From contig CM059434.1 of the NCBI GenBank assembly GCA_030390025.1, positions 60,326,001 through 60,390,000 on the forward strand: a stretch of DNA of 64,000 nt, written 5' to 3'. The notes below the pieces were generated by a model that saw only the letters and a program-made list of their open reading frames with translations, had not been told where the DNA came from and ran no database searches. This stretch comes from Squalus acanthias (taxonomy: Eukaryota). The translations under genes were made by a program, and so were the position numbers. Shown here piece after piece: positions 1 through 64,000 of this stretch (the stretch's first letter is position 1; every line of letters starts with the position of its first letter).

Positions 1-120
1 TTAACAAGCCCAATCAACGTAAAGTCATTCTACAGAGTGGGCTGGAGCCGGGAGCGGGGTCGGGACCCGCCACCGACGTCGTCCCCCATGGACCCGCCAA
101 GTTAGGGGAAATCGCGGCCC
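1..120 (-). mobile_element. Terminus of a Harbinger-family element, truncated by the window edge
   Basis: The reverse complement (GGGCCGCGATTT...GTCGGTGGCGGGTCCCGACCC...GGGCTTGTTAA) matches the left end of the element at 39630-39738. Confidence 0.75.
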
Positions 121-339
121 ACAACTTATTACTGCACAAACAGTAACTTTCTTTGGTACACCTTTGTCAAGTCAAAGGATATGTATTTCTATTGTAACCA
201 TTTTATTGTTGCATAGATAGTTTACTGGCAATTTCTTAAATTATGTAACTGGTTTTGTTTACCGTGTCCCATATATGGTAAATTGGAGTGCTTATGAGTA
301 GTTCCTAATTGCTGTTGATGCTGCGTGCAGGAGAGATTA

Positions 340-490
340 TATAGAATCATTGCCATTTCAGCACAGAAGGAGGCCATTTGGCCCATCATACTGTGCTCGT
401 GTTAACTCCACAGTGGAACTATCTACTATAATCCTTTGCTCCTGCTCTTCTCCAAAGCCCTTTAATATATTTGCCATGTTTAGTAGTTCT
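340..490 (-). mobile_element. Old CR1 3' tail fragment
   Basis: ATAGAATC...CAGCACAGAAGGAGGCCATTTGGCCCATC resembles the reverse-complemented CR1 3' ends elsewhere in the window. Confidence 0.5.
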
Positions 491-2069
491 AATGGGATTC
501 AGGATCTGGTCTCAGCAAATGTTGTGGCGGTGTGTGTAAAATCAGTACCAGATCAGCAGTGAGAAAGTAACTGGAAAGAACTTTATACTACAGGTAGCAG
601 TTTGAGACCTTACAGCGACATGTGACTTGTAATCTCGAGTTGTAGTGCTGGCCCCGCAGTGCTCTCTCGGCAGGTAAAATGAGCTTGCACTGACATTTGA
701 AGGTTTAAATACTGACTGCCTGGAACTATTTAATGTTTGCTTCACACCGGTTGTGGTAGAGCAGATTTTCCGATCGGTAGTAGCCGATTTTCAGGTGTAA
801 AGTGGGCATTGCCAGCCGGATAATTGGCTGGAGATCCGTTTTTTTTATTGCATTTGATTATAATGGCTAAAAGAAGCAGCAGTCAGTTTGCGTGCGGATC
901 TATATAAATAAGGTCAAAATGACATCACAAGGCTGCGCACGCTATTTCCGTCACTTCCTCTGATGTAGCGCTGTTTCCATTTCCTGCCGTACAATCTGGG
1001 AGTCCACGGTTTCCCTGCCTGGAATTGGCCCATGATATTAAAATTAGGCTGACTCCAGTGGATCAGTGCATTATGGCTCGAGTTGGTGTGATTCGCACCC
1101 CACTCTACTTCTGGTCAGGCTTAACACCCAATCAAGAAACTCTATACTAATACATCTATAACAGTTGCAAATCCAGGATGGTGGGAGACTGCTGTTGTAT
1201 CGCTTGCGCAAACCCTTTGGCTTATTTCACACTCAGATTTTACCACACTTTGCATTGATGCAGAGATGTAAATATGTTGTGCTTTTATATGCACATGCTT
1301 GCTCCCAACTCGGCCTGGTGGCTACAGTGAGCGTGATTGGGAGATTGCCCATTGGTGGGCTGGAATTTGTGTGCTGCTGCGGGATTTAAAGTCCTGCAGC
1401 AACTTAAAGGGGCAGGTCTATTGGATTTTTCAAATTTGGGAACAAACTTATGGGGGGGGGGGGTGGGGGGGGTGGGGAACGATGCCTGCAAAAAGAATCA
1501 TTACCATTTGTCCTGCGAGGACATTTCTTTAGCTTAAAGTACATTCCCCACTGCTTATAGCGGGTGCGCGGGTGCTAACGTGATTTGCCCGCTATGTGTG
1601 TTGGATGGTTTACATGAATCTTACTGGCATCCTACAAACTTGCACTTTTTAAAGTCAGAATGAATTAGAAACAAATGTATTTTGATTAGTGTTGAAATGT
1701 TCAGACCAATTTATTGAAATTAATCGAATCAGATAAATTCATGGCTAATGCTCTGCTGTGATGTCTTTAAACTCAAACTCCTGAACTGATTCCATGGTCA
1801 GGAAAAGATTTGTGGAAGTGCTGGTGTGTTATGTATCTGGTAACTCCTAATTCACTAAGCAATGTATAAAGAGAACATGGCGAAGATCCTAATTTGCAGC
1901 CGACAACATTTAGATGGGATTAAGTTTAACAGGTAATAGCACTTTAACGAGATGCGAATTGCTCACTGAACACCTGTTACTCCCCTAAATAGCAGGCGTG
2001 CTTAATACACTGTTAGTGGTGACTGTATTGATTTGTGGACAATAATTCGCAACACAAACAAAATGTTTT

Positions 2070-2660
2070 CTTTTATTCATTCATGGGATGTGGGCGTCAC
2101 TGGCAAGGCCAGCATTTATTGCCCATCACTAGTTGCCCTTGAGAAGGTGGTGGTGAGCCGCCTTCTTGAACCGCTGCAGTCCGTGTGGTGAAGTTACTCC
2201 CACAGCGCTGTTGGGGAGGGAGTTCCAGGATTTTGACCCAGCGACGATGAAGGAACGGCGATATATTCCAAGTCAGGATGGTGTGTGACTTGGAGGGGAA
2301 CTTGGAGGTGGTGATGTTCCCATGCACCTGCTGCCCTTGTCCTTCTAGGTGGAAGAGGTCGCGGGTTTGGGAGGTGTTAGCAAAGAAGCCTTGGCGAGTT
2401 GCTGCAGTGCATCTTGTAGATGGTACACACTGCAGACCTGGTGCGCCGATGGTAGAGGGAGTGAATGTTTAAGGTGGTGGATGGGGTGCCAATCAAGTGA
2501 GCTGCTTTGTCCTGGATGGTGTCGAGCTTCTTGAGTGTTGTTGGAGCTGCACTCATCCAGGCAAGTGGAAAGTATTCCATCACACTCCTGACTTGTGCCT
2601 TTTAGGTGGTGGAAAGTCTTTGGGGAGTCAGGAGGTGAGTCACCTAGAATACCCAGCCTT
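2070..2660 (-). mobile_element. 3' fragment of a FADD-type non-LTR retrotransposon (CR1/Jockey-group LINE, here called family A)
   Basis: Encodes AWMSAAPTTLKKLDTIQDKAAHLIGTP. The 3' end GGGCAATAAATGCTGGCC...CCCACATCCCATGAATGAATAA is shared with the copies at 46885-48870 and 51995-54082. Confidence 0.85.
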
Positions 2661-2684
2661 GCGCCCTCCCACCCTGCTTTCAAA

Positions 2685-2755
2685 ACAACAACTTGCTGTT
2701 GCGTAGCACCTTTAACATAGAAAAAGATCCCAAGGCATTTCACAGAAACTTAATC
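2685..2755 (-). mobile_element. L2 3' tail
   Basis: ACAACAACTTGC...TAGCACCTTTAACATAG...CCCAAGGCATTTCACAG matches the reverse complement of the L2 tail at 38720-38790. Confidence 0.55.
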
Positions 2756-3430
2756 AACCAAAACATCCTCCTTAGCACCTCCACCTGGATTTTTTGCTGG
2801 GGTTCTCTTGATCTCTTGCCATAACTTGGGCGAGAGCTCGGTGGTACTCCCAGGGAGGCAACATAATGGCTGCTTACGCCATTTCTCCAGGGAGGGTGGT
2901 GTGTTCCACTGATCTTCCACCCAAGTTACAGCAGGAGTTCGGGAGAACCCAAGTGAAAATTCACCCCTCTTCTCTTCAACTGTGCCATTGGTCTTCCCAG
3001 TTCCAAATTCTTCTTCTTTCCCTGCTTGGTGTTCTTTTTCCACTTCCTTGTTGAGCACTCTGAAATGTTGGGTGCGAGGAGGGTTACATAAATGAACATT
3101 GCTGTTTAAACTGAGTGTAACAGTGAACACTGAGTTATAAGGCAGTTATTTAGCTACATGCTTCTGATTTCACAAATCATGAGACTGATTCTTAAGTTGA
3201 TTTGGAATACTTACGTAGTCACAAGTTTGAACCACTGCCAGCCAGACATTTATTGCTGGATTGTTTTGCATGTTTTATTCCCTTTTATTAGAGTGTGTGG
3301 CTACAGACAACTTGCTGTCGCCCTCCTTCAGTAGAAGCATAACAAACGCGGTTGTGATTTATTTCCTGAACAATGGATCAATAACCAAATCAGTTTCAAT
3401 TTTGGAAGTAGCAGAGCCCGATACAAAGGT

Positions 3431-4652
3431 GTCAGCTGGTAGCACTCTCACCTCTGAGTCAAAAGGTCGTCGGTTCAAGTCTTCCTCCAGGACCTGAACA
3501 CATAATCTAGGCTGGACACTCCAGTGCAGTACTGAGGGAGCGCTGCACTGTTGGAGGTGCCAGCTTTCAAATGAGACATTAAACCAAGGCCCCGTCTGCC
3601 CTCTCAGGTGGATGTAAAAGATCCCATGGCACTATTTCGAAGAAGAGCAGGGGATTCTCCCCGGTGTCCTGTCCACTATTTACCCTTCAACCAACATCAC
3701 TAAAACAAATGATCTGGTCAATGGCTTAGAAATTCGCGTGGCCGGCTTGCTGCGGGGGTAAGGATCGCATGCGCTCTTACCCACCACGCCTGTCGTTGTG
3801 TTTTGGGCCCACAGGAACTTCGGGTCCTGGGCCTCTCCCTAGTGCCGGCGCGCAGTGCTTGCATGTTCCAGGGGCGCAGTTAGTGCGATGCGACCCCTGG
3901 GATCACATGGGCCATGGAGAGCCAATGGCAGCAGACCATCTTTCATTCATAGATTTGACAGGAGACCTGTCAAATCTGTGAATTGAAATCGGCCCCAAAA
4001 GAACAGCTAAACCTCAAATAAATTTTTTAAAAACCATCACATTTATAAAATAAGTATAGTTAAATAAATTAACCACTTTAAACAAAAATTTACATTTTTG
4101 AAAAAATTAAAATACTTTTTAAAAGTTATAAAAATAAACTTACCTTTCTTTAAAGTATCTAAAAAAGATAAACCTGTTGAAAAAAATTTAAAATTATACT
4201 TAATTAACTACTTACCTTGTTCAAAAGGGGTCTTACGCCTCCTTTTTACTAGCGTAGAATCTTCAATACTTACCCTCGCGTTGAAACCTGAAAAAAAATC
4301 TAAGTGTGCTGCCTGCGCGCAGCCTCTAGCGCGCACGCGGTTCACCTAGGAACCGCCCCCTTCACCATACCGGAAGTGCCGGTTTCCCGCGCATGCGCAG
4401 TGCATGCAGAAAACCGGCACTTCGGGAATGAATACGGGTGAGTACGCACTGAGTACTCACCCGAGAACGGCCGAATTTTTGGGCCATTATCTCTTTGCTG
4501 TTTGTTGGGACCTTGCTGTGTGTAAATTGGTTTCTGTGTATTTCCTCCATTACAACAGTGACTACACTTGAAAAGTACTTAATTGGCTGTAAAGAGCTTT
4601 TGGATGCCCTGAGCTCATGAAAGGCGCTATGTAAACGCAAGTCTTTCTTCCT
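3431..4652 (+). mobile_element. Deu-type tRNA-derived SINE (SacSINE1-like), split by a MITE into 3431-3722 and 4486-4652
   Basis: Core GCAGTACTGAGGGAGCGCTGCACTG...AAAGATCCCATGGCACT. The two halves rejoin to give the same sequence as the intact copy at 5473-5940. Confidence 0.85.
3723..4485. mobile_element. Non-autonomous PIF/Harbinger-like element (MITE)
   Basis: TIRs GGCTTAGAAATTC / GAATTTTTGGGCC; degenerate 3-bp TSD AAT/ATT; cleanly interrupts the SINE. Confidence 0.75.
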
Positions 4653-4764
4653 TTATCAAACTTTTGCAGTAGGTTCAAAATGTGAGATTGAATCAATTTT
4701 GAATAACTAGGTGGAGGAAAAGAAGTTAACTAGCAGGAAATTTGCACTTTAAGTAGAATTCTCA

Positions 4765-5190
4765 TCTTGGTTTACTGGTAGCTCTCTTGTGTCTGAGTCA
4801 GTTGTAGGTTCAAGCTCCACTCCAGGACTTGAGCACCTAACCTTAATTGACATTTTGCCACAGTACTGAGGGAGTGTTGTATTGTTAGAGGTGCTGTTGT
4901 TTGGATGAAACATTAAATCAAAATATTTGCCTGCTTCAGTGGTTTAGTTGGACATTAAAGATCCCATAGCACTATTTAAAGCACAACAGAGTTCTCCAGA
5001 TGCCCATGCCAAACATTTGTTCCTCAACCAACACCATCAGAAACAGATTAAGTGGTCATTCATCTTCATGCTTTTGCTGGGCACAAAATGGCTGCCACAT
5101 TTGCCTACGTAATAAGTCACTACACTTCAAAGTAATTAATTGTAATCTGAAGCACTTTGAGATAATCCGCTTTATAGATGCAAGCTCTTT
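4765..5190 (+). mobile_element. Degraded Deu-type SINE
   Basis: Colinear with 5473-5940 (CAGTACTGAGGGAGTG, AAAGATCCCATAGCACT, 3' tail). Confidence 0.75.
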
Positions 5191-5472
5191 ATTTAATCAT
5201 TTTTTCTTTTTATTTCATTTCTTTGCCATGCCCCTTTCCATGCTATGTTAAGAAAGCGCCCTTGGGTAGTTTTCCACTCTCTTGTCCCAGAATAGATTGC
5301 CTAGACTCCTAACACTGACCCCCTCCCCCCACCCGAGAGGAAAGTCTAGGCTAGTTCTTCGCATGTGGTTTACAAAGTACTAACACCCAGGAGAGAAATT
5401 TATGCAGTAATCTAGTTGTCCTTTGTTTGGGCCCTACTGGGAATACATGGAATCATTGTTATAAAATCATGT

Positions 5473-5940
5473 GTCAGCTGTGGCTCAGTGGGTAGCACAC
5501 TTGCCTCTGAGTCAGAAGGTGTGGGTTCATAGTCCCACTCCAGGGACTTGAGCACATAAATCTAGGCTGACACTCCAGTGCAGTACTGAGGGAGTGCTGC
5601 ACTGTCGGAGGTGCCGTCTTTCGGCTGAGACTTTAAACCGAGGCCCCGTCTGCTCTCTCAGGTGGATGTAAAAGATCCCATGGCACTATTTCGAATAAGA
5701 GCAGGGGAGTTATCCCCGGTGTCCTGTCCAATATTTATCCCTCAATCAACATAACAAAAACAGATTATCTGGTCATTTTCACATTGCTGTTTGGGGGAGC
5801 TTGCTGTGCGCAAATTGGCTGCCGTGTTTCTCACATTACAACAGTGACTCCACTTCAAAAACGTACTTCATTGGTTGTAAAGCGCTTTGAGATGTCAGGT
5901 GATCATGAAAGGCGCTATATAAATGTACGTCTTTCTTTCT
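5473..5940 (+). mobile_element. Full-length Deu-type tRNA-derived SINE (SacSINE1-like)
   Basis: Pol III A box TGGCTCAGTGGG (5481) and B-box-like GGTTCATAGTCC (5524); Deu-domain core; L2-like 3' tail AAAGGCGCTATATAAAT...TCTTTCTTTCT. Confidence 0.9.
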
Positions 5941-7167
5941 AAAATGCAACCAATGCTTTAGATAAGCAACTGACTACAGAAATGTAAATGAGATGCTCGG
6001 AACTGCTTTTCTACTATGCTCTTCCAAAAATATAGGCACTTGGCCACATTTATTGGCTGATCAGAGATAGTATTAAGTTCAGGGTGGTGCAAACCAAATA
6101 TTTTAGAAGCCAATGAAATGGTTGACTTTCAATGCATTAAAATCATATCAGCAGAAATTCCTTCATGCTGAATGTCTATTTATGTCTGCACACCTCAGAT
6201 TAGTTTTCATCAGATGAATATATTAATGATGCAATCATTAAACTGAAAATTAGAAATTGATTGGTAAGTAACTAAGACCAGCCTGTTAATGAAGAAAGTC
6301 TAATGTGGGCACAGTCCTGCACTAAAATAACAGATTATTACCTTTCTGTGGCTGAAATTTTGTAATTAATTACAATTCTAATATTGGGTATCTGTTGCTT
6401 TGGAAATATGTCTCTCCCCAGCAAGTTCAAAACCATCACCTTTTGGACAAAAGAGCAAATTTAACTCCGTTTGTAGACTATTCCATCTGGTGAAGAGGAT
6501 GGCACTGGATAATTGTTCCCCCCACCCTCCACTGACTTGAGGAGAAGACCCCTGACCGCCACCTCAATCACAGCACCTCGGCTAGAGACAGGAGTTCAAC
6601 AGCATGGCTAATAAGGCCATAAAAAAGCAAACACAGTACTGGAGTTCATTTCTAGAGGAATAGAATTGAAAAGCAACGTTGTTATGTTAAACTTGTATCG
6701 AACCTTGGTTGGACCACACTTGGAGTATTGTGAACAGTTCTGGTCTCCATATTATAAAAAAGATATAGAGGCACTGGAAAAGGTGCAAAAAATATTTACA
6801 AGGTTGATACCAGAACTGAGAGATTACACGTATCAGGAAAGATTGAATAGGCTGGGGCTCTATTCTCTGGAAAAGAGAAGACTGAGGGGTGACCTGATAG
6901 AGGTCTTTAAGATTATGAAAGGGTTTAATAAGAGAGACGTGGAGAAGATGTTTCTACTTGTGGGGAGACAAAAGCTAATAGCCATAAATATAAGATAGTC
7001 ACTAATAAATCCAATAGGGAATTCAGCAGAAACTTCTTTACTCAGCGTGTGGTTAGAATTTGGAACTCGCTACCACAAGGAATAGTTGAGGCGACTAGCA
7101 TAGATGCATTTAAGGCAGGGGTGGGCAATTATTTGGGCTGGAGGGCCACTTACCAAGTTTTGGTGAG

Positions 7168-7326
7168 CTTTTCCCCCTAAGGTGCGCGGCTGTGCGGTTG
7201 CGCACCAATTGCAAGGTCCCGCGCAGGCCGCTCACCAGCTCCTGCTGCTGGAAGAGATACCGTGCATACACGGTCACGCACAAATTTAAAGGGACCACGC
7301 ATGAAAAAAAGTTAGAGGGAACATTG
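7168..7326. mobile_element. Small hAT-like MITE nested near the left end of the Pack-hAT
   Basis: Right end TTAGAGGGAACATTG; partial left end TTCCCCCTAAG. Confidence 0.45.
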
Positions 7327-8130
7327 CCGCACACATAAAATGAATTGTATTAACAACAGCTACCATTAAAATTTGTTATGGCATTTATTGTATAAAGAAC
7401 CCTTCATGTCGTTTCCACACTTAATAAAAATAACAATACTTATTAACATGGTAACGAACATGATACAGGTTCACGAGTCACATTGAAAAGTGCATGGCCT
7501 GTTTATTCCAAATGGTCTAAATTCATTCTTATAGTGGAAAATGAGAGATCGACTCTGCTTCCACTGGCAATTATAAACAAGGTATAAGGCACAATCAAAG
7601 ATAAAATAATTTATACAACCTTTAAAAATTGCACATGAAAGTGCTACTTTGATGCTTTTGAAACCTCGCTAAGAAATAATTAGGTGACTCAGAAAATGAT
7701 TTATACCGCAAATTGCACCCCAGATTAGCCATCCAATTGGCCTGTTCATTGTCAACGTGCTATCATTCCTGAGAAAAGCCAAGGCGCTGATAGAGGTTGT
7801 GGTCTTTCACTGGAGAATGGGCACAAGTAATGCACCATTATAAGACACATTTCTTCCCCGAGTGCTATTTATTACTGGGACTGGCCAATGACATAAATCT
7901 CTATAACCCTCTTCCAATCATGATAATAAACTTAAATTGTTCATGGTATAGGGAAAAAGGGCTTAAATTAAAAACAGTGAGTGCAATGTCCAATATACCC
8001 GGGTCCATTTAGTTATGCTTCCACTATGCTAATTAAGTGGGATAATATTAAAACGAGTGAATAATTGTGCAAGATTTAATAACCCCACTAACAGTCAGTG
8101 GTGAGAGCAAAGTGTTAAATTGGTAAAATG

Positions 8131-8232
8131 AAATAGCAACAGAAAGCGCTGGAAAAGCTCAGCAGGCCAGGCAACATCCGTGGAGAGAGAAACAGAGTTA
8201 ACGTTTCAGGTCGAAGACCCTTCGTCAGAATT
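8131..8232 (-). mobile_element. Penelope-type terminal fragment with a degenerate minimal hammerhead core
   Basis: Minus strand reads CTGACGA-AGGGTCTTCGACCT-GAAA-CGTT, followed by the pLTR-like CTGCTGAGCTTTTCCAGC. Confidence 0.6.
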
Positions 8233-8551
8233 GGTAAAAATTTGAAACAGGCCAACTCGTCATCTTGATCCTCACTCCCACTTCTACCCTCCCAATAATT
8301 TATAAATTTAGATAATAGTCACATACTATCTTAAATACACAGAATGTAGTGTAAAATAGTAAAATCTTTCATTACTAAGTGAATGAAATGATTGATCGAT
8401 CAATTATATGTTGTACTGAAAGTCTACATAGGTGTTTGACAGAGCGGCTCAAGTCTGTGGGGGCTCCGACGCGAGAGTTGTTCTCTTTTAGTGTGCGGAG
8501 TACGGGAGCCCGAGGCTTCGCAAGGCCTGAACTACAATCGCGTGCCATTAC

Positions 8552-8685
8552 CTGGAGTCCTTGTGCTCCGGGATCCACTCCCGTGTCTAAGACGGCGATG
8601 AGAACTCCCCCTGCCATCGTACTCTAGGTATCGGGAGAGGAAGGATGCAGCCTTCAGTAAAAGAGTCATCGAGATGAGCAGCCAT
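8552..8685 (-). pseudogene. TPP2: Tripeptidyl-peptidase II exon 1 fragment, disrupted and transposon-captured
   Basis: ATG at 8685 gives MAAHLDDSF, then a deletion/frameshift, then AASFLSRYLEYDGRG, a +1 frameshift, and [18 protein letters not shown] followed by the donor CAG|GTAATG. This matches the recalled vertebrate TPP2 N-terminus ([33 protein letters not shown]), including the subtilase catalytic Asp motif. Confidence 0.9.
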
Positions 8686-9634
8686 GACTCGACTCTAAAA
8701 TGGTCAGGGTATATTCGAGTACGCAGTGCATTCTGGGTATGGCCATCCGCCATTGGGGCCCAGAATCGCAGAACGGATCCTTTTAAGATCGAGCCGGGGA
8801 GAATCGCTTTTGCGAATTGATAAATTGAATTAAGCATTAATGTGTGTTCCCTGACTGCAGTTCTGGTCCATCTCTAGCCCACGAGAAGTGAAAGTGGATA
8901 GACTAATGTGCAGCTCAAGCTCCGGTTCATGTTCCATTTCTGACCCGTCCAGTGGCCGGATGGAATGACTTGGCGGGCCAGATACGGCCCGCGGGCAATA
9001 TTTTGCCCACCACTGATTTAAGGGGAAGCTAGATAAGTATATGAGGGAGAAAGGAATAGAAGGATATGCTGATAGGGTTCGATGAAGAGGGGTGGGAGGA
9101 GGCTCGTGTGGAGCATAAACACCGGCATAGACCAGTTGGGCCGAAAGGCCTGTTTCTTCGCTGTACATTCTATGTAGTTCTATGCAATCAAGCATGTTGC
9201 CCACCCCCCACATACATACTGTGGCATCGTGTATTGGTGTCTCAAACCGCTTCTAAAAAGCCACTCTCTGTGCGTTTGTTTTTAATGTAGATTTTTTTTG
9301 ACTGTATTAATTTGATTGAATTTCAAGGAACACTAAAGGGGAATAAATAAACTTTTCTTCAGCAACTTTTTTTATATATTGGCTGGGAGTTGGGCAGGGA
9401 GTGAGATCTGAAGACGTGCATCATCTCGGACTGGATTGAAGGGATTGGAAAGTTGAGGAAGAAACGTCGAAGGATGGATTGATGAACTACGGAGGGAGAG
9501 ACACATGGGACTGCGGGCAAGCCAGTGAGGCTTTGCTTTTCAGCTCAGTAAAGGCGGAAAGAGACCTGTTGAGTTGATGCATAGAATTTTTGATAAAGGG
9601 CTGACTGCTCAAGGTAATGATTGAGCTTTCATTG

Positions 9635-9922
9635 AAAGAAAGACTTGCATTTATATAACGCCTTTCACGACCTCAGGACATCCCTAAACGCTGTACAGCC
9701 AATGAAGTACTTTTTGAAGTGTAGTCACTGTTGTAATGTAGGAAATATAGCAGCCAATTTATGAACAGCAAGGCCCCACAAACAGCAATGAGATAATGAC
9801 CAGATAATCTGTTTTAGTGATGTTGGGTGGGGGATAAATATTGGCCAGTACACCAGGGACAACTCTCCTGCTCTTACGTCCATCTGAGAGGGCAGACAGG
9901 GCCTTGGTTTAATATCTCATCC
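9635..9922 (-). mobile_element. Deu-type SINE, 3' half
   Basis: Reverse complement of roughly 5630-5940. Confidence 0.8.
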
Positions 9923-11223
9923 TCTTTCATACCACAAGTAAATTCCTTTACAATAAAGCAACATCTAATATCCACCAACCTCTCTGTTTAAGCCTTGGAT
10001 TGCAACTTGGGTTCAAAGGTTTTCCAACTGTATCATTTCAGACATTTAAAGGGCAACTCTGTCTCCTGGAAGGGAAAGAAAGGACCTGCATAACATTTGC
10101 GGTCCCTTTATTGAGAAGGGAGGCAGTGCTTGTTAGTCTTCCATGTGCCCGTAAACAGTTTTCTGTTTTGTGTCACCAGCTGCTGAATGAGTGGAACAAT
10201 TCGTACTCTTAGCTATTGTTTCAACTTGCTATCAGTTTACGCAGGCTATTGTATAATTACAGAACAGTGAGTCAAGTGCAAAGTTGGCACCTTTGTGACA
10301 AATGTTAGGATATCCCAGGCCTGTTCTTAGATTTTTACCGATGTCCTTTTTAGAATTTATATGCCAGTCAGCAGTGTTCGAGGTAGAGCGTAGATTGTGA
10401 AGGGGTCCAGAAGGCCTTATCAAATCAACTCCGAATGCCCGATTAAGAAACGAGCTTTGCCATATACACTGACACTGACTTATGCCTGCAGCAGAGAGCT
10501 GAAAGGAATTCCAAAGGGGAGGGAATGTTCATATCAGCAGGATAGCTTTTTCTGTATCGCTGCATTTATAACTCGTGCAGTTAATTATTTTGTAATCTGT
10601 CTTGGGATATGTAGCCATTTGTGGGTTGACAAGAATGTGCCATGTTTATTAATGATCGCTGCATCCTGTCCATAAAGCTATACTTCTTTCCTCTTCCCTT
10701 CCTCCCTCCCCCACCTCCCAAATAAACTGTTTGGCAACTTGCACCAAAACTTTTAACGCTGTGTCAAGCAGCTAAGAAATGCATGGCAGATATCTATGTT
10801 TTCAAGGTCAAAAGCTAAATTGATGAGATTAAATGTATTGGGTTATTGTAAAGCGGAGGCCTGATGAATCAAATGGATGATTTTTCCCATTTCTTCCACT
10901 TTCACACCAAAATAGATGATGTCATGGCTGATGTTACATAGCATAACCACTGTGCTACTGTGTCCAGGCCCACATCCCGTGAATGAATAAATTAAAAAAT
11001 GTTTGTCCACTGGTTGCTTTGCAGCAACATCCCAACTGTAACTGAACAGTCCAGCCAAATCAACTAAAAATAGACCTGGTTTTCCTCGCTTGTAGGTGAT
11101 ACTGAATGTTCTCGTGTTTTTTTGCCATTTTCTTTGCACGTTAAATCCAAGTTGGTGCACGACTTAAAGCCGTTCCAGCGGCAGCTTAAATGCTGCCCAG
11201 ATGTGTATGGGCAGTGGCGTTAC

Positions 11224-11438
11224 CTGAACGGTGCAGGGTGTGGTGTTCCATGTTTTGGCATTGTAATCGTGGCAGTGAAAGGAAGTTCACAGATGGTGCT
11301 AGTAGAAGCCAAGTAATCAACTACTGCGCCGTGGTGGGAGATCACGGTGTGGAATTGGGCAGGGCGCACAGATTGCTCCTTCGTCACCTCTCCGTACTGG
11401 ATGTTATACGATAGTCTCATAGGAACCAAAGATGGCGA
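11224..11438 (-). CDS. Candidate internal exon of an unidentified host gene
   Basis: Acceptor TTTTGTTTGACCTTGCTCACAG, donor CAG|GTAACG. Only one frame is open (SPSLVPMRLSYNIQYGEVTKEQSVRPAQFHTVISHHGAVVDYLAS...). Non-repetitive sequence. Confidence 0.45.
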
Positions 11439-11679
11439 CTGTGAGCAAGGTCAAACAAAACTGGCCTATCTGCCTGTACTAAATGTTAAACAAACGTTGT
11501 TGAGCCCTGATGCTGATGAGAGAGGGGGAAGGAAGTAGGCAGGAAATGCTGATCTTGAGAAAGTTTTTGCATGATTAGGAGTCCCTTCCTGCAGTGTGCA
11601 GCAGAGCTAGATCCACAAGCAAAACAGTAGCGAGCCTACTTCAACAGCTCTCTGATCTCTACCACTGAAAAGGACAAGC

Positions 11680-11920
11680 GCAGCAAGACCAAAGGACTAC
11701 CATGAGCTCCAGATTTCCTGCCAAGCCACACAGCATCCTCCTTTTTCATTCATTGACATAGGGTCGAAATCTTGGAATTCCCTACCTAAGATCCCCGTGG
11801 AAGCAACATCAGCTCCAGGTCTGCAGCCGTTGAAGGAGAGGGCCCACTACCACCTTCTTGGGGTGACTAGGGATGGGCAATAAATGTGGCTTTGCCAGAG
11901 CCACAGAACAAATAAAAGAA
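11680..11920 (+). mobile_element. Degraded 3' end of LINE family A
   Basis: GGGTCGAAATCTTGGAATTCCCT...CTAGGGATGGGCAATAAATG. Confidence 0.65.
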
Positions 11921-12002
11921 AAAAAGCATCAGGTACAGTCAGAAGTAGTGGTGAGAGACAAATTGGGGGCAGAAGAATGAACTGACGGGGTGGAGGAAGA
12001 GG

Positions 12003-12395
12003 TGGAGAAAAGTGTCTCCATGAACTGGGAGGGGAGATGGAAAGGAGAGTGTATCCATGAACTGGGAGGGGAGATGGAAAGGAGAGTGTATCCATGAACT
12101 GGGAGGGGAGATGGAAAGGAGAGTGTATCCATGAACTGGGAGGGGAGATGGAAAGGAGAGTGTATCCATGAACTGGGAGGGGAGATGGAAAGGAGAGTGT
12201 ATCCATGAACTGGGAGGGGAGATGGAAAGGAGAGTGTATCCATGAACTGGGAGGGGAGATGGAAAGGAGAGTGTATCCATGAACTGGGAGGGGAGATGGA
12301 AAGGAGAGTGTATCCATGAACTGGGGGTGGGGGAGGTTTGAATGGAGAGTGCCTCCATGAACTGGGAGGGTGGGAGTAGGTGGAAGGAGAGTGCC
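12003..12395. repeat. 37-bp minisatellite: 8 perfect units (12018-12313) plus degenerate flanks
   Basis: Unit CCATGAACTGGGAGGGGAGATGGAAAGGAGAGTGTAT; no spacers. Confidence 0.95.
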
Positions 12396-12669
12396 TGTGC
12401 CATATAAATTATTTTAAAACTCTCTGACAATTAGATTTAATAACAGAGGGCACCAATACATATCTGCCATAGCCCACAATTTCTCTACAAGAAATGAGGG
12501 AAAATCTCCATAAGTTTTGCCACAAGCTGCTATTATTAATGGTGGAATGCTGATTTTAAGTTATGACAAGCCTATATCCCACCTCCCTTTCCCTGTAACC
12601 ACATCTCATAGGGCGATAATGATGCCTGGCTTTGAGTTGTCAGCTTTTTTGAGGCTGTGTCAGATGTTT

Positions 12670-13290
12670 AGTTGGTCAGTTTCTTAAAAGATTCCAGGGT
12701 TTTGGCCTCCACTATTCTTCATGGCAGTCCATACCGTACATTGATCACTCTTTATCTGAAGAAGGATGTTCTAAATTTGCCTTTTATTAGTTTGAACTTG
12801 TGTCCCCTAGTCCTACTCTCACAATTTAATTTAAATTTATTCTGGATCTATCCTCTCCATTCCCTTAACTATCTTTTATATACCTCTATAAGATCACCTC
12901 TCAGATACCGTTTCTCTAGTCTTTCCTCAGAACTCAGACTTCTGACACTCGGGATTGACTTTGTAGCTTTTCTCTACATTGCAACTAGCACTTGAATGTC
13001 TTTTTTTGGGGTAGATGTTCAACTTGGTGTAAAACGGGCATTGCGATCATATCGTTTTAATTTCCATTGTGACTCAGTGACAAGAATTGGGCGCATAGTG
13101 CAAGATGTGGCCTGACCAGAGGACTATATAAATGCAAGTTGTCAGTGTTGCTTGGGGAGGGCATCTTTCTTGCATCTTCCCTCTGAATACTTGGAGAAAG
13201 TAATGGTTTAGAATAGTTACTGTTTTGTGTTCATCCTCTGTTTCAAGCCCCTTTGTATCGTTTAGGATTTTCACCCCTTCTCTGACTGCC
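12670..13290 (-). mobile_element. Old degraded CR1 fragments
   Basis: AACTTGTGTCCCCTAGTCCTACTC and AGATCACCTCTCAG motifs; the peptide KGLETEDEHKTVTILNHYFLQVF resembles CR1 ORF2. Confidence 0.55.
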
Positions 13291-13657
13291 CTGTTATTGT
13301 GGTAATACTGAGAGAATGGACTTGAACCCACAACCTTCTACCTAAGAGTCGAGAGTGCTACCAACTGAGCCATGGCTAACCAAGGTGGAATTACCGCCAG
13401 GGAAGAAAATAAATGTACAGGATTTGTGAAAGACGATGGTATATACATTAAAGGGCTAATTTTTTGTGAAGTGAGGATCCCAGCGTGGAGCTTTGCTGGC
13501 AGGGGCACAGGTTGGAGAGAGGGCTAAAACACTACAGGGCTAACTCTATGACCCTGCTCTCATCCAGAGAGGCTCTACATTCCATATTGGGATTCGATCC
13601 TTGCAGAATTACCCTATAAACATAACGGAGCTGGAACTGAGAAATCCTACTTACACA

Positions 13658-14300
13658 GGGGTCGATTTTAATCCTGTCTGCCCAGGGGGAAATGGGCCGG
13701 TGGTCAATTAAAAAAAATTAAAAAGCGATCCCGTACCTACTTGTAACTCAACCCGTTGCCGATTTTGACCTGCAGGCGGAGGAGATGACCACCTAAAACA
13801 ACTGGGGTCCTCGGGAATTTATGCAAATCAGCGCCAAATTTTAAATGGGGCTTGAGCGTGGAAACCGCTGTAGCTTTCCTGCCCGGCTGAAGTCAGCCTG
13901 CAGCTGCTCTGTGAACAGAACTTTCCCTTGTGGGGCCAAGAGCAGCAGGAAAACTCCTCTGGGCCCCACAAGGAAAGTCACGGTCTCCTGTGACCCGGAT
14001 TTCCTTCCCCAGCCCCCAACCCCCATCTTCTCGCCCGTGAGACCCCTCCCAAAACCGCCTCCCCGCAAATTGCCGGCGAGCCTTCCCCTAGTGCGCCTGG
14101 CTTCCTCGCCTGCTCGCTGACCAGCTGCCACTTTCCACTTGTTTCGGGACAGCTGACCAGCGGCATGTAGATGAGGCCCAGGAGTTAAAATACCCCAGGC
14201 CTCAAACCTAGGCCTGCGAATGAAACTCGCACTTTCGCTTTCCCCCGTATCCTGCTCTCACATGGTCAGACACGCAGCTGCCGCAAATTGGAAATTGATA
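13658..14300. mobile_element. Probable Harbinger-like MITE, GC-rich
   Basis: Starts GGGGTCGATTTT; internal motifs resemble 45548-46120; right end uncertain. Confidence 0.4.
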
Positions 14301-14535
14301 CTTATAATTAATACATGGCAGGGATTCCTGGTCACTCATTGAGACAACAGGCCCATCAGATTTAACGTCCAGTTATCAATTAAGCCACTGTGGAAGCTAA
14401 AGAGTACCCAGGAACAAAGTTAGTCTTGGGAGAAAGCTTAAAATGAGTGGCGGCAAATCGTTGGATCGCTTTACACCCCACACGATTTTCTTTTCTTTTC
14501 TGAATTTGACAATTTTTCCTGTTACAGTCCCGTGT

Positions 14536-14703
14536 GATCTCCTGACTGGGAAGTCTGACTGGGAAGTGGTCCATGCGATCTCCTGACTGGGAAGTGACTA
14601 AGTGGCACCAGCCTGTAATACCCACAGAAGGGCGGGTAGTGAGTGGCACCAGCCTGTAATACCCACAGAAGGGCGGGTAGTGAGTGGCACCATTCTGTAA
14701 TAC
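14536..14703. repeat. Compound tandem duplications: CTGACTGGGAAGT x3 and a 41-bp unit x2.5 (14601-14703)
   Basis: Unit AGTGGCACCAGCCTGTAATACCCACAGAAGGGCGGGTAGTG. Confidence 0.85.
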
Positions 14704-15356
14704 TCAAAATGCAGCATCAGAAGAAACCCAGCAGAAAGCGAGGAAAATGGTGCTGCACTGACCTCAGGTTCTTGCCACTAATAGCAGTGGTGCAGGCAAA
14801 ACTTGAGGCAGCCCAAGTAAAGCAAACCTTGTATCTGTGTCCCCAATCACTTTGAGCACTCCCACCTCTGTCTTGACTGTGAATGCAAACCTGTCATTTT
14901 GAATATGCTTTTGCACTGTCTGTGACTTGGATCCTGTTCACACAAATAGAAAACCACATGTCTAACAGAATGTAGCATGACCTGGGCATAAGGAGCGGAG
15001 AGCTGAGCTTGTGAGCATCTCCAAAGAGCGTGGCATTGTTCTCGGGTAACTTTAAACCGCAGCCTTAACCCACCCAAGACACTCTTTTGTCAGTCAGGTC
15101 TTGGCTTTAAAACTGCTCATTTCTTATCTGGATCATTTGCTTGCAATTGAGCGTGAAAGTGTATTTAACCTCCTTACTGGTGTGGTGGACAGAGGTGACT
15201 GCAGTCTACTGGCAGCCTAATTAGACCTGTCTGTCTGAATAAAGAGAAGAATGCAGCTACTTTTTACCGTATGAATGAGCAGCACTCTCAAAGTTAAATC
15301 CCGTTTAAGGTCAGCTCTCAGTCTCTCCAAAACTATTCCCAATCACGAGCATCAGT

Positions 15357-15497
15357 GGGGGTGAAATCTGTCTCGGGCAGTAGCGCTAAGTGGGCGATGG
15401 CAAATCCATTGGAAAAGAAAATCGGGCGGGTTGTAAAGTGGTCCAACAATTCGCTGCCATCCGTCTTATGCCATGTCCCAAGACGAATTTTACCCCC
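15357..15497. mobile_element. 141-bp Harbinger-like MITE
   Basis: TIRs GGGGGTGAAATCTGTCTCGGG / CCCAAGACGAATTTTACCCCC. Confidence 0.7.
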
Positions 15498-15709
15498 GAT
15501 ATTTTTAGACCAAAATCCGTTCCTTGATACTCTTTAGATTCCACAGTGGCTGAATTGATGACTGGACATTAAATCTGATGGGCCTGCTGTCTCGATGAGT
15601 GACCAGGGGTCTCTGCCATATATTTGTAAGTGGAGCAGTCACAGGATTTACTGTGAAGCACCATGGGACGTTTTACTACATTAAAGGCACTTTATAAATG
15701 CAAGTTGTC

Positions 15710-15995
15710 ACTGAGCCAAGAAGGTCTATTCATGGTCTGTATTGATTTATTCAGTGATGGAGGTGCTATTGTTGATCACTGCTCCCCAGATCATGGCAGG
15801 TAAAATCAGTTGGATTTCCTTCTCATTACAAACCCTGCTACATTTGCGGAGGTCGGCTAAGGATAGTATCAAGCTTTTCTGTGATGCTCCATGTGGTTGA
15901 ATAACCAGCCATACTCACTGGAGGGCACCCAGCGGTCAAGGGACAGTAAACCCCCAGCAACAAGTCAGCTCCTTCAGGAGGGCAAGAGAGAAAAG
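15710..15995 (+). mobile_element. Ancient SINE-like repeat, related to 18400-18870
   Basis: Weak colinear similarity (AGGATAG...CTGTGATGC) to the minus-strand copy. Confidence 0.35.
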
Positions 15996-16435
15996 CTACA
16001 AGCGTCTCCCTTCCTAAAGCAAATTAACCTTATTATCTATCCTACACTTATAAAGCTGCCCAGAAACCATCGTGCCTCACAGAGTATATCCACTATTATG
16101 TACTTATTCTTCGAACCGTAAATCCAATTCCTGCCCACATATCTACATCCCGCTCTTTATTTTTTTCTTAAAGGTGTTTTGCTGAAAGTCGCTTCCATGT
16201 ATCAGAATCCCTGAAGACAGCAGTCCATATTTTCTGCTTCTGAATACCCCAACTGCATTATCCTGCCATTTCATTTTAATGGGCGGAATACCATAGTGCC
16301 GGAGTGAGAACTGAAGCCAATATTTAGATCTAATTTTGAGGAGACTAGATTTTCACTTATTCATAGTCAAGTGAAGAAACCCTAGCCCGCTATTTTATTG
16401 ATCCTTACCGTCATAGTTTACATATTCAAAATTAC

Positions 16436-16599
16436 CAGCACTCCTCGACACTGCCGTGACCATGCACTGATCCTAATCTGATCAAATCAGTGTGGAGGTC
16501 AAAGGTCAAACTCGTTTGGCTTCTCTTGGGTCCGCAAGGCTGGTTATCAATGGTAGATGTCAATGGTAGATGACAAGGCACCGTGGTGAGATTGTGCAC
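16436..16599 (-). CDS. Candidate internal exon of an unidentified host gene
   Basis: Acceptor CTCATCCTACACACACAG, donor TG|GTAATT. Only one frame is open: VHNLTTVPCHLPLTSTIDNQPCGPKRSQTSLTFDLHTDLIRLGSVHGHGSVEEC. Confidence 0.4.
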
Positions 16600-17609
16600 C
16601 TGTGTGTGTAGGATGAGATGTAGTGCATCATTTGAAGTCTTCAGCGTGTCCTGACAGCAAGCCTTACATACACAGCGTAATCTGACACTGAAGCACAATA
16701 CTGTCCAACCAGTTAATCAAGGACTCTTCACTGTTTTCCATTGATAGCACTGTTGGGCTGATTCTGACCACGCGTATGTCACCAGCTGTGGCTGCTCTTC
16801 AGGTTTGTACGTTCTGTTTTTACTGAAATCCACATCCATCCCTGCCCCCTGACTTTAAAATGAACCACCATTGAAAATCCAGCAATCCCATAGAATAAAG
16901 ACAGAAGTTGAATGAGTCACCAGGCCCTGGTTGGACATATTCCTGGAGGTTTCATTGCACAATCTCCCACCTCCAACCGCCCTGACCAGTCAAGCAACCT
17001 TTCTTCCCATCTCCAATCTTTTTATAACTAATAAACAAAAGTGTTCAAAGAAAATGAACCCCCCCCCCCGCCCCCCCCCACACAATATCTGCCTTTGTCT
17101 GTACTCTCAGCTGTCAGAAATGTGAGCACCACTTCCTCTGTAATCTGTCAAACTGGTAAAACAGCAATTATTTTCAGGCAAATTCAAGAAAGGATCTGCA
17201 CTCTTCCAGCAAGAAGCAGCGTGGGTCATCTACAGTTAGTTGCACCCTCAGCTCCCCATTGACCAGTATTAAGTACTAAACTGTACTTACTGCAGCCAGT
17301 AAGTAACCTCATCCATGTGTGTTTGAGCAGAGCCAACCTCCATTCATTCTGAAGTTCACGGTAGGCCATTGCGTGCAAGTGTGCTGGAATCAGGCTAGCC
17401 AGAGTTTAACCTGGCCTAGTTCTGTACTTCTTCGTTAAGGGTCCTTCCGCTGTGCGTGCTGTAAACCCGAACCCAATAACCAGTCACCTCATTCCAACAG
17501 AATGTTACCCTTCAGACGTTGATTTGTGAAACTGTTGTAGAGATTTTTGTTGGGCCAGTGAAGCAGCCTTGTACACCTGTTGGAATGGTCATCTAAGCCA
17601 ATGTGGAAT

Positions 17610-17672
17610 ATACCATGACGACCCCCCCCCACCCCCTGGTGTTGGGGGGGCGGGGGGTTGTCGTCATGGTAT
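17610..17672. repeat. 63-bp hairpin/inverted repeat
   Basis: ATACCATGACGA / TCGTCATGGTAT are perfect arms enclosing complementary C-runs and G-runs. Confidence 0.85.
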
Positions 17673-18249
17673 CGACCTCAAGGGTAATCACTGAAGGTTA
17701 AAATAATCTCATAAACTAAAAAACCTAGAGCTTCGAAGTGATCAGGAAGCAGGTTCAAACAAACTTTCACTGGGTGGGTTTACTTCCTTGAAGTTGCCGC
17801 ATGGTATTATATAGTATAACAAACTATATGATTTTGAGTTGCTGTGGCCACTTTGTTCTGTTTTGGTTAGCAGGGAAGTGCAATTTTTGCAATGCATGGC
17901 TCAGTCTGTAATGAAACAAGATGGTGCATGACTGACAATATTCTTAAGGTTTATCAGTAAATAATCTGCAGTTGATATTTAGGGAGTTTATCTCCAGTAT
18001 CCCAATCGATTATATTTTCCCTCTTGCATTGATCTTACCGCTTTAACGTATTCGACTGTACTTAGTGAGAATTGTATCTACTAAGTACACACGCCAGCTA
18101 TTTTCTTCCCATGTAATTGCTGTTTCAGATAAGCACATGGTTTTTTTTTTCATCCACAAACCTTGTCAGATTTGAAACATTTCCAAGAACTGGGATTACA
18201 TACAAGTAAGCGGCAGCTTGTGTCGACAGGTAAAGAATAATTCCACTTA

Positions 18250-18372
18250 ACAGCAGCAACAACAACTTGCATTTATATATCACCTTTTAACGTAGAAAAA
18301 ATGTCCCAAGGCCCTTCACAGAAGTGTAATCAGACAAAAATGGATGCTGAACCAAAGGAGGCGATATTAGGA
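18250..18372 (-). mobile_element. L2 3' tail
   Basis: CAACAACAACTTGCATTTATAT...GTCCCAAGGCCCTTCACAG...GATATTAGG. Confidence 0.7.
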
Positions 18373-18399
18373 ATGCCTTGTCATTATTAGTAGATCTCC

Positions 18400-18870
18400 T
18401 TAACTCCTTTTCCCTTGAGTTTTATTTTCATCAATTTACTCCACCACTTTTTCTCTGCCCTCTCTCCTCTCCTTTTCTTCCCAATGGCATTGCCTCTTTG
18501 CTGGGGACACTTCAGTGGGCACCAGCCACCCACTGGTATTAGACCAAAATGCCCATTAACCGCGCGTGAGCCTTGATGGTGAACATGGGGAGGCTATTTG
18601 TGGGGGTGCGGGCATCACAGCCATGCCCTATCCTGTCCTCATCTGGTGTCCATACACAATACTCCCAGCAATGGTCAGTGGATAGTGATCAGGAGAGAAA
18701 AGGAACCTTCGCCAATTTGCCGCCTTCTTAACATTCAGGCCAGTTGTTGTGCTCCTCAGTGCTGACTGCCCAAGACCAGCTAACTCCGCACATTGAAGAT
18801 TGAACCTGATGCCTCCCTTATTTGTACAGTTCAATGGGTAAAACTAGTTAAGCTCGCAGGAGAGCCCCCT
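18400..18870 (-). mobile_element. Ancient SINE-like repeat
   Basis: B-box-like GGTTCAATC on the minus strand near 18805; similarity to 15710-15995. Confidence 0.4.
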
Positions 18871-20245
18871 TGCAACTTTTTAAACTTGGAAGAGGTCATT
18901 TCAGGGGACTCCACAGGTCAGAGAATGGGGGGGCTACAGTACCAAAGCCCTGTGCACACTGCTGGTGATCCTGTGCATTGGCAACATAGTCTCGTGAAGT
19001 TACCCCTCTGGTCCTTTTGTTTTCTTTGGGGGTGTTGCTCTTTGGCTCCCTGATGAAGTAAGAACTTTCTTCTTGGCTTCTACTTAAGACGCTCTGAGTT
19101 GGTCACTACATTTTAAAAAAAAGTGAGAGTAGCCCAGGTTAATTCTCTCCAATATAATCCCCCCTCCCTGTGTGGAAGCATCTCTCTTGACATCTCCCCA
19201 CAGTACAGGCCCTTTGATTTGGATGCCATCTACAGTGATAAAAGCTTACCTTATTTTTAAGGGCTGAACGTTATCTGGTAGAATTGGGGGAAATGGAGAG
19301 GAAGGCGGACTGATCCTGAATTCATGGTATCATAGGAACAAACGAGGTCTAGGTGTTGACTGACTAACTAGATAAAGCTGCCTGGCATGTGAATGTAAAA
19401 GTATCCTTCTATTGTGCCCATTTAGTGCCTTTGCAAATGAATCCGCCACAAATGTGTTTCACTGACACAAGAAGACTACTTGTTCTAAACATTTCTAATT
19501 AGGGAGTGGAGAGCGCATTTAATGATATACTATAGGTCGGATTGCAGAGTGTAAAACAGGTCAAACATCCAGCTATACATGCAAGACTTTTGTTTTTTCC
19601 CCCCGAGATCAGTTCGGTCGTTGAGTGGCAGATTTTGGGCACAGATCCATATCCTGCAACTCTGTGGCTGTGCACTGTGCCGTGCTAACCAGCACTTCAG
19701 TCCAAAGCAATTGCTCCGTGTCTCTGGCGGTACAGGCGCAAAATCAGTTGGCACGGCTCGCTGAGGGGGAGGGGCAGAAATGCTGTCCTCCGATTGGTTG
19801 TCGTGGTGAACAGTGACACAAACACAGAGTGTGATGAATGGTTTTAGTGACAAAACTTGTTTTATTTTTCAAAACAAAGTACTGTGCTGGCGATACTGTG
19901 TATGGGGAGTAGGAGAGGGAGGGGGAAGGGCTACTCCAGTGATGCTGTGCACAAATCCAGTGTTGTAAAGTATGTTCTCAAAAGAGTCTCTTAGCTGGCC
20001 CTCCTTAAATAGGTTGCCATTTTAGGTGATGCCCTCTTCATGCAGGCCACTTGTGGCATTCACTGAAAGGGTACAGCCATGCCATAGCGAAGATAAGCTT
20101 GATAGGCCCAGGGCAGTAACGTGGTACAGTCCCCACCACTTACACCGTACACTTCTCACTGGCAGCCGCCTATATTGGGCAAAAGGGTATAAAGTGCCTA
20201 ATTGAAAGATGAGGCGCTGTTCCTCGAGCTTACGTTGAGCTTCAT

Positions 20246-21432
20246 AAGAACATAAAAAATAGGAGCAAGGGTAGGCAATTTGGCCCTTCGAGCCTGCTCC
20301 GCCCGCCATTCAAAAAGATCATGGCTGATCTTCTACTTCAACTCCACTTTCCGCCCTGTCCCCATTTCCTTTGATTCTCTTAGGGGGAGAAATTCGGTAC
20401 CTTAGCGCCTCCAGTTAGTACCTGGCGGGGGCGCTAACAGGGAGCTGAGGCAATAGCGCGGCGGTGAGGCGAATCCAGCACCGCACACAAAATCCGTCCC
20501 CCCGCCCCCCCGCCCCGTAGTGCCGCCACTACGAGTTAGCGCCAGGGACTTCAGCGTAGGCAGATCATGACCGATCTGCAAAATTGATTATTGCCCCTGC
20601 CTTAGCACCTCGCCTCAAAAGCGACAGGGAGAGGAGGCGTGAAGCAGTCGGCAGCCGGCTCCAGGGGCGCTACTTAAAGGGATCATGAGTAATGAGTCGC
20701 AGCTGTCAGGTTCACTGCTTCCTTGTCAGTTTGACATTGTGCAACAGTTCAATTCAGGCATTTAAATGTTGTTTAGTATCAGCAGTGTTGTGGTTAATAA
20801 AAATTAGTTACGTTTATTCTCACAACATATCAAAGTGCTACACTTGCTTTCATTAATGGGGCTCTTCTACAGCATCAATAAATCTCCCCTTTAAGAATTG
20901 GAAAGAGCCTGTGGCAATGAAGACTTCCGATTAGACTGCACTTGATATTGCTTAGCACTTTGACTGTAATGCCACTGAGCTAGGCCATTAGCGCTTGATT
21001 TAGCGCTCCCATCCTTTCTTTGAGCAATGAGACTTAATTTTGCGTGTAGCATGAATCATTGGCACCTGGCGCTAAATCTCAAACTTTTCTAAAGCTACCG
21101 CCCATTCCTGGGCTATAATGAATTTCTCTCCCTTAGTATCCAAAAATCCATCGATCTCTGTCTTGAATGTACTCAATGACTAAGCATCCACAACCCTCTG
21201 TGGTAGAGAATTCCAAAGATTCACAATGCTCTGAGTGAAGAAATTTCTCCTCATCTCAGTCCTAAATGGCCGACCCCTTATTCTGAGACTGTGACCCCTA
21301 GTTCTAGACTCACCAACCAGGGGAAACATCCTCCCAGCATCTACCCTGTCAAGCCCCTTAATAATTTTATATGTTTCAATGAGATCACCTCTCATTCTTC
21401 TAAACACTAGGGAAAATAGGTCTAGTCTACTT
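20246..21432 (-). mobile_element. CR1 3' fragment inserted in the Penelope element (21133-21432 and 20246-20382)
   Basis: LFSLVFRRMRGDLIETYKIIKGLDRVDAGRMFPL...RRNFFTQSIVNLWNSLP; tail (ATAAGAAC)n on the plus strand. Confidence 0.9.
20383..21132. mobile_element. Non-autonomous PIF/Harbinger element inserted in the CR1
   Basis: TIRs GGGGGAGAAATTC / GAATTTCTCTCCC; TSD TTA at 20380-20382 and 21133-21135. Confidence 0.9.
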
Positions 21433-23219
21433 ATTGGAACAGTGTAGGAGGCCGAGGACAGAGAGGTCAGAGTGGGGGTGGGATGGCGAATTAAAATGAC
21501 AGGCGACCGGAAGCTCGGGGTCACAATTGCGGACTAAATGGAGCTGTTCCGCAAAGTGGTCACCCAATCTGTGTTTGGTCTCCCCAATGTAGAGGAGACC
21601 GCATCGTGAGCAGTGAATACAGTATACTAAATTGAAAGAAGTACAAGTAAATCGCTGTTTCACCTGGAAGGGGTGTTTGGGGCCCTGGATGGTGGGAAGG
21701 GAGGAGGGAAAAGGGCAGGTGTTGCATCTCCTGCACTTGCACTGGAAGGTGCCATGGGAAGGGGAGGGAGTACTGGGGGTGATTGAGGAGTGGACCAGGG
21801 TGTCGTGGAGGAAACAGTCCCTTCGGAATGCGAAAGAAGAGGAGAGGGGAAGATGTGTTTGGTGGTGGAATCGTGCTGGAGGTGGCGGAAATGGTGGAGG
21901 ATGATCCGTTGAATGTGGAGGCCGGTGGGGTGAAAGGTGAGGACAAGGGGAACCCTAACTTGGTTCTGGGGGAGAGGGGAAGGGGTGAGAGCAGAAGTGC
22001 AGGAAATGGAACAGACACGGTTGAGGGCCCTGTCAACCACGGTGAAGGGGAATACTCAGTTGAGGAAAAAGGAAGAGCTATCAGAAGCACTGGTATGGAA
22101 GGTGGCATCATCAGAACAGATGCGACAGAGATGGAGAAACTGGAAGAATGGAATAGAGCCCTTACAGTAAGCGGGGTGGGAGGAAGTGTAGTCAAGGTAG
22201 CTGTGGGCTTATAGTGGATATTGTTCAATAGCCTATCCCCAGAAATGGAAATAGAGAAGGTGAAGAAGTGAAGGGAAGAGTCGAAGATGGACCATGTGAA
22301 GGTGAGGGAAGGGTAGAAATTGGAAGCAAAGTTGATGAAATTTTCCAGTTCGAGGTGAGACCAGGAAATGGCACTGATACAGTCATCAATGTACCGGAAA
22401 AAGAGGTGAGGGAGGTGACCTGAGTAGGACTGGAACAAAGAATGTTCCACATATCCCACGAAAAGGCAGGCATAGCTAGGACCCATGCGGGTTCCCATAG
22501 CAACACCTTTTATTTGGAGGAAGTGAGTGGAGTCAAAGGAGAAGTTGTTCAACGTGAGAACAAGTTCAGCCAGGCGGCGGAGGGTGGTGGTGGATGGGGC
22601 TGGTTTGAGTCTCTGTTCAAGGAATTAATTTTAGTTCATCTACAGTGGCATTGCTCACAGACAAAAATTGTAGAAAAATTGTTTTTCTGCTTCTGGCTCT
22701 GTCTCTGTTTATTCCTTGCTTGGTTTTTTTTCCGGATCCCTCTCACTGTCTTTCTGTTTCTCTCCTTTTTGTTGTCGCCCTCTCTGGATGCATCTGACAC
22801 ACTGCCCTCATTGTAGTGTCTGCATTTTTTTGTTTTGGACTTTTTTTTTTCTCTCTCTTACTTTGTATGACATCCCTTTCTTCTGTACGTCTTCCAATCT
22901 CTCTGTGTGACAGTCACTCTTATTCCTTTATCAATGTATTCAATTCTTCTTTCTTGCCTGTTTTGAAGCTCGGGGAACACCGAAAAGTGGCTCAACACGT
23001 CAGAGATGAGTACCAAGACCATGTAGGGAGCGGTTGTCCAGATGTTGTAGCAACATCCCTCGAGTGGTCTCCAGCGGCAGCCTCCTCTCACTAGCTTTTA
23101 ACGGTCAAGCAGCCGCTAACTCAATGACATCCCGGCGAAATGAATTTCTTTTTAACCAGTGTGGAACAAAGGAGGGCACGGCTTCTCTAACGAGTAAAAG
23201 ATAAATTCATGAGTGATTA

Positions 23220-23405
23220 TCATCCTCACACAACGAGTGATCAACATAAGGAATAGTCTTCCAGATAGAGTAGTGGAGGCGAAAATCCTGAAATCATTAA
23301 ACAACTGGATGCTGCAATGGGAGGTTTGGGCTTTGAGATCTTTCGCAAATGAATGTATTTAGGTGGGCCAAATGGTCTTCCTTGTCCATCACTGTCTTGT
23401 GACTA
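23220..23405 (+). mobile_element. Old CR1 3' end
   Basis: GGAATAGTCTTCCAGATAGAGTAGTGGAGGC...GGTGGGCCAAATGGTCTTCCT. Confidence 0.5.
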
Positions 23406-23913
23406 TATAAACAGTTTGGCCGCTAAATTCGGCTTCATAGCAGCCCGGGTTTTTGGTGCTACAGTTGCCATTTTGAGTCCAAAATGGCATCTGCACTGCG
23501 TGTGCACACTTCTGGTGCGGGCCGCGCCGGACGCCATTTTGGTGAGGTCGTTGGCGTGAGCACTGGGAGCGTGCGGCGGAAGTATACAGAATAGGTAGCT
23601 CGTGACTTCAGTCAGCGGGTAACGCTGATTTGATGCCAGTGCTGCCATTTTCAACCTCAACAGCTGCAGCTAACGCCCTCTCTTAAACACGCACAGCTGA
23701 ACATGCGATCAGCAGCAGGAAGGACCCCCCACCAGCACTATTTAAAGGGATCATCAACTGCTCTCGGGTTAGTTGCTGATTGATTCCTACTGGCTCTTGG
23801 TGAGTTTGTAGAGGTGTTTGATGGTTTGTTATCTTATTTGAAGCTGCTGAAGTCTCAAGGAGTGGTGTGGCAGGTTACTTCAAGGCTTCTGCTCAGACCA
23901 GTTGCTCCCAGAC

Positions 23914-24021
23914 ATGGGTGCAGTAGTTTATATCCCCCTTGGCCTGCAGCATGACAGGGTGAATGAGCAGAGGCGACACAGAGCAGGACATGATTGACTC
24001 ATTCGACTGTGGTACCAGTGA
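23914..24021 (+). pseudogene. Harbinger transposase remnant, N-terminus fused to C-terminus
   Basis: MGAVVYIPLGLQHDRVNEQRRHRAG-HD*LIRLWYQ*; followed by AATAAA at about 24109; convergent with the Myb gene. Assignment is from recalled HARBI1-like termini. Confidence 0.5.
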
Positions 24022-24185
24022 ATGCAACCCCGATTCCTCATTCACCAACAGTCCCACACCTTCCCTCTGTTACTGACCATCACAGCGTCCTTTTGGCCTC
24101 AATGCTACAATAAAAGCCACCACAAAACAAACATTCCAAACCAAATTTATAAATCAAACCATCCAATATTACAAACTAAAGACAA

Positions 24186-26027
24186 CTAATCACCCTTGTG
24201 CATTCTCTTAGTGCCTGTCTTGCGTGTGCCTTTGCCTGTCCTAGTGCTCTTACGCAGTGCTACCCCAGTGGCTGCAGCATGGCTGGTGGAAGGCTGCTGA
24301 CTTTCTGTGGGGAACACTGCAGATGACCTTGGAGGACGACCTCGAGCAGCTCTGGGCCGAGAAGGCCCGGCTTCGGACTGCACCACCTCGGCATGGGCGG
24401 CACTGTCCGGGCTGGCTGGCTGACAGGCAACAGCAAGGGCACTGGCGGAGTGGCAGTGGTGGGAGGACGAATGCTGTCATCCTGAGAGAGGACAGCAGGT
24501 TCGTGCTCCATGGAGCCACTGCCACTCCCCCAGGGTGATGCCTCAGCAATCCTAGTAATCTGTTGGAGGACAGATTGCTGGACTGCTGTGACACCATGCA
24601 AACCCTTTCAACACTGGTAATCACAGCCACAATGGCAGCAGTCTGAGCTTGCATGACAGAACTCTGAGCTTCCACTGCAACACCCAGACATTGGGTGGCT
24701 TCTGCTTGTGCACCAATGGAAGCTGAGACATCGGCCATCAGACACTGCATCCTGGTTGGGTCCACAAATACGCGAATGGAGTTGGCCATCACTTCCATGC
24801 TGGAAAGGATGGGCTCCAAGCTCGACGCAAAGCCCTGTGCAAGGTTGGTGCCAGACTCCTCCATGCTCCTTGACATTGCACTTAGGCTTTCTGGCAGGCC
24901 TGCAAATGCACCAAGCATTTCATTGTACATACCCATCAGCCTTCTTCTGTAGGTCGTCCCATCGAATTCCTCATCTGAGTCCTGTGCAACAGAACCCGTG
25001 TGCGACCTCGCCCTCCGGGGAGCTGGCACCTACGCTCCCCTTTCCCCCTGCCCTGGCTGCAGGCCACTCATGCTCGGTGTCTTACCACATGCAGATCCCA
25101 CCTCTAACCTATCCTCTAAAGTACACAGAGTGTCAGTATCTGAGCTGGTGGCTGTGAGTGTGAAATCGAGTGATGGTGTGTCTTCAGGATCACTTCCTTC
25201 TTCCTCTTGCGGTTCCTGCCCCCCCACCAGTGCCTGGCCAGGTTGCAGTTCTTGGCTATCTGAAAGGATAAAGGCACAAGGGTAGGGTTGCAGCGAAGGG
25301 AGGGGGAGAAAGCAAGAGGTGCATGCTTACACCATCTGCAGCTTGTAAATCAGAAGAGATTGTGGGTTGAGGGGGAAGTAGGATGTGAGAAGGAGGATTA
25401 GCTATGAGGACTGTCATCTTGGATTGTTTCAGCCCCGCTGTTGGCCATGGGCTCAGTGATGGCCGCTCCAATCATCTCCAATACTGTCTTCTCCATGGGG
25501 GGTCAGGTTATTTAGGTGCGCCCGTCTCCCTATGGGTAGCCCCTATTGCCACCAGTTATGAGCCACCTTGTCCTGCAAGAGAGAGGGAAATGGGTCAATG
25601 AGTGTGGTGCAATTTGTTTGGGTGATGTGCCTGTCATGGTTGAATAGCTGGCAGTGTGTGCAAGCTGTGAGATGTGAGTGTGACGTTTGCAGCAGTGCTA
25701 CGTGTGTGAGGGTGAGGTGAAGCTATGAATGTGAGGTATGAGTTGTGATTGATAGAGATTGTTGGTTAGTGAGTGAAGGTTGGTGGTGAATTGAGCAGTG
25801 TCTGAGCCTAGTGGTACAGTTGTAAGGATATGGCATTTGAGCATGAATTCACTGACCTTGACCACTCGTGTGAGGTCATTAAACTTCTTGCGGCACAGAG
25901 TTTGTCTGGAGGGCCACCTGGCTCCCTGTGGATACAGGACCTCTCTCCTCCTGTCCGCCTCCTGCACCAAGGCCTCCAGTGCTGCATCAGAGAATCTTGG
26001 AGCCCGCTTTCTGCCCTGTTGCACCAT
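24186..26027 (-). pseudogene. Harbinger Myb/SANT (trihelix) DNA-binding protein, three exons, decayed
   Basis: Exon 1 (26027-25857) RKRAPRFSDAALEALVQEADRRREVLYP...CRKKFNDLTRVVK|GT; exon 2 starts at 25572 (DKVAHN); exon 3 spans 25259-24186 with stops and frameshifts. Confidence 0.8.
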
Positions 26028-26539
26028 CAGTATGTCTTCTTCTTGTTCACACTCTCTTCCCCAGCCACTTCTGGCACCTGCTGCAGCCAGAAGGCACCAC
26101 CCCTTTAGGAGGTGCAGGCTGCCTTTAAGTAGTGCAGGCTAGCTTTAAGTGGTGCTCGCCTCACATGAACTTGGGCCTCCTGCTGAGGTGTGTAGCCACT
26201 CAGCAGCGCGTTCAGCACTGGACTGCACGCTACTATCATTTAAATTAACAGGCAACATGAAGTTTGCGTGCTACCTGCATTAGAAGGAACGGGCACGGGT
26301 AAATCGCGCATTGTGATTCCCCGCGCCCATTTTCGGGCCTTGTCCTATTTCTAGGCCTTTCAGTTTGCTGAAAGTTTGCGTGTAAAACTGGCGTTGCGGA
26401 TCGGGCTGCCCCTATTTTCAGCTGACTCCGACATGCAGTGCCCATCCGACAGCCACCAATTCGGTTCCACCCTCCAGAAAAATTCAAATAAACTTGTTAG
26501 GCATGATGACCTGCTTTTCAGAGACTCGTGGTTCCCTCG

Positions 26540-26960
26540 AGCTGTTGCCTTTACTCTTGTCAGGTATGCGTACATGAAGGACACACTCTCAACATTTCTG
26601 GCATTTTCCTTTGTGCGTGCGATCTGCATCTGAATGTCTTTCCACCATTGAGAAGTTCCTTCTGTGAACTTTTGTTGTTGTTGTTCTGGCCTGCTACTCA
26701 GGGCCTCGGTGTAAATACTTAACTTCTTCCCATTCCAGTTGCTGTCCATTAATTATTCAGTCGTGACTTTGAGATTGTCAGGTGCTGATGCATGTAATTC
26801 CTTTTGCAAACATATATTGCAGAGTTGATTTTTTTTTTGTCAACGAAACAATACAATATGCACTCTCATTGAAAGTTCTTAGCGCTTGCATGTCCTTCAG
26901 AGAAAATTGGTCATTTCAGAAGCACAATAGTGCACCTGTCTTCAGCATAATAGACCTGCT
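26540..26960 (-). mobile_element. Highly degraded RTE-like reverse transcriptase fragment
   Basis: Broken frames give VYYAED, INGQQLEWEEVKYL and KDIQMQIARTK, which resemble the RT domain 5-7 and thumb motifs. Confidence 0.4.
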
Positions 26961-27864
26961 CGGAAATGCAAGCAGGTGTACGTTATGATGATGAGTGAAA
27001 TGGTTGGCGCACAGAGAGCGAGCAATACAAGAGTGTTTTGATGTCATCGCAAATCTATTTGATTAAGCTGACAGTTCTAGTATTCAGCTCTGTGTATTAT
27101 CAAAAAAGAGTCCCCCTTGAGGTGAAAGCTACCCTGTGCGGTCTCTGTGGTAAACTGGAGGCTTGCCACCCAGACCACTTAAAATCTTGAACGCATGCAA
27201 GAAAGACGTCATAGGCCTTGTAGTTTTTCTCTCTTGCTCTTTTGCTGAAATTTTGCTTGAATATTGCAGTTTGAATGGTAGTGGAGTTAGCTACATGCTA
27301 TATTAATGGAGTTATATGTCGAGCGCACTATACAAGTTGCCTAACAGTGGCTAGATTCGCACAGCCTGAGGCCTCCAACCACGTCAATTTTACACCAGAG
27401 CGGAAATTGTTAACATTACCCCCAGAGATCCTGAATTTAAATAGGAGCAAAATTACAGGGAGGAAATTATTTGGATTAACCAACAACGAAGGATGTTGGC
27501 CCTTTACTGGTTGTTGATGTAACTTTTTAAATTAAAAAAAAAGTGTGCGCAGTTTTTTTTACTCCATTTCATCTATGCTTCCAGTAGGTTTGAATAAAAT
27601 CAAATTGAATTTTAATATTTCTTGTAAATATCTGTTTTCAAATCCAGAATATGCCTGTCAATGGGAACATTTTGTTCCTGATTCACTGTCAGCGTGACCT
27701 CCCCCCACCCGCCTCCAACCCCATGCATTTTGTTGCTTATGCACGCTCTTTCATTTGGTGTGGGCTGTTTCAGGATTCGTGGAGGGGAAAATTTAACACA
27801 TTTTAATAATTTTAAAATTCAAACTGAGAGGTGACTGATTTAATAACCAGCTAGACTGAGAGAT

Positions 27865-28090
27865 GAAATCTCCTGGCTAACATTTATCCCTCCATCAATG
27901 CCACTAAAACTTACCTCATTCATCTCATTGTAGTCTGTGAGACCTTGCTGTGCGCAAATTGATGGCCACGTTCGCCTACATTAACAACAGTGAATATACT
28001 TCAAAAAGTACGTATTGGCTGTGAAGCACTTTGGGACGTCCTGAGGATATGAAAGGTGTTATATTGATGCGAGTTCTTTCTTCTTTCTTT
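27865..28090 (+). mobile_element. Deu-type SINE, 3' part
   Basis: CCTTGCTGTGCGCAAATTG...GTGAAGCACTTTGGGACGTCCTGAGG. Confidence 0.75.
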
Positions 28091-28167
28091 TATATGATGA
28101 GCAAGCTACCCACCTTGGTTAACGACGGCTTGCCCATTTGCGGAGGGTGGGGGGGTGGGGGGGGATA

Positions 28168-30054
28168 GGGACAGAATTTGGGCGGGAGTGACTTGCACTT
28201 CTTAAAGGTTCACTTTGCCTGTGCTGTATGTTCCTGTGCCTGAATTTGGAGAACACAGTCAGAAAGAGTACTAAAAGGGTCCCAAGATTTTCAAACAGCA
28301 CCCTGGAGATCCTTGTGGAGGAGGCCAGCAGGAGGAAGGAGGTCCTGTTTCTGGCTGACGGGAGAAGAGTGCCAAGGTGAATAGCCCGGCAATAGTGGGC
28401 AGAGAGGGCTGTGTTGGCGAATGTGCGTAGTGTCGCACCGAGGACTTTGCAACAGTGCCGAAAAAAATTGACTCATTTGACCAGAGCTGTTAAGGTAAGA
28501 CTTTTCATACCTCTCTTATTCGCTGCTCAGCCCTGCACTACCTGTAGCCCCAGTCCCTCCACCACTTCCCATCCCTCTCCTCCAATCACGCCAGCACACT
28601 TCACTGCACCTTATTCGGCTGCCACTTGCAGACGCGGCACTTGCTACTGCCTTCACTTCCCCAAATCTGCTGCTTCTTTTACACCCCATCCAAACTATAC
28701 TACCCTGACATGCACATCTTCACAACCCTTCAACATGGCACACACTAACGCACTCCCCTTCTTCTTCCAAGAAAAGCTGGCGCACAATAAAAGAGGGCAG
28801 ATGCGCAGAGCAGGAGGGCCACCATCAACCCAAGTACTTATGACAATGGAAGAGGTTGTCATGGATGTAATAGGTAGAGGGTCAGCCTGAAGCATAGAAG
28901 GTGGCGAGGCCACAATGATACGTCCCGCAGGGTGTTCAGCCATTGTACTCTCTTTTCTCTTCTCACTGAGCTTTCTCCCTCACGCACTCTGCATGACAAC
29001 CTGGAGGTGCATCGAACTGCCAGTCATCTGCTACTGATATGCCTTGCCATTTACTGCTAACTCTTATCCCCCTCTCTCCTTTTTTCAGGTCCACTGCAAG
29101 TCCCCGGCCCAGCCGCAACAGAAGAAGAGGACAGTCCTCCAGAAGATGCATCGCAACTCGCACTTACCCTTGCAAGCACCAGCTCATAAACTGGCAATCC
29201 GTGTACTTGAGGGTTCTGCAGTGGGATAATCACTGAGGAAGAGAAAGAGCAAGGGCAGAGGGAACGGACCGCTCAGGAACCAGCTCTCCAGAGGCCAAGC
29301 TCGTATCGTAGCCCTGATGTGGAGAGTACAGATGAAGATGTCCAGGGCCCAGCCTATAAAGGATGACTGAGAGCTGTACACCAGTAACTGCTCGATGCAT
29401 TGGACTGCCTGACAGGGAGCTTGTACACAATATTAAATAGTGTGGCGGGATCCACCTCCAACTAATATGTGGTCCACTCACATGGTGTCGAAGCACTGAG
29501 TGTGGTCAACTCTTTGCACAGTGCAGCGGGGTCCTCATTTGTGGAGCCTTTGGTTTTGGCTCTGACAGCTTTGATGGAATCTCAGATTGCTGCCATTCAA
29601 GCTCTTGGTTTCACCATCTCCTGCAGCTTGCTAAGCTTTGAAGGAAAGCTTCCAAAGCGTCACGTCACTCCGACACACTGTTCTTGCGCAGAGCAGCGGA
29701 AGTGCTGAGGAGCAGCCCCAGGCGAGTGGCAGTGGCACCATGGGAGAGGCACGCGCTGTCCTCCCTCAGGATGACAGCATGCCCACCACTGCCTCAACCA
29801 GTGTCATGCTGGTGCCAGAACGCAAGCTGGGCCAGACTGCCCTGGCATAGCCGAGGTGCTCCAGTCTATAGCCGAGCCCCCTCAAGTGCCCTTACTGGAT
29901 GCATAGCAGCCTTCCACCTCCCATTTGTAGCCACTGGGGTAGCACCTTGTAAGAACAAGGTAGAAGAGCAACTAAGACAGGAGCATAAATGGGTTTCCAC
30001 TGCACTTCTGATGAACAGCGGCAGAGTCGAATCAGCTCTGAGAAATTCCCGGCC
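28168..30054 (+). mobile_element. Old Harbinger derivative with a decayed three-exon Myb/SANT gene
   Basis: KRVPRFSNSTLEILVEEASRRKEVLF...RTLQQCRKKLTHLTRAVK|GTAAGA (28260-28494); exon 2 EKLAHNKR; exon 3 shares AVLPQDDS with the 24-kb copy; right TIR-like AAATTCCCGGCC. Confidence 0.7.
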
Positions 30055-30514
30055 AAGCTTATGTTTTTTTTCGCTTTTCCTTTCGGCTTTAGCCAGCAGC
30101 TGCACTTTCACAAAGCTTCTCTTTCACCTCTTGTTCGGAGCAGGGCTTTTCTACAATAGGTCTTTGAAGTCAAGCAGAGACAGCCTGAAGAAAAAAAATA
30201 AAGCATCTAAATCAAGCATTTAAAATCAATTTGTCTCAATATTTATGAAGAGGTCATAGCTCAGACTCATTTAGCAGCAGTTATAATGCTAATACTCCAT
30301 TTACACACTCACTACATTAAATAGAACTTTTAGATAGCTAAGAAATATGGACACCCAACAAAAAGTTGAGCTGCTGAAGTGAACTTTGCAAGAAGACTGA
30401 GTGCAGATTAAAAGGAAACCATACGTTGCATCTAACATCAGCTCTACAGTTGAACTAGATACCAAAATAAGCAATTAAATCAATGGGTGCACTTCCTGTC
30501 TACAATTACTTGGA

Positions 30515-30897
30515 CACATAAGCTAGGCTGGCACTTCAGTGCAATACTGAGGGAGTGTTGTACTGTCAGATGAGAGATTAAACTATGGTCTGTCTAGCCA
30601 CTCAGATGATTTTAAAATTCCCATGGCACAATTCGAAGAAGTTTGGGGGGATTCTCCCGGTGTCCTGGCCAACATTCATCCCTCAACCAAGTCCACAAAA
30701 ATCAGATTAATTAGTCATTTGTTCATTTGCTGTTTGTGGGATCTTGCTGTGTGCAAATTGGCTGCCGTGTGCAAATTGGCTGCCGTGTTTTCCTCCATAA
30801 CAACAGTGACTGCCCCTCAAAAAGTATTTGATTGGTTGTAAGGTGCTTGGGGATATCATGAGGATGTGATGAGGCACCATACAAATGCACTTTCTTT
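30515..30897 (+). mobile_element. Deu-type SINE
   Basis: Colinear with 5473-5940; internal 18-bp tandem duplication. Confidence 0.8.
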
Positions 30898-31039
30898 GAA
30901 TGGCTATTATCCATCTGGCTGAGGTGGAGATATTTCCTGCTTGAAGTAACAATTATCTGATTATTCAAATGAAATGATTCTTAGTGACACAATAGTAATT
31001 TACATTTTGGCAGCCCTTTCCATATTCAGACTACAAAAG

Positions 31040-31125
31040 GTCCACCACCACCTTGAGGCAACTAGGGATGGGCAATAAATGCTGGCCTTGTCCAGCGATG
31101 CCCACATTCTAAGAATGAATAATTT
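31040..31125 (+). mobile_element. LINE family A 3' tail
   Basis: GGCAACTAGGGATGGGCAATAAATGCTGGCCTTG...GAATGAATAA. Confidence 0.75.
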
Positions 31126-31739
31126 TTTTAAAAAGGTACCCAAGAATTAACACACCTATGCAGTTGCTCCCTGACACCTAAAGTTAATCGAGCAATGCTC
31201 CAGGATATCAATCTAACATTACAATCCAAACCGGTTGCATTCCACAGATGATATTCCCATGGTCCCAGATGCACTGGAACTACAGCGCTCAGTAGAATAT
31301 TTGATGATCTATCATCTTGTCTTATCTCTGTTTATTTAACTGTCTGTTAAAAATGTTATAAAATAAACTCAATGTCTAACTCATCAGGAACCAGCAGCAT
31401 TCAACCACCATTTGCTCCCTGTGTAATGCTTTATGGGTAGTGTGATCTGTAGCCACTTGCTCATGAGCGCAAGAAGATGATTTTCCTTTTTATCGTTTTA
31501 AAATGGGCCACTGCTTGACAAATGTAAATACCTCTGAGACACCAGCTGATGTCCGCTGTTCCCCGTTTAACTGATATCAGTTTAATCGCTGGATAACATG
31601 AACAACCTGCATTTAAATAGTGCCTTGAATGTAGAAATGCAGAGGTGTGAGGAAAGAAAAAATTAAGTACAAATTTCAATGCAGAAAGATGGCGTTTGGC
31701 CAATCCTGTTTGTGCCGGTCTAGCTGCACGCCAGAGAAT

Positions 31740-33220
31740 TTATGTCGAAATTACAACGTGGGAACAGGCTATTCGGCCCAACCAGCCTGTGCTGGTATTA
31801 ATCCTCCACACAAGCAGTAGTCTTTCCTTCAACCACCTACCTAACCTATTCTTAAATGTTGACATAACCCTGAAATTTCCTGGGAGCTGCTGCCGCTCCA
31901 GGGCCATAACACCCCATTTACACCCGTAACTGCGTTCCTCCGCTGCTCTTCTGGTGAAGTTACCGCAGCAGAGTGGGATCAACTCCAAGGAAATTCCTGA
32001 CCGTGGTATCTGCTTCAATCTCAATCTCCAATTGTGCATTCCACAGCCTCACAACCCTCTGTTTAAATTTGGAAAAAAAGTTACCCCTGCTCTCTGTCCC
32101 AAATCCCTTCCATTTAATCTTATATTTTAGTCCCTTCACCTGGATCCCTCAACCATTGGAAACAGTTTGTTTCCATCCATCCTGTCCCATCCCTTCATAA
32201 TTTTATGATGTGGAGTGTCCGGAGCGATAGCTCCGAAAGCTTGTAAAATTAAATAAATCTGTTGGACTATAACCTGGTGTTGTGCGACTTCTCATTTTCA
32301 TAATTTTAAACACCTCTATCAAATCACCCCTTAAGTTCCTCTGTTCTAACAAAAACAGCCCTAATTTTTAAATCTTTCTTCTTTTGCATTTCCTCATACC
32401 AGGCAGCATCCTAGTGAATCCAAATCCCTTCTATTGCCTGAACTTCCTTCCTATAGCGTGGAGCCCAAAATGGCACACCGTGTTCCAGCTGTGGTCTCAC
32501 TAGGTTTTAATATAGATTTACCATTACATCTTGAATTTTATATTCTGTACCTCTTGCCATAAAGCCCAGTATTCCATTAGCTTTTTTTAATGGTCTTATC
32601 TAAGTGGTGCTGCTTTTAAAGCTAAAATCCCTTTTGTTTTTCCACATTACCTAGATTTGTATAATTTTTATTTTACTAAAATGTACCACCACAGACTTAC
32701 TGACCTTGAATTCCATCTGCCACATTTTTGCCATTGCACCATCTTATCAATATTCCCTTGCTGCTTCCTTTGGTCCTCATAATTATTTACTATACCTCCT
32801 ATTTTAGTACCGTCTGCCAATTTGGACACCACTCCCTCTAGCCCTAGATCTACACGAATCCCATACCCTGTAATTATTTTTCTTCAAGTATTTAATTCCT
32901 TGTTAATGTTCAGATTTTCTCAGCTTCAGTAGCCATTTTTAGTAATGTATTCCATATTCAAATAACCATTTGTGTGAAAACAAATCCTCCTCACCTCCTT
33001 CATTGTTTGTCGTACTGATCCTAAATTTATGCCCCCTTGTTCGTGATTCACTGACCAATGGAAATAATCTTTCACGATTTACCATCTCAAACCCTTTCAA
33101 GATTATTAAACATTCCTAATAGAGTCCCCTTTAACCTACCCTGCGGCAATGAATGCAGCCCTAGTTTCTCTTGTCATAACCTTTGATCCCTGATACCTTC
33201 CGAGTGAATCTGGCCTTTCC
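31740..33220 (-). mobile_element. Old CR1 fragments with nested insertions, including a MITE at 31867-32002
   Basis: CR1 tail at 31740-31800; AAATCACCCCTTAA, TTCCATCTGCCAC and GTCTGCCAATTT motifs; nested TIRs GAAATTTCCTGGG / CCAAGGAAATTCC. Confidence 0.65.
32206..32296. mobile_element. Short Penelope pLTR-derived insertion with an internal inversion
   Basis: 12-bp TSD TTCATAATTTTA (32194-32205 and 32297-32308); same family as 49870-49999. Confidence 0.8.
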
Positions 33221-34389
33221 ATGGTTCCAGGGCAGAAATTCTTCCCACTGCGTTATCCCCGCCCATGACCCCAGAGGGTCATGAACCTATTAGGGGTGGG
33301 CACCCACTCTAGTAGCGGCACTATGTAGGGCGCCCATCCAGCAGTCGTGACAGAATGTCAAAGGGCTCCTTGCTGCTCCATGGGAAGAGGCCACGGGCCG
33401 ATCTGGCCTGATTCAGTGCACTGCAAGAAACAAGTAGGAAGGTTCTCCCTTTGCCGGTCGACCTGTTTGCAAACAGCCACTGAAAGCTCTGGGATGGATT
33501 GCCATTTGATTTCTTCTTGCTGAGGCCCACATGCAACCCAACACTGCTTGTACACCTGCTTTTTGCAGATGTGCTTACAGAATAAGTTGTGTATTTGTGC
33601 GACTTCATTTTAAACTGGGCAAAAAATTGAACTCCCATTTAATTTAATAGACAGTCTGTGCAATAAGAGGAATTTCATCCTCCAGTCAAGATTACCAAGA
33701 TAGATGAAGGATTAAATGCCCTCTGTTGTACCTTGCAAATATGGCTTAGAGTTAACCTCTGAAGAATGCCAGATTAACACCTCAGTTATCTATGCCAGTC
33801 ATCCTTATGGTCTGTCTGAGCGAAGTTGCCAAATAGGGCTGAATTATGTGTAGTTTCGTGCTGAGAACTTCAATCATTTGGAATTTGCTTCAGATTGCCC
33901 AAACTCATTTGCAGATCCTTTACAGGTGAGCTAGATTTGAACTCTCACCCCAGAAAAGAATGGACAACTCATTGTACCAATGCACCTGTGCTGAAATCCT
34001 TTCTGTCGAGGATACCCCAGAATGCCGTAACACAGACTCTGTGAAAATACATAAGACCATCAGTAAAAGCAATTGAGCATTGCATAGTGCCCAACGGGAC
34101 TATATATTTTTTTCTGAACTGAAAGTGATGTAAAGAGTCTTTGTTCAGAATTAGCCATTACCAGGTGCACTGAATAACTGGTGCCAAGTTCTCCAGCCAG
34201 TATCACGTGTTTTCTCCTCTAACCACCCCATGACCTGATGTTCAACATAATAATTACAAGCCCTGATTATCTGGCTTGACACACAATTTGTCTGACAGTC
34301 AAGACAGAATCTATGATAATGGGCAGGTTTGATGCTTCATTACTCGTATTATATAAAAGTGGTGCGTCCAATAAATACTTAAGTTGAAA

Positions 34390-34778
34390 AAGAAAAATAT
34401 TTGCTTTAATGTAGCACCTTTCACGACCTCAGAACGTCCTAAAGCGCTCTAGAATTAATAAAGTACTTTTGAAGTGTAGTCACTGTTGTAATGTAGGAAA
34501 CATGGAAGCCAATGTGCACACAGTAAGGGAATAAATATTGGCTAGTACATCGGGGATAACTCCCCTGCTCTTCTTCAAAATAATGCCATGGGATCTTTTA
34601 TCTGAGAGGGCCTCGGTTTAACGTCTCATCTGAAATACGGCACCTTCAACAGTGGAGCACTCCCTCAGCACTGCACTGGAGTGTCACCCTGGATTATATA
34701 CTCAAGTCCCCAAAGTGGGACTTGAACTCACAACCTTCTGACTCATAGGTGACAGAGCTACCACTGAACCACAGCTAA
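34390..34778 (-). mobile_element. Deu-type SINE
   Basis: Reverse complement of the consensus, from head to tail. Confidence 0.85.
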
Positions 34779-36581
34779 TGTGTGGTAATGTATTGGTAGA
34801 TTTTATTTCAGACACTTTGGAACATTTTCTGTGAATATAACTTTTAGTACTCCACGACCCTGGGGTGTAATTGCCACAATATGCTTACTCCCATCCCAAG
34901 GCCCTCTAGTGGTCAATTAAAATAGGCAAGTAAAAGACGTATCAAAAAAAGACTTATAAGATTAACAATAGAATATAGCTGAAGGGTTTGAAAGTTCTGA
35001 TCGGAGCAGTTCTTATTCAGCTAGGTACAGATGCAGAACATCATCCAATCGATAAGCTGTGTTTGCTGAAAAGCACTTTAGGTTTTACATAGAGGCTCCT
35101 CTGTGGTGAACATGCCCATGATACCAGTGTCGTTTTCTATTGCCAGGCCTTGTAGGTGCCAGCTTTTATTGCTTGTATTGTTCCAGTGGTTGGAAAATTC
35201 GATTAATTGTTCTGTATAATACAATACATAATAGATATTGTGTGTAGCCAGCAAGTGTCAGAGTGGTTAATGATGGGGTTACCTTGTATCGTATTTAGAT
35301 TGTGAGGGCTTTGAAGATAATTTAACCATTGGAAAACCAATTAGGTCTTTTACTGTCTCCTTTGCTGCCTGTTGATCAGGTGACTGAACTTAAGATTCTA
35401 TTCTGTTTCTTCTCCCCTCCCATTTGTTCCCTTTGTGTATTCCATCTTACGTCTTGGATCCATGATGTCTAATTAGACCTTCAGTTATTCATTGGGAAAC
35501 TAGGCACATGGCTGGATGTTACACAATATTGGAAGAATAGTGCAACATTTGGTCGTAAACACACTGATTCGAACCCCTCTCCTGCCTCCCACCCTTGCTT
35601 AGTAATTTATGTTTAATTTTGGCTTTTGTGAAGTTTGCAGTGTATAGTTGAGCTGGATCATTGATCATATACATGTAATGAAGCTTCAGCCTATGGGCTG
35701 GCTGTTTCCATTTCACTTAGCACCTGGGCTGGGCATTTTTCGTTTTTATTTCAGGTCAACCTTCTGCCAAACTTACTGTGTAACCAGCTGCCAGGAGGTG
35801 TGCAAGACTGAAAATATATGATTGTTTTTTCCCTCCCCACCAGTGGGGAATTACCAACGGGACTGGACTCATTACCTCTTGCTGGTAAAATGGCTGGGAT
35901 TGGGTAATTGCTGCCGTGAATCAATACTCAGCTGCATGGTCTAGTGCTTTGGAGCACCGATACACTTCGGCACTGTGCCACCAGGTTGGGATCACTGTTG
36001 GTGACTGACCGCCTTGAATGTCCTGTCACTGATGACACATTGTTCATTCTATGGCTTGGGTAATTTTTCATATGGAAATTGCAACAGTGTTTGAATCCAT
36101 TTTCTAATGTGAAAGGGAGTGCGATGAATCCAAAAAAAAATGGCAGCACACAGGTGTCAGTCGAACTTTGACCATGCCTGCCAGTGAATTTTGAAAGTCC
36201 ACTCACACCTAGCAACCGCTGCATGTTAATCCAAATGTGTGAAATGTTAGGCCAATGGCCAATGAAGTGGTTGGTCATAGTCCTTGAAGAATATCCTCTC
36301 AAGCAGTGGGTGAATCTGGGTGCTGTTCTAACGCTGAGTAAAGCTCTACAGCCACTGTAGCACACCTGTCATTTTGTTCGAGTATCTAGTCGAGTTTTGC
36401 GGCTCTTTTATTTTATTTTCAGATTGGAGTCTGGGGTGTAATCAAATATATTGTGCATATGATGTCATTCGTGTAATTGGAAACACAAAAGAAAACAAAA
36501 GGTTTGCAGCTGAATTATTCAGAAAGGCGTTTTAATCATGTTGTAAACATGTTTGTGTTCTGCGCAGAGTTAATGCTGTAC

Positions 36582-36761
36582 TTAGAGGTCTCCTCAAAGC
36601 CCAGAACTCGGAGACTAGTTTCCATTGTAAGAAAAGAGTTTGTCACCACAAAGTGTTCTCGAGCTTCAGGTTCGGCTACTGTGTACAAACCGACTGTTTC
36701 TGTGGAGTCCATTGCTTTGCACATGAGGGTAACCCAGCCTGTGTTTAGACTAGTTGTAAAT
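36582..36761 (-). CDS. Candidate internal exon (180 nt, phase 2-2) of an unidentified host gene
   Basis: Acceptor TTTCTTGTATTCCACACCACAG, weak donor AA|GTACAG; peptide FTTSLNTGWVTLMCKAMDSTETVGLYTVAEPEAREHFVVTNSFLTMETSLRVLGFEETS. Confidence 0.4.
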
Positions 36762-37230
36762 CTGTGGTGTGGAATACAAGAAAGTGTCAGCAACTGGCAA
36801 TCCAAGGAGCAGATGGCAACATAGGAGGCTGATTACACAACAGCCTGCAGTACTCCTAGGGAGCTCCATTATTTCACTAATGGCTCTGAGTCACAAAGGG
36901 ACTAATTAATAATGAAACGATCAGGAGAGCTCAAATGCTGTCTGCTTCTTAAGGACAATAATAATACTTAATAAATTGTAAACTACATAGAAAACAAATG
37001 GCCCACACAGGCTGCTATTAATCACCTCCCAAAGCCTCTTATTTTGCCTGGCTTACTTGATAGACTTACCCATTATATGTCTCCTCTGTGCACAAAACGC
37101 CAACTTCCATTTCTCAGCCCGCTCTCCTCCCCATTCCCACTCTCCAAGAAAAAAAACCATGAATACAGTAAAAGTTATTTGACGAGATGTTTGGCCCTGT
37201 TCTGGTTTGTTAACTTAACCCAACTGTAGA

Positions 37231-37670
37231 TCAGTCGTGGCTCAGTTGGTCGCACTCTCACCTCTGAGTCAGAAGTTTGTGGGTTTAAGTCCCACTCAGA
37301 GACTTGAGCTCAAAATCTAGGCTGAGGGAGTGCTGCACTGTCAGAGGTGTCTTCTTTCGATGAGATGTTAAACAGAGGCCCCGTCTTCCCTCTTGGGTGG
37401 ACGTAAAAAATCCCTCGGTACTATTTGAAGAAGAGCAGGGAGAGTTGCCCTGGCCAATATTTATCCCTGAACCAACATCACTAAAACAGCTTTTTTAGCT
37501 CATTGTCACATTGCTGTTTGTGAGAGCTTGCTCTGCATAAATTGGCTTCCGCATGTCCTACATTACAACAGTGACAACACTTGAAAAGTACTTCATTGGC
37601 TGTAAAGCTATTTGGGACGTTCTGAGGTTGTAAAAGGCACTATAAATATAAATGCAAGTCTTTCTTACTT
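37231..37670 (+). mobile_element. Deu-type SINE, near full length
   Basis: A box TGGCTCAGTTGG, core and tail present. Confidence 0.9.
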
Positions 37671-38029
37671 TCAATGGAAAGAAAACTGCATATTTGCCAT
37701 TGTCTGTATAATATAAAACCAGTGAATCTCCTGTTGAGACAGCAGCGCTGATCAAAGCCAATTGCTTCATAGGAGTGGGATTGGGGTGGAAGATGATCGG
37801 AATTTGTAGTGAGACTGAGATTGGGGAAAAGAGGAATTGAACTAATTCGGAGAGTGTGTAAAAGAGTTTGAGAGAACAGGAAACCAGAGGACCGGGGATT
37901 GAAGATGAGGACAGGTGGGGTAGTGATGGGAGGAGTAGTCTGATCAGCACAGGTTCTGTTCGCTGTTCAGTGGTCTACAGATGGCTATTCAAAAAGTTGC
38001 ACAACGGCATTTGGACCTAGCCACTGACA

Positions 38030-38790
38030 CCTTCCCTTTCCCTGGTCACTGTCTGAGGCTGAACCAGTTCGCAACCTTGGTATCGTATTTGACCCGGAGA
38101 TGAGCTTCTGACCACATACCCGCTCCATCACTAAGACTGCCTATTTCCACCTCTGTAACATCACCCAACTCCACCCCTGCCTCAGCTCATCTACTGCTGA
38201 AACCCTCATCCATGCCTTTGTTACCTCTAGACTTGACTGTTCTAATGCTCTCCTGGACAGTCGTCCATCTTCCACCCTCCATAAACTTAAGCTCATCCAA
38301 AACTCTGCTGCCCGTATCCTAACTCGCACCAAGACCCGTTCACCCTTCACCCCTGTGCTCGCTGACCGACATTGTCTCCCGATCCGACAACACCTCAATT
38401 TTATCATTCTCATCCTTGTTTTCAAATTCCTCCATGGCCTCGCCCCTCCCTATCTCTGTAATCTCCTCCAACCCTACAAACCTCCTAGGTATCTGCTCTC
38501 CTCCAATTCTGGCCTCTTGCCTGATTTGAATTGCTCCACCATTGGCGGCCGTGCCTTCAGCTGCCTAGACCCTAAGTTCTGGAATTCCCTCCCTAAACCT
38601 CTCTGCCTCCAAACATCTCTCTCCTCCTTTAAGATGTTCCTTAAAACTTTCCTCTTTGACCAAGCTTTTGGTTATCTGTCTTAATATTTCCTAATGTGGC
38701 TCAGTGTCAACCTTTGTTAACGCTCCTGTGAAGTGCCTTGGGATATTTTACTATATTAAAGATACTATTTAAATGCAAGTTGTTGTCGTC
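38030..38790 (+). mobile_element. L2 LINE 3' portion
   Basis: ETLIHAFVTSRLDCSNALL...KLKLIQNSAARILTRTK...GGRAFS...WNSLP; tail AAATGCAAGTTGTTGT. Confidence 0.9.
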
Positions 38791-38929
38791 TTGGCAGCCA
38801 GGCACACTGGGCCTTTGCAGGGTACATTGTAATTTTATCAAATTAACTGTGCAATAATCGCAGAAGCGATGGGGAAAAGAGACCATGCAGAATCTCCATT
38901 TTTATTTTTTGTTGATGGTGGGGGGGAAC

Positions 38930-39165
38930 ATTTTTTACATCGAATTATGTAAAATGTACAGGACAGAAACAGGCCATTCAGCCCAACTGGTCCATGCTGG
39001 TGTTTATGCTCCACTCGAACCTCCTCCCACCCTCTTCATCGAACATTATCAGTATAACCTTCTAATCCTTTCTCCTTCATGTGTTTATCTAGCATCCCCT
39101 TAAATGCATCTATGCTCTCTCCACAGGCCTGCCTGCTGAGAGTTTCCAGCATTTTCTGTTTCTGT
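38930..39165. mobile_element. CR1 3' tail (minus strand) plus a short Penelope terminal fragment
   Basis: Reverse complement of 9020-9180, then CCTGCTGAGAGTTTCCAGCATTTTCTG. Confidence 0.65.
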
Positions 39166-39545
39166 CCCAGAATATGTCACTGTCTTCAGGAGGGGAGAGT
39201 GAGGAGAGAAAGTTTGATGCCTTTTTGTGGCTAACACCTTCTGCGTGCATTACAATAAAAGCCTGTCACCGATGGCAGCTGCATGTTGTAAATGCCTGAT
39301 CATAACTATTGTGGTTGAATGACACAACCTTAGTTGAGCTATTATTTTGGGAAGATAAAGAACAGCAGTCTGTTATTAGTGGACACATATCTGACAGCAG
39401 ACTGGCAGGATCATGACACAAACCAGTCTGCCGTTTAAACCTTGCATTGTGCAGCTTTCACTAATTGTCATGTAAGTGATATTAAGTAGATATTGATATT
39501 GTTCTGTGTATTCCTTCTGTACAAAGCAGACAGACAGAGTTAATA

Positions 39546-41620
39546 GAAAGACTTGCATTTATATAGCACCTTTCACAACCTCGAGACGTCCTGAAGTGCT
39601 TTACAACCAATTTAGTACTTTTGAAATGGAGGCCGCGATTTTGTTGACCGTGGCGGGCGAAGTCGGTGGCGGGTCCCGACCCTGCTTCTGGCTCCATCCC
39701 GCTGTCTGAAATGAATTTATCTTGATAGGGCTTGTTAAGCCCAACCAGCGCGTTTCCCGGCCAATTAGAGGATGTGGGTCTGGTGACGTCATTCGATGAT
39801 GCATCATCAGCTGGTTTCCTTAAAGGGACCATGGGCAACTTTAATTTGACATTTGTGCTGTCAGTGTTCTACAGCATTGAGGTGCTGCAAACACTGACAA
39901 TGACTGCACAGAGGTGCAGGGCTGCACCCAGGCTCTCCCATGACTCTCTCCATATGCTTATGGAGGGAGTCACAGCACGCAGGGAGTTCCTCTTCCCTTC
40001 CAATGGGTGGAAGAGACCTCCCCAGAAGATCAACACAGCCTGGTTGCACATTGCACAGGAGGGCACAAGCAGGAATGTAGTCAGGAGGACCTGGGTGCAG
40101 TGCCGCAAACATTTCAATGATCTCAGTAGATCACAAAACGTTAGTATAAAGCCGCACTCAACCTCATTCTGCTGTGCCTCTCATTACAGCCCCATCACTC
40201 TGCCTTCCCTACCCTACTCCTGCACATCCTTACTCACACCAACTTACCTTGGACCTCCACCCATCCCTCTCTATATTATCAGATCTCCATCTCACTAGCC
40301 ACCCCTCACACTCACCCTCATCCGAGTGCAATCATACCAACTAACATCACAAAAGGGTAGTCACTTGGGTGTTTTATGCAATGTTCAGGTAAAATTTCTG
40401 TTAATGTGGTGTCAAACATTGAAACCTTTATTTTCAGCACTTTGCGTCCTTAGACAGATTTGTGTGCACCTTTGGAAGTGGCTTAGTGAGTTGCAGTGAA
40501 TGGTGAGACATAAGGGTACCCCCCGCAATGGTGATGAGTGTGAAAGGAATGGCTTGGGCATTGTAGGGATGCTTTATGGTGTTGGTGTGAGGTGGTGCCA
40601 ACCTGGCGCATCATGTGGCAGCCAGTGTGTACAGCGTCAAGTGAAGTAAATCTGGCCATGGTGAGGCCATCCCTGTCCTCTCGGGCAGCAATGTGGTCGG
40701 GTGCTGATACCCTCTGTCCTGTGCAGCATCAGGTGATTGCGGAGAAGGTTGGTGTTGTTGTTGGTGCTGCTGGTGTGCCTGGTGCTGCTGGTGTTGGGGC
40801 TGATCGTGGTGGGATTCTGAGGACCAAGGTGAGAGAGTATAAAGGGTACCCATGCTGATGGAATAGATGGCAGGTGAAGTTGAGATGACAGAAGCAATCT
40901 GTCAATGGAGAGAGAGGTTGTTCCAGTGAGGTGACACTGGACAGAGAGTTTGCCCCGAACAATTGCAAACTGTATAAAGCTCAATCTGTCTTCCAAATGC
41001 AGTAAGCAACAACTTCTGAGCTTGGAAAGTGAAGAGCTGTGAGGTGGGAGCTTTTATAGCACATTTCATGCTGTCAAGTAATCAGCTGATTCAATGGCCA
41101 TTTATCTCCCGCCTCAGCTTAACAGACGTGATCCCCGAGCAGCGAGGACCCCATGGGTGAGCATGTAAAATCTAAAGCTAAGCTCAGATGTATTCTTAAT
41201 GATCTCTAAACAAGGTCATAATTACCTGAATTGGGTCCCCTGCCGCTGCATGTCGGGTCTGTTCAGCACTGACAGACCTGACATCGGGGAAAGACGCGTG
41301 GCGGCGGGTTCACAGTGGGGTCCCGGCCCGCTGGGGGAAAAAAACACTTTCTTACCCGACCTGCCACCGATCGTGCCTGCTGACCCCCTGGAAAATCTCT
41401 GTTGTAGGAAATTCAGCAGTGCCATTGGATCTTTTACAGCCACCTGAGAGTGCAGGCATCTCATCTGAAAGACGGCACCTTGACTGTGTAGCATCCCCTC
41501 TGTACTGCACTGAAGTGCTAACTTAGATCACATGTTCAAGTCTCTGGAGTGGGATTATGAACCCACAATCATCTGACTCAGAAGCAAGAGTGCTACCACC
41601 TGGGCCAAGGCTGACACTTA
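39546..41620 (-). mobile_element. Deu-type SINE split by a Harbinger derivative (39546-39629 and 41398-41620)
   Basis: Tail on the left of the insertion; core and head on the right. Confidence 0.75.
39630..41397. mobile_element. Harbinger deletion derivative (Myb exon 1 on plus, transposase remnant on minus)
   Basis: Left TIR GGCCGCGATTTT; Myb/SANT RAAPRLSHDSLHMLMEGVTARREFLFP...AWLHIA...RTWVQCRKHFNDL (39899-40140); minus-strand MGTLY...QHQQH joined to IAAREDRDGLTMARFT (40853-40640). Confidence 0.8.
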
Positions 41621-42312
41621 ATCTTCCATGTGAAGTATTTGTCCAGCTGGAACTGGTGAAGGGGCTCAAAGTAAAATAACTTGGAAAAGTAAGCAACAAG
41701 TCAGATATTAATTGTTTCAGTGGCCATTAATCATGCTGTGAATTAGATATCCAGGTTTGAGTTAACAAGCCTTTCTATAAATTAGCTCATTAAAAGAGCA
41801 GACTGTCACTATAGATCTCTTTCTGAAAGGAACTGTTAACCTGGGGGGGAGTGCATTGAGGGAATAAGGGAAGGGGGAAGGCATGAGTTGGTAAAATCCC
41901 TAAAAAACTTGCCCTTCCCCCACTTGACTTTTGATACTTCATTAAAAATAACAATAGCCCATTTTGTCGATACCAAACCTAATCTAATTGAATGGAATAA
42001 AAACAACAAATTCTGGAAATGAACATCAGGTTGCTTGGCATCCGAAAGCGAAAGATAAGTTCATGTTTTTGTCTCTATCAGATGTAGATCCAACCTACTG
42101 TGCATTTTCAGATTATATTTCAGATTTCCAACATTTGCAGTTTCTCTTTTTATCTCTGTCATTGCGTGAATTGGAAAAACCTGCAGAACATAATGTACAA
42201 CAGCAAAATCAGTATCTGCATAAACAACTGCACCTACAAAGCCACAGGTATTCAAATGGTGCTGGATGGGGCGGGAACCTGGTTCAGAAAAAACTGGTTG
42301 GAAATATCTATA

Positions 42313-42560
42313 ACAACAACTTGCATTTAAATAGCGCCTTTAATGTAGTAAAACGTTCAAAGTGCTTCACAAGAGCGTTATCAACCAAAATTTGACAGAG
42401 CCACATAAGGAGATATTAGAACAGATGAGCAAAACCTTGGTCGAAGAGGTAGGTTTTAAGGAGCGTCTTAAAGGAGGAGAGAGAAGCGGAGAGGTCTATG
42501 GATGGAATTCCAGAGCTTAGGGCCTAGACAGCCAATGGTGGGGCGAAGGAAATCGGGGAT
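42313..42560 (-). mobile_element. L2 3' end
   Basis: Reverse complement of 38540-38790. Confidence 0.85.
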
Positions 42561-42625
42561 GAAGGAGCTCTGCTGGATGGACCATTACTGACAAAGCTGC
42601 CAGACAAGAATGCTTGTGGCAAGAG

Positions 42626-42881
42626 TAGGGTTGCTAACCCTCCAGGAGCGTCCTGGAGTCTCCAGAAATGAATGATTGATGTCCTGGACACTGCTGCAAG
42701 CAACCCTGGAGAAAAATTAGAGTACCATTAAAAAATATTGCACCCTTCTGTTTATTAGTTAGTTATAAAAATATTGACAGATGGAGAAAAAAATGGCTAT
42801 TTGACAGACCAGGGCAGTTGGAGATGGGAGGTCATGTGATGAAACCTTCAGGAATATGTCCAGCCACAGTTGACAACCCGA
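42626..42881. mobile_element. hAT-Tip100-like MITE
   Basis: TIRs TAGGGTTGCTAAC / GTTGACAACCCGA; 8-bp TSD GGCAAGAG/GGCAAGGG. Confidence 0.8.
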
Positions 42882-42957
42882 GGCAAGGGAGGGACTAATG
42901 TCATCTGGAGATATCTTAAGAACCTTACTAGATCAGAGATTCTCTTATCAAAACTTT

Positions 42958-44045
42958 GGGCTAAAAATTGGAGAGCGCTGAAAACCTTCCGGTTCCACCA
43001 TGGGCCGGAGTTAACAACTGCCGAAATTATTAGCTCTGGATATTGGACCGGGATATTGGTGCTGGTTGCTAATTAACATTAGCCTAGCGCTAAACTCACT
43101 CTGTAAGGCCGGTTCTCCTGGCGGTAGTCCCAGCAACAGGCTCAATGTAGCCTGGCCGTAGCGTCATTGCAGCAAGAACAGCATTCTCTTAAAGTAAGAC
43201 TGTCATTTTAGAAATCAGTTCCTCTTAAAGGGGAACTGCCTTCTAAAATGAAAAAAAAAATCATTTAAAAATAGACAGTTTTTAGCCCTTAGAGCTCAAC
43301 TGCCTTCTGGAAAAAGAAACAACATTAAAAAGAATTCCCAAATGGCAGTCTTCAGCTCTTAAAGCTGAATTGCCTTCTGCACCTAAAAAAATGGTAAAAG
43401 TGCTTCAGCACTAACTTAAATGGCTCATAAAGCCAGGGAAGGGGCACCCAGGGTCTCACACGCAGCACTCCAGCTTTGTGCAGGGGGTCAACACTGCAAG
43501 AGAGGTCCTCTACCCACAGGGGCCAGGAGGCCCTCCAGAAAGATGTGGGACCACATCACCGAGGCGGTCACTGCCAGCAGTGTCATCCCCATGACCTGGC
43601 TCCAGTGCCCAAAGAAGCTTCATGACCTCAGACCAGTGGTCAAGGTCAGTGAATACATCTTCAAAAGCCGTCTCTCCAACCAACTGCACCACTAGCCTCA
43701 CACACTGCTCAATGCACGACACCACCCCCCACATCACTCACCTGCCAACAAGTGCTGACAGTGTCTCTGTCAGTCTGTTGCACGCTCGCTTTTCAGAGCG
43801 AGCTTAGGACCCAGCGCTAAACTCAGCACAAAGAACCATGTTCGCAGAGTGTGGCGTTAAGTTGGCGTTGCATGCTCTCCATATTTGCATGTCCAGGGCC
43901 AGCGCTGCTATCGGCAACACTATGGCCCTCTCCAAAATGGCGGCCGCTGAGTCCCGCGCCAGAGAAGGGCGTTAGAGCAGCGGCCACCTTTTTTTTCATG
44001 AAATTGGTGGTAACTCATGGTGGTAAGTAGCTGAATTTTTCCCCC
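42958..44045 (+). mobile_element. Harbinger derivative retaining Myb exon 1 (43420-43643)
   Basis: TIRs GGGCTAAAAATT / AATTTTTCCCCC; TSD TTT; peptide REGAPRVSHAAL...WDHITEAV...TWLQCPKKLHDLRPVVK|GTCAGT. Confidence 0.8.
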
Positions 44046-44167
44046 TTTAATTAGTAACTACAGGGTGACCAGAGGAGATCAGACTATGGACATCTTGGAA
44101 ACATGTCACTGACTGAGATTTGAAAGAAACATGAACGAATTGAGGATAAAGGTGCTGATTGGGTCTT

Positions 44168-44553
44168 GAAGACTTGCATTTATTCAGCGTCTTTCACGAC
44201 TTCAGGACATCCCAAAGTGCTTCACAGCCAATAAAGTACTTCTTGAAGTGTAGTCACTGTTGTAATGTAGGAAATACAGCAGCCAACTTTGCGCACAGCA
44301 AGGTTCCACAAACAGCAATGCGTTAATGACCAGATAATCTGTTTTTAGTGATATTGGTTGAGGGATAAATATTGGTCAGGACACCGGGAAGAACCCCCCT
44401 GCTCTTCTTCAAAATAGTGCCATCAGATTTTTTACGTTCATTTGAGAAGGCAGACCGGACTTCGGTTTAACATCTCACCTGAAAGACAACACCTCCGACA
44501 GTGCAGCACTACCTCAGTACTGCACTGAAATGTCAGCCCAGATTTTGTGCTCA
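44168..44553 (-). mobile_element. Deu-type SINE lacking the head
   Basis: Reverse complement of the consensus. Confidence 0.85.
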
Positions 44554-45087
44554 AGGGGAGCAAGGAGAGATTTTCCTCTGCCCTGCACCTGGGAAATCAG
44601 CATGCTAAAAGTTTGTGGGTAGTTTCCTCAATCCCTCCTATTTTCAATCCACTTTTAAATTAGTACACCTTTATGCTATAACTGGAGTATTCTTAATTGG
44701 ACAGATTCTTTTCTTTTAGCTCATGCTGCAATCAAATGTGGTAGTCTATTCTACCACATGCCCATGTCTGCTGCCCATCTCTGGAAGACAGACTCCTCAT
44801 CTGTGGCCAACTATGTAAGTGGAGGGAGGTGGAACTTGGAGATACACTGTACTGTATCCAAGTTGCTTATCCTGTTGGGAGATGATGGGTGACTCAAATG
44901 ACGTTCAGCTGACAATGCTTGGTTTTCTGCTCTTTTTATCGTCTCCAAGGCCCATGAAGAGATGCTTCCTTTCCATACAGTGCTCCATTCAAAGAACTGC
45001 CTGGCCACTATTGAGGCTCATCAAAGCTACTGCAAGCAAATCTGTGTGAAAGCCCTGACACTGAAATCTGATGGAGGTTACAAAAAG

Positions 45088-46195
45088 AGAATTTGCATTC
45101 ACATAGTGCCTTTCACATACTCTGGATGTCCCAGTGTGCTTCACAGCCAATGGATTACCTCTGAAATGTGGCCATTGTTATATTTCAAGTAAACATGACA
45201 GCCAACAAGGTTCCACAACCAACACATGTTTGGTTGAGGGAGGAATTTTGGTCAAGGCACCAGCAGAACTACCTGCTCTTCTTTGAAAAGTGCCATAAGG
45301 TCTTTTACTCCCACTTGACTAGGTAGATGAGATCTTGGTTTAACATCCAAACCAAATGCCTGCACATCTGACAATGCAGCACTCCCTTCGTACTGCGCAG
45401 AATAGTGCCATAGGATTTTTTACAACCATCTGAGTGGGTAGACAGAGCTTAGTTTAATGTCTCATCTGACAAGGCAGCACTCCCTCAAGGTTCCTGTGTT
45501 CCTATGTTCCCTCAATACTGCACTGAAGTTTTATCCTGGATTTTTTTAGGTCAATTTGAACTGGCAGAAACCAGGTGGAGGAGCAGTTAAAATGGGGTGG
45601 GGAGGCTCCTTCCCCACCCCGATCTGGGCGACTGCAATTTTAAATTGCAGGCAGCAAGGGCACCCTCACCAAGCCAGCGGGGTCCTTGTTAGATATGCAG
45701 ATCGGACTCCGATGATGTCGTCGGGGCCCGATCTGCGATTTTAACTGAGGCTTGAGTGGGGGAGCAGTGTGGGCTTCCCCACCAAGCCAAACCTGCTGGG
45801 AGCAGGAGCCAGGGCCAGAAGAAGCTCAGAAAAGTACGTTTTTAAAAGTTACATTTTTTTTTGTGGGCCAGGCCACACATGGAAACTTTCAGCCTCCCCA
45901 GCACCGGGCTTCCTCCCACTCCTCGCCCGACCAGGACTTCCTGATTTTAACAGCCGGGCAGGCACTTCCCGCTGACTTCTGGGCTGTTTTGGTTGGGAAG
46001 TCGGCAAGCGGCATGTTAATGAGGCCCAGCAGTTAACATTGGCTGAGCCTGTCTGCTACAGCTCTCGGACAGGCCAACCACTCACTAGGCCGTGTCCCCA
46101 CCCAGGAGTTAATGTTTTCGTCACTGAGTTGGACTTGAACCCACAACCTTCATGACTTAAATACAAGGGGGTTACGAGTGAGCTAAGCTGACAGT
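45088..46195 (-). mobile_element. Degraded Deu-type SINE(s) interrupted by a MITE-like insertion (about 45548-46120)
   Basis: SINE tail and core at 45088-45545, head at 46125-46195, with a GC-rich insert between them. Confidence 0.6.
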
Positions 46196-46884
46196 GAAAG
46201 GTGGTGTTGGGTGAATAACCAATGATGTAGCCCTGAGCGCTGGTCAGGGGCAACTGCCTGCACTACTAAATATCCAGCAGTTTTTACGGTTGTCTTAGTG
46301 AACAAGTATATTTATGTTAAAATGAATTTTTACCTTTCTGTCTCAAATGCTGAAAATGTCAGCTTGTTCCATGATTTATTACAACCTTCTGTAACTAATA
46401 GAATATGTGACCAATCTATCAGTCAGTCACTTGTTTCCTGGAATATTCTGGTTGGGTTTTGACAGGCCACTGAATGTCATACAGAAGGGCAGCTGTTGTT
46501 CCATAGACATTGGTAAATATTGGGATCCCTGTTGTGTAATGTGACAGCATGCAAATGAAGTGCCGATGATGTTAAGAGGAAGCATGTAGCAATTGCTCTT
46601 TGTAGTAGGTCTTCCTGTTCATTACTAGAATCCTGTTCTCTATTAACAACCATTTTGATCACAGAGTGATAAACCTAACTGGGAACTAACACGCCCATCT
46701 TGTCTTGCCAGAGAAAGGATTTGGTTATGATCTGGATATACTTGCCTTTTGTTGCAAGCTGCAGCTTTAACACAATGCAGAGGAACATGTTAAGGTTTAT
46801 TGTAAGGAGCAGTGATGTGAACACAGAAGGGCAAAATAATTGTGGATGCAAAGGTGGAGCGAGTTTATAATAAAAGCAAAATAC

Positions 46885-48870
46885 GGAGGAGCAGGGGCAG
46901 CACCAGGCGTACCTAAAAATGCAGTGCCAACCTGGGGAAGCTGCAACACAGGACTACATGCATGCTAAACAGCGGAAGCAGCATGCTCTAGACAGGGCTA
47001 AGCGATCCCACAATCAATGGATCAGATCAAAGCTCTGCAGTCCTGCCACATCCAGTCGTGAATGGTGGTGGACCATTAAACAACTAACGGGAGGGGGAGG
47101 CTCCATGAATATCCCCATCCTCAATGATGGTGGAGCCCAGCATGTGAGTGCAAAAGACAAAGCTGAAGCGTTTGCAACCATCTTCAGCCAGAAGTGCTGA
47201 GTGGATGATCCATATCGGCCTCCTCCTGAGGTCCCCACCATCACAGAAGCCAGTCTTCAGCCACGTGATATCAAGAAACGGCTGAGCGCACTGGATACGG
47301 CAAAGGCTATGGGCCCCGACAACATCCAGGCTGTCGTGCTGAAGACTTATGCTCCCGAACTAGCTGCGCCTCTAGCCAAGCTGTTCTAGTACAGCTACAA
47401 CACTGGCATCTATCCGACAATGTGGAAAACTGCCCAGGTATGTCCTGTCCACAAATATGGGACAAATCCAATCCGGCCAATTACCGCCCCATTAGTCTAC
47501 TCTCAATCATCAGTGAAGTGATGGAAGGTGTCGTCGACAGTGCTATCAAGCAGCACTTACTCACCAATAACCTGCTCACTGATGCTCAGTTTGGGTTCCG
47601 CCAGGACCACTCGGCTCCAGACCTCATTACAGCCTTGGTCCAAACATGGACAAAGGAGCTGAATTCCAGAGGTGAGGTGACAGTGGCTGCCCTTGACATT
47701 AAGGCAGCATTTGACCGAGTGTGGCATCAAGGAGCCCTAGCAAAACTGAAGTCAATGGGAATTGGGGTGGGGGGGGGAGGGCGGGGGAGAAACTCTCCAC
47801 TGGCTGGAGTCATACCTAGCACAAAGGAAGATGGTTGTGGTGGTTGGAGGTCAATCATCACAGCTCCAGGACATCGCTGCAGGAGTTCCTCAGGGCAGTG
47901 TCCTAGGCCCAACTATCTTCAGCTGCTTCATCAATGACCTTCCTTCCATCATAAGGTCAGAAGTGGGGATGTTTGCTGATGACTGCACAGTGTTCAGCGC
48001 CATTCGCAATTCCTCAGATAATGAAGCAGTCCATGCCTGCATGCAACAAGACCTGGACGACATTCAGGCTTGGGCTGATAAGTGGCAGGTAACATTCGTG
48101 CCACACAAGTGCCAGGCAATGACTAACTCCAACCAAGCAAGCGTCTAACCACCGCCCCTTGACATTCAACTGCATTACCATCGCAGAATCCCTCACCATC
48201 AACATCCTGGGGGTCACCATTGACCAGAAACTTAACTGGACAAGCCACATAAATACTGCGGCTACAAGAACAGGTCAGAGGTTGGGTATTCTGTGGTGAG
48301 TGTCTCACCTCTTGACTCCCCAAAGCCTTTCCACCATCTACAAGACACAAGTCAGGAATGTGATGGGATACTCTCCATTTGCCTGGATGAGTGCAGCTCC
48401 AACAACACTCAAGAAGCTTGACACCATCCAGGACAAAACAGCCCACTTGATTGGCACCCCATCCACCATCTCAACCATTCACTCCCTCCACCACTGGCGT
48501 ACCGTGGCTGCAGTGTGTACCATCTACAAGATACACTGCAGCAACTCACCAAGGCTTCTTCGGCAGCACCTCCCAAACCCACGACTTCTTCCACCTAGAA
48601 GGACAAGGGCAGCAGGCGCATGGGAACACCACCACCTCCAAATTCCCCTCCAAGTCACATCCTGACTTGTAAGTATATCGCCGATCCTTCATCGTCGCTG
48701 GGTCAAAATCCTGGAACTCCCTCCCAAACAGCACTGTGGGAGTACCTTCACCACACGGACTGCAGCAGTTCAAGAAGGCGGCTCACCACCACCTTCTCAA
48801 GGGCAATTAGTGATGGGCAATAAATGCTGCCTTTACCAGCGACGCCCACATCCCATAACGAATGAAAAAA
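46885..48870 (+). mobile_element. LINE family A, 5'-truncated, with a full but disrupted RT domain
   Basis: NPANYRPISLLS, QFGFR, ALDIKAAFDRVWH, GVPQGSVLGP, GMFADD; intact 3' tail. Confidence 0.92.
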
Positions 48871-49869
48871 ATATGATTGGTCAGCAAGAAACTGGAAGGA
48901 GTTTACCTGCCTTTATGTGGTGTGGACTGGCAGCGGCTGTAGTTTTAATCCAGATTTACAGTAGGCTCTGAAATGGCAAAAAATGCACTAAATTGTCAAA
49001 AATCAAAATTTTCTGAAGGGGGACGATGCCCATAGGTCCAGCTAGAAAATAAATCTCATGTTTTCAGCAATCACATTTCTCTTCAATAATTTCTACATCC
49101 TGTAGGCTGTGTCCTGCTGTATTTTTAGTCTAACCCGTTGTCTTCACATATCATGCAGTATATTTTTTTTTTGCGGGGCTGTGTCCTTTTTTTTAAAACA
49201 GTTGGTCAGCCTTTGCTGGCTTTTTAGGTTGGTGTGTGTGCAGTATGGCATGACTGAAATTGGGAGCTCAGTAATATGGGGAATCACGGATAGAAAACCC
49301 ACAGCCCATCACTTCACGGTGCAGTATATCATAGTGTTCCTAAGAGTGGTCCTTAATTAAGATGTTAGTTGGGATTGTGGGCCTCGACACAAGGTTAGTG
49401 AACAAGACTGCCCTATAATACAGAGACTGGACTAATAAACAAAGGAAACCGAAAGCTGGAGGCCAGATTGTCGTGAGCACCTCAAATTGAAGTTAATAGG
49501 CTGTAAGGTTATTTGTTTTCACTTGTCCAGGACGAGTTTTCGCTAGAATGAATCCACTGATTCATTGTTGGTATAACCTTCAATTCCAAGGGGATGAAAA
49601 GAAGCCTGAACATATTTGAGGAATAGAGTTTGAACACAGTCGTGTGAAAACAGATGGTGGAACGGTTAGGGTATTGGGCATGCTTGACATGCAGCCTGTG
49701 CAATAATATTTCCGTTTTCCGAATCAACCAAGGCGAAGAGAAAAATTGATGACAGTTGCTTTCTAGACCTTTAGACCAGGTTCTGAATGATTTTCAAACT
49801 AGATGTAAAGTCAATTTAGAAGCTATGTGCTTTAAAGGATTAGTGTTATCAGTTGCCTGACTTCCATTG

Positions 49870-49999
49870 ACTTCACCTGATGAAGGAGCAGCGCTCCGAA
49901 AGCTTGTGATTTCAAATAAAACTGTTGGACTATAACCTGGTGTTGTGTGACTTCTCACATTTGTCCACCCCAGTCCAACACCGGCATCTCCACATCATG
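49870..49999 (+). mobile_element. 130-bp Penelope pLTR-derived insertion with a minimal hammerhead ribozyme
   Basis: TCAC-CTGATGA-A-GGAGCAGCGCTCC-GAAA-GCTT-GTGA; 7-bp TSD TCCATTG (49863-49869 and 50000-50006). Confidence 0.8.
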
Positions 50000-50011
50000 T
50001 CCATTGTTTTG

Positions 50012-50203
50012 ATGGAGACTGTATCACAGAACTGTATGGAGACTGTATCACAGAACTGTATGGAGACTGTATCACAGAACTGTATGGAGACTGTATCACA
50101 GAACTGTATGGAGACTGTATCACAGAACTGTATGGAGACTGTATCACAGAACTGTATGGAGACTGTATCACAGAACTGTATGGAGACTGTATCACAGAAC
50201 TGT
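50012..50203. repeat. 24-bp minisatellite x8, perfect
   Basis: Unit ATGGAGACTGTATCACAGAACTGT. Confidence 0.95.
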
Positions 50204-50342
50204 AAGCACAACTGCTTGAAAGTAATGATTCGTGGTTTTACTTTTTGGACACCAGACTTTCCTGGTAGCTGGGAACCTGTACAGGTAATTCAATACTCAA
50301 TCCGGTGGTGAGCCAGGAGCCAGGAGCCAGTAGCATTAGATA

Positions 50343-50680
50343 TCAGCTGTGGCTCAGTGGTCGCACTTGCAGCTCTGAGGGAGTAGGTTTTGAGGTTCAA
50401 GTCCTGCTCCAGAGACTTGAGCACAAACTCTAGGCTGACACTTCAGTGGAGTGCTACACCGTCAGAGGTACTGTCTTTTGGATGAAATCTTAAACCAAGT
50501 CACTGTCTGCCCTCTCAGGTGGATGTGAAAGCTCTCATGGCACTATTTGAAGGAGAGCAGGGGACTTCCCTGGTGTCCTGGCCAATACTTATCCCTCAAC
50601 CAACATCACTAAAACAGATTATCTGGTCATTATCACATTGCTGTTTGTGGGACCTTGCTGTGCGCAAATTGGCTGCTGTG
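50343..50680 (+). mobile_element. Deu-type SINE, 3'-truncated; followed by L2 and SINE fragments to about 51085
   Basis: A box TGGCTCAGTGG, B box GGTTCAAGTCC, core. Confidence 0.85.
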
Positions 50681-51217
50681 CCCCATCCTTGTCTTTAGTT
50701 GCTCCAATGCCAGCCTCCTATGTATCTCCGCCACCACCCTCTGGTCTGTCATCAGTGGCAGAGCTTTCAGCTGTCTCAGCCCTACGCTCTGGCACTTGCA
50801 TCTAAACTTCCTCTCTCCCTGCCTCTAAACACTCTCAAAACCTATCTTCGATCCTGCCATTGGTCACCTCTTCTATTCTGACTCAGAAGCAAGAGTGCTG
50901 CCATTGAGCCACGGCTAACACCACAAAGTATCGTACCAAGTGGCCTTTGGAAGGCCTTATGACAAAGATGTCAAAAAATCTTTTGTCAGAGCTCCACACG
51001 AAAGGCTGAGACTTGTTTCTCCCTTCTGTGAAGCACCTTGGGATATATTTCTATGTGAAAGGCACTGTATTAATACACGGTGGTGGTGGCCTTTGTTGTT
51101 GGTTAGTCTTTGGCTGTCTCTTCAGATTGGACTGCTTCTCCTAATACGGCATTGCCTGAAAATTTAATCAGATTGCACCAAGCTTCTGAATCCCAGTCAT
51201 TAATCTAAATTAGAAAC

Positions 51218-51429
51218 CATGATGTGGAGATGCCGGTGTTGGACTGGGGTGGACAAATGTGAGAAGTCGCACAACACCAGGTTATAGTCCAACAGTTTTA
51301 TTTGAAATCACAAGCTTTCGGAGTGCTGCTCCTTCGTCAGGTGAAGTCACCTGACGAAGGAGCAGCGCTCCGAAAGCTTGTGATTTCAAATAAAACTGTT
51401 GGACTATAACCTGGTGTTGTGCTACTTCT
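51218..51429. mobile_element. Head-to-head (palindromic) Penelope pLTR insertion with two hammerhead cores
   Basis: Inverted repeat 51262-51344 / 51347-51429; 12-bp TSD TAAATTAGAAAC (51206-51217 and 51430-51441). Confidence 0.88.
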
Positions 51430-51653
51430 TAAATTAGAAACAGTACAGGTCCCAATTCCAATCTCTGGGATACTTCACTTCGTACTCTCCACTCCTCTAA
51501 CCAATAGCCCTTGCTTCCTATCCTTCAGCCAATTTCTTATCCAGTTATTTTCTCCCAATTAAAGCTGCCTTAATCGTGTGGAGCTCTGCCAAAAGATTTT
51601 TTCACATGTTTCTCATAAGGCCTTCCAAGTCCTTGGTACACTACTTTGTGGTG

Positions 51654-54205
51654 TTAACGTGACTCAGTAGCAGCACTCTCACCTCTGAGTCAGATGGTTG
51701 TGGATTCAAGCTCCACTCCAGAAACTTGAGCAAATGACCTAGGCTGACACTCCAGTGCAGTACTGAGGGAGTGCTGCACTGTTGGAGGTGCCATCTTTCA
51801 GATGAGATGTTAAACCGAGGCCCCATCTGCCCTCTCAGGTGGACTAAAATTCCCATATCAGAATTTTGAAGAAGAGCAGGAGAGTTTTCCCCAGTGTCCT
51901 GATGAATATTTATCATTCAACCAACATCACTGAAACAGATTATCTAGTCATTATTACATTGCTGTTTGTGGGACCTTGCTGTGCGCAAATTATATATTTT
52001 TTAATTCATTCATGTGATGTGGGCATCGCTGGCAAGGCCAGCATTTATTGCCCACCCCTAATTGACCTTGAGAAGGTGGTGGTGAGCTACCTTCTTGAAC
52101 CGCTGTAGTCTGTGAGGTGAAGGTACTCCTACAGGATAGGAAGTTCCAGGGTTTTGACCCACTGACAATGAAGGAACGGCGATATATTTCGAAGTCAGGA
52201 TGGGATGTGACTTGGAGGGGAACTTGGAGGTGGTGGTGTTCCCATGCGCCTGCTGCCTTTGTCGTTCTAGGTGGTCGAAGTCGTGGGTTTGGGAGGTGCT
52301 GTCGAAGAAACCTTGGCGAGTTGCTGCAGTGCATCTTGTAGATGGTACACACTGTAGACAGTGTCGCTGGTGGAGGGAGTGAATATTTAAGGTGGTGGAT
52401 GGGGTGCCTATTAAGTGGGCCGCTTTGTCCTGGATGGTGTCAAGCTTCTTGAGTGTTGTTGGAGCTGCACTCATCCAGGCAAGTGGAGACTATTCCATCA
52501 CACTCCTTACTTGTGCCTTGTAGATGGTGGAAACGCTTTGGGGAGGTGAGTCACCCACCACCAAATACCCAGCCTCTGGCCTGCTCTTGTAGCCACAGTA
52601 TTTATGTGGCTGGTCCAGTTAAGTTTCTGGTCAATGGTGTCCCCCAAGGATTATGATGGAGGGGGATTCGACAATGTTAATGTCATTTAATGGCAACGGG
52701 AGATGGTTAGACTTTCTCTTGTTGGAGATGGTCATTGCCTGGCACTTGTTTGGCGCGAATGTTGCTTGCCACTTATCAGCACAAGCCTGAATGTCGTCCA
52801 GGTCTTGCTGCATGTTGGCACAGACTGCTTCATTATCTGAGGAGGTGTGAATGGAACTGAACACTGCGCAACCATCAGTGAACATGCCCATTTCCGACCT
52901 TATGGTGGAGGGAACTTCATTGATGAAGCAGCTGAAGATGGTTGGGCCGAGGACACTGCCCTGAAGAACTCCTGCAGCGATGTCCTGAGGCTGAGATGAT
53001 TGGCCTCCAACAACCATAACATCTTCCTTTGTGCTAGGTATGACTCCAGCCAGTGGAGAGTTTTCCCCCTGATTCCCATTGACTTCAGTTTTACTGGGGC
53101 TCCTTGATGCCGCAACCAGTCAAATGCTGCCTTGATGTCAAGGGCAGCCACTGTCACCTCATCTCTGGAATTCAGCTCCTTTGTCCATAGAAACATAGAA
53201 ACATAGAAGATAGGAGCAGGAGTAGGCCATTCGGCCCCTCGAGCCTGCTCCGCCATTTAATGAGATCATGGCTGATCATCCAAATTCAGTACCCTATAGA
53301 AACATAGAAGATGTTTGGACCAAGGCTGTAATAAGGTCTGGAGCCAAATGGTCCTGGCGGAACCCAAACTGAGCATCGGTGAGCAGGTTATTGGTGAGTA
53401 AGTGCCACTTGATAGCACTGTCAATGAAACCTTCCATCACTTTGCTGATGATTGGGAGTAGACTGATGGGGTGGTAATTGGCTGGATTGTATTTGTCCTG
53501 CTTTTTGTGGACAGGACATACCTGGGCAGTTTTCCACTTTGTCAGGTAGATGTCACTGCTGTAGCTGTACTGGAACAGCTTGGCTAGCTATTGGAGCACA
53601 AGTCTTCAGCACTGCAGCCGGGATGTTGTCGGGGCCCATAGCTTTTGCTGTATCCAGTGCGCTTAGCCGTTTCTTGCTATCACGTGGAGTGAATCGAATT
53701 GACTGAAGACTGACTTCTGTGATGGTGGGTACCTCAGGAGGAGGCCGAGATGGATCATCCACTCAGCACTTCTGGCTGAAGATGGTTGCAAACACTTCAG
53801 CCTTGTCTTTTGCACTCACGTGCTGGGCTCCACCATCATTGAGGATGGAGATGTTCATGGAGCCTCCTCCTCCTGTTAGTTGTTTAATTGTCCACCACCA
53901 TTCACGACTGGATGTGACAGGACTGCAGAGCTTTGATCTGACCCGTTGGTTGTAGGATCGCTTAGCCCTGTCTATAGCATGCTGCTTCCCTTGTTTAGCC
54001 TGCATGTAGTCCTGTGTTGCAGCTTCCCCAGGTTGTGGTAGAGTGAGGAATATACCGGGCCATGAGGTTACAGAATGTGGTAGCTGCCGCATTTCCTACA
54101 TTACAACAGTGACTATACTTCAAAATTACTTCATTGGCTGTGAAAGGCTTTGGGACATCCTGAGGTCATGAAAGGCGCTATATAAATGCAAGTTCTTTCC
54201 TTTTT
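51654..54205 (+). mobile_element. Deu-type SINE split by a LINE (51654-51991 and 54083-54205)
   Basis: ...GTGCGCAAATT resumes as GCTGCCGCATTTCCTACATTACAACAGTG. Confidence 0.85.
51995..54082 (-). mobile_element. LINE family A, 5'-truncated; contains a CR1 tail insert at about 53189-53310
   Basis: Highly similar to 46885-48870 in the opposite orientation (GVLQGSVLGP, ALDIKAAFD). Confidence 0.92.
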
Positions 54206-54689
54206 CCCTCACTGCCACTGGAAGCAGCATAGCGGGTAGAGCAATATGAACAGCTGCAACTGATGGAGTGGGCCAGAAATGGAAATGAAAATCAGGCAGT
54301 TTGTAAACGGGCATCCAACCCGCAATGGCGGCTTCACGCCTGGGCAACGAGGTGAAGATCTATCCCTACAGTTCCTCCTTCCATGGACATATGGTCACCT
54401 CAAGCGTTCTCCATGGCTCCGTCATTCAATCCTCATCTTTTCTTCATTTATGTGCTGCTCCTTGGAGACGGTGAACATAAGCAGTGTTCTAAGGAGACAT
54501 TTAAGCACAGTTGTAGAGTACTTGCCTTCCAATGGGAGTGGCTTGTATAACACACACCACTACTCAAATAAATCATAAAGACAGCACAACAACTTACATT
54601 TCTAATAGAGTTCATTAAGTCAGAATGGAGTCAGCTTCCACATGTAGGCTGAAGACTCCAAGCTTTACCTCTTCACCTTCACCATCAAT

Positions 54690-55545
54690 TTGATCACCCT
54701 CTCCAACAGCCTGTCCAACATCAAGGCTTGGATGAATCGTAACTTCTTCCTGCTTCATTTCACAAAGCCATTCTTTCAGCTCCCACCTCTGGCCTGGACC
54801 CTTTTCATCTCCCTGGCCGATATCTCAAGATTAGACTAGAGCTGTGAAGCCTTTGTCTCCTGCTTAAACCCAGGCTGAATTTTTTTCAATCTGTCACCAC
54901 CACTCCTTTCTTCCATCTCCAAGATATTGCCTGCTTCTGCCCCTACCATCAGCCTACATGTGGAAGCTGACTCCCACCATTGCTAAGACCCAAATATATG
55001 CTTTTATCACTCTCAAGGCTCAACTTCTTCAATGCTCTTCCTTCTGGCCTCCTTAGTTCCAGTCTCCACAAACTATCTGCTGCCTATGTCCTCCCCTGCA
55101 CAACGTCCTGCATTCCCCATAGCTCATCTTTGACCAACTCTACTAACTCCTGTACCCCAACTGATGTACTTTAAGATCCTCATGTTTAAATCCCTCCATG
55201 GTCTCACCCCACCCCACCTCTGGCTGCATATCCCTGTGCAAACACTCTCCACCTTTGGGGCAGGATTTTTTCTCATTCCCACTCCCTTCGCTCTACCATT
55301 GGTGGCTGCTCATTCACCTGGTCTCTAGAACACCCCCGACGAGATGCCTCTGTCTCACCATCTAAGTCTCTGCTTTTAAAACCCTCCTTGAAACCCTTAT
55401 CTTTTGACTGTGCTATTGGCCTTCCACCTCCTTGACCTCTCTTTTTTCTTCCCCATTTTTCTCCCCACTGGGTCTTTACCTTTAAACTGCTCAGATGTTG
55501 CTGTCTACTTGGGGAGCACCATAGAAATGTAAGTTGTTGTTGCAC
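54690..55545 (+). mobile_element. Old degraded L2 3' portion
   Basis: ATCAAGGCTTGGATG, TTTAAATCCCTCCATGG, and tail ATAGAAATGTAAGTTGTTGTTG. Confidence 0.65.
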
Positions 55546-55614
55546 CGTTTTTTTTTTACTGCGTTTGAGTAGTGGTGTGTGTTATACTGGCCGCTCCCAT
55601 TGTTGAAAGAAAGA

Positions 55615-56965
55615 CTCAGGAACACAGGAATAGGAGTAGGCCATTCAGCCCCTCGAGCCTGTTCCGCCATTCAGTGAGAGCATGGCTAATCTGTATCCTA
55701 ACTCCATCAACCTGCCTCGTCTCCGTATCCCTTAATATCCTTGGCTAGCAAAAATCTATCAATCTCAGATTTAAAATGATTCATTGAGCTAGCATCTATT
55801 GATTTTTGTGGGAGTGCGTTCCACACTTCTACCACCCTTTGCAAGAAGAAGTGTTTTCTAACTTCTCTCCTGAATGGCCTGGCTCTGATTTTAAGGTTAT
55901 GTGCCCATGTCCTAGACTCTCCCACCAGCAGAAAAAGTTTCGATCTATCTACCCTATCAATTCCTTTCACAATCTTAAAATCCTCAATCAAATCACCCCT
56001 TAACCTTCTATGTTCCAGGGAATATTAGCCTAGTTTATGTAATCGGTCCTCATAATCTAACCCTTAGTGCCCTGGTAACATTCTGGTGACTCTGTGCTGC
56101 ACTCCTTCCAAGTCCAATATATCCTTTCTAAGGTGCGGTGCCCAGAACTGTACATAGTACTCCAGATGTGGTCTAACCAGTGCTTTGTATAGCTCGAGGA
56201 AAACTTCCCTTTATATTCTAGCTCTCTAGTTATAAAGCAAACATTCCATTAACCTTTTTGATTATTTTTTGTACCTGACTACTACATTTTAATGATCTGT
56301 GCACATGGACCCCTAAATCTCTTTGGACTGTCACTGTCTCTAGCTTTTCACCGTTTAAAAAATACTCAGGTCTATCCTTTTTCAGTCCAAAGTGGATGAT
56401 CTCACACTTACCTGCGTTGCAATCCATCTGCCACAGTTTTGCCCACTAACATAACCTATCAATGTCTCTTTGTAATTTTATGCTTCCCATCTACACTACT
56501 TACTATGGCACCAATCTTTGCTTCATCAGCAAACTTGGATATGTGGCTCTCCATTTTGTTATCTAAGTCATTAATAAATATAATCTATAGTTGAGGCCCC
56601 AGCACAGATCCTTGGAGAACACCACTCATCACTCTCTTCCAATTCGAGTATCCCTCCTTTCTGTCTTCTACTGCCTAACCACTCTCCTAACCAGGTCTAT
56701 AATTTTCCTTCAATTCCATGAGTTTTAATATTAGCTACAGTCTTTTATGTGGAACCTTATCGAATGCCTTCTGGAAGTCATATAAACTACATCCATAGAC
56801 ATTCCCCCTTCACTACTTTATTTACTTCCTCAAAAAATTCAATTAGGTTTGTTCGACATGATCTACCCTTTACAAATCCATCAGCTCTCTCTAATCACCT
56901 CACATTTCTCTAAGTGCTCAGTCACTCTGCCCTTAATTATAAATTCCAATAACTTCCCCACAACA
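55615..56965 (-). mobile_element. CR1 LINE 3' portion
   Basis: GKCEIIHFG, QRDLGVHV, RKHFFLQRVVEVWNALP; tail (GGAACACA) on the plus strand. Confidence 0.9.
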
Positions 56966-56971
56966 GATGAG

Positions 56972-57335
56972 TTAGACTTGTATTTATATTATGCCTTTCA
57001 TGACCTCTGGACATCCCGAAGTGCTTTACAACCAATGAAGTACTTTTGAAGTGTAGGCACTGTTGCAATGTAGGAAATGCGGCACCCATTTTGAGCACAA
57101 CTAGGTCCCGTAAACAACACTGAAATAAATGACCAGATAATGTGCTTTTTAATCATGTTGATTGAGGGAGAAATATTACCCAGGACACCGGGAGAACTCC
57201 CCTGCTCTTCTTCGAATTAATGCCATGGAATTTTTTACGTCCACCTGAGAGGGGCTGACAGGGCCTTGGTTTAACATTTCATCTGAAAGATGGCACCTCC
57301 GATTGTCAGCCCTGGATTATGTACTCAAGTCTCTT
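56972..57335 (-). mobile_element. Deu-type SINE
   Basis: Reverse complement of the consensus. Confidence 0.85.
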
Positions 57336-57736
57336 TTAACTTCTTTACATTCACAGTTTTGCTGCCAATGGTACGTCTGCAGTTGGCGGCAAACTGGGAA
57401 TGTAACCGATGCGGTGCTCCCTGCTTTGAACAGCAGTGTGCTCCACAAAAATAGCTGGTTTTAATCTACACCGGCATAAACACCGAAGGGTGAAGTGCCT
57501 CCTGTCGATAACTTTTTACAGGAAAATGTAAGCGAGACTACAAAAGAAACATAGCGTATCATGCCAACTTTTTCTGAAGCTCGTTGATGAGAGGAATTTC
57601 AGCGGGTGGTTTGGAATCAGAGGTGACTGGCCTGTACAGACCTTCCCTAGCTACTGGACCTAGTCGCAGCACTGAACGAAACAGTTGCTGTTGTAGAGAT
57701 TTCCCTGCAACGCTGGGAACTGCAAGTCAAGACTGG

Positions 57737-57803
57737 GTAACCATGGCAAGAAGTGACTGTCCAATATAAATACATTGCTGTCCATTGATTCATCTCTGAT
57801 TGG
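57737..57803. promoter_or_regulatory. Possible RFX X-box plus CCAAT boxes
   Basis: GTAACCATGGCAAG (one mismatch to the X-box consensus), CCAAT at 57761, ATTGG at 57799; motif match only. Confidence 0.25.
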
Positions 57804-59384
57804 AGAGGAGCTGACAAGGCTGCCGGAAATTGAAAGCTAGCCCACTTGTTGGGCTGGAATCCTTTTTCAAAAGAAAAAGGGGTAACAATTTTCTGGTGTT
57901 GCGTATGAAGCTGGGACCTTCCCAGTCTGTATTGCTCAACTCCACATTGAACAATGGATTTACCAACTGAAAGCATCAGGGAAACTTACTCCCGTATTTA
58001 CATAGTTCATAAATGATCTCCACTCGACAAGAGATCAAGTTCCATCTGGGTATTATACAATTTCTCAAAGCTTTAATAAAGATAAGTTACTCTTGTGTAT
58101 TTTATTTTGAATTGCATTTTATGGTATTTTTTTTCTCCAAATGGCACAACAAGCAGAAACTGAGCAACCCAATTCGCATGACAGAATGTGCACTGTGTAT
58201 TTGTAAACTGAGGCCCTTCACTTTCCCAAGACCTGTTGTGTGTCCTTCTAATGACCCCTTAATTGTGTTCTGAATGACACTCCACCATTACCTCTATCAA
58301 TGTTCATCAGCACCTTTCACAGGAAGGATGAGTGAGCGGATGGTGGGGGGGCGGGGGTGGGGGTGGTGGGGGGAGAGGGGAGAGTCGTACAAAAATCACC
58401 CATATTTCTAGATTCAGACTATTTAAAGGCAGGGCACCTGACTGTTAGGCTCTTGGCCCCAATTTTCTTTTCGTTAAACTGTTGTAAATCTGGCTATCAC
58501 ATACAGGATTTTCTGGGCTCCAATGTTTGGTGTGTTTATTGTTCAATCTAGTGACATGCTTTTGCAAAGAACTTGGGGATCTGTTAGAGGTCAGAGCCTT
58601 CACACCATTCATTATTCTTATCCTTCAACACCTTTATTATCTGGAATTCATTCCACTGAAGCTGAGTGCTGATCACGTCAACCTACGACACTTACTTAGT
58701 GACAGCCCTTGCAGCTAAGGTAAATATGCCAGCAGGGCGATGAGCTTGAACCCTTGCACCTTAGGGCAATCTTGCACACACAAAACATTTCCTTAGATAT
58801 TTTCTTCCTCCTATTGTTGCTAATTCTTAAAGGGTCATGTTTTCTCCTGTTCAATAACTTTTATGAAAAGGGAGACACGAGTAAGAAAGGGTGTAGTATT
58901 CGTAGATAACACTGACAGTCCATGTTTAACATTAATGGACCAACAAATATTAGCAAAAGGTGAGTTTAAAACATCCCTATTTTTTGCTTGTTAAGCCCTC
59001 ATTAACATCATTAATAAGGAGCTCGTGCAGCATTCAGCTGCTTAACCATCATATCGAAAAGTAATTTACTGCAAGTGAGACCTGACATTGGGAAGTTTGA
59101 TGAAGGGAATGATTTTGAAGCTTCATCACCACACTGGTGAGCGCAGTGGTGAGCACACAGATGTTTACTGCCAGGGAACATGGCTGCTTGGTGCCATCGG
59201 TCGGTATAGTGCAGTGGAGTGAGAGGAGGAGGAGGAGCAGAGGATGTGTGTGGGGGGGTGGGGTATGGCTCACAGTTGGTACCACACCAGACAGTGGGTC
59301 CACTGTACAGAGTCAGCTGCCTTGGCATGACAGAGGAGCAGTGTATGAGGAGGCCAAGGCTTTCCATGGAGATTGTGCTCATAC

Positions 59385-59495
59385 TACAAGGAAAAGGAGC
59401 AGGAGTAGGCCATTCGAGCCTGCTCCGCCATTCAATCAGATCATGCCTGATCTTCTACCTCAACTCCACTTTCCCACCCAATTCCCATAGCCCTA
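59385..59495 (-). mobile_element. CR1 3' tail
   Basis: AGGAGCAGGAGTAGGCCATTCGAGCCTGCTCCGCCATTCAAT. Confidence 0.8.
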
Positions 59496-59807
59496 TTGAC
59501 ATGTTGATTTATTGACAGTAAATTACTTTTAAGTTTTTGCTGCCACATATATCAGTGGCAGTTCTGGCTATTTCACAGCCTTATATTAAGTAACAATAAC
59601 CACCACTTCTCAAAGCAATGAGCCCACTGTGACTACAGCAACTCAGCACTGATTTAATCCCAGCAGGCCTTGTCTATCCCATGCAGCTCATAATTTGGCT
59701 ACACAGCCACTCACCGTTGTTAGTCCCTCAGAATGGGAGCTATTTACTAATCGTGTACCTCCACAAGCAATATGGAGAAGTTCAACACAGACTAGGGACA
59801 AACACTA

Positions 59808-60526
59808 GGGGGCGAAATTGGGTGCCGGGGGGGGGGGGGCGCTAACGGGCCACAAATGGCTTTGCGACTGGGCGCGGTGCTGACATTGACTCCCGCCATA
59901 TTCGGCGGGAGTTTTGCGGCGGCACTACAGCGTTGCGCCCCGATCTCCTTCGCCCGAAGATCGTGACGTCATCGCCGGGCACATCGCCCTGGTAGCGCCC
60001 CGGACCCGAAATTGACTTCTGCCCCCTGCAGCAGCGCCGGTCGAAAACACCGACAGCTGCAGGAGGCGTGCATCGGGCAGCCGGCCACTTCAGGGGCGAT
60101 GATTAAAGGTGAGGTGGCCGAGGCAAGTGGAAAAAAATTTTACCTTTCTTGTTCCAGTTTTTTCCACGGGTGCCTGCCCGCGATCGATCAGTCCGACACT
60201 CTGCTTGAGTGCCGGGCTAATCGCGCGGGATCGCGGCTGCCTTGTTGGTCCTGGTAGGTACTTTTAATATTGCAGAGCCTGCAGCGATGGCCCTTCGCTT
60301 TAAGGGAGGGAAGGAGCCTTTCTGCACGGCCCATTGTGCAGCGCTGCTGAAGCCTCCGCCCCGCCTGCTGCCAATTGCGCTCCAAGAAGGTAGTGGAATG
60401 CTTGATTTAGCGTTCCACTTCCTTCCTGGAGCGCAAACGGCGAATTTTTCAAAAGTTTGAAGGCGCTAACTTTTCAAACTTTTAAAAATTAGCGCCCCAA
60501 ACGGGGCAATAGTGAATTTCTCCCCC
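59808..60526. mobile_element. Non-autonomous PIF/Harbinger element, CpG-rich and probably young
   Basis: TIRs GGGGGCGAAATT / AATTTCTCCCCC; TSD CTA at 59805-59807 and 60527-60529. Confidence 0.88.
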
Positions 60527-60648
60527 CTAGATTTAGTGCATCAGATACATATGGGTTAAATCATGCTGCAAGATAATACTAACCAACATGCTCACATCAA
60601 ATTCCTTGCATTCCCATGAGATATCTCTGTCCACTATTTAAATGCTAG

Positions 60649-60885
60649 TGTGGCGGATCGCCACCTAAACGGGCATTATCCACTCTTCCGTCTGTGGACA
60701 AATATCGAGCACCTTCCCTTTAAGGCACCTTACCTTCAAGGCAGGAGTGGGCGGGGCCTCAGGGTTTTTCCAGAGAATTCTGGGAGCAGTCTGTTCAGCC
60801 ATTTTGTACCATGCAGTTGTATTAAAGTCTCTTGTCTTCCACACATGGATTCAGCCTTAATTCGTGTTCCGCGGCAGCCTCAACA
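60649..60885 (+). mobile_element. 5' LTR of a Ty3/Gypsy element (237 bp)
   Basis: TGT...ACA ends; ATTAAA at 60821; immediately followed by the PBS. Confidence 0.8.
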
Positions 60886-60886
60886 T

Positions 60887-60900
60887 TGGTGACCCCGACG
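60887..60900 (+). promoter_or_regulatory. Primer binding site, tRNA-Trp
   Basis: TGGTGACCCCGACG is complementary to the 3' end of vertebrate tRNA-Trp. Confidence 0.85.
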
Positions 60901-60925
60901 CTCAGAACGTATTCCGAGCACTGCA

Positions 60926-63900
60926 ATGGCGGACACGAACGCAGTTTCCGTGAAACTGCCGGAGTTTTGGGAAAACCAGCCCGAAGCCTGGTTTCTCCAA
61001 GCTGAATCTTGCTTCCGGCTGCGAAACATCACCACAGATGGGACGAAGTACGACTATCTCGTCACATCACTCAGTAGCACCACAGTTTCGAAGGTTTGGA
61101 CAGCGCTGCAAAACCCACCAGAGGAAGGCAAGTACGCACATCTCAAGACAGCGCTCCTTAAAAAATTTACGGCCTCGGCATATCAGCGAAACTGCCACCT
61201 CCTCGACCTTCCAGGCCTTGGTGATGCCTCACCGTCAGACCTCCTCTCCCACATGCTGTCCCTCACCGACGAGAGCCCACCCGGATCCCTCTTCCGCATG
61301 CTGTTCATCCGCCAGCTCCCTCTCAGCAGCCGCCCAGCGATCGTGGCGTCCGGCCTCATGAACCTGGAAGCCCTGGCCGATGAGGCCGACAAGCTGCTGT
61401 CTGCTCACTCCAGCCGCGACATCACTCCGGACCTGGCAGCCGATGCCTTGGCGCGCCCCTCACCGGCCACCACGCGGCCACAAGGGCCTGTCACCAGGCC
61501 CACGGGGCCTTCATGCCCCACTAACCCGGGCCACTGTTACTACCACGCACGGTTTGGCGCCAGGGCACAATGGTGAACACCTCCCTGCTCTTTCAAGTCC
61601 GCCCCCGTACCAGCCCCCGCGATGGCCGTGGGCCACGCGGGCTCCCTGCTGTTCGTCACGGATGACAAAACCGGCCGTCGGTTCCTGTGCGACACTGGGG
61701 CTCAGCACAGCATCATCCCGGCCTCCTCCCTCGACATCCAAAAGGGCGAACGAGGACCGGCGCTGGCTGCTAATAACGGCTCGGAAATCCGGACGTATGG
61801 CACCCGGACTGTCACCCTCGACCTCGCTGGTCGCCGCTACCGATGGGAGTTCATCACTGCCAAGGTGCTCTCCCCTCTCATCGGCGCAGATTTCCTGTGC
61901 GCCCACGGCCTACTGGTAGGTTTCCCCCGTCACCGCCTCGTGGACATGAACACCATGTCCCCCATCCTGGGCGCCATGGCCCCCCGTCAACCCGCCGACA
62001 TGGCGTCACAATGCCACGCCCGGGCCACGGATGACTACTCGGCACTCCTGGCCGAATTCCTGGCCCTTACCAATCCGACCTTCTCCGCGGAGGCCGCCAA
62101 ACACAGGGTGGAACACTTCATCCCCACCACAGGCCCCCCAGTGTACATCCATGCCCGCAGGCTGGACCCGTCCAAACTGGAGATCGCGCGGACCGAGTTT
62201 GCCACCATGGAACAGCTCGGCATCATCCGCCGCTCCAACAGTCCCTGGGCCTCCCCACTCCACATCGCCCCCAAACCAGGCGGAGGTTGGCGCCCCTGCG
62301 GGGATTACCGCCGCCTCAACGACGCCACCACCCCTGATTGGTACCCCGTACCGCACATTCAGGACTTCTCGGCTAGACTGGCCGGCCGCACAGTCTTTTC
62401 CAAGGTCGACTTGGTGCGCGGCTACCACCAAGTCCCCATCCACCCCGCGGACGTCCCCAAGACGGCTGTAATCACCCCCTTCGGCCTGTTCAAGTTCCTG
62501 CGGATGCCCTTCGGCCTCAAAAACGCGGCCCAGGCATTCCAACGGCTCATGGACTCGGTCCTTCGGGACCTGTAGTTTCTGTTCGTCTACCTGGACGACA
62601 TCCTGGTAGCCAGTTCCTCCAAGCAGGAACACCTCGAACACCTTCGCATCCTGTTCGGGCGCCTCAGCGACCACGGGCTCATCCTCAGCCCAGCCAAATG
62701 CCAGTTCGGCCTGGACAAGATCGACTTCCTCGGCCACCACATCACCCATGCTGGGGCCATTCCCCTGCCCACCAAGGTGCAGGCCGTCCAACAATTTCCC
62801 CGCCCCACCACCCTCATGAGGCCCCTGTATGAAGCCCTCCGAGGCAGGAGCGGCAAGATGGCAGTCGAATGGACGGCAGACGCATCCGCCGCCTTCGACT
62901 CCACCAAGACCGTGCTTGCCAACGCCACCCTGCTCGCGCACCCACGGCCCAATGCCAGGGTAGCGCTCACCACGGACGCCTCCGACCACGCGGTCGGCGC
63001 CGTGTATGAGCAGTGGGTCGACGGCACCTGGCAACCACTTGCCTTCTTCAGCCGCCAACTACGCCCCCCGGAGGTCAAGTACAGCACCTTCGACCGCGAG
63101 CTCCTCGCGTTGTTCCTGGCGGTCCGCCATTTCCGGTTTTTGCTTGAGGGCCACCCCTTCACTGCGTTTGTCGACCACAAGCCCCTGACATTCGCAATGG
63201 CAAAGACAACCGACCCCTGGTCTGCCAGGCAGCAGCGCCAGCTCGCGGCAGTGTCCGAGTTCACCACGGACATCCAACACGTCTCCAGCCGAGACAATGT
63301 GGTAGCCGAATGCCTCTCCCGCCCCGCCATCCACGCCGCACACCTGGCAGTCGACTACGCTCAACTCGCAGCAGACCAGATCACCGACCCTGATCTGCTC
63401 TCCGCACCCACCAACCTACCAGAGCTACGCCTGGCCGACGTCGCCTGTGGCCCGACTGCAGTCATGGTCAAGTGCGACATATCCCTATGTCAACCTCGGC
63501 CCGTCGTCCCAGCGTCCTGGCGCCGCCGGGTATTCGACATTCTCCACAACCTCTCCCACCCCGGCGCCGGCGCATCCATCAAATTGGTAGCCAACCGCTT
63601 CGTCTGGCGCGACCTTCGCAAGGATGTGCGTACTTGGGCCAACTCCTGCCTAGCCTGCCAACGGGCCAAGGTACAGCAACACACGAAAGCACCCCTCGAG
63701 GAGTTTACCGTCCCCTCGCGGAGATTCGACCACATCCACGTGGACATCATCAGGCCCCTGCCGCCGTCGCAAGGCCACACGCACTTGCTGACCATCGTTG
63801 ACCGCACCACACGCTGGCCCGAGGCAATTCCACTGACCTCTACCACCACCGCCGACATCGCCAGAGCCTTCGTCAGCACCTGGGTCGCACGGTTCGGCGT

Positions 63901-64000
63901 CCCCTCCGACATGATGTCGGACAGAGGTCCGCAATTTACCTCTGAACTCTGGACTGCCGTCGCACGCAATCTCGGGGTGACCATTCACCGCACCACAGCG
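60926..64000 (+). pseudogene. Ty3/Gypsy gag-pol (Gag-PR-RT-RNaseH-IN), single frame with two premature stops; runs off the window
   Basis: Gag VKLPEFW and CYYHARFG; protease FLCDTGA; RT WASPL...VYLDD; RNase H TDAS...ELLA...DHKPL; integrase HHCC, HVDI and SDRG. Stops at 61574 and 62573. Confidence 0.95.

What the first reader, a model, noticed from the sequence alone, without database searches (positions are those of the whole stretch)
7116..9015. Pack-hAT: a non-autonomous DNA transposon carrying genomic TPP2 exon 1, its upstream region and its splice donor
Seen in the sequence: 13-bp TIRs (12/13 match) and a perfect 8-bp TSD (ATTTAAGG), inserted cleanly into a CR1. Inside, on the minus strand, is a TPP2 start-exon homolog that ends exactly at CAG|GTAATG and is flanked by CpG-rich DNA (about 8430-8830). 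Established: 8-bp TSDs typify hAT elements, and gene capture by TIR elements (Pack-MULE, Pack-TIR) is well known in plants but much less reported in vertebrates. Inference: TPP2 similarity stops at the donor, so the cargo is genomic DNA rather than a retrocopy. The rest of the cargo (about 7330-8550) may be TPP2 intron 1. The element would then move a housekeeping promoter/5'UTR, an ATG and a donor, i.e. a portable first exon, possibly inside a same-strand host gene.
Basis: partly seen in the sequence, partly recalled or inferred. Interest (0 to 1): 0.85.

Follow-up and report, generated by a model that had tools for sequence, protein, structure and literature searches.

The report
Shark transposon spreading captured first exons
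A small cut-and-paste DNA transposon in this shark-like genome carries the first exon and part of the first intron of the housekeeping gene TPP2 and sits at an estimated several hundred places, and a sister element carries the start of a second gene, TSPAN17; the copies are likely dead relics, but gene capture on this scale is seldom reported for such transposons in vertebrates.

Summary
Confirmed and extended. 7116-9015 is a non-autonomous hAT (Buster/Charlie-type) element: 13-bp TIRs, 8-bp TSD, inserted in a CR1. The true TPP2 gene is on another chromosome (G000:C7). The element holds 769 bp of it at 91% identity: 66 nt of leader, coding exon 1, the donor and about 540 nt of intron 1.

It is a family: 51 of 94 elements with an exact left end carry the exon, about 375-475 copies are estimated, and 25 different TSDs were seen. 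Transposase-bearing relatives share its ends.

- The 'promoter' at 8700-8830 is a later 204-bp insert, not TPP2.
- Similarity does not stop at the donor.
- 7330-7887 is not TPP2 intron.
- No upstream promoter was captured.
- All 84 copies spanning the site carry a deletion in the exon (founder: 17 bp, a frameshift); this copy has a stop.

No selection on the exon and no use of the donor was seen. New: a sister family with the same ends carries the 5' leader, exon 1, donor and intron of TSPAN17 in the same position and orientation. This is a high-copy Pack-TIR, mechanistically interesting and functionally unproven.

The parts
7108..7115 (.). Left copy of the 8-bp target site duplication (ATTTAAGG) in a CR1-like LINE
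7116..7172 (-). 3' terminus of the hAT (TIR 7116-7128); 96% identical to the same end of transposase-bearing element L253
7173..7326 (.). Nested ~150-bp MITE with its own TIRs and an 8-bp TSD (CCGCACAC) in intact copies; left edge partly deleted here; absent from the simplest copies
7327..7474 (-). 3' subterminal DNA of the parent hAT, downstream of the transposase gene in L253/L209 (89% identical)
7475..7887 (.). 413-bp segment of unknown source, already present in the simplest full copies; not in TPP2 intron 1 and not in the parent element
7888..8551 (-). Captured TPP2 intron 1 (gene C7:79,129,347-79,128,807, 541 nt), with a family-wide 5-bp insertion just after the donor
8128..8240 (-). 113-bp SINE-like repeat inserted in this copy, with an ~11-bp flanking duplication
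8552..8685 (-). Captured TPP2 coding exon 1 (ATG at 8685, last base 8552, donor GT at 8551-8550). 134 nt against 162 in the gene: founder 17-bp deletion plus a private 12-bp deletion and 1-bp insertion; stop codon before the donor
8686..8695 (-). Last 10 nt of the TPP2 5' leader
8696..8899 (.). 204-bp CpG-rich insert acquired after the capture; splits the TPP2 leader; present in 21 of 52 exon-bearing copies; source not found
8900..8955 (-). First 56 nt of the captured TPP2 upstream/leader DNA (gene C7:79,129,575-79,129,520); 4-nt microhomology (CCGC) with the transposon end at the junction
8956..9015 (-). 5' terminus of the hAT (TIR 9003-9015), shared with sister families and the transposase-bearing copy
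9016..9023 (.). Right copy of the TSD

Best explanation
This is one copy of a family of non-autonomous hAT DNA transposons that carries the 5' end of the host TPP2 gene, likely copied in by a template switch during repair of a broken element and then likely spread to several hundred sites by the transposase of a related full-length element. SHOWN: the anatomy; the source locus; the same sense as the parent's transposase gene; many insertion sites with distinct 8-bp TSDs; a founder frameshift in the exon; later gains (nested MITE, 204-bp insert) and internal deletions that each recur at several sites; a star-shaped tree; a second capture of the same design (TSPAN17) by a sister family. INFERRED: one capture event through 4-nt microhomology about 60 bp inside the 5' end; mobilisation in trans by the Buster/Charlie-type transposase; a single old burst followed by neutral decay; and a bias for gene starts because Buster-type transposases favour open chromatin near start sites. 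The window copy is a dead relic.
For: Cargo aligns to one locus without transposon ends. 60 of 94 elements with an exact 32-nt left end hold TPP2 DNA and 51 of 94 hold at least 60 nt of the coding exon. Recapture (8 of 59; 12 of 95) gives about 375-475 copies, in line with 516 first-look candidates. TSDs: 25 of 71 perfect and 45 of 71 within one mismatch, against 1.3% for mismatched pairs; perfect only at length 8; T at position 4 in 79 of 94 and A at position 5 in 81 of 94. L253 (3,215 bp, perfect TSD) and L209 share the ends and hold decayed GTF2IRD2-like transposase (best hit 69%, E 8e-43). Tree of 71 copies plus the gene: median tip 0.063, median internal branch 0.004. The gene differs from the family majority at 32 of 699 sites and copies at about 5-9%. 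dN/dS is the same (0.76) in 14 frame-restored and 37 frameshifted copies.
Against: No intact transposase copy was seen, so trans-mobilisation is inferred from shared ends. Only the 5' junction can be read; the 3' junction abuts a 413-bp segment of unknown source. Subfamily order is read from structure, because the tree does not resolve it. 19 of 91 copies keep ATG, an open reading frame, a length divisible by three and GT, so not every copy is visibly dead. At least 14 loci (C26 and unplaced contigs) share one flank and multiplied as passengers, not by transposition, which inflates the count somewhat. The copy estimate assumes that best-scoring hits are typical.
Confidence: 0.85

Rival explanations
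1. The template was the nascent unspliced transcript (or the displaced strand of an R-loop), not ordinary duplex DNA, so captures begin at the transcription start, run sense and end inside intron 1.
For: The TPP2 capture begins 13 nt upstream of the furthest contig identical to the message, and no contig covers the next ~180 nt in 4 of 4 runs. The TSPAN17 capture begins 239 nt before the ATG and leaves out the GC-box-rich DNA further upstream. Both captures are sense to the transposase.
Against: Only two verified cases. Contigs cannot show a start, the runs are only guessed to be RNA, and a repeat at L090:9590-9619 was skipped. A DNA template switch near an accessible start site predicts a similar picture. 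The unverified S1 cargo includes a GC box and a CRE-like motif.
Confidence: 0.15
2. The family acts as a portable promoter and first exon: copies start transcripts and splice from the TPP2 donor into host exons.
For: 72 of 91 copies keep GT and 37 of 91 keep ATG, an open frame and GT. A further 4-bp deletion restores the TPP2 frame in a subfamily (17 of 84). CpG o/e stays near 0.96. Family-type contigs occur in presumed RNA runs.
Against: No upstream promoter was captured. Exon and intron diverge equally outside CpG (0.051 against 0.050-0.056). There is no frame-specific constraint. Displayed family-type contigs cross the donor unspliced or end there, and the only spliced loose end shown is TPP2 exon 2 (36 loose ends and 59 pieces were not shown). 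The window copy has a stop.
Confidence: 0.15
3. This is the real TPP2 locus, a processed retrocopy, or a plain segmental duplication of TPP2.
For: Some copies did multiply by segmental or tandem duplication.
Against: The gene with exon 1 and exon 2 and the remaining exons lies on C7. The cargo contains intron and no exon 2. TPP2 similarity stops inside the element, and the TSDs differ among copies.
Confidence: 0.01

Closest known systems
Pack-TIRs of animals, above all Pack-hAT-N8_XT of Xenopus tropicalis (Tan et al. 2021, PMC8277862; seen: abstract, passages, sections 7 and 14, word search of 12 supplementary files)
   Same: A TIR element (hAT) holding a host fragment with an identifiable parent, microhomology at the junction, distinct TSDs, on other chromosomes than the parent; the frog case also took 5' UTR DNA (CAPSL).
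   Different: They found 4 multicopy cases among 370 Pack-TIRs, the example with three copies, and 0 in elephant shark, the only row with the word 'shark' in their supplements. Here there are hundreds of copies, a coding first exon with donor, serial remodelling and a second capture by the same lineage. Their pipeline required a unique top hit, so it would likely miss such families (inference from section 14).
HelibatN3 and other bat Helitrons carrying promoters and first exons (Thomas et al. 2014, PMC4224331; passages seen)
   Same: A vertebrate DNA transposon amplifying a gene's 5' UTR, first exon and part of intron 1 to high copy number (NUBPL, a thousand copies), with a bias for gene 5' ends and serial acquisitions.
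   Different: Helitrons are rolling-circle elements; this one is cut-and-paste with TIRs and an 8-bp TSD. HelibatN3 carries the promoter; here essentially only the leader was taken.
Buster family of hAT transposons (TcBuster, Mar; PMC3499496 and PMC3517528, passages seen)
   Same: 8-bp TSD with consensus nnnTAnnn; transposase similar to TFII-I/GTF2IRD2-like proteins; TcBuster favours start sites.
   Different: This element is non-autonomous and filled with host DNA; only decayed transposase copies were found.
Pack-MULEs of plants (recalled; also as cited in PMC8277862)
   Same: Non-autonomous TIR elements carrying GC-rich gene fragments, often multicopy.
   Different: Different superfamily and kingdom.

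Membership tests
hAT superfamily, non-autonomous | 8-bp target site duplication | tested here: met
   Perfect duplications only at length 8 (25 of 71; 0 at lengths 4-7 and 9-11)
hAT superfamily, non-autonomous | Short terminal inverted repeats | tested here: met
   12 of 13 bases match
hAT superfamily, non-autonomous | Ends shared with a hAT transposase-coding element | tested here: met
   L253 and L209: shared 57-bp and 148-bp 3' ends and a similar 5' end; homologs carry PF14291 and often PF05699. The direct Pfam hit on L209 was below the cut-off (E 1e-4)
hAT superfamily, non-autonomous | An intact, active partner transposase | tested here: inconclusive
   Only broken copies among the 94 left-end loci; no genome-wide transposase search was run
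Buster/Charlie branch of hAT | TSD consensus nnnTAnnn | tested here: met
   T at position 4 in 79 of 94, A at position 5 in 81 of 94; definition
Buster/Charlie branch of hAT | Transposase falls in the Buster clade | tested here: inconclusive
   Most named hits are GTF2IRD2-like; no tree with Ac-family outgroups was built
Pack-TIR | Internal DNA with an unambiguous non-TE parent not flanked by the TE | tested here: met
   C7 TPP2 exon 1 region, 91%; no element ends beside it
Pack-TIR | Not a retrocopy and not a segmental duplication | tested here: met
   Intron retained, no exon 2, boundaries inside the element
Pack-TIR (multicopy) | Several sites with distinct TSDs | tested here: met
   25 different TSDs among the 26 exon-bearing copies within one mismatch
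Functional portable promoter / first exon | Captured promoter upstream of the start site | tested here: not met
   66 nt upstream of the ATG, at least 53 inside message-identical contigs; exact start site not known
Functional portable promoter / first exon | Initiation and splicing from element copies | tested here: inconclusive
   No holder on record as RNA; contigs only, output cut

The most novel reading that the evidence does not exclude
One Buster-type hAT lineage in sharks worked as a serial first-exon harvester: it repeatedly copied gene starts from the transcription start through the first splice donor (TPP2, TSPAN17, probably more sister families) into the same slot behind its 5' end, possibly from nascent RNA or R-loops, and scattered hundreds of ATG-plus-donor modules, some restored to frame, of which a few now serve as alternative first exons.
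Probability: 0.25. Interest if true: 0.82.

Novelty: new variant of a known kind. Interest (0 to 1): 0.6.

Why it matters
The one survey of animal Pack-TIRs that I read concluded that capture followed by transposition is rare and low-copy. This family exceeds that survey's example roughly a hundredfold, which suggests that high-copy Pack-TIRs are missed because the cargo is hidden inside the repeat family. Two captures of matching design by one lineage make the long-open question of how cut-and-paste elements pick up host DNA testable: DNA or RNA template, start-site bias, fixed breakpoint. In practice, hundreds of TPP2 exon-1 look-alikes can mislead gene annotation and read mapping in sharks. 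No function is shown.

Tried and rejected
Source of the 204-bp insert and the 413-bp segment: not found by DNA searches (40 of 218 and 40 of 312 candidates scored), by junction-excluding patterns (14 and 5 matches, family copies or chance), or in the TPP2, paralog and TSPAN17 regions. These tests have low power.

Source of the S1 cargo: not found (40 of 247 candidates scored, all looked at).

Pfam on 123 ORFs from sister-family interiors: one hit, a NAV1-like exon that lies outside its element.

Host gene: 150 of 341 unmasked ORFs tested, all from the first 33.6 kb, 0 hits.

PDB search with the cargo peptides: too short to be significant.

Expression: no RNA holder listed, which is no evidence either way. 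Summed depths are not copy numbers.

The C6 TPP2-like gene as source: rejected, no DNA match.

Literature searches with 0 hits: 'TPP2 + shark + transposon', 'TPP2 + paralog + cartilaginous', 'Pack-TIR + shark'. Searches listed nothing on this family. The library lacks most subscription papers, and Repbase and Dfam were not available, so the family may already be catalogued there without a note on its cargo. Supplements of the other four papers were not read.

Full report
OBSERVATION. The element spans 7116-9015 with 13-bp TIRs (12 of 13 match) and the TSD ATTTAAGG. It interrupts a CR1-like LINE cleanly: 10 of 11 other CR1 copies that reach the end of the left flank continue into the right flank with an 8-bp overlap, and public contigs show the same empty site. 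The genome is 3.7 Gb. Its TPP2 is 87-93% identical to named shark, ray and chimaera proteins, so I call it a shark (inference).

SOURCE OF THE CARGO. Pfam TPPII finds two loci. The C7 gene is the ortholog: exon 1 at 79,129,509-79,129,348, exon 2 at 79,120,955-824, and later exons at 77.34-77.24 Mb beyond assembly gaps. The C6 gene gives no DNA match to the cargo. The element aligns to C7:79,129,575-79,128,807 at 658 of 723 columns (score 934; at most 28 in 20 shuffles). That is 66 nt upstream of the ATG, the 162-nt coding exon and 541 nt of intron 1, at window 8955-7888. Two inserts interrupt it: a 113-bp SINE-like repeat and a 204-bp stretch at 8696-8899 that splits the leader. Window 7475-7887 is not in intron 1. 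No element ends lie beside the gene, and the exon's peptide is conserved to mammals, so the direction is gene to transposon.

PROMOTER OR LEADER. In four runs guessed to be RNA, contigs with no difference from the gene splice from the donor to exon 2 (3 of 4 runs shown) and reach 53 and 49 nt upstream of the ATG (L090:9562 and 9558); cover is zero from 9578 to 9759 in 4 of 4. The capture boundary is at 9575. So the element took the leader and at most the start site itself, not an upstream promoter. Caveats: contigs cannot show a start, and a repeat at 9590-9619 was skipped.

A FAMILY. The whole element gave 4,243 first-look candidates (inflated by nested repeats) and the exon region 516, with 40 scored each. 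An exact 32-nt left-end pattern, blind to the interior, matched 94 places (control 0). Of these, 60 hold TPP2 DNA and 51 hold at least 60 nt of the coding exon. Among exon-region hits found independently, 8 of 59 have that exact end (12 of 95 with all lists), which gives about 375-475 copies. This is an estimate. Right ends were found for 71 of 94: 25 TSDs are perfect and 45 are within one mismatch (1.3% for mismatched pairs), only at length 8, with a central TA, the Buster consensus. Among exon-bearing copies 43 of 52 had a right end and 26 were within one mismatch, with 25 different TSDs. At least 14 loci on C26 and unplaced contigs share one flank; ten of them form a clade. They were duplicated as passengers.

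HISTORY. The simplest full copies (~1,415 bp) lack the MITE and the 204-bp insert and match the gene across that site. Others add the MITE, the insert, or shared internal deletions, each at several sites. None of 84 copies spanning the site has the gene's length: 49 have a net 17-bp loss and 17 have 21 bp, so the frameshift was in the founder and one subfamily regained frame. The gene differs from the family majority at 32 of 699 sites and copies by about 5-9%; the tree of 71 copies is star-like. This fits one old burst soon after capture. Three coded organisms hold the family in runs of unrecorded kind, and for two of them a unique flank differs from the window at 18-19 of 464 bases, so the burst likely predates their split. 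I give no date in years.

PARTNER. L253 (C3:100,055,471; 3,215 bp; perfect TSD) and L209 share the ends and contain decayed transposase, with named hits mostly GTF2IRD2-like (best 69%, E 8e-43), many with the hAT dimerisation domain. The transposase reads in the same sense as the TPP2 cargo. The cargo joins the 5' end about 60 bp in, through a shared CCGC. No intact transposase was seen.

FUNCTION. Of 91 copies spanning ATG to donor, 58 keep ATG, 72 keep GT, 37 are open with GT and 19 are also a multiple of three in length; the window copy has a stop. Non-CpG divergence is equal in exon and intron, and dN/dS is 0.76 in both frame-restored (14) and frameshifted (37) copies, after 13 listed duplicate ids were excluded. 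The value below 1 is shared by all classes and likely reflects CpG decay at third positions. Family-type contigs shown cross the donor unspliced or end at it (output was cut). No host gene was found in the part tested.

A SECOND CAPTURE. 34 of the first 90 left-end loci lacked TPP2 DNA. One sister family (L259, L260, L343-L348) gave 8 places: 7 element copies and one locus without element ends in a CpG island. That locus is exon 1 of TSPAN17 (96% to shark TSPAN17), with seven more exons downstream at C3:139,009,744-139,046,210. The copies hold from 239 nt before the ATG through the exon and GTAAGT donor to about 0.7-0.8 kb of intron, at 74-79% identity, sense, behind the same ~60-bp 5' end. 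Four of five complete copies have near-matching TSDs, and 1 of 7 keeps the TSPAN17 frame throughout. A third family (~770 bp; 247 candidates) carries a GC-rich stretch with a GC box and a GTGAGT donor-like site in the same sense, but its source was not found.

MECHANISM. Most likely a template switch during repair of a broken element copied an accessible gene start into it, and the transposase then amplified it (0.85). TcBuster's preference for start sites (PMC3499496, passages) offers a reason for the bias. A nascent-RNA or R-loop template (0.15) would explain both boundaries but rests on two cases. Use of some copies as first exons (0.15) is not excluded.

WHAT IS KNOWN. It meets the tests for hAT and for a multicopy Pack-TIR. 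Tan et al. 2021 (PMC8277862) report 4 multicopy cases among 370 and none in elephant shark, with no mention of TPP2 or TSPAN17 in the supplements and none of TPP2 in the main text. It works like bat HelibatN3 (PMC4224331) but is not a Helitron. PMC5753468 (passages) added nothing. An unchecked note from this scan describes a high-copy Tigger-type BAZ1A capture in the same genome, so such families may be common in sharks.

VERDICT. A real new variant of a known kind, notable for copy number and repeated first-exon capture, with no function shown. Interest 0.6.

Noticed in passing
G000:C6:130,982,878-131,089,971 (+); L055-L065: A second, multi-exon TPP2-like gene with the three catalytic motifs present, 68-71% identical to every jawed-vertebrate TPP2 tested, sharks included. 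Likely an ancient paralog; no paper found.
   Followed up: partly
G000:C7:77.24-77.34 Mb and 79.11-79.13 Mb: TPP2 exons 1-2 lie 1.78 Mb from exon 3, with assembly gaps at 79,110,527 and 77,341,620; probably a scaffolding misorder.
   Followed up: partly
L259, L260, L343-L348; source L350 / C3:139,067,508-139,066,355: Sister hAT family carrying the TSPAN17 leader, exon 1, donor and intron 1.
   Followed up: yes
L183, L195, L200, L207, L243, L211 and others: Sister family (~770 bp) with an AT-rich repeat and a CpG-rich cargo holding a GC box, a CRE-like motif and a GTGAGT site; source unknown.
   Followed up: partly
L240, L251, L266, L247, L190, L184; L258; L192: Further sister families with the same ends and other unidentified interiors; no Pfam hits in the ORFs tested.
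   Followed up: partly
window 7173-7326; L211, L183: Related but different MITE variants sit at the same CCGCACAC site in the TPP2 family and in the S1/L211 family, suggesting a hotspot or exchange between sister elements.
   Followed up: no
C26:39.7-42.8 Mb and contigs C1989, C3370, C3463, C3228, C825, C1021, C1703, C526, C3432, C3876: One insertion was multiplied at least 14 times together with its flanking repeat; host array unknown.
   Followed up: partly
L259:7161-7412 (-), G000:C11:96.03 Mb: An exon with a NAV1-like AAA lid domain lies about 100 bp outside a TSPAN17-carrying copy, so that copy likely sits in an intron of a host gene, antisense to it.
   Followed up: no
window 60,893-64,000: GC-rich stretch with long gag/pol-like ORFs of an LTR retrotransposon, judged by eye from the ORF listing.
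   Followed up: no
window 11,850-12,430 and 49,910-50,310: Two tandem minisatellite-like arrays seen as repetitive ORFs.
   Followed up: no
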